Shown piece by piece: positions 1 through 61,944 of a stretch of 61,944 nucleotides of DNA. The stretch's first letter is position 1, and every line of letters begins with the position of its first letter. The position numbers and the translations under genes were made by a program. Location of the stretch: the NCBI GenBank assembly GCA_003693705.1, contig RBZT01000610.1, positions 1 to 61,944 on the forward strand. Direction: 5' to 3'. Source of the DNA: Polymyxa betae A26-41 (Eukaryota; Protista; Endomyxa: Phytomyxea). Below the pieces are notes generated by a model. That model searched no databases, was not told where the DNA came from, and saw nothing but the letters and a program-made list of their open reading frames with translations.

Positions 1-451
1 GGATTTCTCGATGAGTGGACGTATCTTTTGTTAGGTAATCTTTCAACCAATTGAGAAAAGCTGCATCAGTAAGAGCTGCCTTGTCCACTTTCATCAAATG
101 TTTGGTGATAACCGATAGGAGGTTCGGTTCCACCATTGTGAGAACACTTTGAGGATATGCAGTAGAACCAGCACCTTGGCGATGTGCGTTATCGAGAATT
201 TCACGATAACGTTCATATTTTTGACGGAACACAACAATGTCGCGGATGTCCAAGGTCCTGAGTATTGGAGGTTCGCCTGGCTTAACTAAGTGCAGGAGCA
301 ACCTGGGTTGTGTCGATCATTGCAGATGATGAGCTGTTAGTCGAGCTCGTCCTCGTTGCAGAGTTTGATTGTGCATTAAATTTCCAGCAGCATCAGGCAT
401 TGGAACGTCCTCAGAAGATTGATTTTCTGGATTATCGGCCGATGACGACAT
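1..451 (-). pseudogene. gag: Ty3/Gypsy gag N-terminal remnant, running off the window start
   Basis: Minus strand reads PPILRTLDIRDIVVFRQKYERY...LTMVEPNLLSVI, matching the gag ORFs at 6474 (APILKSTD...IDQPVLNVI) and 24962-25522 (APILRTADRKDIL...LEPVFLETI). Frameshifted near the start. Confidence 0.65.
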
Positions 452-570
452 GACCTCAACTACAAAGCGCTTTGTGTAGTTTTTCAGAGTTCTTTTCAGA
501 GATTAATATATTTCTGTCTTTATAATAAATCGTAAACAAACAGGTGAACGTTCGTCGAGCATCCAGCGCC

Positions 571-676
571 AGTCATTAGAACACGTCCAGAATCAGGCTT
601 ATATAATTTCATACAGTAAGATAGAAGGTCTATATTGAGAACTGAATGGTTAGAACAACGAGTGTCCCTAATGACA
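571..676 (-). repeat. Short (~106 bp) 5' LTR of the gypsy element at 1-451, followed by a TGG-type PBS
   Basis: On the minus strand it starts TGTCATTAG and ends CTAATGAC, an inverted terminal match. It is immediately followed by TGGCGCTGG and then gag. Confidence 0.55.
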
Positions 677-792
677 CTCGCTGAGAACATTCTCTATAAT
701 GTGCGTAGCCGGGACAATAAGTTGCGTAGCCGGTAACATAACACAGGGTAACGTAATCAAACTTGGCCTTTGCTTGCCCGATCCCTGACACC

Positions 793-898
793 TCTGTAGA
801 AACTGCGCCTGGACTTCACAGCAACTACTGACCAAAAGGTACAATAACAGCTCCACAGCTGTTAGTTTAGGGCCTACTTAAGCAGTACTCCACACACC
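793..898. repeat. Solo arm of the foldback repeat family found at 12977-13680
   Basis: Near-identical to 12977-13084 (TCTGTAGAAACTGCGCCTGGACTTCAC...TACTCCACACACC). Confidence 0.9.
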
Positions 899-989
899 CA
901 GTGACCCAGTGTTTTTGTGATCCACGCGAGATATCCATTAAAAAAGTACGACAGATTCAAAACTACGCCTTACGCACAGTTGCATTCGA

Positions 990-1400
990 TTGATAGGAAT
1001 GTCTGCAATGCTCTCTGACGACATGAACGCTGAGGTTGATCTTGAGCAAGATCAGTTGCAAACCTTAACGGATGCAAGAGCTGGTCGACCACAGAACACC
1101 AGCAAGGCTTACTGGTCAAAGCAGCGCGAGTTCATTCAATGGATGGAGCAGCAGCGCTTCATTGATGGCGTCACAGTTACTGGACCTAAAGTCCATTCTT
1201 TCCTCAGGACTGTGATGAACAGACCGAACAAACGACAAAGAGGTGCCGTTATTGGATACTCGTCGCTGAAAGCTTATGGAGCCGCATGCATTGATTTATA
1301 CATCAACAGAAGTTCCTGAATACAAACTCGAATCCTCACCCTCGTGACTGTCCTGCGTTGAAACACCTCTTCCGATTTGCTCGAAATGCTACGCATTTCA
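990..1400 (+). pseudogene. Crypton (Ndc10/GCR1-type tyrosine-recombinase transposon) N-terminal fragment
   Basis: RPQNTSKAYWSKQREFIQW...VTGPKVHSFL...IGYSSLKAYGAACIDLY, then in a shifted frame QQKFLNTNSNPHPR. This resembles the N-terminal domain of CryptonF/Ndc10-like proteins. No catalytic YR domain follows. Confidence 0.65.
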
Positions 1401-1479
1401 AACCGATTGGTGAGTTTAAGAGCCCCCCAAGGTGAACGATGTTTGGATTCTATGTTTATTAAATTGGTATTCTGACACG

Positions 1480-2937
1480 TGATCAAATGATGCCCTGAGA
1501 TCTTTATTCCTTATATCAAGTCCACGATGTTAACTAAGAACTCACAGTACCACGTATTGGTGCATGGTTTATTTAAATATCTCACCAGGGGCTAATTTTC
1601 GGAATCGAAGGACGCCAAATCCTTCCAAAAGGCTTTGTATTCGTTCTTTGATGCGATATCGAGTTGTATGAGCACAACTCTGAAGCGCTCGCACTTAGAG
1701 ACAATTCAACTAAAAATAACTGAGGCCTTGGCTATTCTGGAAGAGGTAATACTGACGAACCTTTCAAAGTGGTGTATAAATCTGAAATGTAGCGGCTTTC
1801 TTCCATGTGCATGTCTTTACCGGTCCACTATATGTTGCATGTTGTTGGCCATATTCTCAAAGATCTGGGTCCTTTCGTAGGAATATCATGGAACTTTTGG
1901 TCTGAGCGATTCATGAGACCTATCAAGTCTATGAATCATGCTTCGCGCGGGCAATTTGTGAACATCATGAGAAATTACTCAGAACAGGTTGTCATAACTG
2001 GTTTCCGGTAACATCTTGTGTGATATGTGCAATCATCCATCTTACTATGATCTGAATATAGATATCAATACCACGAGCGTTTCACCAGCAGCCAATTGAG
2101 AGCCTGGACCTTTGGACAATCGGATAATCTTGTCGCAGACGGATTTACAGATGTCAACGAATCAGAGCAGATTCGCTTGAAACTTGCTGATTTACAGATT
2201 GGTGAATCAAGACATTCAACTAGAAAACGCTCAGGTCTGACTGATACTTTAGGGCGATTGCATGAAGAACTATTCCAAAAGGACACACTGTACAAGAGTG
2301 CAGTCGAAAAGTTTAATGAGAAACTTCCCAAACCGGCTTCGAAAGCCAGCTTGTTGAAACATTCTATTGCTTACTTCCAGCATCATCACACAGCGCTTAT
2401 GCAGTTCTTAAAAAGCGCGAACTTCGATTCATCGTTGATTGACGCGTTGCAAGGTGATTCCGACCACTATTGTTTCGTTTTGTATTAAGCCATGTCTTAG
2501 GTCAATTTGTATTTCTGAAAAGAATTATTCACAAAGGTAAGCTTTTTAGGTCGCGAGATTTCGAAAGAAGCAAAGGGCTTAAAACGAGAAACCATATGCT
2601 TCAAGTCAAGATAGCGAAATCTGCCACGTCCAAATTCTCGCATTGGTTCGCAGCAGCAAAATGGTTTACAAAGCTGGTGGTGAATAATGGTGATCAGCCC
2701 ATCGTTTTTGCATTTGTTGACTGGTACAGGTCCCTACAAGGTCCAGGAGCTGCTTTCACTACTGACATCGAAACAAATCTGCCAATAATCGAAGAGATGT
2801 CTACATCCGAAAAAAATAACTGGTCGGGATGGGTCTCGATTGATTCAGTTGAGCCTGTTAATATCATGCTGGAAACAAAGTTAAAGGCTACTTCGCCATT
2901 AGAATGTCAAGATTGGAAGAGTCAGAATGATGTGTGA
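1480..2937 (+). pseudogene. CACTA/EnSpm-like transposase C-terminal remnant
   Basis: PVHYMLHVVGHILKDLGPFVGISWNFWSERFM matches the H.L.H...I...GP....W.F..ER motif. A downstream FAFVDWY block is present. Several frameshifts and stops. Confidence 0.65.
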
Positions 2938-3042
2938 TCGTTAATTTAGAGTAAGCTATGATGTCGGAAATAAAAATGAAGTTTATTGCTGTTTAGAAAG
3001 TGTCCATTAGCGCTTATTAATAAATTTAAGTAGCTATATAAT

Positions 3043-4350
3043 CCACCATCTGCATTACCACCGAAGACGTCCACCCCGATTAACACATCCATAGAACGAA
3101 CACGATGAGCAAGCTTTCGAAAGTGAAAGAAGAAATCAGTTGAATCGGCGACGTTCGAGGAAAACCCAATATAGCCAAAAGAGTGACAGCTTGGGCAAAA
3201 ATCGTAAAACAGATGGAACCATTTACGAAAAAAACACTTATGATTCGAATATTGTAAACCTTAAATAATAAACATTGCAATAAAGCAAGAAAATTTCAAA
3301 ATTGGGCAGAGCCGCCCCCGAAAAAGTGAGAAGTGAGAGATAGAATCAACCATCTTCATCAACTTCGCCAGCTGTCCACCCCGAATGACACGTCTACAGC
3401 ATCAACACGATGTCATCGAACTTTTGAAAGAGGAAGAGAAATGTTGAAAGAGAAATGAAACGAATCGGCGACCTTTCGAAGAAAACCCAATAAAGATTGA
3501 TAGCCTGATAGCTTCTGCAAACATCGTAGGACAAATAGATGAACGAATACAACTAACTAGCTTGCCTTAAACCTTGTATGATTGAAGAGCATTGAAATAT
3601 AGCAAAAGAATTTCCAAAATGGGCAGAGCCGCCCCTGAGAAGTTTAAGAAAAGAGAGGAAAAGGAGAGAATGCAGACCATCGTCGTCACCATCGCCACCG
3701 ACACTCCTAGCACACCTAGCAATAGCACGATGTCAGACAGCACTTGCAGCAGGAATCACAAAGGCTGAAAGGATACTGAGTAGACTCGGTGACGTTCTGT
3801 GAAAATCGATCTCAATGTAATAGCTTCGGCAAAATTAGAATAATAATCTAAACAAAGAGCAAATGCGATCACCCTGTTTCAGTAAAGGTGAAAATTTGTA
3901 GCACTAAAATAAAGACAATAATCTCCAAAAATATAATTGGGCAGACCGCCCTGAAAAGAAAAAAATAGAGAGAATTCCGACCGCATTCGTCCCCATGGCC
4001 ATCAATAGCCTATTTAACACATCTATAGCAAGAGCACGATGTAAGAAAACTGTTTTAAACAGTAAAAATAGACGCTGCAGACTACTGAGTAGGTTGTGCG
4101 ACGTTTGATATCGCATAACAAAGATAGTGATATCATCGGCATATTTAGAAAGATATTCAAAGAGAGAGCAAATGCCAACAGACTGTCTTGGTAAAATTGG
4201 AAGTAGTGAAATCAAATAAAGAAAGATAATTGATAGACGGAACAAAGCCTCCCCCGAAAAATGGAGAAATAGGGAGCAAATAAAATGAGAAGTGCCATCT
4301 TCTTCACCATCACCACCGCCCACTAACATCAGCATTAACGCGATCACAAT
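3043..4350. repeat. Degenerate tandem array, more than 4 units of ~305-320 bp
   Basis: Recurring anchors: GGGCAGA(G)CCGCCC at ~3304, 3621, 3938 and degenerate ~4240; CACGATG at ~3101, 3406, 3727, 4036; GAATCGGCGAC-like at ~3142, 3462, 3784. Confidence 0.8.
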
Positions 4351-4689
4351 GACAGAATAGATTTGGAATAGGAAAAGTAAACCCAATAAGCTCTGGTATC
4401 ATACTTGGAAAAGATGCTGTTATAGCATTTGCAGAAATTTGCACATAGAAATTTGAGTTCGCATTTTTTGCAGTTCCATCTTACAGCAATCTGCGCGCTC
4501 TCTTTGTTTAAAGCAGGAAAATGCAGACTCGATATTAAATGCGCATTTATTTCACGGAATTGGCAGAAATGTGCATACTGTGGCAGATAAAAGCTGGCTT
4601 TGCGCGGTCCGGTGCGTCGGGTCAAATATGGATGAAAGGATGGACACCCTGGCGAATTACAATGAAAACATGGACATCGAGGGCCGACA

Positions 4690-6333
4690 TTGGAAGAATT
4701 GAACCCTGACACCTCTGATGTGCCCGACGTTGTGATGCATACGGGAGGAAGAACGAAGCGTGTGCTTGCTGAGCCAGATCGCTTCACGTTTCACCAAGAG
4801 GACGAAGAGGCACGGAGGCGAATGAAGCGACTTCGCGCCTATCAAGTGACTGACGAACCTGCAAGCATCACTGAAGCACTCGAAGACGATGTCTGGCGAG
4901 CAGCTATGCAAAGTGAGTATCAATCCCTAGTGAAGAACGGAACCTGGGACCTCCTCAAGCTCCCACCGGGGCGGAAAGTCATCCAAGGCAAATGGATTTT
5001 CAAAGTGAAGACCGGAGCAGATGGCGAAGCCATTTGAAAGAAGGCCCGCTTCGTTGCGAGAGGCTTCACGCAGAAGAAAGGCGTCGACTACCAACAAACA
5101 TACTCCCCGGTGATCTCGATGACTTTGTTACGGCTGATGCTGACAATCGCTGCTCATTACGACCTTGAAATTGTTCAGATGGATATCGACACTGTTTAGT
5201 TGTATGGCGAACTCTCGGAGGATATCTATCTCCAACAGCCTGATGGCTTCCGCAAGCGTGATGAACATGGAGCCGAACTAGTGTTCCGTCTCCACAATTC
5301 CCTGTAGGGGCTTAAGCAGAGTGGACGTTGCTGGTGGACAAATCTGCATGTTATCTTCTGAGCTTGAAGTTTAGAGGCAGCCCCAGTGAGCCATGTCTTT
5401 ACTACAAACCAACCAAGAAAGGCCGGCTCATGATCGCTGTTTATGTTGACGATCTTGTCGTTGCCGGACCGAGTCCTGGACACATCGCCCATATCTTTGC
5501 CGAACTGAAGAATAAGTACAGTATCAAGCCTGCGGAGGAGCTTACATAAGTTCTTGGTATTCAAGTCACTCGTAATCGTGCTGAACGAAAGATCTTTCTT
5601 TCACAGGAAACGTACGCCCGGAACATGCTGAAGCGGTTCCAGATGGAAGATGCTAATGCTGTCAAAACCCCTGCTGATGACACCACATCCAGCTCAATTG
5701 CAGACGAGCCCGCGCAAGACTATCCATATCGTGAATCGATCGGATCTCTTATGTATCCTACGACAGCTACTAGGCCGGACCTATCTTTCGCAGTCAGCAC
5801 ATTAGCTCGTCATTCGCATAAGCCAACTCGTCGTAACGTTATGGGAGCCAAACACGTATTCAGATACCTGAAAGGCACAGTCCAGACGGGCATCATATTG
5901 GGAGGGGGCGACTTATTACTGGAGGCATACGCCGATGCCGATTATGCTGCCGACAAAGCCACTCGTCGTTCTGTCTCTGGAACCCTTATCAAGTTCGGAG
6001 GGGGCCCTATCGTCTGGGCCAGCCGACTACAGTCCTGCGTTACTCTCTCAACCGTTGAAGCTGAATACGTTGCTTTGTGCTCAGCAACGCAAGAAGTTAT
6101 TTGGCTCCGCCTCTTACTGGCTGATCTGGGTTGTCCTCAAGCAGATCCGACCCATCATGGAGGATAATCAAGGGACCATTGCACTAGCTGAGAGTGTTCA
6201 AACCAGCAGACGTTCGAAACATATTCAAGTTCGTTTTCATTTCGTTCGGGAGAAGGTCCTATCTAAAGATGTCATTCTCCAACATGTTCCATCATGTCAG
6301 CAGTTAGCTGATGTTTTTACCAAGCTCGGATGA
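4690..6333 (+). mobile_element. pol: Ty1/Copia pol remnant (RT and RNase H), degraded
   Basis: WRAAMQSEYQSLVKNGTW, KWIFKVK, AVYVDDL, YRESIGSLMY, AYADADYA, STVEAEY, EDNQG, RSKHIQVRFHFVRE, QLADVFTK. Contains stops and frameshifts. Confidence 0.95.
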
Positions 6334-6334
6334 A

Positions 6335-6442
6335 TGTAGACGGTGATGAAGCGCTGTGGTATAAGAGATAACATGAACTGTGGCATATTGAAGAAAAAAT
6401 AAAAATAGAGTTACATTAGAGAGAGATCTGATCCAGATTACA
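6335..6442 (+). repeat. Probable short 5' LTR of the gypsy element starting at 6474
   Basis: TGTA...TACA termini and an internal AATAAA. It truncates the Copia RNase H and lies 31 bp upstream of gag. Confidence 0.5.
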
Positions 6443-6473
6443 AAGTAATTACTTTAGAGTCGGGCGGTCAGAG

Positions 6474-7800
6474 ATGATGAGCATCGATAAATCATCTGCA
6501 GGCAATGAAGCTATTCTTTATACTAGTTCAAAAGGGCGTAAGGAGGAGAGCGTGAATCCTTCAACCGCAACGATGGTGCATATTGGCACGATTGAGGCAC
6601 CAATCCTGAAGTCCACGGATACTGTGGAGATTTTAAGCTGGCACAGCAAATATTTGAAATACCTCCAATGTGTGGAGGATGCAAAACGAGCTAGCGGGGG
6701 AGTTTCTGTTGCTGGGGCTCGTACCATAACTTCGATGATTGATCAGCCTGTGCTGAATGTGATTGCCAAATGGCATCTGAAAATGGAAGTGAGTCAGATC
6801 GATGATAATACTTTAATTAAGTATTTGGAAGATCATTGTAATAAGGACAAATCTTCTCATTCTCGTATTTATTCCATATTCCGAGAGGAATTGAAGATGG
6901 ATTTAAATATTAAGTCTCCTTTTGCTCGAGTTGATGCATTATTGGTTTTGACGGAAGATATTAGTTTGCGACATAATCTTTATGGTGTGTTTAACTCTGA
7001 ACCGGGTCGTCGGAATTGGGTTAAATTCATGATTGATGCGTTGCGGCCATATCGGTTGAAGCAACATATGAAGATTATGGTTGAGATAGCTAAGATAACT
7101 AAGCCTGAGCTAATCAGTGATCTTGGTGCATTTGTTGCTGAGTTAAATATTCAGGTTCCATTATTTGAGATGGATGTTTTTGGGGAGAAAAATTTTAATC
7201 TTCAAAAGAAGCTCACGTGTTTGATCTTCTGGTGAAGATCAAACACGTGATGTGAAGCGCTTTAAAAGCGAGTTTAAAGCGGCTTGTTTTAAATGTCAAC
7301 AGCCTGGACATCGCATGAATGAATGTCCGCTGAAGCCTTCTGAAGCTGAGTGTAAGCTACTTTGGAAGAAAATCGGGGAAAGAAGAAATAGTGTCTGAAT
7401 TTAATACAGCAATGATTTTGTTTGGATGATTTATAGTCTAAAAAAGAGTGAGTTACTGCGTAATGCGCTACGACCACTTGTGAATTAATGCGTAATGCGC
7501 TAGGATTCACTTGGATTATGAACATCTTGTGATTCTTTCGGTGACTATCAAGACTTGTCACAGGCGCCATGAACTGGAAATCGTTTGGCCAAACGTACTG
7601 GAATCATTACTGAATGTGATAAGTTGAGTGACTTATACACTTGGATTTGTGGTAGTCTTATGCATTTCGTATGGAATACTATGTAGGATAACTGAATATC
7701 CATAGTCTTTATTCAGAAAGACCCTTCGGAAAGGAATTAATGATATTTATATCAGGGCAAGGAACGCATTTATATTTTGGGGTGTACCTTTTTCCATAAC
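6474..7800 (+). pseudogene. gag: Ty3/Gypsy gag (ORF 6474-7235) with CCHC knuckle and degraded protease region
   Basis: 253-aa ORF homologous to the other gag copies in the window. CFKCQQPGHRMNEC zinc knuckle at ~7285-7327, after the premature stop. Confidence 0.8.
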
Positions 7801-7842
7801 TTGCCACTTATGGTTTTTGACGGGTGCTCAAAGTAAGAATGC

Positions 7843-8109
7843 TGTGACAACTTTCCAGAAGACGTCAAGTCTACAGACCGAACGGCCAGAACGGCTGTTC
7901 GAACAGAAGAAAGAGATGAGGAAAAGAAGAGATTCGGAAAGGAATAATTCATTTATTTGTTAAAAAGCCGCCACGGACCAGTAGGGACCGATGATTAGCG
8001 GTAGTTGCAATAGTAAAGAAAGTGAAGGAAATAAAAGAGAAGTTATTAGAAATCACGAGAAGGAACCACGCAGTTTTGAACGCAAGGGCGTGAGAAATTA
8101 TGCGTCGCA
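7843..8109 (-). repeat. 3' LTR
   Basis: Direct repeat of 12616-12882 with about 5 substitutions. The PPT (minus-strand GAGAGAGGGAGA) is adjacent at 8110-8121. Confidence 0.97.
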
Positions 8110-8149
8110 TCTCCCTCTCTCGAGGAAGCAGCTCCAAGTGGGTAACAGC

Positions 8150-8830
8150 TGCAGGCAACGATGACGATTTCAAAAGGCTTTGTAGATGAACAGGAATTTC
8201 GCGCTTCAATGAAGCCAGAGTCTCCCAGAGTCATACTCTGTGGAAAGCCCGCGCCAACGTACCAAAAGTTTCCAAACACGTTTTTTGAGCTTTGCGTCAA
8301 GAATGGATTCGACTTCATAACCAGTGTCATCAAACGCAATTTGATCTTAAAGTTCCTGCGTTACATTCAAGGAGGAATCACAATAGAATCGCAGTCGCTG
8401 AGCATGACATTCAAAACGTTCGAAAGTGATTAGGTTTTCAACCAAATAAATGTGTTCAGAACGGCATTCAGCAATACGGGCAGGTCCACGCCACTGAAGG
8501 GCAAGCTTAGACTTAGACAGATGGATAGAATACAAAACAATGTCGCCAGGGATAAAATTCGCCAAAGGGGCACGGCGCCGACGGTTTGCTCGAAGATGAG
8601 TTTTGTTACGAACATCCAAGGTCTGACGATGCATCTGCGACAACGAGGAGCGCAGGTCAGTAACGAGAGTGCATAGCTGGGAATCAGGTAACGAAACAGT
8701 AACAAATTCAGATTTCAAGGGATGCCAAAATGTATCCAATGGAGAGCTTGGAGGCAAGCCGGTCATAAGCTCAATTGGCGCAAACCTCGTGCTCGGTGAA
8801 ACCGAGTTATTAAGAGCAAAACGAACAACC
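8150..8830 (-). pseudogene. Integrase C-terminus (GPY/F) and chromodomain
   Basis: FAPIELMTGLPP, SKLALQWRGPARI, HAQRLRFY, then EILDAK...LLVRWRGL...DS (chromodomain). Confidence 0.85.
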
Positions 8831-8850
8831 GCTCCCGCAATGCGCTATAA

Positions 8851-9582
8851 TCAAAAGACGAAGGTGAAGTTCATGAGCGTCGTCTGGAATCCAAACAATG
8901 TCGGAATCCGTAACAAAACACCGCAAGAATTTAATGAGAAACGAAAAGGGCCATTAAGAAAACCTGCGGGGTCTGGAGACGCAGCCTGCTGAATCTCGAC
9001 GATATCATCAACCGCTGGGAACTCAAAATCGGCTGACTGGAGAGGCTGTACGATGCCGACAGGGGTCTTAATGACACAGCAGACTACCGGAGATGGTAGT
9101 CGGGGCGCAGCCCATCGAGTCAGCATATCAGTCCAGACGTTCAGATGACCGGGAATATGTTCGATAATATAGTTTAAACTACTTAAACGCAAACTCCAAC
9201 GATGTAACTTGTCGATAGAATGTCGTTTTAACGGGATCGAAGAAGATTCAGGATTGAAAATAAAAGTCAAATTTCTGTGATCAGTAAAAATGCGAAATGG
9301 TCGTTCAAAAAGAAGAAGATAATCGAAACGATCAACTGCTTCAATCAAGCCATACGCTTTTTTTTCCGGCACGGACCACCGAAAGGCTGCGCCAGAAAAA
9401 GGTTTGCTGTAGAATGCAAGCGGTTCATGGTTTTGCTCGGCGATCGGCTTGGACAATTCAACTGGTGACAGCTGCGTGATAATGACCGAGCAAAAATCTC
9501 CGGATGAGTCGTGGAAAACGCATCGCTCCATTCCAGCTTTGGGATGAGACAAAGCAACAGAATTGTCCAAAGCAGTAAGCAT
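8851..9582 (-). CDS. Gypsy RNase H region (frameshifted continuation of pol)
   Basis: CVFHDSS, PLAFYSKPF, WSVPEK, FTDHRNL, IEHIPGHLNVWTDMLTRW. Confidence 0.88.
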   Translation of the reverse strand: MLTALDNSVALSHPKAGMERCVFHDSSGDFCSVIITQLSPVELSKPIAEQNHEPLAFYSKPFSGAAFRWSVPEKKAYGLIEAVDRFDYLLLFERPFRIFTDHRNLTFIFNPESSSIPLKRHSIDKLHRWSLRLSSLNYIIEHIPGHLNVWTDMLTRWAAPRLPSPVVCCVIKTPVGIVQPLQSADFEFPAVDDIVEIQQAASPDPAGFLNGPFRFSLNSCGVLLRIPTLFGFQTTLMNFTFVF

Positions 9583-9612
9583 ATTCAGAAAAGAGGAAGA
9601 TACAGAATCATC

Positions 9613-11499
9613 CTAAAATTCAGCAGAAATTAAAATACGTCGTGCTGAAGATTTTGAGCGATCCTTACATTGTTTTAACAGTTGCTCCAACAGGCTCCGC
9701 AGATGCTGGATGATGCGAGCGAAGTCCGGGATGTGGGAGCTAAACCATGTACAAGCGCGGACAAATTGCATCAAGTCCGCAGCAGTCCGCGGTTGCGACA
9801 TTGAACGTAACGCGGCAGAACGCGCAGGGTCATGCTTCCAACCGCCCTTGAAGTAAATTTTCCCGCACCATTTAGCCTCGAGAAGAAAGAATTTACACCG
9901 CGAGGCATTAAGTTTCAGTTGAAACTTACGGCATAACTCTAAAATAGTGCGTAAAATGCGCAGCAGAGAGGTTGGGTCTGGAGCGTGGCCAAGTAAGTCG
10001 TCGATCCAGATGACTATTTCACGACACGATAGCGAAGGTCGGAATATTGTATCCATGGCATGCTGGAAAATAAAAACTGAATTCACATTACCTTGTGGCA
10101 GACGATATGGAGTGAAGATACCAATGGGGGTCGACATTGACTGGCTCTCGACGTCGCCTGCGATAGGTATCTGCCAAAAACCTTTAAAAGCGTCCAGAGT
10201 AAAGAAAACAGCCGACTCCGAAAGGTATTCGCCTAACGAAAGTAAGTGCGGCATGGGGTAGGAAAGACGCTGCATCTTAGAATTCGGAACTCGAAGATCA
10301 CAAACTGAGCGAAGAGATCGGTTAGCGCCAGGCTTCGGAACGCAAAAAGCGGGGGAGGCCCAGCGGGATGACGGATTAAGAAACCCGTAGCCGAAATCAA
10401 TCAACTGAGAGAAATGCTGTGATAAAAAATCACGATAGAGTGGGGCCATATTACGAGGCTTGCATAACAGAGGCTTCGCATAGGGCAGCGATTGTAAAAT
10501 AGCAGGTTCGATATCTACAGGCGGATCAGGGCCCAATTTGACACGGAAAACATCAATGAAATCGAAAAGTAGATTTTCAAGTTCCTTAGCAAACGTTGGC
10601 GGAGCATGGATGGCAGCTGAAGCAACGGCCTCCTTCAAAGCGTCCGCAACTTCAGACTGGTCGGTAACACCAAACGGGAGATGTTCGATATCGCGATCAG
10701 CGAAAGCAGATTCATCCGAGACTGGAGCGGGTCGAACGGCGAGCTCGCAAAATTGCTGTTCAACGTCAATATCTAATGATAAAAGCAATGGGCGACCCAG
10801 TAATATCTCCGCTAGTGGAATATCCGCAAGATAAACCTTTTGTCCACGTTCTATGACCGTACCGGCCGATGTCTGAAGATGAATATCGATAAACGCAGAT
10901 TTCGTCGCCGTAGCCAGTGAACCGTCTGCTAATTTGAACTGCATATTAACAGCTTCTACGGATAAACCGGTGTCAGCTATGGTGTCCCATACATTAGACC
11001 CCATAAGAGTAATATCGGCGCCGTCATCTAAAGCGGCAGGAAATTCAAAAAAATCTCCACCAATCTCGAGTCGCACAGAGTGCAAACGTGAGACAGATTC
11101 TGATTGAGAAACCTTGTTAACGCGTGAGGAAGCCTGATCGTCATGGTCCTCTTGCGTGTCCAAAGGTCGACTAGAAAGGACTTCAATACAAGGAGAATCA
11201 GGTACTTGCGTTTTAGTCCAAAATTCAGATTTGGAGTCTGCGTCACTCGAAGGGTCCGCGGATATACGACTCACACGAGGGGGATCCATCTTGGGAGCTG
11301 TAGATGTTCCAGGCGACGGAGTTTTATACGATGTCCGCGATGCGGCGAGGGACGAGTACGTCGGGGACATAAACGAGCGCTGGGCAGCTGGCTCTGCCGG
11401 GGTATGCGGAGAGGGACCCGAAGACGAGGCCGCAGTAGTTGACGCCGTAGCTTGGTTACGGCCCCGCGCAATGAATTCTTCAACGAGTCGTTCGGCCAC
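9613..11499 (-). CDS. pol: Gypsy pol: aspartic protease and reverse transcriptase
   Basis: ALDDGAD protease motif, ILLGRP, WASPAFCVPK, LDAFKGFWQ, RLPQG, WIDDLL. Confidence 0.95.
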   Translation of the reverse strand: MAERLVEEFIARGRNQATASTTAASSSGPSPHTPAEPAAQRSFMSPTYSSLAASRTSYKTPSPGTSTAPKMDPPRVSRISADPSSDADSKSEFWTKTQVPDSPCIEVLSSRPLDTQEDHDDQASSRVNKVSQSESVSRLHSVRLEIGGDFFEFPAALDDGADITLMGSNVWDTIADTGLSVEAVNMQFKLADGSLATATKSAFIDIHLQTSAGTVIERGQKVYLADIPLAEILLGRPLLLSLDIDVEQQFCELAVRPAPVSDESAFADRDIEHLPFGVTDQSEVADALKEAVASAAIHAPPTFAKELENLLFDFIDVFRVKLGPDPPVDIEPAILQSLPYAKPLLCKPRNMAPLYRDFLSQHFSQLIDFGYGFLNPSSRWASPAFCVPKPGANRSLRSVCDLRVPNSKMQRLSYPMPHLLSLGEYLSESAVFFTLDAFKGFWQIPIAGDVESQSMSTPIGIFTPYRLPQGNVNSVFIFQHAMDTIFRPSLSCREIVIWIDDLLGHAPDPTSLLRILRTILELCRKFQLKLNASRCKFFLLEAKWCGKIYFKGGWKHDPARSAALRSMSQPRTAADLMQFVRACTWFSSHIPDFARIIQHLRSLLEQLLKQCKDRSKSSARRILISAEF

Positions 11500-12263
11500 A
11501 CCAGCTGGGCACGTAGGGCAATCCCTGACGTGGCTGCAATGGAACAGCGAAACTGCAGTGGAGGCCGCGCCACAGTGGCAGTAGAAGGCCGCGTACTAGG
11601 TTGCCGTGGTTGAGACAAAGATGGCAAAACCGGGTTGAAGAGTCGATAACTCTTCAAGGTCTCAAGCATGAACTTAAAGAATTTAGATAAATCAGACCGG
11701 CAGTCGATTTTGTCTAAATTTAAACGATTACGAATTGCATCTCGCAAAACCTCGGGATGAACGGCTGATACAATCGAATCAATTTGTTTAGAGCGTAGTT
11801 CTGCATGAGTTTCGAAAAGCGAAGTCAGTCCGTACGACTGGATGACAGAGCGGCACTGGCCAAAAATATCGTGGACACTCCTCACAGGATCATCATGATG
11901 AACAAATCGAATAGATCTGAATAACTGCTTCGTATCCAGAGGAACTGCAACGACTTCACCAATATTAGATTTGAGAAGAGGGAGAATTTCATCATCCGGA
12001 ATCGAAGAAAGTTTTGATTCCGCGATTCCATTCTCCAAAACACAGATAGTGTAGAGTAGAAATGACTCGATACAATCACGTAATGGAACCGAAGAATACT
12101 GAGCAGACTGTTGCTGCGTAATAGATGAATTCAGCCGGGCCACATCAGCTTGATATTTCTCCCAGTCAGATATAAAAGAGATGATAGAGAGGCGATCATA
12201 TACAGAAAGTTGAGGAGGAGACATCAGCGAGAACTGGAACGGATTCATAGGGGTGGGTCTCAA
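11271..12263 (-). CDS. gag: Gypsy gag
   Basis: 330-aa ORF between the 5' LTR and pol with a PPQLS...WEKY N-terminus like the other gag copies. A remnant knuckle (FHCSHVRDCPTC) lies in the pol frame. Confidence 0.8.
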   Translation of the reverse strand: MRPTPMNPFQFSLMSPPQLSVYDRLSIISFISDWEKYQADVARLNSSITQQQSAQYSSVPLRDCIESFLLYTICVLENGIAESKLSSIPDDEILPLLKSNIGEVVAVPLDTKQLFRSIRFVHHDDPVRSVHDIFGQCRSVIQSYGLTSLFETHAELRSKQIDSIVSAVHPEVLRDAIRNRLNLDKIDCRSDLSKFFKFMLETLKSYRLFNPVLPSLSQPRQPSTRPSTATVARPPLQFRCSIAATSGIALRAQLVWPNDSLKNSLRGAVTKLRRQLLRPRLRVPLRIPRQSQLPSARLCPRRTRPSPHRGHRIKLRRLEHLQLPRWIPLV

Positions 12264-12467
12264 AGAAGAAAAGAATTTTGAAAATTTTATAGAACAGCAA
12301 AAAAATGTCTGAATGAAAAACGCAGCCCTTACACAGTAACGGAGCCGGTTTGTGAAGAAACGGCGTTAATGATAAGAAATCAATAAACTACGTTACCCGT
12401 ACACAGTAACGGAACCAATATCGGAAACGAAAGATGATTGATAATGAAAGGGAATGGGCAAAACGAA

Positions 12468-12490
12468 GTTAGGGTTAGGGTTTAGGGTTT
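12468..12490. repeat. Telomere-like repeats in the gypsy 5' UTR
   Basis: GTTAGGGTTAGGGTTTAGGGTTT. Confidence 0.75.
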
Positions 12491-12615
12491 TGAGTCTGAG
12501 ACAGAGGACAGAATCGTGGAGTGTGAAAAGGATGGAAATGAAGACTATTCGCCAAAACAGCGAGAACAGCTGGCAGAAAGAGACTTTCTAGAGAAAGAAA
12601 CGTCGTATAGGCCTA

Positions 12616-12882
12616 TGTGACAACTTTCCGGAAGACGCCAAGTCTACAGACCGAACGGCCAGAACGGCTGTTCGAACAGAAGAAAGAGATGAGGAAAAGA
12701 AGAGATTCGGAAAGGAATAATTCATTTATTTGTTAAAAAGCCGCCACGGACCAGTAGGGACCGATGATTAGCGGTAGTTGCAATAGTAAAGAAAGTGAAG
12801 GAAATAAAAGAGAAGTTATTAGAAATCACGAGAAGGAACCACGCAGTTTTGAACGCAAGAGCGTGAGAAATTATACGTCACA
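12616..12882 (-). repeat. 5' LTR
   Basis: Direct repeat of 7843-8109. Confidence 0.97.
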
Positions 12883-12976
12883 AATGCTATGCCAATCAAG
12901 TTTATCAGCAAAATATTTTCTGAAAATGTTTTGGAAGGAGGTAGTGTGGTGTACATGAACTGGCTGGCGTGTGGTG

Positions 12977-13407
12977 TCTGTAGAAACTGCGCCTGGACTT
13001 CACAGCAACCAACTGACCAAAAGGTACAATAACAGCTCCACAGCTGTTAGTCCAGGGCCTACTTAAGCTGTACTCCACACACCCCTCTCTTGAATGTGAC
13101 TGCATTCCTCACCAGAACCAGGCACTCAGGCCTTTGGCAGAACTAAGTAGGTGACCCCCAACTCAGATGAACCACGCATCTTTTCACGAGTTGTGAGCCG
13201 GTCCGGTCCATTGAACCCAAAAACGTCCAGTACCAGGGGAGACTCGAACCCGACCCTTTGAGCTGTTATTCTGCCAGAGGCCTCAGTGCCTGATTCTGGT
13301 GAGGAATGCGGTGTGTGGAGTACTGCTTAAGTAGGCCTTGGACTAACAGCTGTGGAGCTGTTATTGTACTGTTGGTTGCTGTGAAGTCCAGGCGCAGTTT
13401 CTACAGA
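12977..13407. mobile_element. Non-autonomous foldback/MITE-like element with long inverted arms
   Basis: Left arm 12977-~13142 is inverted as ~13269-13407 (TCTGTAGAAACTGCGCC...GGCGCAGTTTCTACAGA). The centre carries a minus-strand GGTTCGAGTC B-box-like motif. Confidence 0.8.
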
Positions 13408-13680
13408 ACCAAAAGGTACAATAGCAGCTCCACAGCTGTTAGTCCAGGGCCTACTTAAGCTGTACTCCACACACCCCTCTCTTGAATGTGACTGCATTCC
13501 TCACCAGAATCAGGCACTCAGGCCTCTGGCAGAAATAAGTAGGTGACCCCCAACTCAAATGAACCACGCATCTTTTCACGAGTTGTGAGCCGGTCCGGTC
13601 CATTGAACCCAAAAACGTCCAGTACCAGGGGAGACTCGAACCCGACCCTTTGAGCTGTTATTCTGCCAGAGGCCTCAGTG
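13408..13680. repeat. Tandem partial copy of 13016-13288
   Basis: Near-identical direct repeat with an offset of about 392 bp. Confidence 0.9.
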
Positions 13681-13976
13681 CACTTCAAATTACCTTAAAG
13701 GCAAATTGAAGAGGAAGGGGATCAAATTGCAAACGACGATACCATACACACCTCAGAAAAATGGAGTCGCAGAGCGTATGAATCGTACGTTAGTCGATCG
13801 AGCACGGACGATGCTATTGGACGCCGGTCTTAGTATTAGATACTGGCAACATAAAGGCCACTGCAGCACACATCACTAACAGAATCCCTTCAGCGGCGTG
13901 CGGCCACAAATCGCCTTACGAGCTGTGGACGGGTCAGCTGCCTGACATCGGGCACGTAAGAGTCTTCGGGTGTCGG

Positions 13977-16575
13977 TAGGGGTGTTCACGGCCCCGGCTA
14001 AGCAATTTCCCCAAGCCGGCTATCTAGCCCCGGAACCTGAGATCTCCTCTGTTGGTTTTCTAAGGCCTATAATTTTGGATTTATCATTCTGCAATAGTCT
14101 TCAGACTTTCTATGTCATTTTGATTATTCAGTTCAGGATTTATCGAAAATTTTGGAAATTGAAAATTGTTAAATAAAATGCGGGATGAAATTAATGCGAA
14201 TTGCCGTACAATTCATCTCATTCTCGTGGAGTGAGAAAATTGTGTCTGGCTTGAGTTTGCGCCCGGCTGATGGATTGCAATGTCGAACCTGTCCTCAACG
14301 GCGGCTTGCCAATCAACGAGTCCAGTAGTGACCTCGATAGTGACTGCATCGAAATGCCATTGAGCGCGCGCAGCTCTGCTCCGTCCATCACTGTATCCGC
14401 TACTGGGCGCTCCACCAAAAAGCGGCGTCATAAGACTTCTTGGGTTTTTAATCATTTCGCTATTGATGAAAAATCTGGCAAAAGGCATTGCGCTGTTACT
14501 GGATGTAAGTCATCGTTCTCTTCTTCAACGGGAACGGGGACCTTGGGAAGGCATCTATACAAGTGTCATAAGATATCATCATCCGGTGATGCATTTACGC
14601 TCGATCCTTTACAAACAACATTTAATTCTGAAGGATCTGCGCTTGCTGTAAGTGATGATCGGCATGCATCAAAATATTGTTGTGTTAATGACTTCTTGCA
14701 AAGGCTCATAATCAGCTAAACGATGATTCGCGAAAAAATAAATTCGATGCTTTAATTAAGTTCATTGTTGACGACAAGCAAGCATTCGCTTTGGTGGAAA
14801 AACGTTCTTTCCAAGATTTTTGTAAGGCTCTGAATAAGTTCTATAAGCTTCCATGCAGGTCGACTGTATGCCGAGGCATTGCAGACGCATACGACGTTGG
14901 CCGAGTGAAGCTACAGTCCGTACTGGACAACATTCCTGGTCGAATCGCTATGACAGCCGATGGCTGGTCTTCGCGGGTGATGCGAGGATACTTTGTCGTT
15001 ACTGCTCATTGGATTGATGAGAAGTGGAAGATGAATTCGTGTGTTCTAGATTTTCTGTGTTTCCCTCCGCCACACAATCAATGGACCACCTCCGAAATTA
15101 TTCTGAACGTCATTCACTCCTTCAACATCCAGACAAAAGTCAGGTCTATTACTATTGACAGCGGATCGGAAATGCCACCGGCGATGCGTATCGTTTGCGA
15201 TGTCCTCGACACGAAATATTCCCTGAACCTGAATGAAGATTGGCATTTAAGATGTGTCTGCCATATCATCAATCGTGCAGTAATCGATGCCCAATCCTTA
15301 ATGAAGAAAGAAGTGGAATTAGTTCGGACCATGCTAAAGGCAATCCGGTCATCGTCAGCAATGAGAGAAGAATTCAGGACAGTGCAAATCCGTCTTGGCC
15401 GTTCGATTATCAGTGAGGTCCCTTCGTTAGAGGTTGAAACGCGCTGGAACTCTAAGTTCTTGATGATCAAGAGCTGCTACGGTAGCCAATTCATTTTAAG
15501 TTTATAATCGCTTAACGTTTTGTTCAGAGCTCCAAGATGTCTTTGAAGCATTATGTAACACGCCCTCATTTCGAAAACAACTGACCGCACTGACTGCCTT
15601 TGACTGGAGAGTTTTGAAATCAATGCAAAATTTCCTAGAGCCGGCGTATAACTGCACCACAAAAGCCAGTGGCCGCAATTACAGCACACTAGCTTTGCAG
15701 TCTCTAATCTACGAGAGTCTAATGGAGCATTGCCAACGAACTATAGATGGCACTACAGTAACTGGTAATGAATGCGTCAAATGGAATCATGTGTTACTGA
15801 ATGCACTAGGTTTCACAACGCCGACTTCACAAGCCGCAGCGAAAGCTTTGAAACAGAAATTGCTAGCTTACCACCCGTATATGAACAGCAGTTTGTGCTC
15901 GCTAGGTGTTGCACTGGATCCATCAATTCCAAACATCGACGACGACGTTCCTCGAATGAAAGATCTGATTCGCAGTATTCTTGAAACAGATTACGGGTAT
16001 GTTGCTGATGCTGTTGATGTGCAGCGTCCATCATCTCGCAACTCTGACCTTATATCGCTATCTCGGCGTGCAAGAGCCCCATCAGCCTCCATTGTACACC
16101 ACGGTGATGAGGTCGATGATTATTTCTCTTTCACAAAATCGGCTGATGATGCATGTGATGATGTCCTGCAGTGGTGGGATTCAATCGGACAAAGACGGTT
16201 TCCTCGAGTGGCACTCCTTGCCCGTGATACATTAATGTGCATGGGTTCATCGGTCCCATCTGAATCGGCGTTCTCTGACAGTGGCCATTATGTTGTTGGG
16301 TACAGAGCGCGTTTAAAAGATGACAACATCTCAATGATGATGAAGCTGCGCTCTTGGAATCGATTGCTTGAATTAATGTGATAATTGTTCAATGAGTAAG
16401 AAATACAAATTTTTCATTGCCTGTCATTGTATATTTTAGATAGTGAAAGGTTGAAAGGAAAGCCGGCTAATCGGTCGGCTAGCCGGTTAATTCGAGAGAT
16501 TACCAAACTTGACAATAGCCGGCTATCATGGATTCTCTAGCCGGCTAGCCGTAGCCGGGACCGTGGACACCCCTA
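13977..16575 (+). mobile_element. Complete hAT DNA transposon
   Basis: 24-bp TIRs TAGGGGTGT(T/C)CACGG(C/T)CCCGGCTA; 8-bp TSD GGTGTCGG at 13969-13976 and 16576-16583; subterminal AGCCGGCT repeats. Confidence 0.97.
14270..16381 (+). pseudogene. hAT transposase (BED finger, DDE, dimerisation domain), intron-containing and disrupted
   Basis: SWVFNHF...C...C...LGRHLYKCH; TADGWSS; RCVCHIIN; ETRWNS; SSVPSESAFS. Likely short introns near 14648 and 15764. Confidence 0.92.
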
Positions 16576-17848
16576 GGTGTCGGGCATTCGTGCACGTACC
16601 AGATGAGAAGCGCCGTAAGTTCGATCCGAAGGCAATTCTCGGAATCTTCCTTGGATACGCTACCGGGCAAAAGGGATACGTGGTGCAAGACCCTGAAAGT
16701 GGCAAGATAATATTCAGCCGCGACGTGACATTTGATGAGAATCAACTACCAGCTAAGAAGTCAACGGAGAGTCCTAATCTTGAGGTCATCGAACGTCAGG
16801 TTAGCGGGTCGATCAACGAGACGATAGATGACGAGCAGCCGGCGGAAACGAATGACGAACCAGGGCAGCCGCTGATCAATGACGAAGCTGAGCAGGTTGA
16901 TGAAGACAACCCCGATGCACCGCCGAGACGATCTTCGAGAGTAACGGGGCAGCCGGCGCGATACGCCGACGGACAAGCAGACGAATTGATACGAAAAGGA
17001 CAGAGCAAGTCTTCTGGACATGCCGCTTTCTTGGTAAAAGAACCGAAACGCTATGATGACTCCATTGACGGACCAGACGCCGCCAAATGGAAAGAAGCTA
17101 TGAAACAAGAATATCAGTCACTGATGAAGAACAAGACTTGGAGCCTTACCAAACTACCACACGGGCGGAAAGCGATTAAATCCAAGTGGGTATTTAAGAT
17201 CAAAACTCTAGAGGACGGCACCGTGGACCGCTCCAGAGCGAGGCTCGTCGCACAAGGCTTTTCGCAACGCCATGGTGTTGACTACGACGAGACGTTCTCG
17301 CCGGTTGCTACGAAGGCCACGATCAGAATTCCTATCGGTTTGAAGTCGCAGGGGTGGTACGTACGGCATGTCGATGTCGATACAGCTCATCTCAACTCGG
17401 ACGTTGACACCGAGCTTTACATCCTGCAGCCGAAGGGATTCGAGCAATACGACGATCAGGGAGAGATCCTGGTATGCAAGTTAATAAAGGCAATATACGG
17501 CTTAAAACAGGCTGGCTTAGCCTGGTATGATCACCTTTCGAGACTGTTACTGAAGTTGAAGTTCAGGAAGTCGCGTCACGACCCTTGTGTTTTTATCCCT
17601 GATACGCACTGCGTAGAGTGAATATTATTCACTCTTCACTTTTGAGTTTCCTGGAATTTAAGGGATCGGCCTTGGTGAATTTTCCAAGCCCACTCTTATG
17701 ATCTACTCGCATTCCCGAATCGATTGATCTAAAAAAATCCGAAAACGCTCAAATGAAACCTATTAGAATCAAAGGCTAGGGTCTAGGGTTTTTTGACCCA
17801 CGGAATATTAGGAAATTGCGTTAAGATTCACTCTTACGAAAAAAGCGT

Positions 17849-20800
17849 TTATTCAATACGCTGGCCACGAGATCGACGTGGTTGTTCGTCTGGGGGATTA
17901 ACGGTAGGGGTCTCTGGACGTTGGCGACGGCTCCGTTCTGCTCGAGGCGTTTCCGCCCTAGCATTGCGACCTCTACGGCCACGCTGCCCAGGGTCTCGTT
18001 TTGGACGAACCCTTTCCCCCAGGCGATCAACAGAATGGATCAGATCCTTACAGGTGACGTGCCAATTACCCGCCAACTGAACACATGCAGTAACGACGCA
18101 AACGGTGCAGTGAGCTGTCGTTTGCATACCACAAATAGGACAATGACGAATATTTTTGGTTGCTAACCTGTGATGGACGTCTTTACGGAGCCTCGTTTGC
18201 TTCCCAATTGCTCCATTTAGCCACTTCAAAATATTTCTCACAGGCGCCTGAGGAATGTTGTCGACGGGCGCTTCGACAGTCACAGGCCGTACCACTGCCT
18301 GAGAAGGTGCAGCCTCAATAACGTCTTCCCTAATCGCTATGAAGTCAGATGACGGATCCCATTTCTCAACAAAATCTTGCAGAAAATCAGCGAAGGATCC
18401 CAACTTATTCAAGCGCTGCTTCAACTGTTTGTAGGAAGAGAAGTTCGGAAGCTCGTGCTCTATCTTCAGCAACCGCAAAACCATGTGCGAATTCATTAGC
18501 CCAATCATGACAAAGCGAATGAAAATGAACGCTCGAGGTGATAGCCAACGGAAATCGACCTTGACGTTTTTCAAGATTCGGGAGACAACATCCTGCCCAC
18601 CTTTGAAATTATTCCAGTGTGAAACAGCAAAAAAAGTCAGATCATGAGCAGCAGGCAGTGGAGTACCTCTTGTCAGACGAGCATCTTCAAAGGCATTCTG
18701 CAACTTTCTCCAGATTTGCAGCGTACGCAAATCGACAGCGAGACCAATCTCACCAGGGCGTAGATCGATCGGATCTGAGATATCGCTTCCGCTGAAAAAT
18801 TGCAGATGTTCAGCACATTTCGTGAGAATCATCGAAGAGAATAGACGGCGGCATTCCGAGCTTACTTGTACAAGAACAGAGTAAATGATGCGGTTGGTAG
18901 TTGAGACTACAAACAGCAGGTGATCAACACCAGTAACAGCCAAATGATGAAGCACCTGGGATCGATATCCCGCTGTCCAAACTAATTTCTTGAACAGAGG
19001 CCGGTCGTTTGATGTGACAAACAGGCGCTGGTTCAGGTTGTCACAAATCTGCCTTGCTGCGTCAAGACGTTATTCTGGCTCAGTAACCGTTTGAGCTGTT
19101 GTCATGGTCTTCAGTTCCAACACACAAACAATTGCTGACGTTTCTTCCATCTCAGGTGGTACCAGCACCAGTGCACCATCGATGGATGTAGCAAGAAGAT
19201 GGTCGTTTGTGCCTGTAATCGATGATTTACGGCACAGAAGACCACGCTGAACGATGTTGCCAACGATTTGAAAACCTTGACTATGTGTTTGAAAGAAAGA
19301 TGGGAGCGCAGCTCGAATATTCGATTCGTTAACGCTTCCGATTTTCATGTTGGAACTGGTGAAAGGCTTCATGAACCATGTCTTCATTAGAGCAGCAGTC
19401 AACCTAACCGTACGATCTGCAATGGGAAAAAGAATACGCTCGATCAAATATTGCTTAGTGCCCGAAAATGGTTGATTCCGAGATTTACAAAGCGCTTTAA
19501 GTTGATTTGCGGTCTTCGTGGTGAGTTTCTCCCGAGCAAATGCTGGATCATCCGCATGGCCTCGAATACCGATTGTAGAAAGCAATTCTCTTTCGACAGG
19601 GGTGTTAAAACCCTCGAAACAGGTGGTTAAAACCGTATGAGAAACAATCCAACCCGTAACAAATGCCATTCTACACCGCCTTGGCTTCGGGTGTCTGATT
19701 CAGTACATTCGTTTAATGTGGATTGGATCAGAACATGACCAGGCTCAGATACCTCAAACGAGCCAGCACGTTTCGGACGCAGACACCAGACGGATAACCG
19801 GGGAGCTGTGGAGAATATCAGAGCGACCCGACCGCGACCACCTCGGTAGGCGATGGCATAAACCCAGCGGTCAGAGAACTTCCTTCGTGCGACATACATG
19901 CTCTTCGCGCCTTTTTCGACAACATGGCGTCCGAATCCTTGGCCGGTATCACCGAAAGTGAATGGGCCTGATTTCATTCGCTTGAACGTGCCTATCAAGT
20001 GAAAGCCTTGTTGGCAGAGGTATTCAACAAGTCCTGGATTCATATATCCACGATCCATGGCGATAATTTCGTTACCTCCATGTACATGCTCCGGTAAACC
20101 TGCGGATTGCATCCACATAAGAACAATCTTGACAATTTCAGAGAATTTCTCCCCCTTTCCCAGTAACCTCATGCCCAGAACAATAGAGGAAACCAGAGAC
20201 ACGGCATTACTGGAAACAACTCCAAAGGCCTTCTTAGGATTGTTGATTCTCTGAAGTCCTAAGGCTTCAGAGAGTGCTGATGTAATGCGAAACTGATCAT
20301 CATCAAACGATATTGAGGTCACTCCGCGAATGTAAGCCAGTCTACAAGAGGCTGTTGTCAACGCTTGTTCTTCACCACGAATTGTACTGTCAACGCTGAA
20401 AGGAGCCTTCCAGCTGCCGCTGTTATTGCTTTCTCGAACAGATTTCAGACCCGTCATGACTTTCTCAAAAGAAGAGCGCTGCAGCGTGGAAGCAACAGGA
20501 TACAATCCCCTTTTCTCCTCATCAAACAGCCTCGTTGGTGTCGTACAATAAATTGAGAGATATCCTAGAACCTTCATAAATCCAATCAGATCTTTGCCGG
20601 AAACAGCATCAGAGCCTGTGGAAATAAAATGATGTTAGGGTTAGGGTTAGGGTTTGGTAACGTTACCTGATGGTAAGCCTTCACGAACAGCCGTCAGTAG
20701 ATTGCCAGTAATGGCAGACAGAAAATAGTTGGTGACGTCATCAAAAGAAACATTGGCGTTCGTCTCTTTGTTGAACATATTTCTGACATTCTAACAAACC

Positions 20801-20976
20801 GCTTTGATTTCAGTTTGTGCTTGTTCTAGTAACATCCGGTCCATCGCGGAGGTTACAATCGAAAAATCGTCCATTTGTTGAGCGGTAACGTTACTCCACT
20901 CACAGGTGTCCTCTTCAGGACCGACGCTAGAAGTCTCCGACCCAGAATCATCGAAATACTCTGCAAGAGAAGTCAT
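17849..20976 (-). pseudogene. ~1000-aa piggyBac-type DDD transposase with YqaJ/SAP insertion; 1 intron, 2 premature stops, 1 frameshift
   Basis: SFDDDQ, AMDRGY, LIGTFKR, then QGGVEWHLLR, SAP (QLKALCKSRNQPFSGTKQYLIERI), MKIGSVNE, ATSIDG, LELKT, YRSQVLHHLAVTG, then WNNFKGGQD and a C-terminal Cys-rich domain CPIC...CTVC...C...C...H. Confidence 0.85.
20616..20666 (-). other. 51-nt spliceosomal intron containing (CCCTAA)3
   Basis: GTAACG...CCCTAACCCTAACCCTAAC...TTTCCACAG. It contains an in-frame stop, and removing it joins GLPS|GSDAVSGKDLIGFMKVLGY in frame. Confidence 0.85.
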
Positions 20977-22285
20977 ACTGGCTGTACGAAAATACTCACA
21001 AATGCAGCTGCGACGACGAGGTCAAAAATGGGAATTGCGCGGAAACTTTTTTGCGGGGAAATGTTTGGGTCAATCCCTGGGAGATTGCAAAAATTCAGTG
21101 TAATTGGATTAATCGTGGCATTGATTTTATTTTTCGAAATCGACCCATTTTCAGCACTCAAGAGTGAATAATATTCACTCTTAAGCATTAAAACCAGAAA
21201 CACTGCGAACCCCGTAGAATGAATATTATTCACTCTTACTGAATCAAGGTTATCAATAGCGCTAGAGTTTATCTGGCGACCTACGTGGACGATATAATTA
21301 TAGCATCAAAGTTACAGGAAGCTGTTACCGCCGTCGAAGATGGGATGGAGCAGCATCTGAAGATCAATCGCCTAGGAGAGATAAGACATTTCCTAGGATG
21401 GAAGGTCACCAGTTTAGAAAGCTTCGTGATCATCTCCCAAGATTCGTACGTGCTGCAAGTTTTGACGAAATTCGGTATGGAAGATTGTAACCCGGCGACG
21501 ACACCAGGTGTACATGGACAAGCAAGTCAGCAGGACAAGCAAGAAGAGGAAGACACTAACTTTCCTTATCGCGAATGCGTTGGAAGTTTGATGTATATGG
21601 CGAACAGCACGCGTCCTGACATCGCATACGCGGTCCATCACGCAGCAAGGTTCGTCGCTGATCCAAAACGTGAACACATAAAAGCAGTGAAGCGGATCTT
21701 ACGATACTTACGAGGGACGATCGACACAGGCATCATCTTCAAACGTGACAAGAGCAACGGCCTGACCGGATACGCCGATGCCGACTTTGCTGGGCACGAC
21801 GGCGATTCTCGCTCAACATCTGGCTACATTTTTATGATGAACGGGCCGATTACGTGGTCATCAAGACGCCAACGGCTTACCGCTCTCTCGACAACGGAGG
21901 CTGAAATATATGCATTAGCAGAGGCAAGCAAGGAAGCGATGTGGATTGTCAACTTACTGAAAGACATGGAAGTGCGACCGCACGAGGCTTCGATCAAGAT
22001 GATGGAGGACACGCCGCCTGTTACGCCTTAGTCACCGGGGTGAAGGCGCCGACGAGAACGAAACACCTGGCAGTCCGGATCGGGTTCGTACGTGATCTGA
22101 TCAGCAACAAGGTCATCGAAATGGAGCGTTGTCCGACGACGGCGATGCTCGCCGACCCGCTGACGAAGGCGCTCGGGCCAACCGAGTTCAGACGAAAGAT
22201 GGCGACAATCGTCTCTATCGATATGAATGACAAGGGCTGCGCGCGCACTTTTAAGGGTGCCAAGTTCAAGTCGGCCGAGGGAGAG

Positions 22286-22519
22286 TGTAAGATTACCACC
22301 TGTGACGGGGAGCGGCCTCCTCTTGTTGGTTGCGCCACCTCCAACTGTTGGCGACTTGACGGTCGTACCCTACCTATACGATGCGATTGACTACCTTTCA
22401 TACAGTCAATCGCGACCTATTTGCAGTCTGTCATAGACTGACGAAAAGATCTGGAAATAAAGACCTATTGTTATTCGCTATTTTACCGCTAGACTGTCGT
22501 TTAAACCAAAGCTTTTACA
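22286..22519 (+). repeat. Copia 3' LTR
   Basis: PPT GAGGGAGAG directly before TGTAAG; ends TTTTACA; internal AATAAA. Confidence 0.85.
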
Positions 22520-23478
22520 TTTCTGTGTACCGATGCGCCCCAACGAAGTTGTTCGACATCAAAACAGCCATCTCTTCCCGATAGCACAGAAGCTTGACCA
22601 TATCTCATTCAAAAAGACTTTGAAAGCCTTGAACAACCAACCAGCGCAATCTTCTGATTTTCTGCACGATGGAACTCGCGTATTGTTGCTGATGAGTGCA
22701 TCCGACGCACTGAAAGGGCCTTTACCCAAACGTCATCCCGCATTGCTTACGTTGCCGGTCAGACAATAATCTCCTTGGATGACGACCAATACCGAATACG
22801 GTCTGCTCTTTCTGAGGCAATGGGCTTTGTTCGGATCAACAATCCTAAGAAAGCCTTCGGGATTGTTTCTACAAATGCAGTTTCTTTGATAAGCTCAATG
22901 GTTATCAGAATGCGTTTGATCGGAAAAGGGGAAAGCTTTGACGATGTGGTTCGGATTATCTTAATGTGGATTCAAGGCGTTGATCTGTTATCCCAAGTTC
23001 GCGCATCGGGCGAGTTAATGTGCCTTGATCGAGGTTACCTAAGGCCATCTTTGATTGAGTTCCTAATGAATGCTGAGTTTTCACTTATCGGTACTCACAA
23101 ACGCGTCAATTCTTATCCCTTCACCTTTGAAACGCACGCAACCGACTGACTCAACGGGTCGTCGAGGAAATTGGCTGCAAGAACATTTATATCGCCAGAA
23201 AGAAATTTGGTGACAGATTTCTCTACGCCATTGCATATAGATCTGGCAAGGGTCGTGTTGCCACACTTATCTGCACAAACCCCCGCTTAGGTTACATATG
23301 CACCGGGCGAGTTAACTTGCCTTGATCGAGGTTACCTAAGGCCATCTTTGATTGAGCTCCTAATGAATGCTGAGTTTTCACTTATCGGTACTCACAAACG
23401 CGTCAATTCTTATCCCTTCACCTTTGAAACGCACGCAACCGACTGATTCAACGGGTCGTCGAGGAAATTGGCTGCAAG
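22520..23478 (+). pseudogene. Third, divergent fragment of the piggyBac-like transposase with an internal duplication
   Basis: SVYRCAPTKLFD, DDDQYRIRSALSEAMG..RINNPKKAFG, CLDRGY, IGTHKR. About 23006-23179 is repeated at about 23304-23478. Confidence 0.85.
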
Positions 23479-24167
23479 GAACAGCTTATTCATACAGCAG
23501 ACTATGGTGGATACACTCTTGCGTTGGAACGTTTCATACAAAATCTTGAAAGCGGCATGAGCAGAATCAGCCGACTGAGTTATCGCAAGTAGGATGTCAC
23601 TGACGCGCATCTCGATAATGCCCTTGGCCTTGAGATCTTGGCGATAGAACAGCTTTATCGTGTTCTTATCCGAATCCTCTGGAACGCCAGGTGCATCGAT
23701 AACGGCAGCGTACCTCTTTGGGTTGAAACCAACCATATCATCTAGGTCCATATTGATCAGAAGGGCGGCCATTCGAGGGGCCCATTGGGGGTAGTTTGTG
23801 CCGTCCAGGATAGGCACGAAAGATCGCATGGTCTTGTCCGCCATGGGACTCTTAATCTGTTGAGACTAGAGAGACAACAGCGATCAATGTCTGGACAAGC
23901 AGTCAGTTTAAGAAGTGATTGTATTGATGGCCCGGTGGGCTGTTATATAGTAAAATAAGATTAACGCAGATTCAGATATATGGAAACTCCGTGGCGGAGT
24001 TGTCGTATACCAGTGGGGAGCTGCCATAGTCGACTGGGTCTGTGTGTGCTATAGCAACTCCGGATCGGAGCTTGAGAAGTCCTGTGGTTCGTGGCTATGC
24101 ACGACTCGAGCCAAGTTACCCTGCGCCCACTTGACGTGTACACCTGCCTTGGCTTGATGTCTTGACA
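23479..24167 (-). mobile_element. gag: Copia 5' end: LTR (~23858-24167) and gag N-terminus
   Basis: LTR TGTCAAGA...TCTCAACA on the minus strand, then GATTAAGAGTCCC (resembles the GGTTATGGGCCC-type PBS), then gag PILDGTNYPQWAPRMAALL. It interrupts the gypsy protease at 24168. Confidence 0.8.
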
Positions 24168-25522
24168 AGCCCAGTATGATTTCTTCCATAGTGGCGTCTA
24201 CGAGTTATCAGCTCACCGGCTTTTGTGCCCAGCGTCAAGTCTACGCAAACAAAGTCCGTGGCCTGTATTTCAGTCTCCTGAAAACCTAACCTCAGTCGAA
24301 CTGGCTCAGTGAGTTTCTGTAACCTAATTGTTGGGTCGTTCATCATCGCTTTTTCTGCGATACTCCGTGGTATCAAAGACACCCCAATAGCTCCTCTATC
24401 GAATATAGCATGAAAATACAAGCTATCGTTAATCCTCACAAGCACTTCACTGCTATTATTCTCTGCTCCAATCTTACAAACATGTAAATAGTTGGAATTC
24501 TACTTTGATTTTTTTTAGAAATTGATATTATCATAGACCTCCTGCATTGACAGGTTCTTCGGACATTTGAAAAACCGGGTGTCGGACCTCCTGACAGCCA
24601 TAACACTTCAACGGCTTCTTCCCAGTCTTGACAACTGATTCGCGGGGCTGCTTCGTCGACGCTTGCCCCTTCACCTTTTCGTCATTGGTTATGTTTTGCG
24701 TTTGTTTGGAGGTGCGCCCACTGTAGGATCCGTCCGCTGATAAGCGGACGTTTCTTGATAATAGACCGACACCTCTTATAGCAACTTCAAAAACGCTGAT
24801 GGATCCTTCGACAGATGAGCTTCACGATGAACGCGATCACTCATCGTCCTCTTCAAACCTTTCGGCTCAACCGCGCTCAGGAGAAATTTCACCTCACGAT
24901 TTTTGCCTTCCGGAACAACAAACTGGCGCTCCCATCCGTTCTCCTTCACGATCCGGTGGAATTACACAATCAGATCAATGACACGAGCGCCTGCCGACGC
25001 GATTGTCATCTTCATCTTCAGTTGTCCCATCATCGGGTCCAGGAGGACAGCCCGGGACTTGTCATCACGAAGTACACTCGACATCCATTCCTCAAGGTCT
25101 TTGTCGATGACTTCAATAAATGATTTGCCAACGGAATATAGACAAATCGTCTCAAGAAAGACTGGTTCCAACATCGACACCAGCGACCTCAATCGGGAAC
25201 TATCCAAGCCCGCCTCAAAATGGACCCGAACTAACTGAAGGATATCCTTCCGGTCAGCAGTCCTCAATATTGGAGCCTTGTTAGTCTCCAGTACAGCCAG
25301 ATTTCCTGAAGCAAATCTCGGCTCATTTTTATGTTTCTGCACCAGATCCTCATTCGGCGATCCCGTATTGATCTCGGAGTCGACTATCTTAACGTGACTT
25401 TCATCCTCATAATCAGAATCAGTCACTTCGTCAATTCTGGAGCCCTTGCTAGTCATTATTGACTTGCGACTTTCAGCTCTCAAAGAATTTTTTGTAGCGG
25501 TTTCGTCTAAGGAACGCGACAC
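24168..25522 (-). pseudogene. gag: Ty3/Gypsy gag, zinc knuckle and protease remnant
   Basis: gag homologous to the 6474 ORF; CYGCQE..H knuckle at ~24570-24610; protease AIFDRGA. Confidence 0.8.
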
Positions 25523-25751
25523 GTTTTAATAAAGCCTTGAATTGGACTGTGTGTTATTGGGATTCAATATCAGTCCTCAAACCTCGATCAGGCCCTTCAA
25601 GAGTAGTTCCTTACTTTCTGGACTCCGAGAGCGACTCACGCAGTTCCTCTGCCACCACTGGGACACCAGTGGCGAGAGTCGGCAATCCCAGTGACAATTT
25701 CGGACTCCGAGAATATTTCCTTAAGATCAGTCCGCAGGATCAATCCGCATC

Positions 25752-25754
25752 NNN
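25752..25754. other. Assembly ambiguity (NNN)
   Basis: Three N bases. Confidence 1.
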
Positions 25755-25864
25755 TGAGACAGCTATACTACACAGTCCATACTGGTAGAAATTACTGGTC
25801 TTATCATTTATATCATCAGATAGTACGCATCATACTGCGTTCGGAGGTTTAGAGATCCTCAAAT

Positions 25865-28800
25865 CTGGTACAATAGGCGCAAAATCATATGAGAGTTCAT
25901 CAGGTCGACCATGATAAAGCGGATAAAGGTAAAGTCCCGAGGAGTCAAAGACCGAGAATCTACCTTTACGTTTTTCAGAATCCTCGAGACATCATGGCCG
26001 CCTTTGAAATTTGTTCATTGAGACACAATGAATGGAATGATGTCATGGGCAGGAAGAAACGGGTTGCCTCTTGACAAACGCCGCTCTTCGAAAGCCTGCT
26101 GCAGCTTTCTCCATACTTGAACTCTATGGCGATCAACAGAATGGCCAAACTCATCAGCTTGCAAATCGAGTACGGTTGCTGGGTCCCTATCATTGAAACA
26201 CTGCTCATGTTCAGCGCATTTGGTAAAAATCATCGATGAGAATAAGCGCCGAGCTTCACAATTCACTTTCATCAGAACAGAATAGATCACGCTGTTGGTA
26301 CTTGATCCAGCGAAATCAGATGATCATCCCCAGCGACTGCCAAATGATGCGAGCCTGAGAACGATACCTGGTGAGATGGCTTCGGCTCAGAGCCCCTCGA
26401 GCCGACTCAGAAAAATGTCCGAGTCACTCGAGCCGACTCAGAAATTTGCCTTAGCCACTCACGCCGGTGTTGAGTCGGCTCGGAGCCGGCTCGAGTCAGC
26501 TCATTCCTGAGTCGATTCAGAACCGGCTTGAGCCGGCTCTCAGTTGACTCGAATCGGCTCATTTAACTGATTTCATTTCCGTTTATTAAGTATTAACTTG
26601 GTCAGCGCTAACTTTTTTGCTTCAATTTTTTGAACGACTGCAACTCCATCAACATCTGAACTGTAGTGTCCGAAAGCCTAGCCCTTTTTTGCTTATTGTT
26701 AATCCCGCTTTGAGAACGCAATTTCGCTTGGGACAGAGGTCGCCGTCACAGCGAGGAAATTTTTTGCCGTCAGTAAGATGGGAGGATATAATTTCTTTGT
26801 TGACCGGAAAAAAGAGCATATGTCATATGTGCTGTCCTGCAAATTGAGTGGAGAATGATTGAGCCGTTTGTCCACTTCCGCCGAGAAACTCTCTCCCTGT
26901 GGAGCAGAAGAATCCGCATTATCAGGCGATAACATTTTGAATATGTTCGATGTCGAGACGGTGTGGTTAGCAGCTGAATTTTGCTCACCAGCCTTCCGGT
27001 TTTCGTACCTATCATCGTAATGAGAACAAGAGGATGATAAAATAATAACGCCTGATGACCGTACTTAGCCTTATAATGTTCATCAAAAAATGACCTCGAT
27101 CGTAATTTTCTGTCGTTGGACACCAACGCCGCATTTTTCCAGGTGAATCTTGACCTTGGGGTCAAGGATTCCTGCACATATCGCAAATTCGGTGCCAACC
27201 ACGTCGTAATACTGGTTCAGTTTTGTCATTGCAGCCTCGGCGAATTGTACAGTGTGAGTCGACTTGGATCCTGAACAATTGTCAAATTGCTCGTTGCATT
27301 TCGTCCCGAAGACAGTAGATCACTGGAATAACGATGCCGAGGGTGGGGTATGTCGAGCCAGATAACAACACTGTCGCCTCTTTGAAATATCCCAGAAACG
27401 AATGGAAATCTGATATTGCTGACCAGAGCATGTCATTAAAACCACGGGCAATGTAATCGTTCGGTAAAATAGTAAGTCGATCGTAGCCAGGAAAAGAAAG
27501 TTGAATGCGACGAAGGAGCTCATCAATAGCGCATCTCATTTGCTGTAAAACATCGATCATGTCCCATGTCGAATTCCAACGAGTTTCGCAGTCCAACAAA
27601 AGCTGACGGAAATTAATTCGAAGATCACCGCAAACAGCTTCAAGGCGTTCACCAATCTTGGGAGAATCATTCACCTTTTTAACGAATTCACGAACCGTCC
27701 GATACTGGAACTCTTGAAGTCACAATCTTTCATCCCCTTTATGACGCATAATTGAAGAACATGTGCAAGACAACGAAAGAGATTCACATTCTGAACCGAT
27801 TCTTGCGGTACCTCCTCAGGCTCAGTATCATCATCATCATTCTGATCCGCAGCTGGGTCATGATGGTGATCCAATAATGTCTGGAAAAGTGACAGCATAG
27901 CAACGCTGGTGATGGCATTATCGGCTGTTATCGCCCAGATGCGCTTTAAAAGGACAGGGTCGAAATCCTTGATAGCATCAAATTCAGCGTTAGCAATGTT
28001 TTGCGATGTATGAAGATACACCACTCGGGGAAATGCGATCAAGACGGTTTGCATTTCAAATTCATCGTCCTTCCAGTGCAATGTATCCTAGAGAATACTC
28101 AGAATAGTGATTTCAAACGGACGATAAGTTATTTGCCTTTTTCGGTTGGCGACGTCCATAAATCTGTGGTTATACCAACTCTTCGAACTTCAGTAGCAAT
28201 TCGCAACTGAAGAATAGTCTCTGCTGTACTTTGCAGATGAATATCTTTGACGCGACTATTTATAACCTTTCGTGATGGAAGAGTGTACTGATCTTCAAGA
28301 ACGTAACAGAATCGAATAAAATTCTCTTGCTCGACCATTTTAAAGGAGTGATATCCTGCACAGCATGTCGATCAAGAGTTCATTAGCTTCGTCCTTTCTC
28401 AGCTATGGCATCTTTCCAACATTTCTTATTCTTCCGAATACCGTCGACGCTTCAGAATAAACGCACCAGGTTTTTTGTTGACCCTTTGGCAGCGTTGGAA
28501 TATACCTTGACAAGTAATTAGCCAAACTAGCTGATGGTCATGTATGCGGTACCTTTTAGGATACTTAACTTGTAAATCTTTGGGAAGTTCCCACTGTTCC
28601 GTGTGTCGTAGGAATGCTTGCACAGCTTACAACGGTATATGATCTTCTCATCCTTATTGAGAATATCGAAAAATTCCCAGACATCAGAGCTTTTAGAAGC
28701 AGACCCCTCGGTCGCTGCGTCATTCAACAACAGATCTGGGCCTAAATGTTCTGCTCCAGTGATTTCCACGACATCCGCCAGCGACGGCATGGACGTGCAG

Positions 28801-31764
28801 GTGGCTGAAGACGGTGACTCTATGAGCTCCAGAGAGGCTAAGCCATCGAAAGAGGAGACTGTTGAAGCAACGTGGACTGTTGCTATGAAGTTTTGTTTAG
28901 TTATGAGTGAAGCGTGGCTAAGGTACCTAGATCTCTTGCACGATGTTGCAAGGCTTTTATTTCCACTTCAATAATTGTTGTTAATTTATAGAGCCGATTA
29001 TATACAAAAACTGTGCGGCGATGGTATTATGGGATCTTTTCGTTGTTGCGCATGCCGTGTGCCGCTACTCCATTTATGTTGTCGTCACATGGCTCCACGT
29101 CGGGGGTCAAGTATAGGATCCACATCAACAGAGACCACGCCACGACAAAACGTCCAGGACAGACGTGAGACGTCCGCGACCACGAACAAGGGGAGCGATT
29201 CAGCGTCAACGCACGGTCCGTCACGGACTTTGTTTGATTCTAATCTAAACACCAAAACCGTAAATTTTTAATCTTTTCGTGAAATTCTATAAATTGCTTA
29301 TAATACTCGTAATAGTTGTAATAGTTCTTAAATCACTAGAAAAACGTTGATCTGGCGGCAGGGCAGGATTACTTTTTCTGAGCCATGCTGAGTCGACTTG
29401 ATCGGACTTAGAATCCACCACGAGCCGCTCGAGCCGACTCGGCTTTAGGTCGCAGCCATGAGCCGAGCCGAGCCGACTCGAGCGGACTCGAGGGGACTCA
29501 TGGCGAGCCGCGGGCCATCTCTAATAACTAAACTGGAGGTCTAAACCAGTTTCTTGAAAAGAGGGCGCTCATAAGACGTGACAAAGATTCGCTCCCCTGT
29601 GTTGCCCACACGTCCAAGGCTTCCTCCAAACGTCGTTCAGCTTCCGATACGGTATGTTCTGTAGTCATCGTCTTCAGCTCTAATATGCAAACGAATGCAG
29701 ATAACTCATCCGCTTCTGGGGGCTGTAGCACCATAGCCCATCGATGGATGTCCCAAAAAAATGCTCGTTTGTGCCGTCAACCAAGCATTTCTTGCGGAGA
29801 AGACCACGTTGCACAATGTCACCAAGTATGCGAAAACCTTGACCATGCCTTTCAAAGAAAGAAGGCAATGCTAGAGGAATTTTTCGATTCGTTGGCTCTT
29901 CCAACTTTCAGATGAGAGGCAGTAATAGGTTTCATGAACCACAAAGCCATGAGGTCATCAGTCAGCCTGATCGGCAAAGCTTCTGATGGCTGAAGGAGAC
30001 GATCTATCAGTTCTTGTTTGTTGCCAGAAAGTGGCAGCTTTCTGGATTTACACAAAGCTTTCAGCTGAGTGCTCGTTTGGTTCACCAAATCGTCCTTGCT
30101 CAATGTCACTGCACGGTGGCAACCCGAAATACCAAGTGCTAAAAGCAAATATCAAAGAAATCAAAGCAACTGGAAAGTACGGTATGTGCAACAGTTGAAG
30201 AAATCAGGCCAATGCGTAAAAGATGTCATCCAACTCCTCCCTGGCTTTGGGCAATGGGTTCTGTAAGAGTGTCGATGGACGACTGAATCAAATCATGACC
30301 TACACCCGAAATGTCAAAAGCTCCAGGGCGTTTCGGTCGATGGACCCAAACAGAAATTCTCGGTTCTGTTGACAACAGCAAAGCGACCCTTCATCTGCCA
30401 CCGCGGTATGCCACAGCATAAACCCATCGTTCGGCGAACTTCTTTCGTGCGACGTAAATGCTTCTGGCACATGTCTCCGCGATAACTCGGCTGCTGCCTG
30501 TGCTGATCTTGCCAAAAGTAAATGGACCAGATTTGAGCCTCTTAAGGATACCAATGAGCTGAAATCCCTGTTGACAGAGGTATTCCAGAACTTGAGGGAT
30601 CAAGTATCCTCTATCCGAAACAATAACTTCATTCCGACCCCGAAAATGCTCAGGTAGATCTGCTGACTGCATCCACATCAGAATGATCTTGACGTTATCA
30701 GAGTAGTTTTCGCCATTCCCCATCAATCGCATGCCAAGAACGACAGAAGACATTAAGGTCAATCCCAAAGCTTCAGATAACGCAGAGGTTAAGCGATGTT
30801 GATAATCGTCCAGAGATATTGATGATATACCGCGGATTTATGCAAGCGTACCGCAGCTACACTGAACGATTGTTCGAGGGCTCGATTTGAAGTGTCAACG
30901 CTGAATGGAGCGCTCCAGCTGCCGTAACTGTCGGCCTCCCTTTTGGTCTTCAGACTTCTCATAAGTTTGTCAAAAGAGGTCTTGCTCAGCGCAGGTGCCA
31001 TTGCGTAGAGACCTGACTTACTCTTATCAAAGAAGCGCGATGGCGTTGTCCGAAAGATCGAGAGGTAGCCCAGACCCTCAGGAAGCATACCAAATCAGAT
31101 CCAGACCCACGTTCCATTCCTATGTGTGTTTATTAAGATTTCTGACAATCCATTGCAAAAAGACGTTGGTGTTTATCGGATGGCAATCCCTCTTGAATAG
31201 CAGCGAACAAATGATCAGCAACAGCCGATAAAAAGTTATTGACAACGTCATCAAACGTTTCATCCTCGTTAGATTCCCTGTTGAAAATTTGTCGTACGTT
31301 ACGACTGACTGCCTGAATTTCTGGAAAAGCTTTTTCAAGCAGCATCTCGTTCAAAGCAGTTGTTGCGATAGAAAAGTCATTCATCTGCATGACGCTTAAG
31401 TAGTTTCATTGCTGGCATTCGATTTCGTCGCCATCATCGGTCTCCTCCGATGAAGAATTATCGCAGTCGTCAAAGAACTCCGCAAGAGACGTCACTGCAG
31501 CAAAAGAGATGGCTCAGAACGCAGCCTGTGAGAGTGACCGTCGGGTCAGGAATTTCACGGAAACGTTTTTGCGGGTTAGGGTTTGGGTTAATACGAAACT
31601 CAGTGCAAAATTTCATGGACGACAAAGTTACCGTTGCTCCGATTTTTATTGTCAAAGCTGGCTCATTTTGAAGGCTAAGAGGGAAAATTATTCCCTCTTA
31701 GCGTTTCTGAGGCGAAGTTGCGAACTCCGAGGAGCAAATATTATTCCCTCATATTGCCTTAGGG
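25865..31764 (-). mobile_element. Second, degraded and 3'-truncated piggyBac-YqaJ copy interrupted by a hAT
   Basis: Same motif order: VSDRGY, HLLRIGLISST, SAP QLKALCKSRKLPLSGNKQELIDRL, GTSIDG, LELKT, YRSQ..HHLAV, GGHD..SRILKNVKVD. The terminus CCCTAAGG at 31764 and the AGAGGGAA..ATTCCCTCT palindromes align with the copy-1 end. Confidence 0.85.
26371..29523 (-). mobile_element. hAT transposon with degraded transposase
   Basis: Termini (TA)GAGATGGC..CGGCTC; many GAGCCGACTC subterminal repeats; SDVWEFF..CKLC BED finger, TTDLWTS, TADNA, CLAHVLQL, ETRWNST, ATSVPSEIAFS. No clean 8-bp TSD. Confidence 0.92.
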
Positions 31765-32354
31765 ATAGGGTACGCCGGATTAAAAATCAAGCCGCCTGTG
31801 ATATTATCGATAATTTCTTGTTTGAATGCCAGCGTTATAGGCTGTTCTCTAGCACCGCAAAGCATTGTAATTTTCGAACACAATCAAAACAAAATTCGTT
31901 CATCTTTGCGAACTTGTTTACTTTTTGCTGATAGCATCTAAAGAAAAAGAGATTAATTCAATATCCACCAGCTTAAATGATGGCGAACGAATCACATCTG
32001 TGCTTTCAGATCAGAACAAATACAATGTTGTTGTTGCCAATATGCGAATTGAGACCCACTTTGATTTCAGATGCAGAAGCCGATAATATTCGGCCAGAAA
32101 AAAGACGAATCATGAGTCGTTACGAAGAATATTCGAATATTGTGATTAGCTGTCACCATATTTGGGATCTGGCAATGAAGGAACGAAATCAGCAAGTATC
32201 GAGATTATGGGTAAAAGCATGAAGATTCAAAGGTTCCATCATAGACCAAGAGATTCAAGATGAGGATGATACAGTCAGGCTCTAGGTTCGAGTCTCACAC
32301 AGGTTGTTTAATTTTTGTTTTAAAGCCACAACCAAATGCCGCGTTGCGTGAGCT

Positions 32355-33560
32355 GTGCTGATGGTACAGTCAAGAGAAGTGCGGCTGCCGCGTGGCGGTT
32401 GTGGAGCCCAAGAGCCAGCTGGGATCCCAGTGGTTCAAGGACTAGAGACACTGTACCCTTCTAACAGCACCAGTGTGTTAACACCTCAGCAGCTTGGCGC
32501 AAGCCTCGGGCCTTGGGGTGATCACCCGACCTCGACGCCTCTATCTTGAATCATTCTTCAAACGAGTCGATAACTTCAACCACAGGCAAACGGGGACGAC
32601 ACACTCAAAGGCGGCCGTCGGGCAGGCGTGTTGAAGCGAGCCCACAGACTCCGGGGATGGTGATTACTGTCCCGGACGAGGGTAGCAGAAACCGTTGGCA
32701 GTCGGATTGTGCCCATAATGGACGTAGCGAGGTTGTGGAAGACCAGCCTGAGGGAGATTCCTCACCAAGTACTGTCGACGATGACGGGAACTGTTCTTCA
32801 CCCAATGATTCGGATGACGATGAGGGGGACGCTACAAGTGCCCAGACAGATCGAGACGTCGAACATCCACAGCAATGCGGTCAGGACTCTGACCCACAAT
32901 CTGATGATCAGCCGATTCGCTCGAGCCGTCACGATCAATCAACCAGCTCTAAAGTCATGTCCGAGATGATGAAAATGCTGAAGTTAATGCGTGACAAAGT
33001 CGCAGATACAAAGAGGGAGCGTGACAAAAACCACACGATGGGCGCGAGAATGGCAAGCTCGTTGCGAGCAGGAGAAAGCAGCCAAGCGTCGGAAAGTTGG
33101 AAGTGATGATGAGCTCAAAACTCAGCAAGAAAAGCTCGCGCGACTGGAACAGGAGATAATCGCAATGAAGGAAGCCGAACGCGCAAGAATCGAAGAATCT
33201 AACATGATTGCTCGTATGACTTCATCGACGGAGCAACAAGTTCTTAAATGTGAGTTCTTCCATCTTGAGAGAATTGTTATGGGGGCAGCGGGAGAGGCAG
33301 ACAAGACCATTGTTGAATTGGATCCCGAAACCAAAGAGATCAAGGCTACAACGAAACCAATAGAAATCAAGATTGATTCTTTTGCCAGGTGGAGCGAGGC
33401 ATGGCTTGCAGTCATCGTGATCGTGGGACGCTCCAAGACTCTTTATGAGAAAATCATGTACCTGATCCACCATCACCAGTATATTTACTCGCTGTCGTTG
33501 GTGGAAAAGCGTTTATGATTTTGACCTCACAATTCGCCGTCAAGTTGCACAACACAAAGA
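32355..33560 (+). pseudogene. gag: DIRS/Ngaro-like gag region
   Basis: Low-complexity N-terminus, coiled coil, then IKIDSFARWSEAW...WKSVYDFDLTIRRQVA, resembling the I.SF..W..AW / W..YD..FR motifs of YR-retrotransposon gag. Confidence 0.65.
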
Positions 33561-35477
33561 TTATTCAAGTCTGTACAGTTTTGTCAGCACATCGCTATTC
33601 TTGGCACGCCGCTTTTCTGAACTTCGCACCACACTCAAATTATCTGACTCAATAATGACGGTAAGGTTGGTCCATTGCCTTCCCCAGATCTCTACTGCTT
33701 GTAAACTGGCCATGAGCTCTCTCTCACAAATGTCCACGTGACGTTCCTGGTCGGACCAGCAATATGCGAACCAGTTTCCGTTGGAGAGATTCACACCTCC
33801 TGAACCTATTCCAGATGCATCGGTGTAGATTCCTAACTGAGACATCTTCATACTGCTAGATGGTTGCAGAATCTCTCCGCGGTTCCATCTCTGGCGAAAA
33901 TGACTCCAGGTGTTCAAATCTTGCAGCATGCCTTCGCTTGGAATGATCTTAGAGCTGGGATCCGGACTCGTTTGACGAATCTTTTTCAGTATCTCGTGAG
34001 TGAAGGTCTTTCCACACACAATTATCTGACTTAGTCTGTTTAAGATACCAGCCAGGCTCAGAAGCTCTCGAAATCGTTTCGGATTTGAATCGTCCGTCCA
34101 ATGGCGGAAGACTTCAAAACTCTTCCTCACGTATGACTCGGGCAACCTGATCTCCATCGCGATAGTATCGATTTCGAACCCGATGATGGTCATTTCTTGC
34201 GAAGGCTCCTGTCTTTTCTTTGGATCTAAAGTGATGCCCAGGGTGGAACAAAAGCGCTGGAAATCTTCTTGAGACAATTTTGCTTGTTCTTCTCCTGGAC
34301 ATATATTAAAGAAGTCGTCGACGTAGCATTCCAATGTTGTAAAATATTCGTTCTTGTGTGCTAATCCTTTGAGCAAGTTTTCCGTGATTTCGTGCCAGAG
34401 TCCCGGGGAACTTCTCCCTCCAAAACCTAGCGATAACCGTACATAGTATTGGCTCCCAATTTTCTGTATGGAATAGGCCCTATCTTTAATCCGAATCTTG
34501 CAATGGCAAAACGCGTCTTTGACATCTTTCTTCCACATGAAGACTCCGTGTGGATGTTCGCGTAAGTGCCAGATCTTATGGATGATATTGTCCAAGGTTG
34601 GAAGGTGAATGCTGAATTCGTTCTTATCAATATAGTTATTCAAAGCTCCTGGTCCTTTTGAAAGGTCATGAATCGGACGTATATTGTCATTTCCTTTTGG
34701 AACCGTGAATAACGGGGAAGAGATGTAGTTCAGAAAAGGAAGATTCTTCTTATTGAAAGGACCTGCGATGTATCCTTCTTTGAGCTCGCGTTCAAGGGAC
34801 TGCTTGAGAAGATGCCGTGTGTGTTCAAGACTGGGCCATTTTGAGCCACAATCCCTGACAATATCTCTTGGCCCTGAGTATCTCAGATCTGAACCTTCAG
34901 TGATGAGGTTAAGCATATAGGTGATTTCGTTTCGGCTGGCCCAATCCTTCATAAACTCTAACCAGACTCTACTGCATAGTTTCGGTTGTATCAATCCCAC
35001 CTTCCGTAATTGCTCCAAGTATTGGGCCCTACGATTCCCATGCAGATGTTGGCCGCGGTCTACGATTTTACCAAATTCACTTCTTTCGTGATCATCCACG
35101 AGGCCGTCATCCGACCATTCGAGGCCAATATCAGAATCAACGCCTGACCTGTTCGCAACACTACAAGATGAGTCTATCATGTAAGAGTCGAACTTGGCGA
35201 TTGCTTTATGAGAAAAACGGCAGGGCTGTGGGTGCTCACTTGTACCCGCCTTGCAAGTTCCACGAATGTGTTTGTCGCAGACTCGGTTTCCGTCAGCGTC
35301 GACTCCACGTCGATGACGGGTTCTGGTCTTGTTTGAGTTGGGCTGCTTACTTGGGTCCTTATTCTTCGCAGTCTTCAATTCTTTCTGAGTGAGGATCAGA
35401 CGTGCTTCAAATCTGCAAATTCTTTGAGTTAAAATTCCTGATCTGCAATTAACATGCCATCGACCAATCCTCGTCAT
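33561..35477 (-). CDS. DIRS/Ngaro-like gag tail (CCCH finger), RT and RNase H; truncated, no tyrosine recombinase seen
   Basis: CDKHIRGTC...CRFSH; IAGPF...SPLFTVPK...RPIHDLS; KKDVKDAF; FGGRSSPGLW; YVDDF; IYTDASGIG; ICERELMA; SDNLSVV. Confidence 0.9.
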   Translation of the reverse strand: MTRIGRWHVNCRSGILTQRICRFEARLILTQKELKTAKNKDPSKQPNSNKTRTRHRRGVDADGNRVCDKHIRGTCKAGTSEHPQPCRFSHKAIAKFDSYMIDSSCSVANRSGVDSDIGLEWSDDGLVDDHERSEFGKIVDRGQHLHGNRRAQYLEQLRKVGLIQPKLCSRVWLEFMKDWASRNEITYMLNLITEGSDLRYSGPRDIVRDCGSKWPSLEHTRHLLKQSLERELKEGYIAGPFNKKNLPFLNYISSPLFTVPKGNDNIRPIHDLSKGPGALNNYIDKNEFSIHLPTLDNIIHKIWHLREHPHGVFMWKKDVKDAFCHCKIRIKDRAYSIQKIGSQYYVRLSLGFGGRSSPGLWHEITENLLKGLAHKNEYFTTLECYVDDFFNICPGEEQAKLSQEDFQRFCSTLGITLDPKKRQEPSQEMTIIGFEIDTIAMEIRLPESYVRKSFEVFRHWTDDSNPKRFRELLSLAGILNRLSQIIVCGKTFTHEILKKIRQTSPDPSSKIIPSEGMLQDLNTWSHFRQRWNRGEILQPSSSMKMSQLGIYTDASGIGSGGVNLSNGNWFAYCWSDQERHVDICERELMASLQAVEIWGRQWTNLTVIIESDNLSVVRSSEKRRAKNSDVLTKLYRLE

Positions 35478-35504
35478 CCGCCAATCTACGTTGATGGATT
35501 ATAA

Positions 35505-36560
35505 TTCTCGATAGAACATTCAAGGTGGTTCCAGACAAGTTCCAACAGCTAGTTATAATGGCGAAAGAGGCTGGGACCGATATGTATATACCAGCATTTC
35601 ATACTTTGATGTTAGGTAACTCCACATACATTTACCAGAATTGAATATGTTCGTTGATGTTATTGGATGTAAGAGCATCCACAGCGCGCAACTTTATTCG
35701 TCAAAATCTATTCTCAAATAGAGCAGAAATAATCCGCGCAAAATAGAATTGAACCGAATTGTCACACCGCGGAGATTAACTATCCGCAGTTGTATTTTCG
35801 GTTTTGCATAAGAGCCCGAAAGACTGTGCGGGATAGCTGTGCTATTTTTGCGACGATCGGGGGAAATAACTTTGATCTATTTTAACCAACGGAAAAGGGC
35901 TGTGCGGTGCGGCAATTTTTGCTATTCTATTGCTATTTTAGCTTAACTTCGTGAATAGAAATGCGCGGTGTGGATGCTCTAAGATCCGGGTCACCACGGT
36001 TACCACTTTGAAAAGGCATTTATCAAAGGAATCAAAGGTGAATATTTTCTCCATTCCATAGTGGGAAATTCCAGATATCAATCTTATGTGTATTCGGCAA
36101 AGACGTAATGGTTATTGCCTGCTTCTTTCATTGGAAGCTAGCCAATCGTAGATAGCTAAAAGATCAACATGTTTCTGATGAGATTATTGCCATGCTTATG
36201 GGCCCAGGTGTTTTTGATCTGCTTATTGTCATCCCTCATCTAGAAATCTGCAGCTTAGAATTTGAGTATCTTCGCCAGAAACTACTGCATATTAATAACG
36301 ACGAAAGGGCCATGCTAGACACTTTCTTTTATTATATACGTGTGACATTGATGCGACAATATTCTCTATATGATTGGAATTAATATATAACAGCATCAAC
36401 AGCCAGGAAATCGACAATCGAACCGACAACGCCCTGGAAAGTTTCCACAGGCGTTTCTCTTCGATTTTTACCTGCAATGGACATCCAAATATATTAGATT
36501 CGGTTGAACAGGCTTCGTAATGATATTGAACAGTCCTTCTATAGATAACAGGATTGCAAA
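35505..36560 (+). pseudogene. MULE/Mutator transposase remnant interrupted by a MITE
   Basis: LDRTFKVVPDKFQQL, FEKAFI, CFFHWKLANRR, NRTDNALESFHRRF...HPNI. Its N-terminal part may lie at ~31800-32260. Confidence 0.75.
35673..35979. mobile_element. Tourist-like (PIF/Harbinger) MITE, 307 bp
   Basis: 18-bp TIRs GAGCATCCACA(G/C)CGCGCA and a TAA TSD on both sides. Confidence 0.92.
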
Positions 36561-36599
36561 GCTGGTCGTGTGCAATCACCTAAATATGAGCCCGCGTTT

Positions 36600-38120
36600 A
36601 TCCTTGGCGTTCGAGCCTAGGTAAACCGAATTCGTGCTGGTTCCGAATAGTGTGTTCTCGTCGGCATTTGTCACGAACGGGGTTTCGACACCACACAATG
36701 AAACGGAGCCATCAAGGTAGATCATAGAGAAGACCTTTCTTGCATCATGACGGAGTAGACCTTGAATAGAAATGTTGTTAGGACAGCACCATGGAGGAGG
36801 CCACAGCGCAGCGGAATAAGGTGTAAGTACACGTCCCAGATGAGGAGAACGGCAGTAGTTGTTTCAAATAACGACTGAATGAGAGTGTCCAATTTAGGGT
36901 GGTAAGCCAGAAATGCTTGGGTAGGGTTTAGGATAAGCTCCCGGTATACCGAATCGTATCCTTTCTGCATGTCTTGAAGAACAGCGGCGTGGAAACACCA
37001 AAGCGTTTTGTAATATGAATTCCGCGGCCAGTGCTGCAGTTCCGAAGGCGCCGACATTGAACCCTGGGGATGTCAGTGGAGAGCGGAGGATATGTCAGGA
37101 GCTGGTGCCTGATGAATCGCGAGTATAGCTTGCGGGGATGCGTGATCAGGACAATGGGGCTGTAGCTGGCAAGGTGGTCCGATTTATCGCCTTTCTTGTG
37201 GATTATCGTTATTTGTGCGTTCCACCACGTAGACGGTGTTAAAGAGTTTTGGAAGCACAACGAAAACTGATTTGTGAAGTATCGTGGAGCCTTTGGGGCG
37301 CAGCAAAAAGCGATAGCGCTAATTGGTGTAGGACTGCAGGCCCAATGCCCTACCGATTTTGCATTCTTTCATTGCATCCCTAATGTCGAACTCGGCGGCG
37401 TTGGCATGGAAGGTGTTCCTTATGTCTTTATGTCCGGTTTTTGATGACGCTCAAAAATGAGCTGTATGACGTTCGGCAGCGGGTCAGTAGCGAGATTGAG
37501 GACTAGGAAAATCAAAATGTAGAGGTCATTGAATCCATCAGGTGCTGGTTCGTCCACGGCGTTGGTCCTAGTGCACGCAAGCTAGATTAATTTTTGCCGG
37601 GTTGCGACCAGCATAGATGTCACGGGGAGCCGGCCAGTTGCCGAGTTCCAGTCCGAGTCGGTGGACTTCGGTGGCAGTCCGGGGGTTGAGCCGCAGCTTG
37701 CGTTTGCCAGCGGGGAAACTGTTTCAGCCTGGGATTGGTTCAGTGTTGAGCCCCACCAGCTATACCGCGGAGAGCCCTCATGATGAGAGTGGAATGATGT
37801 CATTTGGTTCATCAATGAAACGTTGACGCTCATCGACGGTTTGGCAAGGCTGATGTCATCGGGGGACATGTTGCAGAATATAACGAGGACTATGGGTCGA
37901 GCTCAGGCAAAGTCTGGCCTGCGATTTGAAATCGCTGCTATGGTGCAATGCACGGCTGTTTCATTGGAATATGATGACAGTGATGCCCGGAAAGGGACGA
38001 CGAACCCTGGGGACACTTCCGAGTCTAATTTGAAAAGTAGGACTTTGAGGGTTGTCGGGTGAAGCGCGTCGTCATCAATGCACAATTTGGGTAGAGGTCA
38101 GTCTTTTATGAACTATACGT
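36600..38120 (-). pseudogene. Non-LTR (LINE) ORF2 remnant: partial RT, possibly AP endonuclease upstream
   Basis: WWNAQITIIHKKGDK...SYSPIVLITHPRKLYSR and LQDMQKGYDSV match LINE RT domains. The upstream part is heavily degraded. Confidence 0.75.
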
Positions 38121-38799
38121 CGTCCACATTGGATTAGGGAGACCTCGCGCGAAGTACGACCGCTCTATATTTAGACAATGGTATCGTAATGGTCAGGAAT
38201 GCTGCTGTCATTTGTGCCAATGTCTTTATTGAAGCTCTGGACATGAAGTTCGCTCCTATATAACATTCTAACGATGTGATATTGACCATAGTTTCTTCAT
38301 TATAGACAAAACCGACACCGACTCAATTGCTCTAGATCACAATACCGTCGCGGCAACCTTAAAGCGACAACTTGATTCAATTTCCGACTCACGTTTAGAG
38401 GCCACGCAGCGAGCGTTCTTTTATAATTCATTCATAATTGATAGTGTAATTGTCCGATTGGACTTAATCGCAGACCTCCATCTTTCTCACGATAGGCATC
38501 TATGTAACGATTGGATTTTCAAGCAAAATGTGGAATTGCTGGAAAGGATACAGACTCAAGTGCTCGTGGAACCACTGATTCTTGCCCTACCCACGACTAA
38601 TCGCACCGTTTTCTGGCATGTGCTTTACAGGCTCACAACACATTTCGATAAAATCGAATTCGGGAGGGAATTTTTGATAAAAGATGATTTCGTGCCCCGC
38701 GGAACGAGCTGTGTCCTCAGGCAAGGGTGTATGCTACTGAGAATCCAGCTGACGTGGAACAGCGTCTCGACATTTCTTTAATTGCATGTCCACAAACAA

Positions 38800-40300
38800 A
38801 TTCCGCTCCTGCAAAAATGTACGGCAACGTTTCTGCTTGCTTTCAACAGTTTGCATATGGTGCAAAACCATGGAGCCGTCCGGTCCAACAAACCACCCTG
38901 GTCAAGTAATTCCCTCCGCATTCCTTCAAGTTAAGACGATTAGCAAGAGAGCATCTCCCGGCATCGCAGGATGGTTGGCGTTGCTGTCGTAAACTACAAG
39001 TGCCATTCAACCAGGATGCAGAAGGTCCAAGATTCTCAGCATATCCTTAGCCTGATGTGCCAGATCCAAATAGCAGTTTCGGTTGGCTCCAGGAAATATC
39101 ATTCGGGTGCTGTCCGGATTGATGCCAGGATGATTGGAGACCATTTCAGGACTTAAGAAGATTTCTCCATGGCAAGGACGATGGAATGCAGATACCATGA
39201 TGGACATACCTTCACTCTTTGGTTAGATGTACTTTCGGTCCTCCTCTTGCCAAATTCTTTTTCCCATCGTGGGCTTGGAAGGTAGAGCCGTTCTGTGTAA
39301 CCAAAACTACTCTGGCTTCTACGTTTTTAAAATCAGGGGATATTACGACGTCCATGTCGTCTCCGGTATATGTTTCCATTCGAGTCTGCCAGAATTCAAA
39401 GTCGATTTCGAACTTATTTCGGTAACGAACAACATCAGGTCCTCATGGCAATCATTATAGGTGCTGCCCCTGCGGTATTCCTCGTAGTGTAAATTCAATT
39501 TTAACAGCATATTCCGGGCAGCTCGTTCTGAGACAGTCACATTGAATTCCAAATCACATTCGGTTTTGAGGTTTTCGTTGATCCATTTGTAAATTCAACT
39601 TTAACTGCAAATTGCGGGCAGCTCGTTCTGAGACAGCTACATTGAATTCCAAATCACATTCGGTTTTGAGGTTTTCGTTGATCCATTTGACAAATGACTG
39701 CGAGTCGAATTGGTCAGATTTGACAAAAAGAATGTAAAGAAGGCAAGCGGATCTAACGGCTTCGTCATCGATCAGAGATTTGGTTTTTTGGAAGTTACCT
39801 TGACTCAAACGAAGTAACTCCGAGCGGTCGACAAGTAGCCGACCAATTACGCATTGCCTGGGCACGATATGATCCGTCCGAATTGCTTCCTCTTTTGCGA
39901 ATACAACTCCGGAAATGTGTTTTTGATGAGGCAAAAGGACTTTTGGATCGTTGGTTATCATCCGGAAGAATCCAAAAACCGCAAGGAAGCGGATTCTATC
40001 ACAAAGTGGCTGCAGGAATCGAACGATTGGTCGGTGCGCTTGCGATTGCTTTCCAGATTTAATGATTCCTGTTGTGCAATAGCTTGGGAAATCTGGGTCA
40101 TCTTTGGCAACCGCCTATCATCTTGATCAGCTTCCGGATCGGTGGATTGCGACTTTTAAAATACATGTCGATAGTGTTTGATCCAGCCATAAGTTCAGCA
40201 TTTTTTCTCTGCGCAAGTTTCCTACGATAAATCGTTGGTCGGCGATTCGCTATTGTTACCATTTTGGAGATGGGATAGAGCTCCGGGTTTCGATTGAATT
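38800..40300 (-). pseudogene. IS630/Tc1-like DDE transposase remnant of a fungal/oomycete-type family
   Basis: VSERAARNMLLKLNL...GSTYNDCHED, STFQAHDG, GMSIMVSAF..PCHG, IFPGANR, VVYDSNANH. Confidence 0.6.
39488..39689. repeat. Tandem duplication with 100-bp period
   Basis: TGTAAATTCAA...GATCCATT at 39488 and 39588. Confidence 0.9.
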
Positions 40301-41667
40301 AAAGCCACCAAACGTTTCTCAACCAAATCTGTATCGCGCTTCAAATTCCTTCAAAAAAGAAGTCATTGTCAGTTGAAGACTTTTCTGGAGAGACTATCAT
40401 CTCTGCGGTCACAGCAGCCACATCGCGATCGAGACGCTTCATCTCTTGTAGATGTTTCAACTGACGTTGACTCTTGATTGCAGGTGCCATGTCAATCCAA
40501 AGGAGATTGGGACACCGGAGAATGAATCAGAGCAGAGATTGTCCACCTCCTGTAACCACAAACTCAATGGTATTGGCGGGGTTGCGCAGAAGGCTGTTCA
40601 GGCGCCCAGACCGAGGCGCGCACCATTGATGCTTTATTTTCCCCTTCCAAATTTCAACCCTTGTCATCTTCATACACAGGACACTTCATCATAGACGAAG
40701 CTTGCAGCAATGCCATGATCCATTGCAGCCACAAATCGATCTGAATTGATGTTTCCACCCGCAGCTGTAAAAAGCAGCCAAAATCAGGGAAAGCATTGCT
40801 CTAACATTGACTCCTTTTAACCATTCTTGTAGTCTGTATAACCGTTTGTCAACGGTTTCCAGTTTCCGATGCCAATCCGAATCGGATAATGGCCGGTCGA
40901 CCATGGGAGTTAGGGCCTCCTCCACCAGGATGAACAACATTCATGAAAAGACTTTCAAAGCGTTAGTTTATAGGGAATCAATTATTCATTTTACCTGCAA
41001 TAGACGGCATCGCATGGGCGGTTCGCTTCTGGGGCGATATCGAGCTGGGCGTGTAGAACACAGTTCTATAACAGCCAAAATAATACGTAACACTTTACCA
41101 AACTTCGTTAGTACCCTAATCTTCAATGGAAACGTCGTTAATGAAGTACTCCTGCTTCGAGAGCCTAGAGAAGCCTCTCCATTGTCCTCAATGCAGCTGC
41201 CCAGCTCGTTGGTTGGGGAACCTAAAACCGTTAAAGTTCAGTAAATCGTCGCTAAGTACCAACTTCAAATACCTTCGAAAAATTGAGTGTTGGCGTCAGA
41301 TATTTGGTGATCCAGAGCAAGATCAACTCCGCCGACGTCATCGCCAAGGTCGTTGTCGTCGGCATCAACGACTGGGGGCAGCTGATCTGGCTCTTCATCA
41401 TTGACGTTCTGTGATAACGCGTGAGAATGACATACAGATTCTCGTGATAGCTCGTCATTGCCCAGATTCCCCATCCGAGTTGTCACTTGAAGACTATTGT
41501 ACATTGTTATTATCACTAATTCAAATGAGGATGGAATTGATACAAGGTTATATTAAGAATCTTGTTAGGCATTTTATTGGTCGGTATCTGATTCCTCAAC
41601 TCCCATACTGTTATCGGAGGAACCCTACACACTGATCAGAGAGCAGCCTGAATGGGCTGAGGGTTTC

Positions 41668-42600
41668 TTAGCGATTCGCCAGCGGCTCTCCGACTAGCAG
41701 TTTGAGGAATCCCGGTCTCACGAATGGTTCGACTCCAAGCAGCCGAACCTTTGCCGCGACTCTGAAATCGAAATTTAGGCACAGCCTTAAGTCGAACGCT
41801 GCTTGGAGATCACGGAAAAGCGAAATCGCGAACCCAGGCTTAAGCATGTCGATGAAGGCGTTTCCCTGTACAAACAAGTGTAAGACAAAATTCCGACCGT
41901 ACCTCCGAATGTGTAGGCGGCCAGGAACACCAAGCCGAAGTTGGGGTCGTCGAGCGCCCTCTGCTGTCGCATTAGTCACTGACAAAGCATATGCAGCTCA
42001 GTGGTGCTTCTGTTCGAACATGTGCTTCCCCATTCGACACTTCTGATTAAACCTAATGCCGCTCTGGTTGCATTCTCGACGAGACCACTGCGCTGCTCAT
42101 TAAGCTGATCAGGCGCAGGTCTAAATCCATAATGGCCACCGCTCGCCTAGACAGTGAATTATCAAACAGCGACATTGCCATGAAGTAAGCATACGGGCCC
42201 GTTTTGACAATCTTGAGACCCGCATAATCCCTGAGCCGAATGCTTTGGATTCCTTCGCATCCAGCATCCTCGATGAAGAGGTGGATCCCTACAAGCTCCT
42301 TTATGTCGCTATCAGGGGAAATGTTTGTCACATCGAAGAGCCCCTGCCCTTCACCATGGTAAAAGCTGACCAGCCGTCAATGTCGATCTTGAGCTCAGAG
42401 GCATCCGGGAGCGGCTTGAAGTTAGAACCTGACTAAAATCGGGAAGGCCACGAATCCGGTTTCGGCTTTCTGGATTTCGTGACGGAGCCGAGAGCTTTCC
42501 TGAAACCATCCTCGTGCCTGATCAGCATTGTCCTCTTGCTCGTCCATCATACTGTCTCTGAATCTTCGTTACCGTCACAGATGAGCATGTTAGCTAGAGC
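41668..42600 (-). pseudogene. Possible degraded retroelement gag-like sequence
   Basis: Only weak, frameshifted gag-like blocks (e.g. DQARGWF). Confidence 0.25.
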
Positions 42601-43241
42601 ATCAAATTCTTGGTCGTCTTGCATAATGATGAGCAAAATTCGGAGACTATAGCAAGCAAAGACAGTTTAAAGAGGGCGCAAACTTCAGGATCGAACGGAG
42701 AGGTAAAACACCAATGTCCTCTAGTTGAAGGTCAGAGATGGAAAAGTGAGGAGATAAATCTGCATGAAATGTTACTGATGATAGTCATTTTTTTCTTCTA
42801 ACATCTCCGTATTGATGGATGAAATACTCAATAGCCCCGAAAGATCTTGTATGTGCTCTGGGGATATTTGGGTTATGTTGCGGGAAAGTCTCGGCCTTTT
42901 GTTACGGATATAACGAGTCTTTTGACAAAAAGTCAACTCTTTAATTTTTGACAAATTACGTTAATCTTGACAGAGCAGATCAAGTAACGCCGCTTCACCG
43001 TAAGCCGTCAGAGGAGCGACCGAAACAGAAGATTCAACAGTGAATAGCACGATACTGATAGGTTCGCAGAAGATCTCACGCACTTTGTGATGGGGGAGCG
43101 AAAGAGCGGTGTATACATATTAGGGACAAACCACATTAGACTACTGTGCTGTGAGCTGATATTCGGGATGATGCTGGGAGAATCTATCTAGATCCGAATA
43201 TCATGAATCGTGTATGCTGCTGTTGTTGGGAGACCCATAGT

Positions 43242-46200
43242 CAGGCCTCTTTATTTACGGACAGATCCGTAAAATCCGTAAATAGCTTATTTACGGATCG
43301 ACATCGATATTAATAATCGGATTGTCTTCAAAAGTTGGAGGTTTGAGATTGATTTATTATGGTAATGAACCTTAAAGATCCAGATGTAAACCGTTCAATC
43401 GTTCGTATTGCTTGCAGTGCAAGATCCCTTCCAAAGACAAGTCGGTGATCGAGGATCTGTAGTCATCTTTCTCGATTTTGATGACAGAGAAATCAGATTC
43501 TACTTGTGCAGTACCGGGAAATACTGTGGCGATGCCTCAACAGAATCTTTCGAGGAATTTCAAGCGGTTCTGATCCACCCTGCTGCTCTCAAAGCTAGAT
43601 TCAGGTCCCAATTCATTTAGCACCGGACGTAGAATTTGTTCGTCGGAATATGCTGCAGCCATTTGTTTGTGCTCCTGTTCGATCTTGGCAATGTCGGTCC
43701 TGGGCCAAGTAGTAAGTAGCCGAGGAGTCTGCTCGCGAACCGTTGCACAAAAATCACGCGGTTTTTCTGATGCCAGCGCTTGCGGTAGGACCTCGGGAAT
43801 AGGTACAGAGCTAGGACTATTTTGCGAATCGCGTTCTGCAACAATCACGCTGATCCCGAAACAGCTTTTAAGTAGAGCTGTGCAGTATCAGTTACAATTT
43901 CATCGAAAGCGTCGGAGCCCATATCGTCGATTCGCTCGTGAGCAAAAGAGCTTTTATCCAGGATGAACTCCCGGATGTTTTGAAAATTCGCCACAAATCG
44001 CCGGCATTCTGAAACCGCCCAGGAATCGTCCTAGACGAGCACCTCTGAAGCAGCTAGACATCCTTGGCCTTCAATTTGATGCAATAGATCGACATAAAGA
44101 CGGAACAGTTCGATTCTCTGAGCGCCCACCGTTGTCTTATGACCTTGAATAGCTTTAATGTTGACTCGGCAGCGGCGAAAAAACTCTTACACTATCGTTA
44201 ACGTCAACCACCATTCAGGGTTAGGCTCGCAGGATGGGTGTTTCTCTTGGAAATGATCTAGAATCCGGACTCGGTGAATTTTAAACCAGGAAGCAGCATT
44301 AAACTTTGATTACCATCACGGGTCAGCAACCATAGGCGCTGTCGTTCGCATATCATTGATGAGATTCGCTTGACGCCGAAGATATGAAATTACAGAGGTA
44401 AGCCGACAATAGGATTCTTCAGTCCCATACCAAGAATAAGCTTTTTCCAAAACGAGGTCGAGCTGTATGAGCCGCACACCAGATTCGAAGAAAACCCTGT
44501 TTCGCAACACGTTCAAAACGAGTTGCAACACCTGATATCGAACCTGTCATTTTGTTTCACCATCGGGTGTGATTCCAATAATAATATCACGCCAAGAGGA
44601 GCAGAGGGCGTCTAGCGCTTTACAGCAGGTCTCGAGAATAACTTCCGTAGTGTGGCGTTCGTAAATCGGCAGAGCTTAGAGATGGCAGTTGATATTGCAG
44701 GTCGAACAAGTGTGCATTCGAAGACGGATATCCAGATATGAAGTCGAATGTTGGGTAGACATATCCAAAGCGACAGAAAAGGCCGAGCTTTCGCTCAACA
44801 GCTCTGTAATCGATTGCAAATTAATAGCGCAAACTTTATTGGTCTTGACTGGTAGTTGTGACGATACCTCGTCACTCGTCACAACTACCAGTTAAGACCA
44901 AGAAATCGTGGAAATCAAGGAAATCGGCAAAACACAAGATCCTGAAGAAGCGTATCTGTATTCATCACCATTCTATCTCTCCAATTCTTCTTAAACTATG
45001 TCCCTTAGATCCTAAGATCTTTCATTCCTTTAAAACTCTACTTTTCCATGACTTATATTCAAAATCGACCTTCAGATCAAATCCAGATCCTCAACTTAAT
45101 CTAAAAATGCTTGGACTCGGTATTAAATTTGCTCCAAGACCTTATGAACCCGCTTCTATTATCTATAGCTCTGGTTTCTCACGTCTCCTTAGAGATACTA
45201 CAATTGCTACGACACCTTTTCCGCCACAAGAAGATATCTATCATCGTAAAATTCAGACCCGTTTTACATGGATCCCCGATCACGTTAATCCTTATACTAT
45301 AGCTTTAAATGAACACCTACATCAAAACTCTAAAGTCCTTCTTCTCTATCGAAATTATCCTTTCGAAGAAGCCTCGTCTCTTTATAAACGGCTAATTCGC
45401 CTGAAATCTGTACCAGCTATCAAAATCGTCCAATCCGACAAGACCTCGGGCCTCGTAGCCATGCATATCCTTCATTACAACAATATGGTCATGACACACT
45501 TATCTAACCCTCTAATCTATCAACGCATATGCACAATTGAATGCGATGATTTTCTGTCTACTTTATCTACAATTTACACAACAACATCAATCTTTATTTC
45601 ACGCTATCTCTAAATTAAAAAGAACTTTCCAAAAATAGCCTTCTATTCTTGAAGAAAAGCCAATCAACACTACAAATCATCCACTGTTTACCTAAACTTC
45701 ACAAAGCTGGACTTCCAGGGCGTCCAATAGTAGGCTCGCTATCATGGATTACAACCAAATGGTCTATATTGCTCGACTGTCTATTGGAAAAGATTTCTAC
45801 TCCTTTCGCTCTCAAGAACAGCATTACTTTAATCTCTTCTATCGAAGGACCACATCTCACTCCATCCCACATTTTATGCTCTGCAGACGTTTCAAGTCTC
45901 TACACAAATATGTCTTTATCTCGGCTATATTCTGTTATCCCAGAATACACAGCCCGTCCTTATCTAATCGATATTCTCCAGTTCATCTGTAACAATAACT
46001 TCTTTATTTATGGCAACGACGTATACAAACAATTAGACGGTATAGCAATAACGAGTTCATTTTGCAATGGTTTCCTCAGTGGAGCTGCCCATCGATGCAT
46101 GTCCAGAGCGTACTATGATTGAGCAAAGTAAACGAGCTGTTTGTCTAAACGAGCATCCGACAGAAATGTGGGCTACTGAAAGTCCGAATTGTAGGGGATT

Positions 46201-46897
46201 CATATAAGCAAGCCAAGCCAAATAGCCACGTAATAAATCGTAGGTGGCCAAAAAACTGACCTGATAGTGATACGAAATCGACCGACACCTTCCCAGGCAT
46301 GAAGACTATCGGCTTCATCTCGGAGGTCAACAAAGGCATTCATCATACGAATGAGTGTTCCTCCCTAAATATTTTCGTGGTCCCAAAGCATCTCGCCAAT
46401 GATAACGTCGACAATCGCTCCGTTGATGAAATGGATTTACACACTTGTTTACCCGAGATGTATTGATGCAATGTTTGGCAAAGTATTCTCGCTTCTGACT
46501 TTCATACAAGTTTCGATAGTGTTCCCAACGCTCCGGATGTTGTTTCTGATGATGCTGGGAGTAATTATCAGTACGGAAAGGGGCAGTGAAGAATTTGACA
46601 TTCTGAGGGCGCTGCCTTTTTGCTCCGATCTTTTCCTCTCTGCAGAAGTGAACACTGAAGAGGCATTCGGCAGCTTTGACCACCGATGGACGCTCCCGGC
46701 AATGCTGAGTCGCTCGTACCCCATATTGGAGGTCAGGGGAGCGCTGAAAAGGGGTGAATCGCTAGGGTAGCATGAAGATCGAAGTCTACTTCTCTGATTC
46801 CGACAATAACAATAAAACCGTGTTTACGGGTCGAACTCGCAGTCTATTTACGGACTTTACTGGCTTTTGGCATAAAATCCGTAAATAAAGAGGCCTG
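43242..46897 (-). mobile_element. Complete hAT-like transposon with degraded transposase and a nested Penelope-like insertion
   Basis: Perfect 20-bp TIRs CAGGCCTCTTTATTTACGGA; 8-bp TSD CCCATAGT at 43234-43241 and 46898-46905; FRTDNYSQHH..QHPERW, FSVALDMST, VFPGTAQVESDFS motifs. Confidence 0.93.
44835..46047 (+). mobile_element. Penelope-like element RT fragment inserted antisense into the hAT
   Basis: LGLGIKFAP, IVQSDKTSGLV, LPKLHKAGLPGRPIVGS, SADVSSLYTNM, NNFFIYGNDVYKQLDGIA. Truncated before the YxDD motif. Confidence 0.88.
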
Positions 46898-48599
46898 CCC
46901 ATAGTCGAACGAAACACCCTCGATAAACCTTGGAGCTGGAGCTGGACCCTACCTACAGAGCATTACGTCGGAGATGAGAGCTGGATATCATATAAAGATA
47001 GTTTACTGACAGAAATCAGATTGGCTTAGTTTGGCAGAAAAACAAACCGCGTCGTTTAGGAAACAGTTTGGGCTTAATGTGTAAGCAAAAGAAAGAAGCG
47101 ATATATAAAAATAAGAATAAAATAGCCAGTGAAAGAAGATCATGTCGAAGCCATGACCAATACCAAACCACAAAATGCGAGAATACAGAAAGACAAACTG
47201 ATGAAACCCTAAAAGCATCTCTAATCGTAAAAAGGATGGAGAAAAGGTTCATACCTGGGTGAGATTAGAACAAAAGTTTCAGGAACAGATATATGAATAA
47301 ACAGCGATACTGTGCCTAGACTAAGAAACGACGACTTTGTGACCTGACCTCTAAATTTACAAGGCGAATTGTAAACAACCAGATCACTGATTCTGCATCG
47401 CAATGGGGTGGCCACGACGCAGGAATCTCTTCCCTGCTCGCCATGCCTCAATGCGAAACATGGAGTATCCGATAAAGGATCAGATCTTTAAGACTTTCCA
47501 GATGAGGTTGCAACGGCTGACCAAATTAAGCAAGAAGAGAACAAAGAGCAGTAACTGGCAGAACAGCTGGAGAAAATCGGCATTTAGCTCTTACAATAGT
47601 TTTGTTAACCAAAAGAGAGCCACACTAAAACCGTATAGTGGCAGTTTACTCTACAAAACAGTTGCGAAACAAGCGGCTGAGCCTAAAAAGCAAATCGAAA
47701 TGTTTTTGACGAAGCCTCGACCTTATTAACAACCAGCTCCAGTGACGAGAAATTGGGATGAATACACAGGCTTTCTAAGGTTTAGAACGGTCGGCGTTAA
47801 AGACTGTGTCTGCATTATGGATAATTGGGAGATTTGCATCAATGTAATAGAAGGGTGTAACCGGCGATATCTGGAAATGTGCCTAGAAAGGCAAAGTCGC
47901 AGTCTCCACCATAAATGATGGCAAGGGTAAGGCGCTCGCCTTTCAATCTGAAGCCGAAAGACAAGAGCTCTTGAAAACAGCTGATGGGGGTGTGGAGCAA
48001 GCGCGCGGCCTCCAGAAAGTTCCCAAAGAAACCAACTGGTCAGGGTTAGGGTTTATATGTTATCGCATGTTTTGAGATGCTAACACGATTTCAAATACCG
48101 TATATCCCGGAGATATAGACACCCGACCTAAATGCCACTATCGATGCTGATTCAACGTGCGTATTGTCGCGGAGATAGTGAAACATTACATATGTCTGTA
48201 TTTGCCAATAGGTAGTTAGGTACATCAGCTGTGTTGATGGTGTTGATGTCTGGAAATGTTGAGATCGTTGGTCTCAGGAAAGGGACCGATGGTCGTCAAT
48301 GTGAGGTCCACAGTGACTGCAGTGGCGTCTGCGTTGCTACAGGGTGTCTGATCCGGTTCAAAATCTCCGTTAGATAAGTGGGTGTTTTTAGTTAATACTT
48401 GAATTTCTTTCCATTGAAAGCATATCTAGCGGAACGAGGTTTCGATGAGGCTGTATGTAAAACCCAAGTTGCTGACGAAATCGAGTAGTGCCGAGTCGGT
48501 TCTCAGCCAATTGGCTGCTGCTACCCAATAGGAGAACGCTTTGTTGATAAATTGGCACATGTAATTGATGATTATGCCGAACCTGAAAACATAAGCAAC

Positions 48600-49600
48600 A
48601 GCGAAAATGAGCTTGGAACTGTGGCACGGCGTCATCCATATTTCTGGACTTTATTCCTATTTTTCAATAAAGTTTTTTGTCCATTTGATTCCGACATCGG
48701 GTTGATAATTGATTCCGCTGTTATACGGTTTTTGCGTCCAAGGCAAAGTGGGTTACGATCTGGCGAGGTTTTTCTCGAACGTCTCCCGAGCGATGTCGAA
48801 TTCCACCTTGCCCTCTCTACAGTACTGTTTGAATCGTTTGTTCACTCTTACGTCTAAGATTTGAAGCTGGGACGTGTGTCCGTAACTACAAATTCCACAC
48901 AGTTCCGCCTAAGAATGTGATTATAGACATTCAAGTTTTGCTCTCACAAACCTCAGTTCCTTGCTGCTCGAATGAGCTGACAATTTCGTGGCTCATGTGA
49001 GCAGAAAGTTTGTCCAATATTAAAAACTTTGCAGATCGCCGCATCAGCCAAGGTCGCCAAACCCTACTGACACACTCTTTCATTTCTGCTAGACAGCATC
49101 AGGCGTTCTCCTGAACAGTGCTAACGACATTTGCAGAGAGCCTCGAGCAATACAGATGCCGGGGACTTCCTTATAGACGTTGGTCTTTGGTTTGCCCTTG
49201 AAGATAAGAATCAAGGGCAGCTTTTTCTCCTGACAGCGAAACCCCTAAGTTTGCGGTAGCCCCTTCCGGAAGACCTTGTGGAATCGACATCAACGTCCGT
49301 CTTCCCCGTCCCTCCCATGTTGCTGTCATGGATTGTCAAATGCAGCGTCAGTTTGTTCGATGTTGACAGTCCGTTCAGGGGAAGTTGCCTCATGGCTATG
49401 TGCTCATTGACGCATGCAACAAAATCAGCGATTGTGCAGCACAATGGCGTGTATTTTGAGCCGTATAGGTGTTGCGGCGCAGTACGAGCTTTCCTGATGC
49501 AAAAATCTATTTATTTGCTTTCGTCTGACCACACGATTGTGCGCTGAAAATCTCTGCGAAACATACACCATTAATCCAAACCCTAAGGGTAGAGGCTCAC
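48600..49600 (-). pseudogene. pogo/Tigger-like (DDE_1) transposase remnant
   Basis: GEKLPLILIFKGKP, VQENA, VWRPW, LILDKLSAH, GHTSQLQILDVRVNKRFK across frameshifts. Confidence 0.75.
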
Positions 49601-50008
49601 AAGAGACCCGCTTACAGTAGAGATTCGTGCAGCAACATCGACGCAGACACTGGCTCCGAACGTGCCCTCTTAACCTCAAAGTAATGGTGGTGGGCAGAAA
49701 CGTCCTGGTCCTCGACATGTAGAGAGCTACTAGGATTTTTCATCTTAGCACCCGACTTCAGCTCTTGCACATCCAGAAGCTTTTTGCATCTTTTATTCTT
49801 TAAAGATCAGCATGGTAATTCTTTGCTGTTGCATAAACACGACCAGGAGGTTTATAAGCCTCTCGCTCGATGGTCTTCTCCAGAAAAGTTTCCACGACCC
49901 ATGATGCTGAACGGAAGTGAATACGTGTTGGCAAGCCGCATACCGTTAGAATCTATTTTAAACGGTTATACTGTACAGCCTTCAGTGAGAAAAAATACAC
50001 CAATTCAA

Positions 50009-50308
50009 ATCAAAAGGCGCCATAGCCACTACCCGATTAAATCAGCATCCATTTGAGTAGATTCGCTGTTGCTATTTCACTAGGATCTACGACAACAAAA
50101 TGAGGCCCATCAAAAGGCGCCATAGCCACTACCCGATTAAATCAGCATCCATTTGAGTAGATTCGCTGTTGCTATTTCACTAGGATCTACGATAACAAAA
50201 TGAGGCCCATCAAAAGGCGCCATACCCACTACCCGATTAAATCAGCATCCATTTGAGTAGATTCGCTGTTGCTATTTCACCGGGATCTACGATAACAAAA
50301 TGAGGCCC
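50009..50308. repeat. Tandem repeat, 3 x 100 bp, nearly identical units
   Basis: ATCAAAAGGCGCCATA...AAAATGAGGCCC starting at 50009, 50109 and 50209. Confidence 0.97.
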
Positions 50309-53300
50309 GATGTGAAAAAACAGCACATTCATGAATTTCATGATTGTCACATTCAGATACTGTAGACTTTCTGTATAGTCTCGAGCCGCAAATGCTAAAA
50401 CAGAAGTCACAGGAATCAGTTGGCCAGCAATCGTCGAATCAGACAGAATCAATATAAGGTAAGCCATGTCACGATTGTTAAGAAATACGATTATGAACTA
50501 CTTCTCATTACCAGTGTGACATGCTCGTCATACAAATCACACGAAACATTCCAACATTCCGCCTTCCTTCAAGGCGAAACTATTTCTATAGTGGTGGATG
50601 CTCTGAAGAGAATATTTGCGGATCAGATTCAGAAACTCGATATGTGCTTCCATCCAAGGTTTCGACGGGAGCTCTCACTGCTCTAGAGCATCGCTGTTCC
50701 TCTTGATCAACCTGTTTTACAGCAAACAGTTCGTATCAACTCTGGAGGCCCCGGGATATAGCTGAAAAGATTGCTGTGAAACCGATCTAATCTAGGGATG
50801 GCTTTGGTGAAATCCGATCCAAACACGAAATCATTAGAGCTGGAATGATCCCGGCCACGAATTTACGGCACAAAGGTAACACCATTAACTGTGTCAAATG
50901 AAGCGATTCGCGAGGCAACAACCGGCCTCATAATCCTGACAGAGCCGTTGTCTACGTGCTTCACGAAGTCAATCTATCTATGAACTATTCATGCGAACCT
51001 GCAGAGAAAGTATTATCCAAAAGCGACAGTATATTCCCAGATTGGAAAATCAACAGTACTAACAATACAAAAGATTTGCTGAAGAAAAGAGGAAGTGCGA
51101 AGAAGCCATGGAGAAAGGTAGATTCACGATAGCAAGCGATATGGCGGGGCCATCTAAGGCTAAGAAGCGGACGAAAGAACAGAAGATGCGGAGAGAGAAC
51201 GAGAGAGATTGGTAGCTTCAGAATAGAGACGAAATGGAGAGTAAGTGAGAAAACACTCCAGAATTTGGAAACGTATGCGTCAGTGATGCAATGAAAAACA
51301 TTACAAACGCGGTGTTTTGGAGATTAATGTTGGAAATGCAACGGTGACCTCTGTAAGGGCTGCAGCTCCTGGCAACTGGGACCAGCCAAACGTTCATCAC
51401 ATGGAAGGGCTGGCGAACCTGTGTTGCGAGGGGGAACAAGGGAGACCGGACTGACACTGTGGGTTGCGGCAAGAACACCGGTAGGTGGAAAGTCCGCCGC
51501 GGAGTTTTGACACTATATGGAAGTCTCCTAGTATGGTTTATCCTATATAATTCTCAATTCATAATAGTACAGTTCATTCTGTTATTGGTTGTCTAACCTC
51601 AGGATCAATATTGTAGTTCAAGTTTGAAGACAAGTCGTCTTCAGACTTTCAACAATTAATCAGCTGAAATTTTGAAGGTAATGGAATACAGTGGTTGCGA
51701 AGTTATCAGAAATTAGGGTAAGCCCTCAGAACCTGTGTGAGAAAAAACAGGCTCAAGATTTGGTGAACAGCCTGAAGCAGGTTACAGTCAGCAGGTGGAT
51801 GGTTTTAGCGAAGCTATGAATGATGGTGATATCCATATCTGAGATATCACTGAAAATAACAAACACTGAATTAAATGCAAGAGAATGAGTTTGCCAGGCT
51901 CCGGGTATGCCTGTTAACCACGCCGAAATGTCTGCTAAAATAACCGATTCTTCCGCTCCTGCAGGGGAAGCGAAGCGAACGAGACCTCTGCAAGTTGAGG
52001 CTGTTCATCAGAAGTCTTTGGTTTGCTCATATCACCGCTACTTTTCCGACTGCTTCAAGAATCCGGAAAAACAAACTTTTTAGCTGGTTCCAGCCAGGGC
52101 CGGTTTGGAAAAACGTCCGTTTAATTGTTGAAGTTGCCCCTTATCGCACAGAGCTAGCTCTCGCAGATGTTTGAGGATCTAGTAAAGGAACTTCCTAAAA
52201 ACTGCTAATACCGATCAGGATAACCCTAACATCTTGATTGAGAATGGCCAAAACCAAGGGACAACCGGAGAAGGGTGGATTTCTGAGGGGCCGGGCGCCA
52301 CGGTCCAGACACCAAATGGATGGTCACTAACCCCTCGGCTCTCATGTACCCTCTTGGATCATACCTTCCACAGTCACGGTGTTTCTGGTGCGCAGAATGA
52401 GCTCGAACACTGTTCGTGAATCGCTATCGATTTTAATGGAAAAAACATGATAAAATAGGTTAGGCGGTAATCTACAATTGCGATATGGTTCAGCGATTTG
52501 TGGCTATCGGATATTGTGTTGCAGCAATTGCAACATTACGTTCATTATATTATTCCCTATCTTCCGTTTCGTAATTCAGCTTGTTCAAAACTGGATGGGC
52601 GTGTGTAGCAAATATGTGCTGAGCCGACTGACGCAACACTGAACAATGCTGCCCTAATGAATCTGATCGCTGAACCGGCCAATAAAGATGATGACCGTTC
52701 AGGAAATCCACTTTCTACATAGAATCCCTTTTTGAGACGCAGCCCTGTTCGACATACATGTTATGGCAGGCAATTTTGGAGAAATTGCGTGGACTATGGA
52801 GTGCTCTGTTTGCGATCTAGGAAACGACATATATCCCAATGGATTGGCCTGGGGCAGCGTTAGCGCACAGTAGAACGCACAAATCTTTACAGGATATTTT
52901 GACGACATTATGAATCAATAAAGCGATTCAGATTTTCAGACATTCAGACGCGATTTGATTGAATGTTTCTCTGGTTTCGCAGCCACATTAATGCTAACAG
53001 ACACTGTTTTGGTATTGGTAGATTTATTCAAAGATTCAATAGAGCAATGCAAATTTATGATACTACAGCTGGGTAGGAATCTCCTTGCCAGTGAAAACTA
53101 CATGTCGAACTGTTTTCGGAGGGATGATTCATTTTCAAAACTCTTCCAACCCGTATCAAAATGTTATTTCGTCAGGATGATGGGATATTTCAACACGTAC
53201 TATCTACTGATGCAGCCAACCTCCTGTTTAAAGGAAAAAGAAATGAAAGCTAAAGTTCACAGAGAAGTGGTTTATTCGTTGCATATTGCCTATCTTAAAC

Positions 53301-53743
53301 TCCCTGTGATGGTGCTAAATAAGAAGTAGAGGGCAAACCCTAATAGACGCCATGACTATCACAGAACTACCGAGGAAGGAAATAAAAATCCCTAACGTTA
53401 TAGAAAAGTTCGAAGTCATGAATAAGAGCTTGTCGCTTCAACTTGTCGATGGTTGTGTATGACTGGTATGATAGCATTACGGTACAACTTAAGTCTATGA
53501 GGTGTTAACGACATTATTGCGGTGGAACCCTTTGGATGTCTCGTCTTGGTTGTCGCATTGTGTAACGTTGTTTTGAAACCATGGCAAAAGGTGACAGCGA
53601 TTGGCCAACAAGCGAACCATCCATCTTCGATGTCGTAAAGCCTCAATTACACGCAGTCCTTCGGTAGATTCATATGGCCGATTCAACCGTAAAGATGCCA
53701 ACTGGTAGTGCACTTAAAAAAATGGTACCGGTGCTAGCAGAAG

Positions 53744-53833
53744 TTAATGCCAGGGATGTTCAGAATCAGGCGGATATCTTCTGGAGAGGATGTAGGTATT
53801 TATAATTTCATATTGATCTGGCGAACAATGACA
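53744..53833 (-). repeat. Possible solo LTR related to 571-676
   Basis: Shares CAGAATCAGGC, TATAATTTCATA and a terminal AATGACA in the same order. Confidence 0.3.
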
Positions 53834-55019
53834 ATTTACATATATTAGTCAAAGGTGAAGGAGATGACTTCGTTGATGCTAATCAATCCCTTTATGACGC
53901 GTATCCTCTCGACGTGAATCAATTATATGCAGCCCCGTCAACAAAGTCTGCAGCTCTTACTGCATTGACCCCAGGTGTACTAAGAGGCAAAAAACGTGCT
54001 CTCAGCAATCCTACACCCAGCCCAAGGGATATCAAGCCAGTTCCTTTTAGTTTGAGCCAACCCACGATTTCGTTAGGGTCAGGGCGCGCGCTACAATCAT
54101 TAGAGAATCGTCTTAGAATGCACCGCATCATGCATTACAAAGACCATTCGACCGATAGGGGACATACCATCGTTATTTTCATGCTCTTTCCTGGAACTGA
54201 TATGACAGAGGTTTTAAGCAAAGATAGGAAGGAGGTCTCCTTCGTCGTTAAGACGCCTGACCGCCTGGTCGCAAAACAGTTTCAGATTCATGAGATTTCC
54301 GAGGATGGATATGAAGTCGATGATGACGATCAGCGGCAGTGTATGATGTCGTAATTCAAAACATACGAACCAGAAGAATTCGTTTACAAGATAGAGCTAT
54401 CGTATGCCGTCATGACCCACGCACATTTTATCGAGCGCTGGTTGGGTTGAAGCTTTTGGAGGTCGCGCACTGGTAACCGGCTATGTTCATCAGTCGGAAG
54501 AAGATTACAGCTATTCCATTCAAGCATTATAAGTGTTAATGAAACGAACTTACTAGTACAATGGGGTATCACATTAAACTGCACAAACTTTTCAAAACAG
54601 GAATAACCCGCAAAACTTTAATCAGAAAATATTGAACCGGTACGGAAGATTCCTAGTTTACCGTAGCTTCCAGGGGACTTTTTCATCAGACCTTTCTGTT
54701 GAAGATGGTGGGGCGCGTCCCACTGACGGGCCTCAACAAGATGCCGGCTGTCGCGTGCGGGGCGAGCACGTGACCGGCCCTGGAGTAACTGATGATCTTG
54801 ATTACTAAACTCACTTTGGTTTTGACAACATATCGTTGACTCCTGAGTTCTGAGTAGTTAAATGGCGAACACTCGTTCTGCATCATCTCAGGCAAGAGGC
54901 AACGCGAGCGGTTCAGCGGACGATCAAAGTCCGGACTCCGCGACTGTGAACATGGCTCAGCAGAACCGTACTGAACCTTCCCAGAACCAGTCAACTTCTC
55001 ACTTTCGCGATTGTCAGAA

Positions 55020-55213
55020 TAACCGGGATCCAAGATGAAAACCCAGGTCAGAACAGGTTGTTTGTAAAACCGGTTTTTTCTTGAGCAGGAATCGGTTTTC
55101 GAAAACCAGATCTTTGGTAGCCGAATGTGTCGTTTTTGCGTGAAAACCGGTTTTAGACCAAAAACCAGATTTCAAGGCGCAAAATCGGTTTGACCTGGTC
55201 ATCCAAACGAGCC
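55020..55213. mobile_element. One end of a Tourist/PIF-Harbinger-like element
   Basis: Minus strand TAA|GGGCTCGTTTGGATG terminus with repeated AAAACCGGTTTT subterminal palindromes. I did not find the other terminus. Confidence 0.6.
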
Positions 55214-58200
55214 CTTACTGTTCCAAATCGCCTTAAAGTATTATCTATAGATATCCTCAGAGATCGCCGAGAAGTTTTTGTGCCTGTTTATCAAACTCAT
55301 CTTGGGAGAGTAGATTCAGCTTTAAAGCCGCTTTGAGTTTATCCAAGCGAGCTAAGTCTGAACGATGGCGCAACCATTCTTCCTGACCTCTGCTCTAACT
55401 CGAAAAACTTCTCGCTCAACGTTGCTAACGAGCTTGATTGTATATCAAGCATTAAATTTTTTGATCTTCTGGACCTTTTCTCTGCTCCCTTTGCAAGGGA
55501 TCTCCTCAGCCATGGGCGCAATGTTTTCTATTGGCCCGGTAACTATTGCAATAAACTCATCTTGTCGGGCAAGAATGTTTCGTTTGGCATGGTTGTCTGC
55601 TTTCTTAATCCGCAGAGGAAAGTCGTCTGGCTGTAAGCATATTTTACCTGATTTATTATCTGTATTTCCAGTTTTCAGGTCCTATTTTTCGGATCGTATA
55701 TGATGCCTTAATTGATCTTTAAAAATTCTACAATTTGGAAGTTCCTCTTTCCATTCTTCGTCGATCTAGACAGCCACCAGCATCGGCAAACATGTCATTT
55801 TCTTACTCAATTTACATTAGGGCAGATTCTTTCGGAATCAGCTGTTTGCCCGTCTTTTTACCGCCGTTGGACCACTCGCTACTGTGCCTTCCGTGTGCTG
55901 CAAGAAAAATACTCAGCTTCACCTATCTCATTGTATCGCTGAGCTCTGTTTTCAAACGTTTCGGCTGAGGCGTAAATGCCGCCGAAGGCAGAGTGACAGT
56001 GTCGAAGCAGCTAGCCACGCTAGAATCTTAAAATCTAGAGCAGAATAAAATTCCTTTAAGCGAAAATACGAATAAAACTGTATCATAAAGGTCGAAACAA
56101 GGCTCCGTGGGTCCCAGGATTCAGAGAAATTTGGGCTCAGAGTTTTGCACCCAGCTTTGAGTGGCCCTGGATCTTTGAACTCATCTTTGACTATGCCTGA
56201 AAACAGGAGGCCACATCCGCCCAACTTCGGCCTTCAAAGTGTGTGACTGAGAAGTTAACGCCTTTAACGGATTCCGTTATTGTCAAACGATATTGAGGGA
56301 AAAATGCTATTTGTCATTGAAGATAGCATTGAAGGGACAGTTTGTGAAAATAGGAACCTGGGACCTATTCAGAATTCCATTCTTCCAGAAGGGCCTGTTG
56401 TGCTGTGCTCCGCTTACCTGCCTCTGTGGTAGGCGAAATGCATCATTTGTTGAGAGTCGATGTTGACATCAGCTCATTTGAGATTCATAATTCTTCATTT
56501 TCTGGTCTTCCTTGCACACATGTTCTTCCCCGAGTCTTTCAATCATGGCAGGCAATGCCTCTGGAACCCCTGAATCGCTTTAATGATTTAATGTGAAAAC
56601 TCAGACAGAATGGGACTTACGTAACCGCAAAATTCGCTCACTTGAGAATGGACGGCGTATGGGCTGGAGATTAGCTTGTCAAGAGCTCAGTTGGAGGGAC
56701 TCCCACAGGGAAATTATTTCGAAGTGGCGTGCTCCTGGCTGGTGGCGACTTCATTCATTACGGCCGGCAATCAAATGGGAAGATCCCAATCCTGGCGGCT
56801 TCCGTCATATGCTATTTCACACTGAACCCGGACGGATTTGTTCCATAGAATGATCAGCAGCTACATTGGCTAGGTCTCATGCAGTTTCTCCATGGGCAAT
56901 CGAGAACATCGGCATTCGAAGCTGTTGAGTGTAATGAGATCAATTTAAACAAATCCGCACATTACGGAACCATATCACTACAAATTATAGAAAGGCAAAA
57001 CCCTTTCGTCAGCGGATGGATAGCTTTAAGAATAGCGGTCTGCCGCGAACTAGACTATGCGTCGTGTTACCAAACAGTCTTCAACCAAATCGCGCTTTGT
57101 AAAGGAGCTGCTGGATTGCGTGATGCAGCGTTTGCAGCTAATGGTCCACTGAGGCAGCGTGGCGCATCTGAACGCATCCTTTATCGGAGAATGCTTTGTA
57201 CCAGTCTCGTTATCAAGTGATGGAATTCTCTTTTAAAGAGTTTGTGACTTCGAAGGCCTATTATTTTGAGTGACACAAGTCAGAGGCGAAGATTGAATTA
57301 TGGCTTTTGCGGCTTATAATACCAAGACTACTGGGACGCCGGTGAAGAATAAGATGACGAAATCCTCTGATACGCTTAGAGAGTCGGGCCCGTGATATAC
57401 TCAAGCAACGCCCAGAGTTATCGACCACTAAGAGGGCAATCCAGACATTTTCTATCAAATTTCGGATCGCATTATCACTGTGGAATCTGGTCACAAGTCA
57501 TTCTGGCCAGCATCACGAGCCATGTCTTCGCTGTTGGAAGATTTTGGATTTTGGAGGCAGCGGCGGTGTTATCTTTCGTCGCGAACTGCTGCTGTGGCGC
57601 TTTGGCTCACCAGTGATCTGGAAAATGTCAAGAATGAACCGGTGTGACTGTCACAAGAATCAGTCTGCAGGTTATCAGCCGCTGAGCTCTTCGGGCATGC
57701 TGCTCCACGAACTGATCCAGTTGCTGTCTTCGCTTCTGTCACGATAAGAGTATTTTTGCTAGGACATTTTTTTGAATGCCAGGATCCCTGTGTTTGACGG
57801 CTTAACACCCTGAACTGTACTTTCAGGATCGTTACAAGGTCTCATTCTTTCAAGGTTTTAACAAAAGCAATTTAAGAAAATATTATATCGATGTGCTGCC
57901 ATGATCCGAGGCACACACATCAGTTTGAGAGCTTTTCTAAAGGCGGTTTGTCCTCCTCTCTGATGGGTGTGTCATCACTCTCTCTCTCTGTCTCCTCGCT
58001 TCAGTTCCCATCCTTCTTCGCTCGGGCTTCGGAGGCTTTAGCAATGACAGCTGATCTTGCTGATGAGATGCGTTATTGCTCCAAACTTTTGATGGAGAAT
58101 ATCATACCTGGAGCGTCCAATGAAGCATGAAATCGGAACCTATTCAGATCACATGCGAAAGGAAACTCCGTGCAGAAATTCACCACCGTCCCTTTTAATC

Positions 58201-59557
58201 AGAATATTCAGAAAAGCGGCTTTCTATGAACGGATTTGCATTCATTGCTCCCTTCAGTTCAGGTTCCGAAGAAATACAGCTGTTTCACTCAGCGGCCACA
58301 ACTCCTTCATCCGGACTTTATTTGCTTGATGGAATTTTGATGGACGGATTTCGTTTGGATAGACGAAAATGAACCATCCAATTCGCCCAAAAGGGGAATG
58401 TCGGAGTTTTATGGATTCTGCTTTGTTTTGTGAGCTCTCTTGATATTCAGAATTCTTCATCCCAACTGTCATTGCGTTTTAATGTTTGACATTTCTTAAA
58501 ACCATCATTGCAAGCAGCATGATGCCTTGTGTGCTCGTATTTTATTTACAAGGCGGCGACCAGAATGCACGTCCGATGCGAAACGGGTGATATATTGACA
58601 GCAATGGGACCCGTGTCAGTCTAACCATTGATTCAACTGAAAACTGACCCAGGAGTTTAGAATCACTGCTGAATGTGCGCCGACTTTTGCCCCAGCAAAG
58701 GCTCATAGCGAACTTTACTTTTTTAAACCAGGGGTTTTCATGTTTCTTAATCCGGGCTTCTACGCAGTAATATCGGCCACGGACATTTCTTAACCGGGGA
58801 AGTTTATTATGGCGAGTGACAGAATTCCTGAAAACGACATTAAGATCTGAGCACTCCAGAAGTACGAGTGACCAATGAAGCAGATATTGTCCGTATCTAA
58901 ACTCAGGACTCTATTGTTTCCGAGCCTAATCAGTAACTTTTGATTTTTCCATATCACAGTATAGCGATATCGCCAGATTGGTTCGGAAACTGAGGACGCT
59001 TCAGATTGGATAAAATTTCGAGATGTTCATTGAATCCCTCTCGCGCGTTTGCGATGTGACTGATCACTTTGTACAGAGCATGGCCATAATATCGCACGGA
59101 TTGTTCCTAACGGAGATGGAGACGGGTTTTTTAGTTCTATGGAATCTGGGTCAAACTTCCTCACGGGATCAAGTTTTGCAGAATTGGCGCGTTGCGGTCC
59201 AGTTCCCGGCAGTCCAACACCATCTTGACGTTGGCGACAAAACAGTCTTAGATATTTCTTTTGAAATCCCCGGTCGTTCATTGTCCCGATGACACGCAAT
59301 TTACATGGTCGTCGGACAAATCAACCACCGGGTCTTCGCGTGCAGCGTTATCAAAACGCTGTGTGGACAGATTCATATAAACAAAGAAAATTGATCCATT
59401 TCATCCGGCTACACTCTGAGACTGCCAACAAGGAAATAATCTGCCAGGTTCCACCGTAGATTCAATCCACATCACGCCCACCCCTCCCTAAAATCAACAC
59501 AGGTTTGGTCATCGATCGCAATGGGACTCATGTTCAACAATACCGAGACCCAGTCAA

Positions 59558-60880
59558 TCATAATCCACCTACAGTAGAGACAGCGCAAACCATCCATCCA
59601 CCAGACGAGTCAGTAAACAGACATTTGTCAAAATCTTGCCGTGGATGGGCTAGCTCAACAACATTTTTCAATGCCTCGATGATTGTAAGGAAGGATGATT
59701 CAATTTCAGAAGTCCAGAGCGTATGTGGTAGAGGAATACGCTTTGCATATTTCTTCGACTGGTCCTGAGGATCCTGTAAGAGAAGTTCATATAGTGCACG
59801 AATAGGAGCAATTTTTTGAGCGAATTGAGGGATATGAATAGCAAACCACTGACATGCGCAAAGAAATTGTAACAAATCACCAGCATTATATGGACGTGGA
59901 AAGTTGCACAAAGCCGCAATTCGTTCGGGATCATGAGAAACACCGGATTCAGAGTAAATCATACCACACCATCGGGTTTCAGTGGAGTAGAAGTTACATC
60001 GGGCCGCATTTAATTGGAGGCCATATTGTCGAAGCAAGTGGAAAATAGATTCAAGAACAAACAGTAGTGATTGATCATCGGTGAATGAACCAGCAGATCG
60101 TCGACCCAAATCAGCAACTGTTCAGCAGATAATCGAGGTTGAAAAATGGAATCCATGGATCGCTGAAAAGCAAAATCTGAATTACGATGGCCTTGAGGAA
60201 GTCGAAAAGGAGTAAATATTCCCAAAGGTGTCAACATGGATTGACTCTCAACGTTACCAGAAATAGGAATTTGCCAGAATCCCTTAAACGCGTCTAAAGT
60301 ACAGAAACGCTTAGAGTAACCAGGTATGCGCCAACTGTTGATAAATGTGGCATAGGATCCTGTAAGCGCTTGGTCATAGAATTAGGGACTGATCACAAAC
60401 AGACCGGAAAGAAGTAAGAGATCCTGCCTTAGGAACACAAAAGGCTGGGGAAGCCCATGAAGAAGGATTAAGATAGCCATAATTCAAATCAATGAGGAGT
60501 TGGAAATGATCAGCTAGAAACTTATGATGTAACGGAGGGTACCTTCGAGCGTTGCAAAGGTTTGGTTCGGCATTTGGTAGAAGTCTTATCTGATGGAGGA
60601 ACCTTTACAGGTGGATCCGGTCCCAGTTTAAGACGAAACACTTCAGCATAATCGTGAACCAAGCGTCGCAACCCTTCGATGAATGATACTGAAACAGAGC
60701 TGAGCGAAACTACCTTGTCTACTGCACCATTTAGAGCTGATATGACTTCAGAGCGATCATCAAATCCAAAATCTACAGCATCACAGTCTTCGTCATTTCC
60801 AAAAATCATCGCCGGAGTCATATCAGTGAATTCTGTTAGTTCTTTGGATGCAATATCACATACCACTTTGAGCAAGAATT
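59558..60880 (-). pseudogene. pol: Ty3/Gypsy RT remnant related to the 7843-12882 element
   Basis: FRLKLGPDPPV, WASPAFCVPK, TLDAFKGFWQIP, RLPQG, WVDDLL, HDPERIAAL, CLFTDSS. Confidence 0.92.
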
Positions 60881-61065
60881 GTTGCCCGGACTCTTAAGAC
60901 CATCTAGAATAAGGAGTGCTTTTAGCCAGTACGCACAAATAATACAATCTCTGCGCAGCTTTTTGCACGCACTTCATTCCGTACTGGCCCGCCTATTGGC
61001 TGCGCCATGCCCCTTTGAAGCTGAGGAGACCTCATGGCTCCCAGTAAATTACCCGCAGGCTCGAA

Positions 61066-61782
61066 ATGGGCGACCGTCCTCAGCCACCGGCACTGCCCGA
61101 CCCGCCAACGCAGCGAGTCGGACGAAACCTGACAAACAGGGAGCGCAATGGTATCATGAAAAGTCGGCTAATTCGGACCCAAACTGGGAAATTGCCGAGG
61201 GGGCAATACAAGAAATCGCAATGCAATTCGACTACTGCTCGAAAACCGTTTCTCGTTTCTGCCATGACATTCGAACTTCCCTTGAACTTGGACAAGCATT
61301 CCTGGATGTCAGCTCAAAAATTCCACAAAATTCTGGCCGCAAACCCAAAAACCGCGAAGAAATTCTAAGCAAAATTGCGCAAGTTGCTTTTCAAGATCGA
61401 AAATCTTTGCGAGACATTTCTGGAAAAGCCGGAGTGTCTTACGGGACACTTCAAAACGTAATACGAGAAGGAAAGATGACAAGGGCGAAAAACAGATTGA
61501 AACCTCTTTCGCAGCCGCAAAAGATTTCACGTTTACGCTTTGCATTAAGAATGGTGCAACCTGAAACCAGACTTTTCAAGGACATGTACGACATGGTTCA
61601 TGTCGAGGAGAAGTGGTTTTTTGTCAAAACAATTGATGAGAGATACTATCGTATTGATGGTGAGGTGCCAAAACCTTCCAGAAGTGTCCAAAGCAAAAGG
61701 TTCATTAGCAAAGTTTTGTTTCTAGTTGCAGTATCTAGGCCACGATGGGATCCCCATCGGAAAACAATGTTTGTCGGGAAAT
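61066..61782 (+). pseudogene. mariner-like transposase (DD39D/plant-oomycete type), 5' part, frameshifted and truncated
   Basis: GKLPRG|AIQEIA, GRKPK, NRLKPLS...RLRFAL, MVHVEEKWFF, SKRFISKVLFLVAVSRPRWD...FVGK. Confidence 0.85.
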
Positions 61783-61944
61783 CCCAGGACCCCCGAGAGG
61801 TCCGTACGGCATCCGTACGGACCGAGCTGGATTTGGGTCCTGGGATTCGAGCTGGAATAAATCAGAGTTGATAACGAGCTGTAATTCGTGTGTGTCAATT
61901 TAGTAGCGTATCGCGATTGGAGGATCCGCTCCAAAGAATTCTTT

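What the first reader, a model, noticed from the sequence alone, without database searches (positions are those of the whole stretch)
17597..21249. piggyBac-like transposase with a YqaJ (lambda-exonuclease-like) nuclease and SAP domain inserted inside its catalytic core
Seen: joining minus-strand ORFs 20791-20976, 19627-20577, 19070-19669 and 17849-18955 gives one ~1000-aa protein. It has the piggyBac landmarks in order: D1 SFDDDQ (~20300), D2 AMDRGY (~20050), LIGTFKR, D3 WNNFKGGQD (~18595; compare YN.TKGGVD) and a C-terminal Cys-rich domain. Between D2 and D3 (~19690-18880) sits a full YqaJ motif set: Q..VEW..LR, M..G..NE, ATSIDG, LELKT and Y..Q..H.L.VTG...FVV. A SAP domain is nested inside the nuclease. 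Established: piggyBac has an insertion domain between D2 and D3, and YqaJ-like nucleases occur in ISL2EU as a separate ORF and, as I recall, in some Kolobok elements. Inference: this is a two-nuclease transposase whose exonuclease could resect or process donor or target ends. I do not know of this intra-core fusion being described, but I cannot confirm novelty.
Basis: partly seen in the sequence, partly recalled or inferred. Interest (0 to 1): 0.92.

Follow-up and report, generated by a model that had tools for sequence, protein, structure and literature searches.

The report
piggyBac transposase with built-in exonuclease
This is a dead copy of a widespread but unannotated family of protist jumping genes whose cut-and-paste enzyme carries a second, DNA-chewing enzyme inside its own catalytic domain, and which inserts at looser target sites (any-T-A-any) than the piggyBac element used in gene engineering.

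Summary
Confirmed. Window 17597-21249 (minus strand) is a complete but dead 3,653-bp piggyBac-type DNA transposon: CCY...RGG ends, a 4-bp TTAT duplication, inserted in a Copia reverse transcriptase whose empty site occurs in three runs. It has two nonsense stops, a frameshifting deletion and one intron. An intact relative (P0001, 1,074 aa, 58-74% identical by domain) folds as piggyBac transposase (Z 25.6) with a lambda-exonuclease domain (Z 15) and a nested SAP motif between D2 and D3. All 57 relatives with both catalytic halves share the layout at 20-35% identity (a biased sample). Nuclease catalytic and 5'-phosphate-pocket residues are invariant, and the two domain trees are broadly congruent. 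Targets are NTAN. The residues that read the central T-A in piggyBac are kept; the tyrosine that stabilises the outer pair is not. Best mechanism (inferred, about 45%): the exonuclease trims the donor-derived 4-nt 5' flap that would mismatch a new NTAN site. Rivals: donor-break resection, TnsA-like nicking. No description was found in the papers searched; Repbase (piggyBacX, recalled from memory) could not be checked. This scan noted the same family earlier on other pieces of this genome.

The parts
17597..21249 (-). Whole element, 3,653 bp, piggyBac-type DNA transposon, complete ends but dead gene
   Evidence: Ends and duplication read from sequence; empty-site contigs in three runs skip 3,657 = 3,653 + 4 bases
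17593..17596 (+). Target-site duplication, TTAT (ATAA on the element strand)
21250..21253 (+). Target-site duplication, TTAT; removing the element and one copy restores the Copia RT frame
   Evidence: RVT_2 profile split at positions 153 and 169
21161..21249 (-). Left end: terminal CCTTGAT plus two 21-bp palindromic subterminal sites (21216-21236, 21161-21181), probable binding sites of the Cys-rich domain (inferred)
   Evidence: same layout in L047 and in other subfamilies
17597..17836 (-). Right end: terminal repeat (CCCTGAT on +), palindrome 17615-17635 and a damaged second palindrome 17823-17836 just after the stop codon
   Evidence: intact counterpart in L047
20667..20976 (-). Exon 1: acidic disordered N-terminus and start of the dimerisation/DNA-binding domain; premature TAG at 20793-20791
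   Evidence: low pLDDT for residues 1-54 of P0001
20616..20666 (-). 51-nt GT-AG intron containing three CCCTAA telomere-like repeats; same position as a 48-nt intron read through in P0001
   Evidence: splicing inferred from sequence, no RNA run found
20290..20310 (-). First catalytic Asp (SFDDDQ; D258 of P0001 = D268 of T. ni piggyBac)
   Evidence: 29/29 invariant
20044..20061 (-). Second catalytic Asp (AMDRGY; D341 = D346)
   Evidence: 29/29 invariant
19760..19990 (-). Beta-stranded piggyBac insertion domain, retained in front of the nuclease (approximate limits)
   Evidence: model strands 392-434 of P0001
18680..19692 (-). Lambda-exonuclease-like PD-(D/E)XK domain (P0001 residues about 460-795); broken here by a deletion near 19645 and a TAA at 19072-19070
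   Evidence: VIA Z 15.2 to lambda exonuclease, 202 residues aligned, rmsd 3.3; residue map
19430..19522 (-). SAP DNA-binding motif nested inside the nuclease
   Evidence: Pfam PF02037 E 1e-5; present in 53 of 57 relatives
18590..18661 (-). Return to the piggyBac core: P..W N..KGG.D with third catalytic Asp at 18592-18590 (W825, N826, D833 = Y439, N440, D447)
18035..18145 (-). C-terminal Cys-rich domain
   Evidence: aligned to the piggyBat and T. ni Cys-rich domains in the family profile; PF13842 weak in P0028
16509..17596 (+). Host Copia pol, 5' part (SH3, RVT_2 1-153)
21250..22390 (+). Host Copia pol, 3' part (RVT_2 169-241 and downstream)

Best explanation
Shown (about 0.97): a decayed copy of an old, diverse lineage of piggyBac-type cut-and-paste transposons. 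One transposase of 1,000-1,300 aa carries a lambda-exonuclease-type nuclease with a nested SAP motif, inserted at the end of the piggyBac insertion domain just before the helix that bears the third Asp. The elements duplicate a 4-bp NTAN target. Inferred: the DDD core excises by the normal piggyBac hairpin route, which leaves a 4-nt, 5'-phosphorylated flap of donor flank on each end. In TTAA-specific piggyBac that flap matches the new target. With NTAN targets it would mismatch in roughly nine of ten jumps. The built-in 5'-to-3' exonuclease, held on DNA by SAP and probably working as a non-toroidal, low-processivity domain, removes the flap so that the 4-nt gap is filled from the target strand and a clean duplication results.
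For: Architecture. Selection on the nuclease: Q465, W470, R474, E588, S635, D637, E658, K660 and Q711 are invariant in 40 sequences at about 25% identity. They map to lambda exonuclease Q19, W24, R28, E85, S117, D119, E129, K131 and Q157; that R28/S35/S117 bind the 5'-phosphate is from my own knowledge. Transposase and nuclease trees share 13 of 26 splits against 0.3 by chance. Target: 29 of 33 ends in this genome and 21 of 21 ends elsewhere are NTAN, 10 of them TTAA. Hairpin and target contacts Y439 and N440 of T. ni (PMC7351741) are kept as W825 (44/46) and N826 (45/45), while no aromatic is conserved at the Y283 position. Seven of nine non-TTAA insertions in assembled genomes have identical duplications, and this copy has the proven target sequence on both sides. 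Ordinary piggyBac gives asymmetric duplications at non-TTAA sites (PMC8717057).
Against: No biochemistry and no RNA evidence. Host flap and mismatch repair could give the same clean duplications; 7 of 9 is not distinguishable from independent random repair (p about 0.09), and two insertions are mismatched (TTAT/TTAG, CTAG/TTAG). Lambda exonuclease is a processive trimer acting on duplex ends, more than a 4-nt flap needs. In this genome targets are still biased towards TTAA-like sites (CTAA, TTAA). The residue mapping of the omega loop rests on sequence alignment only.
Confidence: 0.45

Rival explanations
1. Same element, but the exonuclease resects the chromosomal donor break. This blocks piggyBac's seamless re-ligation and pushes repair into homologous recombination from the sister chromatid, restoring the donor copy and giving a net copy gain.
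For: Resection for recombination is the native job of lambda and LHK exonucleases, the top structural matches. Seamless excision leaves no copy behind (PMC7351741). The insertion domain lines the channel that holds flank and target DNA. SAP could add processivity.
Against: Copy numbers in this genome are modest (about 20 loci). It does not explain the link with relaxed NTAN targeting. No donor-site footprints could be examined.
Confidence: 0.25
2. The nuclease replaces the hairpin step by cutting the non-transferred strand, as TnsA does for TnsB in Tn7 (precedent from my own knowledge).
For: A DDE enzyme paired with a PD-(D/E)XK nuclease is a known solution for double-strand excision. The Y283 equivalent, which also contacts the hairpin, is not conserved.
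Against: The insert ranks with 5'-end exonucleases, and TnsA is not among the 50 best matches. The 5'-phosphate pocket and wedge residues are invariant. W825, N826 and partly R265 and K282 of the hairpin-binding set are kept.
Confidence: 0.12
3. The nuclease is a housekeeping or self-limiting accessory that destroys free excised or abortive intermediates and has no role in normal end processing.
For: A similar role was proposed for the KolobokD exonuclease (PMC9587614). Accessory nucleases are common in Kolobok and ISL2EU.
Against: Strict retention inside the catalytic domain in 57 of 57 relatives and congruent trees suggest a step coupled to the transpososome.
Confidence: 0.13
4. The fusion is an artefact of nested insertion, or the two parts are separate proteins, or the nuclease is a dead structural spacer.
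For: The window is a nest of decayed elements. Some database relatives appear as two ORFs (P0160 and P0002).
Against: Dozens of intact single ORFs. The split in P0160/P0002 is a 52-nt GT-AG intron whose removal gives one frame of about 1,000 codons. The third Asp lies after the nuclease, so the N-half alone lacks a full active site. Catalytic residues are invariant.
Confidence: 0.03

Closest known systems
piggyBac superfamily (T. ni piggyBac, PDB 6x67; piggyBat, PDB 9c0f)
   Same: Fold of the DNA-binding, catalytic and insertion domains (Z 25.6, 380 residues aligned, rmsd 3.5); DDD triad; KGG.D motif; Cys-rich C-terminal domain; CCY...RGG ends with palindromic subterminal sites; 4-bp duplication with central TA.
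   Different: About 350-aa lambda-exonuclease plus SAP insert between D2 and D3; NTAN instead of TTAA; only 13-16% identity; below the Pfam DDE_Tnp_1_7 cut-off; longer omega loop without the Y283 aromatic.
Lambda exonuclease / YqaJ family (PDB 3slp, 3syy; mimivirus R354)
   Same: Fold (Z 15.2 and 14.6) and all catalytic and 5'-end-binding positions.
   Different: Embedded in a transposase with both termini tied into the RNase H fold; SAP inserted after motif I; trimer formation unknown.
KolobokE
   Same: Eukaryotic DNA transposon with a lambda-exonuclease-like nuclease; 4-bp TA-centred duplication (PMC9587614).
   Different: [quoted passage not shown]
ISL2EU
   Same: Encodes a YqaJ exonuclease (PMC4122938).
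   Different: Separate ORF, IS5/PHIS-type transposase with THAP, 2-bp duplication.
Repbase piggyBacX / piggyBacA (recalled from memory, not tested)
   Same: Recalled as divergent piggyBac groups; piggyBacX from red algae and oomycetes, piggyBacA with ATAT duplications. An ESM Atlas cluster of 1,206-aa SAP-bearing proteins with oomycete members resembles this family (score 0.78, a lead only).
   Different: I recall no nuclease being described for them. No paper in the library mentions piggyBacX, so identity can be neither shown nor excluded.
Tn7 TnsA-TnsB (own knowledge)
   Same: DDE transposase working with a PD-(D/E)XK nuclease.
   Different: TnsA is an endonuclease outside the DDE domain; not a structural neighbour here.

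Membership tests
piggyBac superfamily | RNase H-like DDD transposase of the piggyBac fold | tested here: met
   Profile E 7e-14 to piggyBat and 1e-8 to T. ni; Foldseek rank 1; Z 25.6; D258 and D341 29/29, D833 43/44
piggyBac superfamily | C-terminal Cys-rich domain | tested here: met
   44 of 57 relatives
piggyBac superfamily | Short terminal inverted repeats starting CCY with subterminal palindromes | tested here: met
piggyBac superfamily | 4-bp target-site duplication | tested here: met
   Empty site skips 3,653 + 4 bases; 9 of 11 paired sites identical
piggyBac superfamily (canonical) | Strict TTAA specificity | tested here: not met
   NTAN at 50 of 54 ends, TTAA at 10
piggyBac superfamily | Hairpin-mediated, seamless excision | not testable with these tools
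   Only residue conservation
Lambda exonuclease / YqaJ | Fold and E..PD..EXK..YxxQ catalytic set | tested here: met
   Pfam YqaJ weak (best member E 1e-4)
Lambda exonuclease / YqaJ | Motif I (Q..W..R..T.S) forming the 5'-phosphate pocket and wedge | tested here: met
   Family level. In the window copy the last part is deleted
Lambda exonuclease / YqaJ | Toroidal trimer and processive 5'-to-3' activity | not testable with these tools
   No assay or multimer model
Kolobok (KolobokE) | RR...YY termini, C/DxxH-group transposase, nuclease downstream of the transposase | tested here: not met
   Termini are CC...GG; nuclease lies inside the core
ISL2EU | Separate YqaJ ORF, THAP-bearing PHIS transposase, 2-bp duplication | tested here: not met
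   Single ORF, 4-bp duplication
Repbase piggyBacX | Sequence membership in the Repbase group | not testable with these tools
   Repbase not available; zero papers in the library

The most novel reading that the evidence does not exclude
An undescribed, eukaryote-wide lineage of two-nuclease transposases in which a complete, active 5'-to-3' exonuclease sits inside the DDD catalytic domain and carries out an obligatory end-processing step, uncoupling piggyBac chemistry from TTAA so that it inserts cleanly at NTAN sites.
Probability: 0.35. Interest if true: 0.88.

Novelty: new variant of a known kind. Interest (0 to 1): 0.72.

Why it matters
Insertion domains of DDE/D transposases are normally small DNA-handling modules. 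Here a second complete enzyme is inserted there and has been kept active across 20-35% identity. piggyBac's TTAA specificity and seamless excision are structurally coupled (PMC7351741); this family is a natural experiment that relaxes the target to NTAN and loses the predicted residue, so the coupling model and the fate of the donor flap become directly testable. Intact and apparently recently mobile members exist (a 3,674-bp element identical at several different flanks), which offers ready substrates and possibly a vector with many more target sites. Databases label these proteins only 'SAP domain-containing' or hypothetical, so the family is missed by current annotation.

Tried and rejected
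Single-sequence Pfam and PDB searches gave only SAP and sub-threshold DDE_Tnp_1_7/YqaJ; profiles and folding were needed. Three alignments were too diverged for the search for related loci; the one scan that ran gave 10 mostly partial loci, and viral contigs were not scanned. Left and right flanks in metagenome contigs are chimeric across identical copies, so they were used for the target spectrum only, not for duplication fidelity. A search for close relatives lacking the nuclease found four proteins of at most 439 aa and none of canonical piggyBac size with the third Asp; three end where the nuclease begins, one of them at a confirmed intron. That tool is insensitive and length-limited, so absence is not shown. 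A 2-bp TA duplication was rejected because the outer bases vary between insertions yet match on both sides. Kolobok and ISL2EU were rejected on termini, duplication and fold. The viral fold search did not point to one donor group. Ten paper searches found no description of the architecture; four wanted papers were not held.
Full report
Setting. The window is a whole 62-kb contig of a 27.09-Mb, 1,001-contig eukaryotic assembly. From memory that size fits the plasmodiophorid Polymyxa betae; this was not tested, but the nearest named relatives are Plasmodiophora brassicae proteins. The region is a nest of hAT, Copia and other decayed elements.

The element. It spans 17597-21249 on the minus strand, begins CCTTGAT, ends ATCAGGG and is flanked by TTAT on both sides. 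Each end carries a 21-bp palindrome, twice at the left end and once plus a damaged copy at the right. It interrupts a Copia reverse transcriptase: Pfam RVT_2 positions 1-153 lie before it and 169-241 after it, and removing the element with one TTAT restores an open frame through the DPCVF...YVDD motifs. Contigs from three runs in three studies contain the empty site, skipping 3,657 bases, that is 3,653 plus 4. The ends and the 4-bp duplication are therefore shown.

The gene. This copy is dead: TAG at 20793-20791, a deletion of about 13 bp near 19645 that shifts the frame and removes the ITST motif, and TAA at 19072-19070; sister copies lack these lesions. The stops near 20655 lie in a 51-nt GT-AG intron (20666-20616) that has a counterpart at the same place in relatives. 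About 20 related loci exist in the genome, none with a full open frame among those read, plus non-autonomous derivatives of about 550 and 965 bp with the same ends. No RNA run holds the stretch.

Intact relatives. A search with the 430-aa open frame of a sister copy found 228 representatives. The best, P0001 (1,074 aa, metagenome contig L047 with the same end motifs), is 58-74% identical to the window copy by domain. Many others are 900-1,450 aa and only 20-35% identical to each other; named ones come from Plasmodiophora brassicae and Chromosphaera perkinsii. All 57 fetched proteins that have both the D1-D2 core and the D3 segment carry the nuclease between them, 53 with SAP; the sample is biased because the query contained the nuclease. 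One relative that looks like two ORFs is split by a 52-nt intron.

Domain identity. The family profile matches piggyBat (E 7e-14) and T. ni piggyBac (E 1e-8) in three collinear blocks, with about 450 profile positions where piggyBat has 50 residues. The AlphaFold2 model of P0001 (pLDDT 86) matches T. ni transposase at Z 25.6 over residues 90-914 and lambda exonuclease at Z 15.3 over 460-795. The insert folded alone (pLDDT 92) ranks lambda exonuclease and LHK-Exo first among 48,161 chains (Z 15.2 and 14.6). The normal beta-stranded insertion domain is kept, and the nuclease follows it, just before the residue equivalent to P433.

Selection on the nuclease. Q465, W470, R474, E588, S635, D637, E658, K660 and Q711 are invariant and align with lambda exonuclease Q19, W24, R28, E85, S117, D119, E129, K131 and Q157. 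From my own knowledge, R28, S35 and S117 hold the 5'-phosphate and W24 is part of the wedge. Trees of the transposase part and the nuclease part for 29 proteins share 13 of 26 splits against 0.3 for shuffled labels (maximum 3), with five conflicting well-supported pairs. This fits one old acquisition and mostly joint inheritance.

Target. Flanks are NTAN at 29 of 33 ends in this genome and 21 of 21 elsewhere; 10 are TTAA (paired ends are counted twice, and the typed tally left out three ends added here). In assembled genomes nine insertions have identical 4-mers on both sides (ATAA, TTAA twice, CTAA three times, TTAG, TAAT, and TTAC in P. brassicae) and two differ by one base (TTAT/TTAG; CTAG/TTAG in a 9.4-kb composite). 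In T. ni piggyBac the second T sits in a pocket with Y439, the third A is read by N440, and the outer T-A pair stacks on Y283 (PMC7351741). The family keeps W825 (44/46) and N826 (45/45) but has no conserved aromatic in the Y283 region. This explains NTAN, by alignment and inference.

Mechanism. piggyBac excision leaves a 4-nt donor flap on each end, and at non-TTAA sites the mismatch gives asymmetric duplications (PMC8717057). With the observed spectrum two random sites are identical only about 9% of the time, so this family would face a mismatched flap in most jumps. A 5'-phosphate-dependent exonuclease beside the hairpin-binding helix is well suited to remove it. I put this at about 0.45. 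Resection of the donor break to force copy-restoring recombination (0.25), clearing of intermediates (0.13) and TnsA-like second-strand cutting (0.12) remain open. The duplication counts do not separate these, since host repair could give 7 of 9 clean sites.

Comparison and novelty. It is a piggyBac by fold, triad, ends and 4-bp duplication, but fails strict TTAA specificity. It is not Kolobok or ISL2EU, whose exonucleases lie downstream of the transposase or in a separate ORF (PMC9587614; PMC4122938). No paper searched describes a nuclease inside a piggyBac core. I recall a Repbase group piggyBacX from red algae and oomycetes; an Atlas cluster with oomycete members hints at that range, so the family may already be catalogued, perhaps without its nuclease recognised. 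The scan itself noted this family on at least seven other pieces of this genome, which is not independent support.

Verdict. Real, conserved and widespread; a new variant of a known kind; interest 0.72. The architecture is secure, the role of the second nuclease is inferred, and novelty is unconfirmed against Repbase.

Noticed in passing
window 25830-31764 (-): A second, more decayed member of the same family (left end CTAT then CCCTAAG at 31764), split by an hAT-like insertion at about 26365-29530 that interrupts the nuclease region.
   Followed up: partly
window 22516-23431 (+): Fragment of a third subfamily (D1-D2 core only), with a 179-bp direct duplication and a Copia-type gag/LTR piece behind it.
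   Followed up: no
window 20616-20666 (-): The intron contains three CCCTAA telomere-like repeats; similar CCCTAA/TTAGGG runs occur near the ends of several family members, including the unrelated L097.
   Followed up: partly
L052-L055: A 3,674-bp element encoding P0015 is 100% identical in four metagenome contigs with at least three different left and four different right flanks, all NTAN: probably a currently or recently active member.
   Followed up: partly
L101:5262-5313 and P0160-P0164: Several relatives have an intron exactly at the start of the nuclease or at the end of the insertion domain; retention would give a truncated DNA-binding protein without the third Asp, a possible inhibitor. 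No RNA evidence.
   Followed up: partly
G000 C455, C931, C634, C648; C641, C893, C789, C446: Two non-autonomous families (about 550 bp and about 965 bp) share the ends of autonomous subfamilies; each subfamily has its own subterminal palindrome around an AT-rich core.
   Followed up: partly
L047:2717 (-): The metagenome contig that holds P0001 also carries, head to head, the end of another subfamily nearly identical to the C455 family ends of this genome, suggesting a related host.
   Followed up: no
window 12977-13681: Complex foldback of nested direct and inverted repeats (274-bp direct copies, 73-bp arms).
   Followed up: no
window 17584 to 21252: Besides the clean empty site, two runs hold a Copia variant with 10 other bases at this junction; probably a diverged Copia copy rather than an excision footprint.
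   Followed up: no
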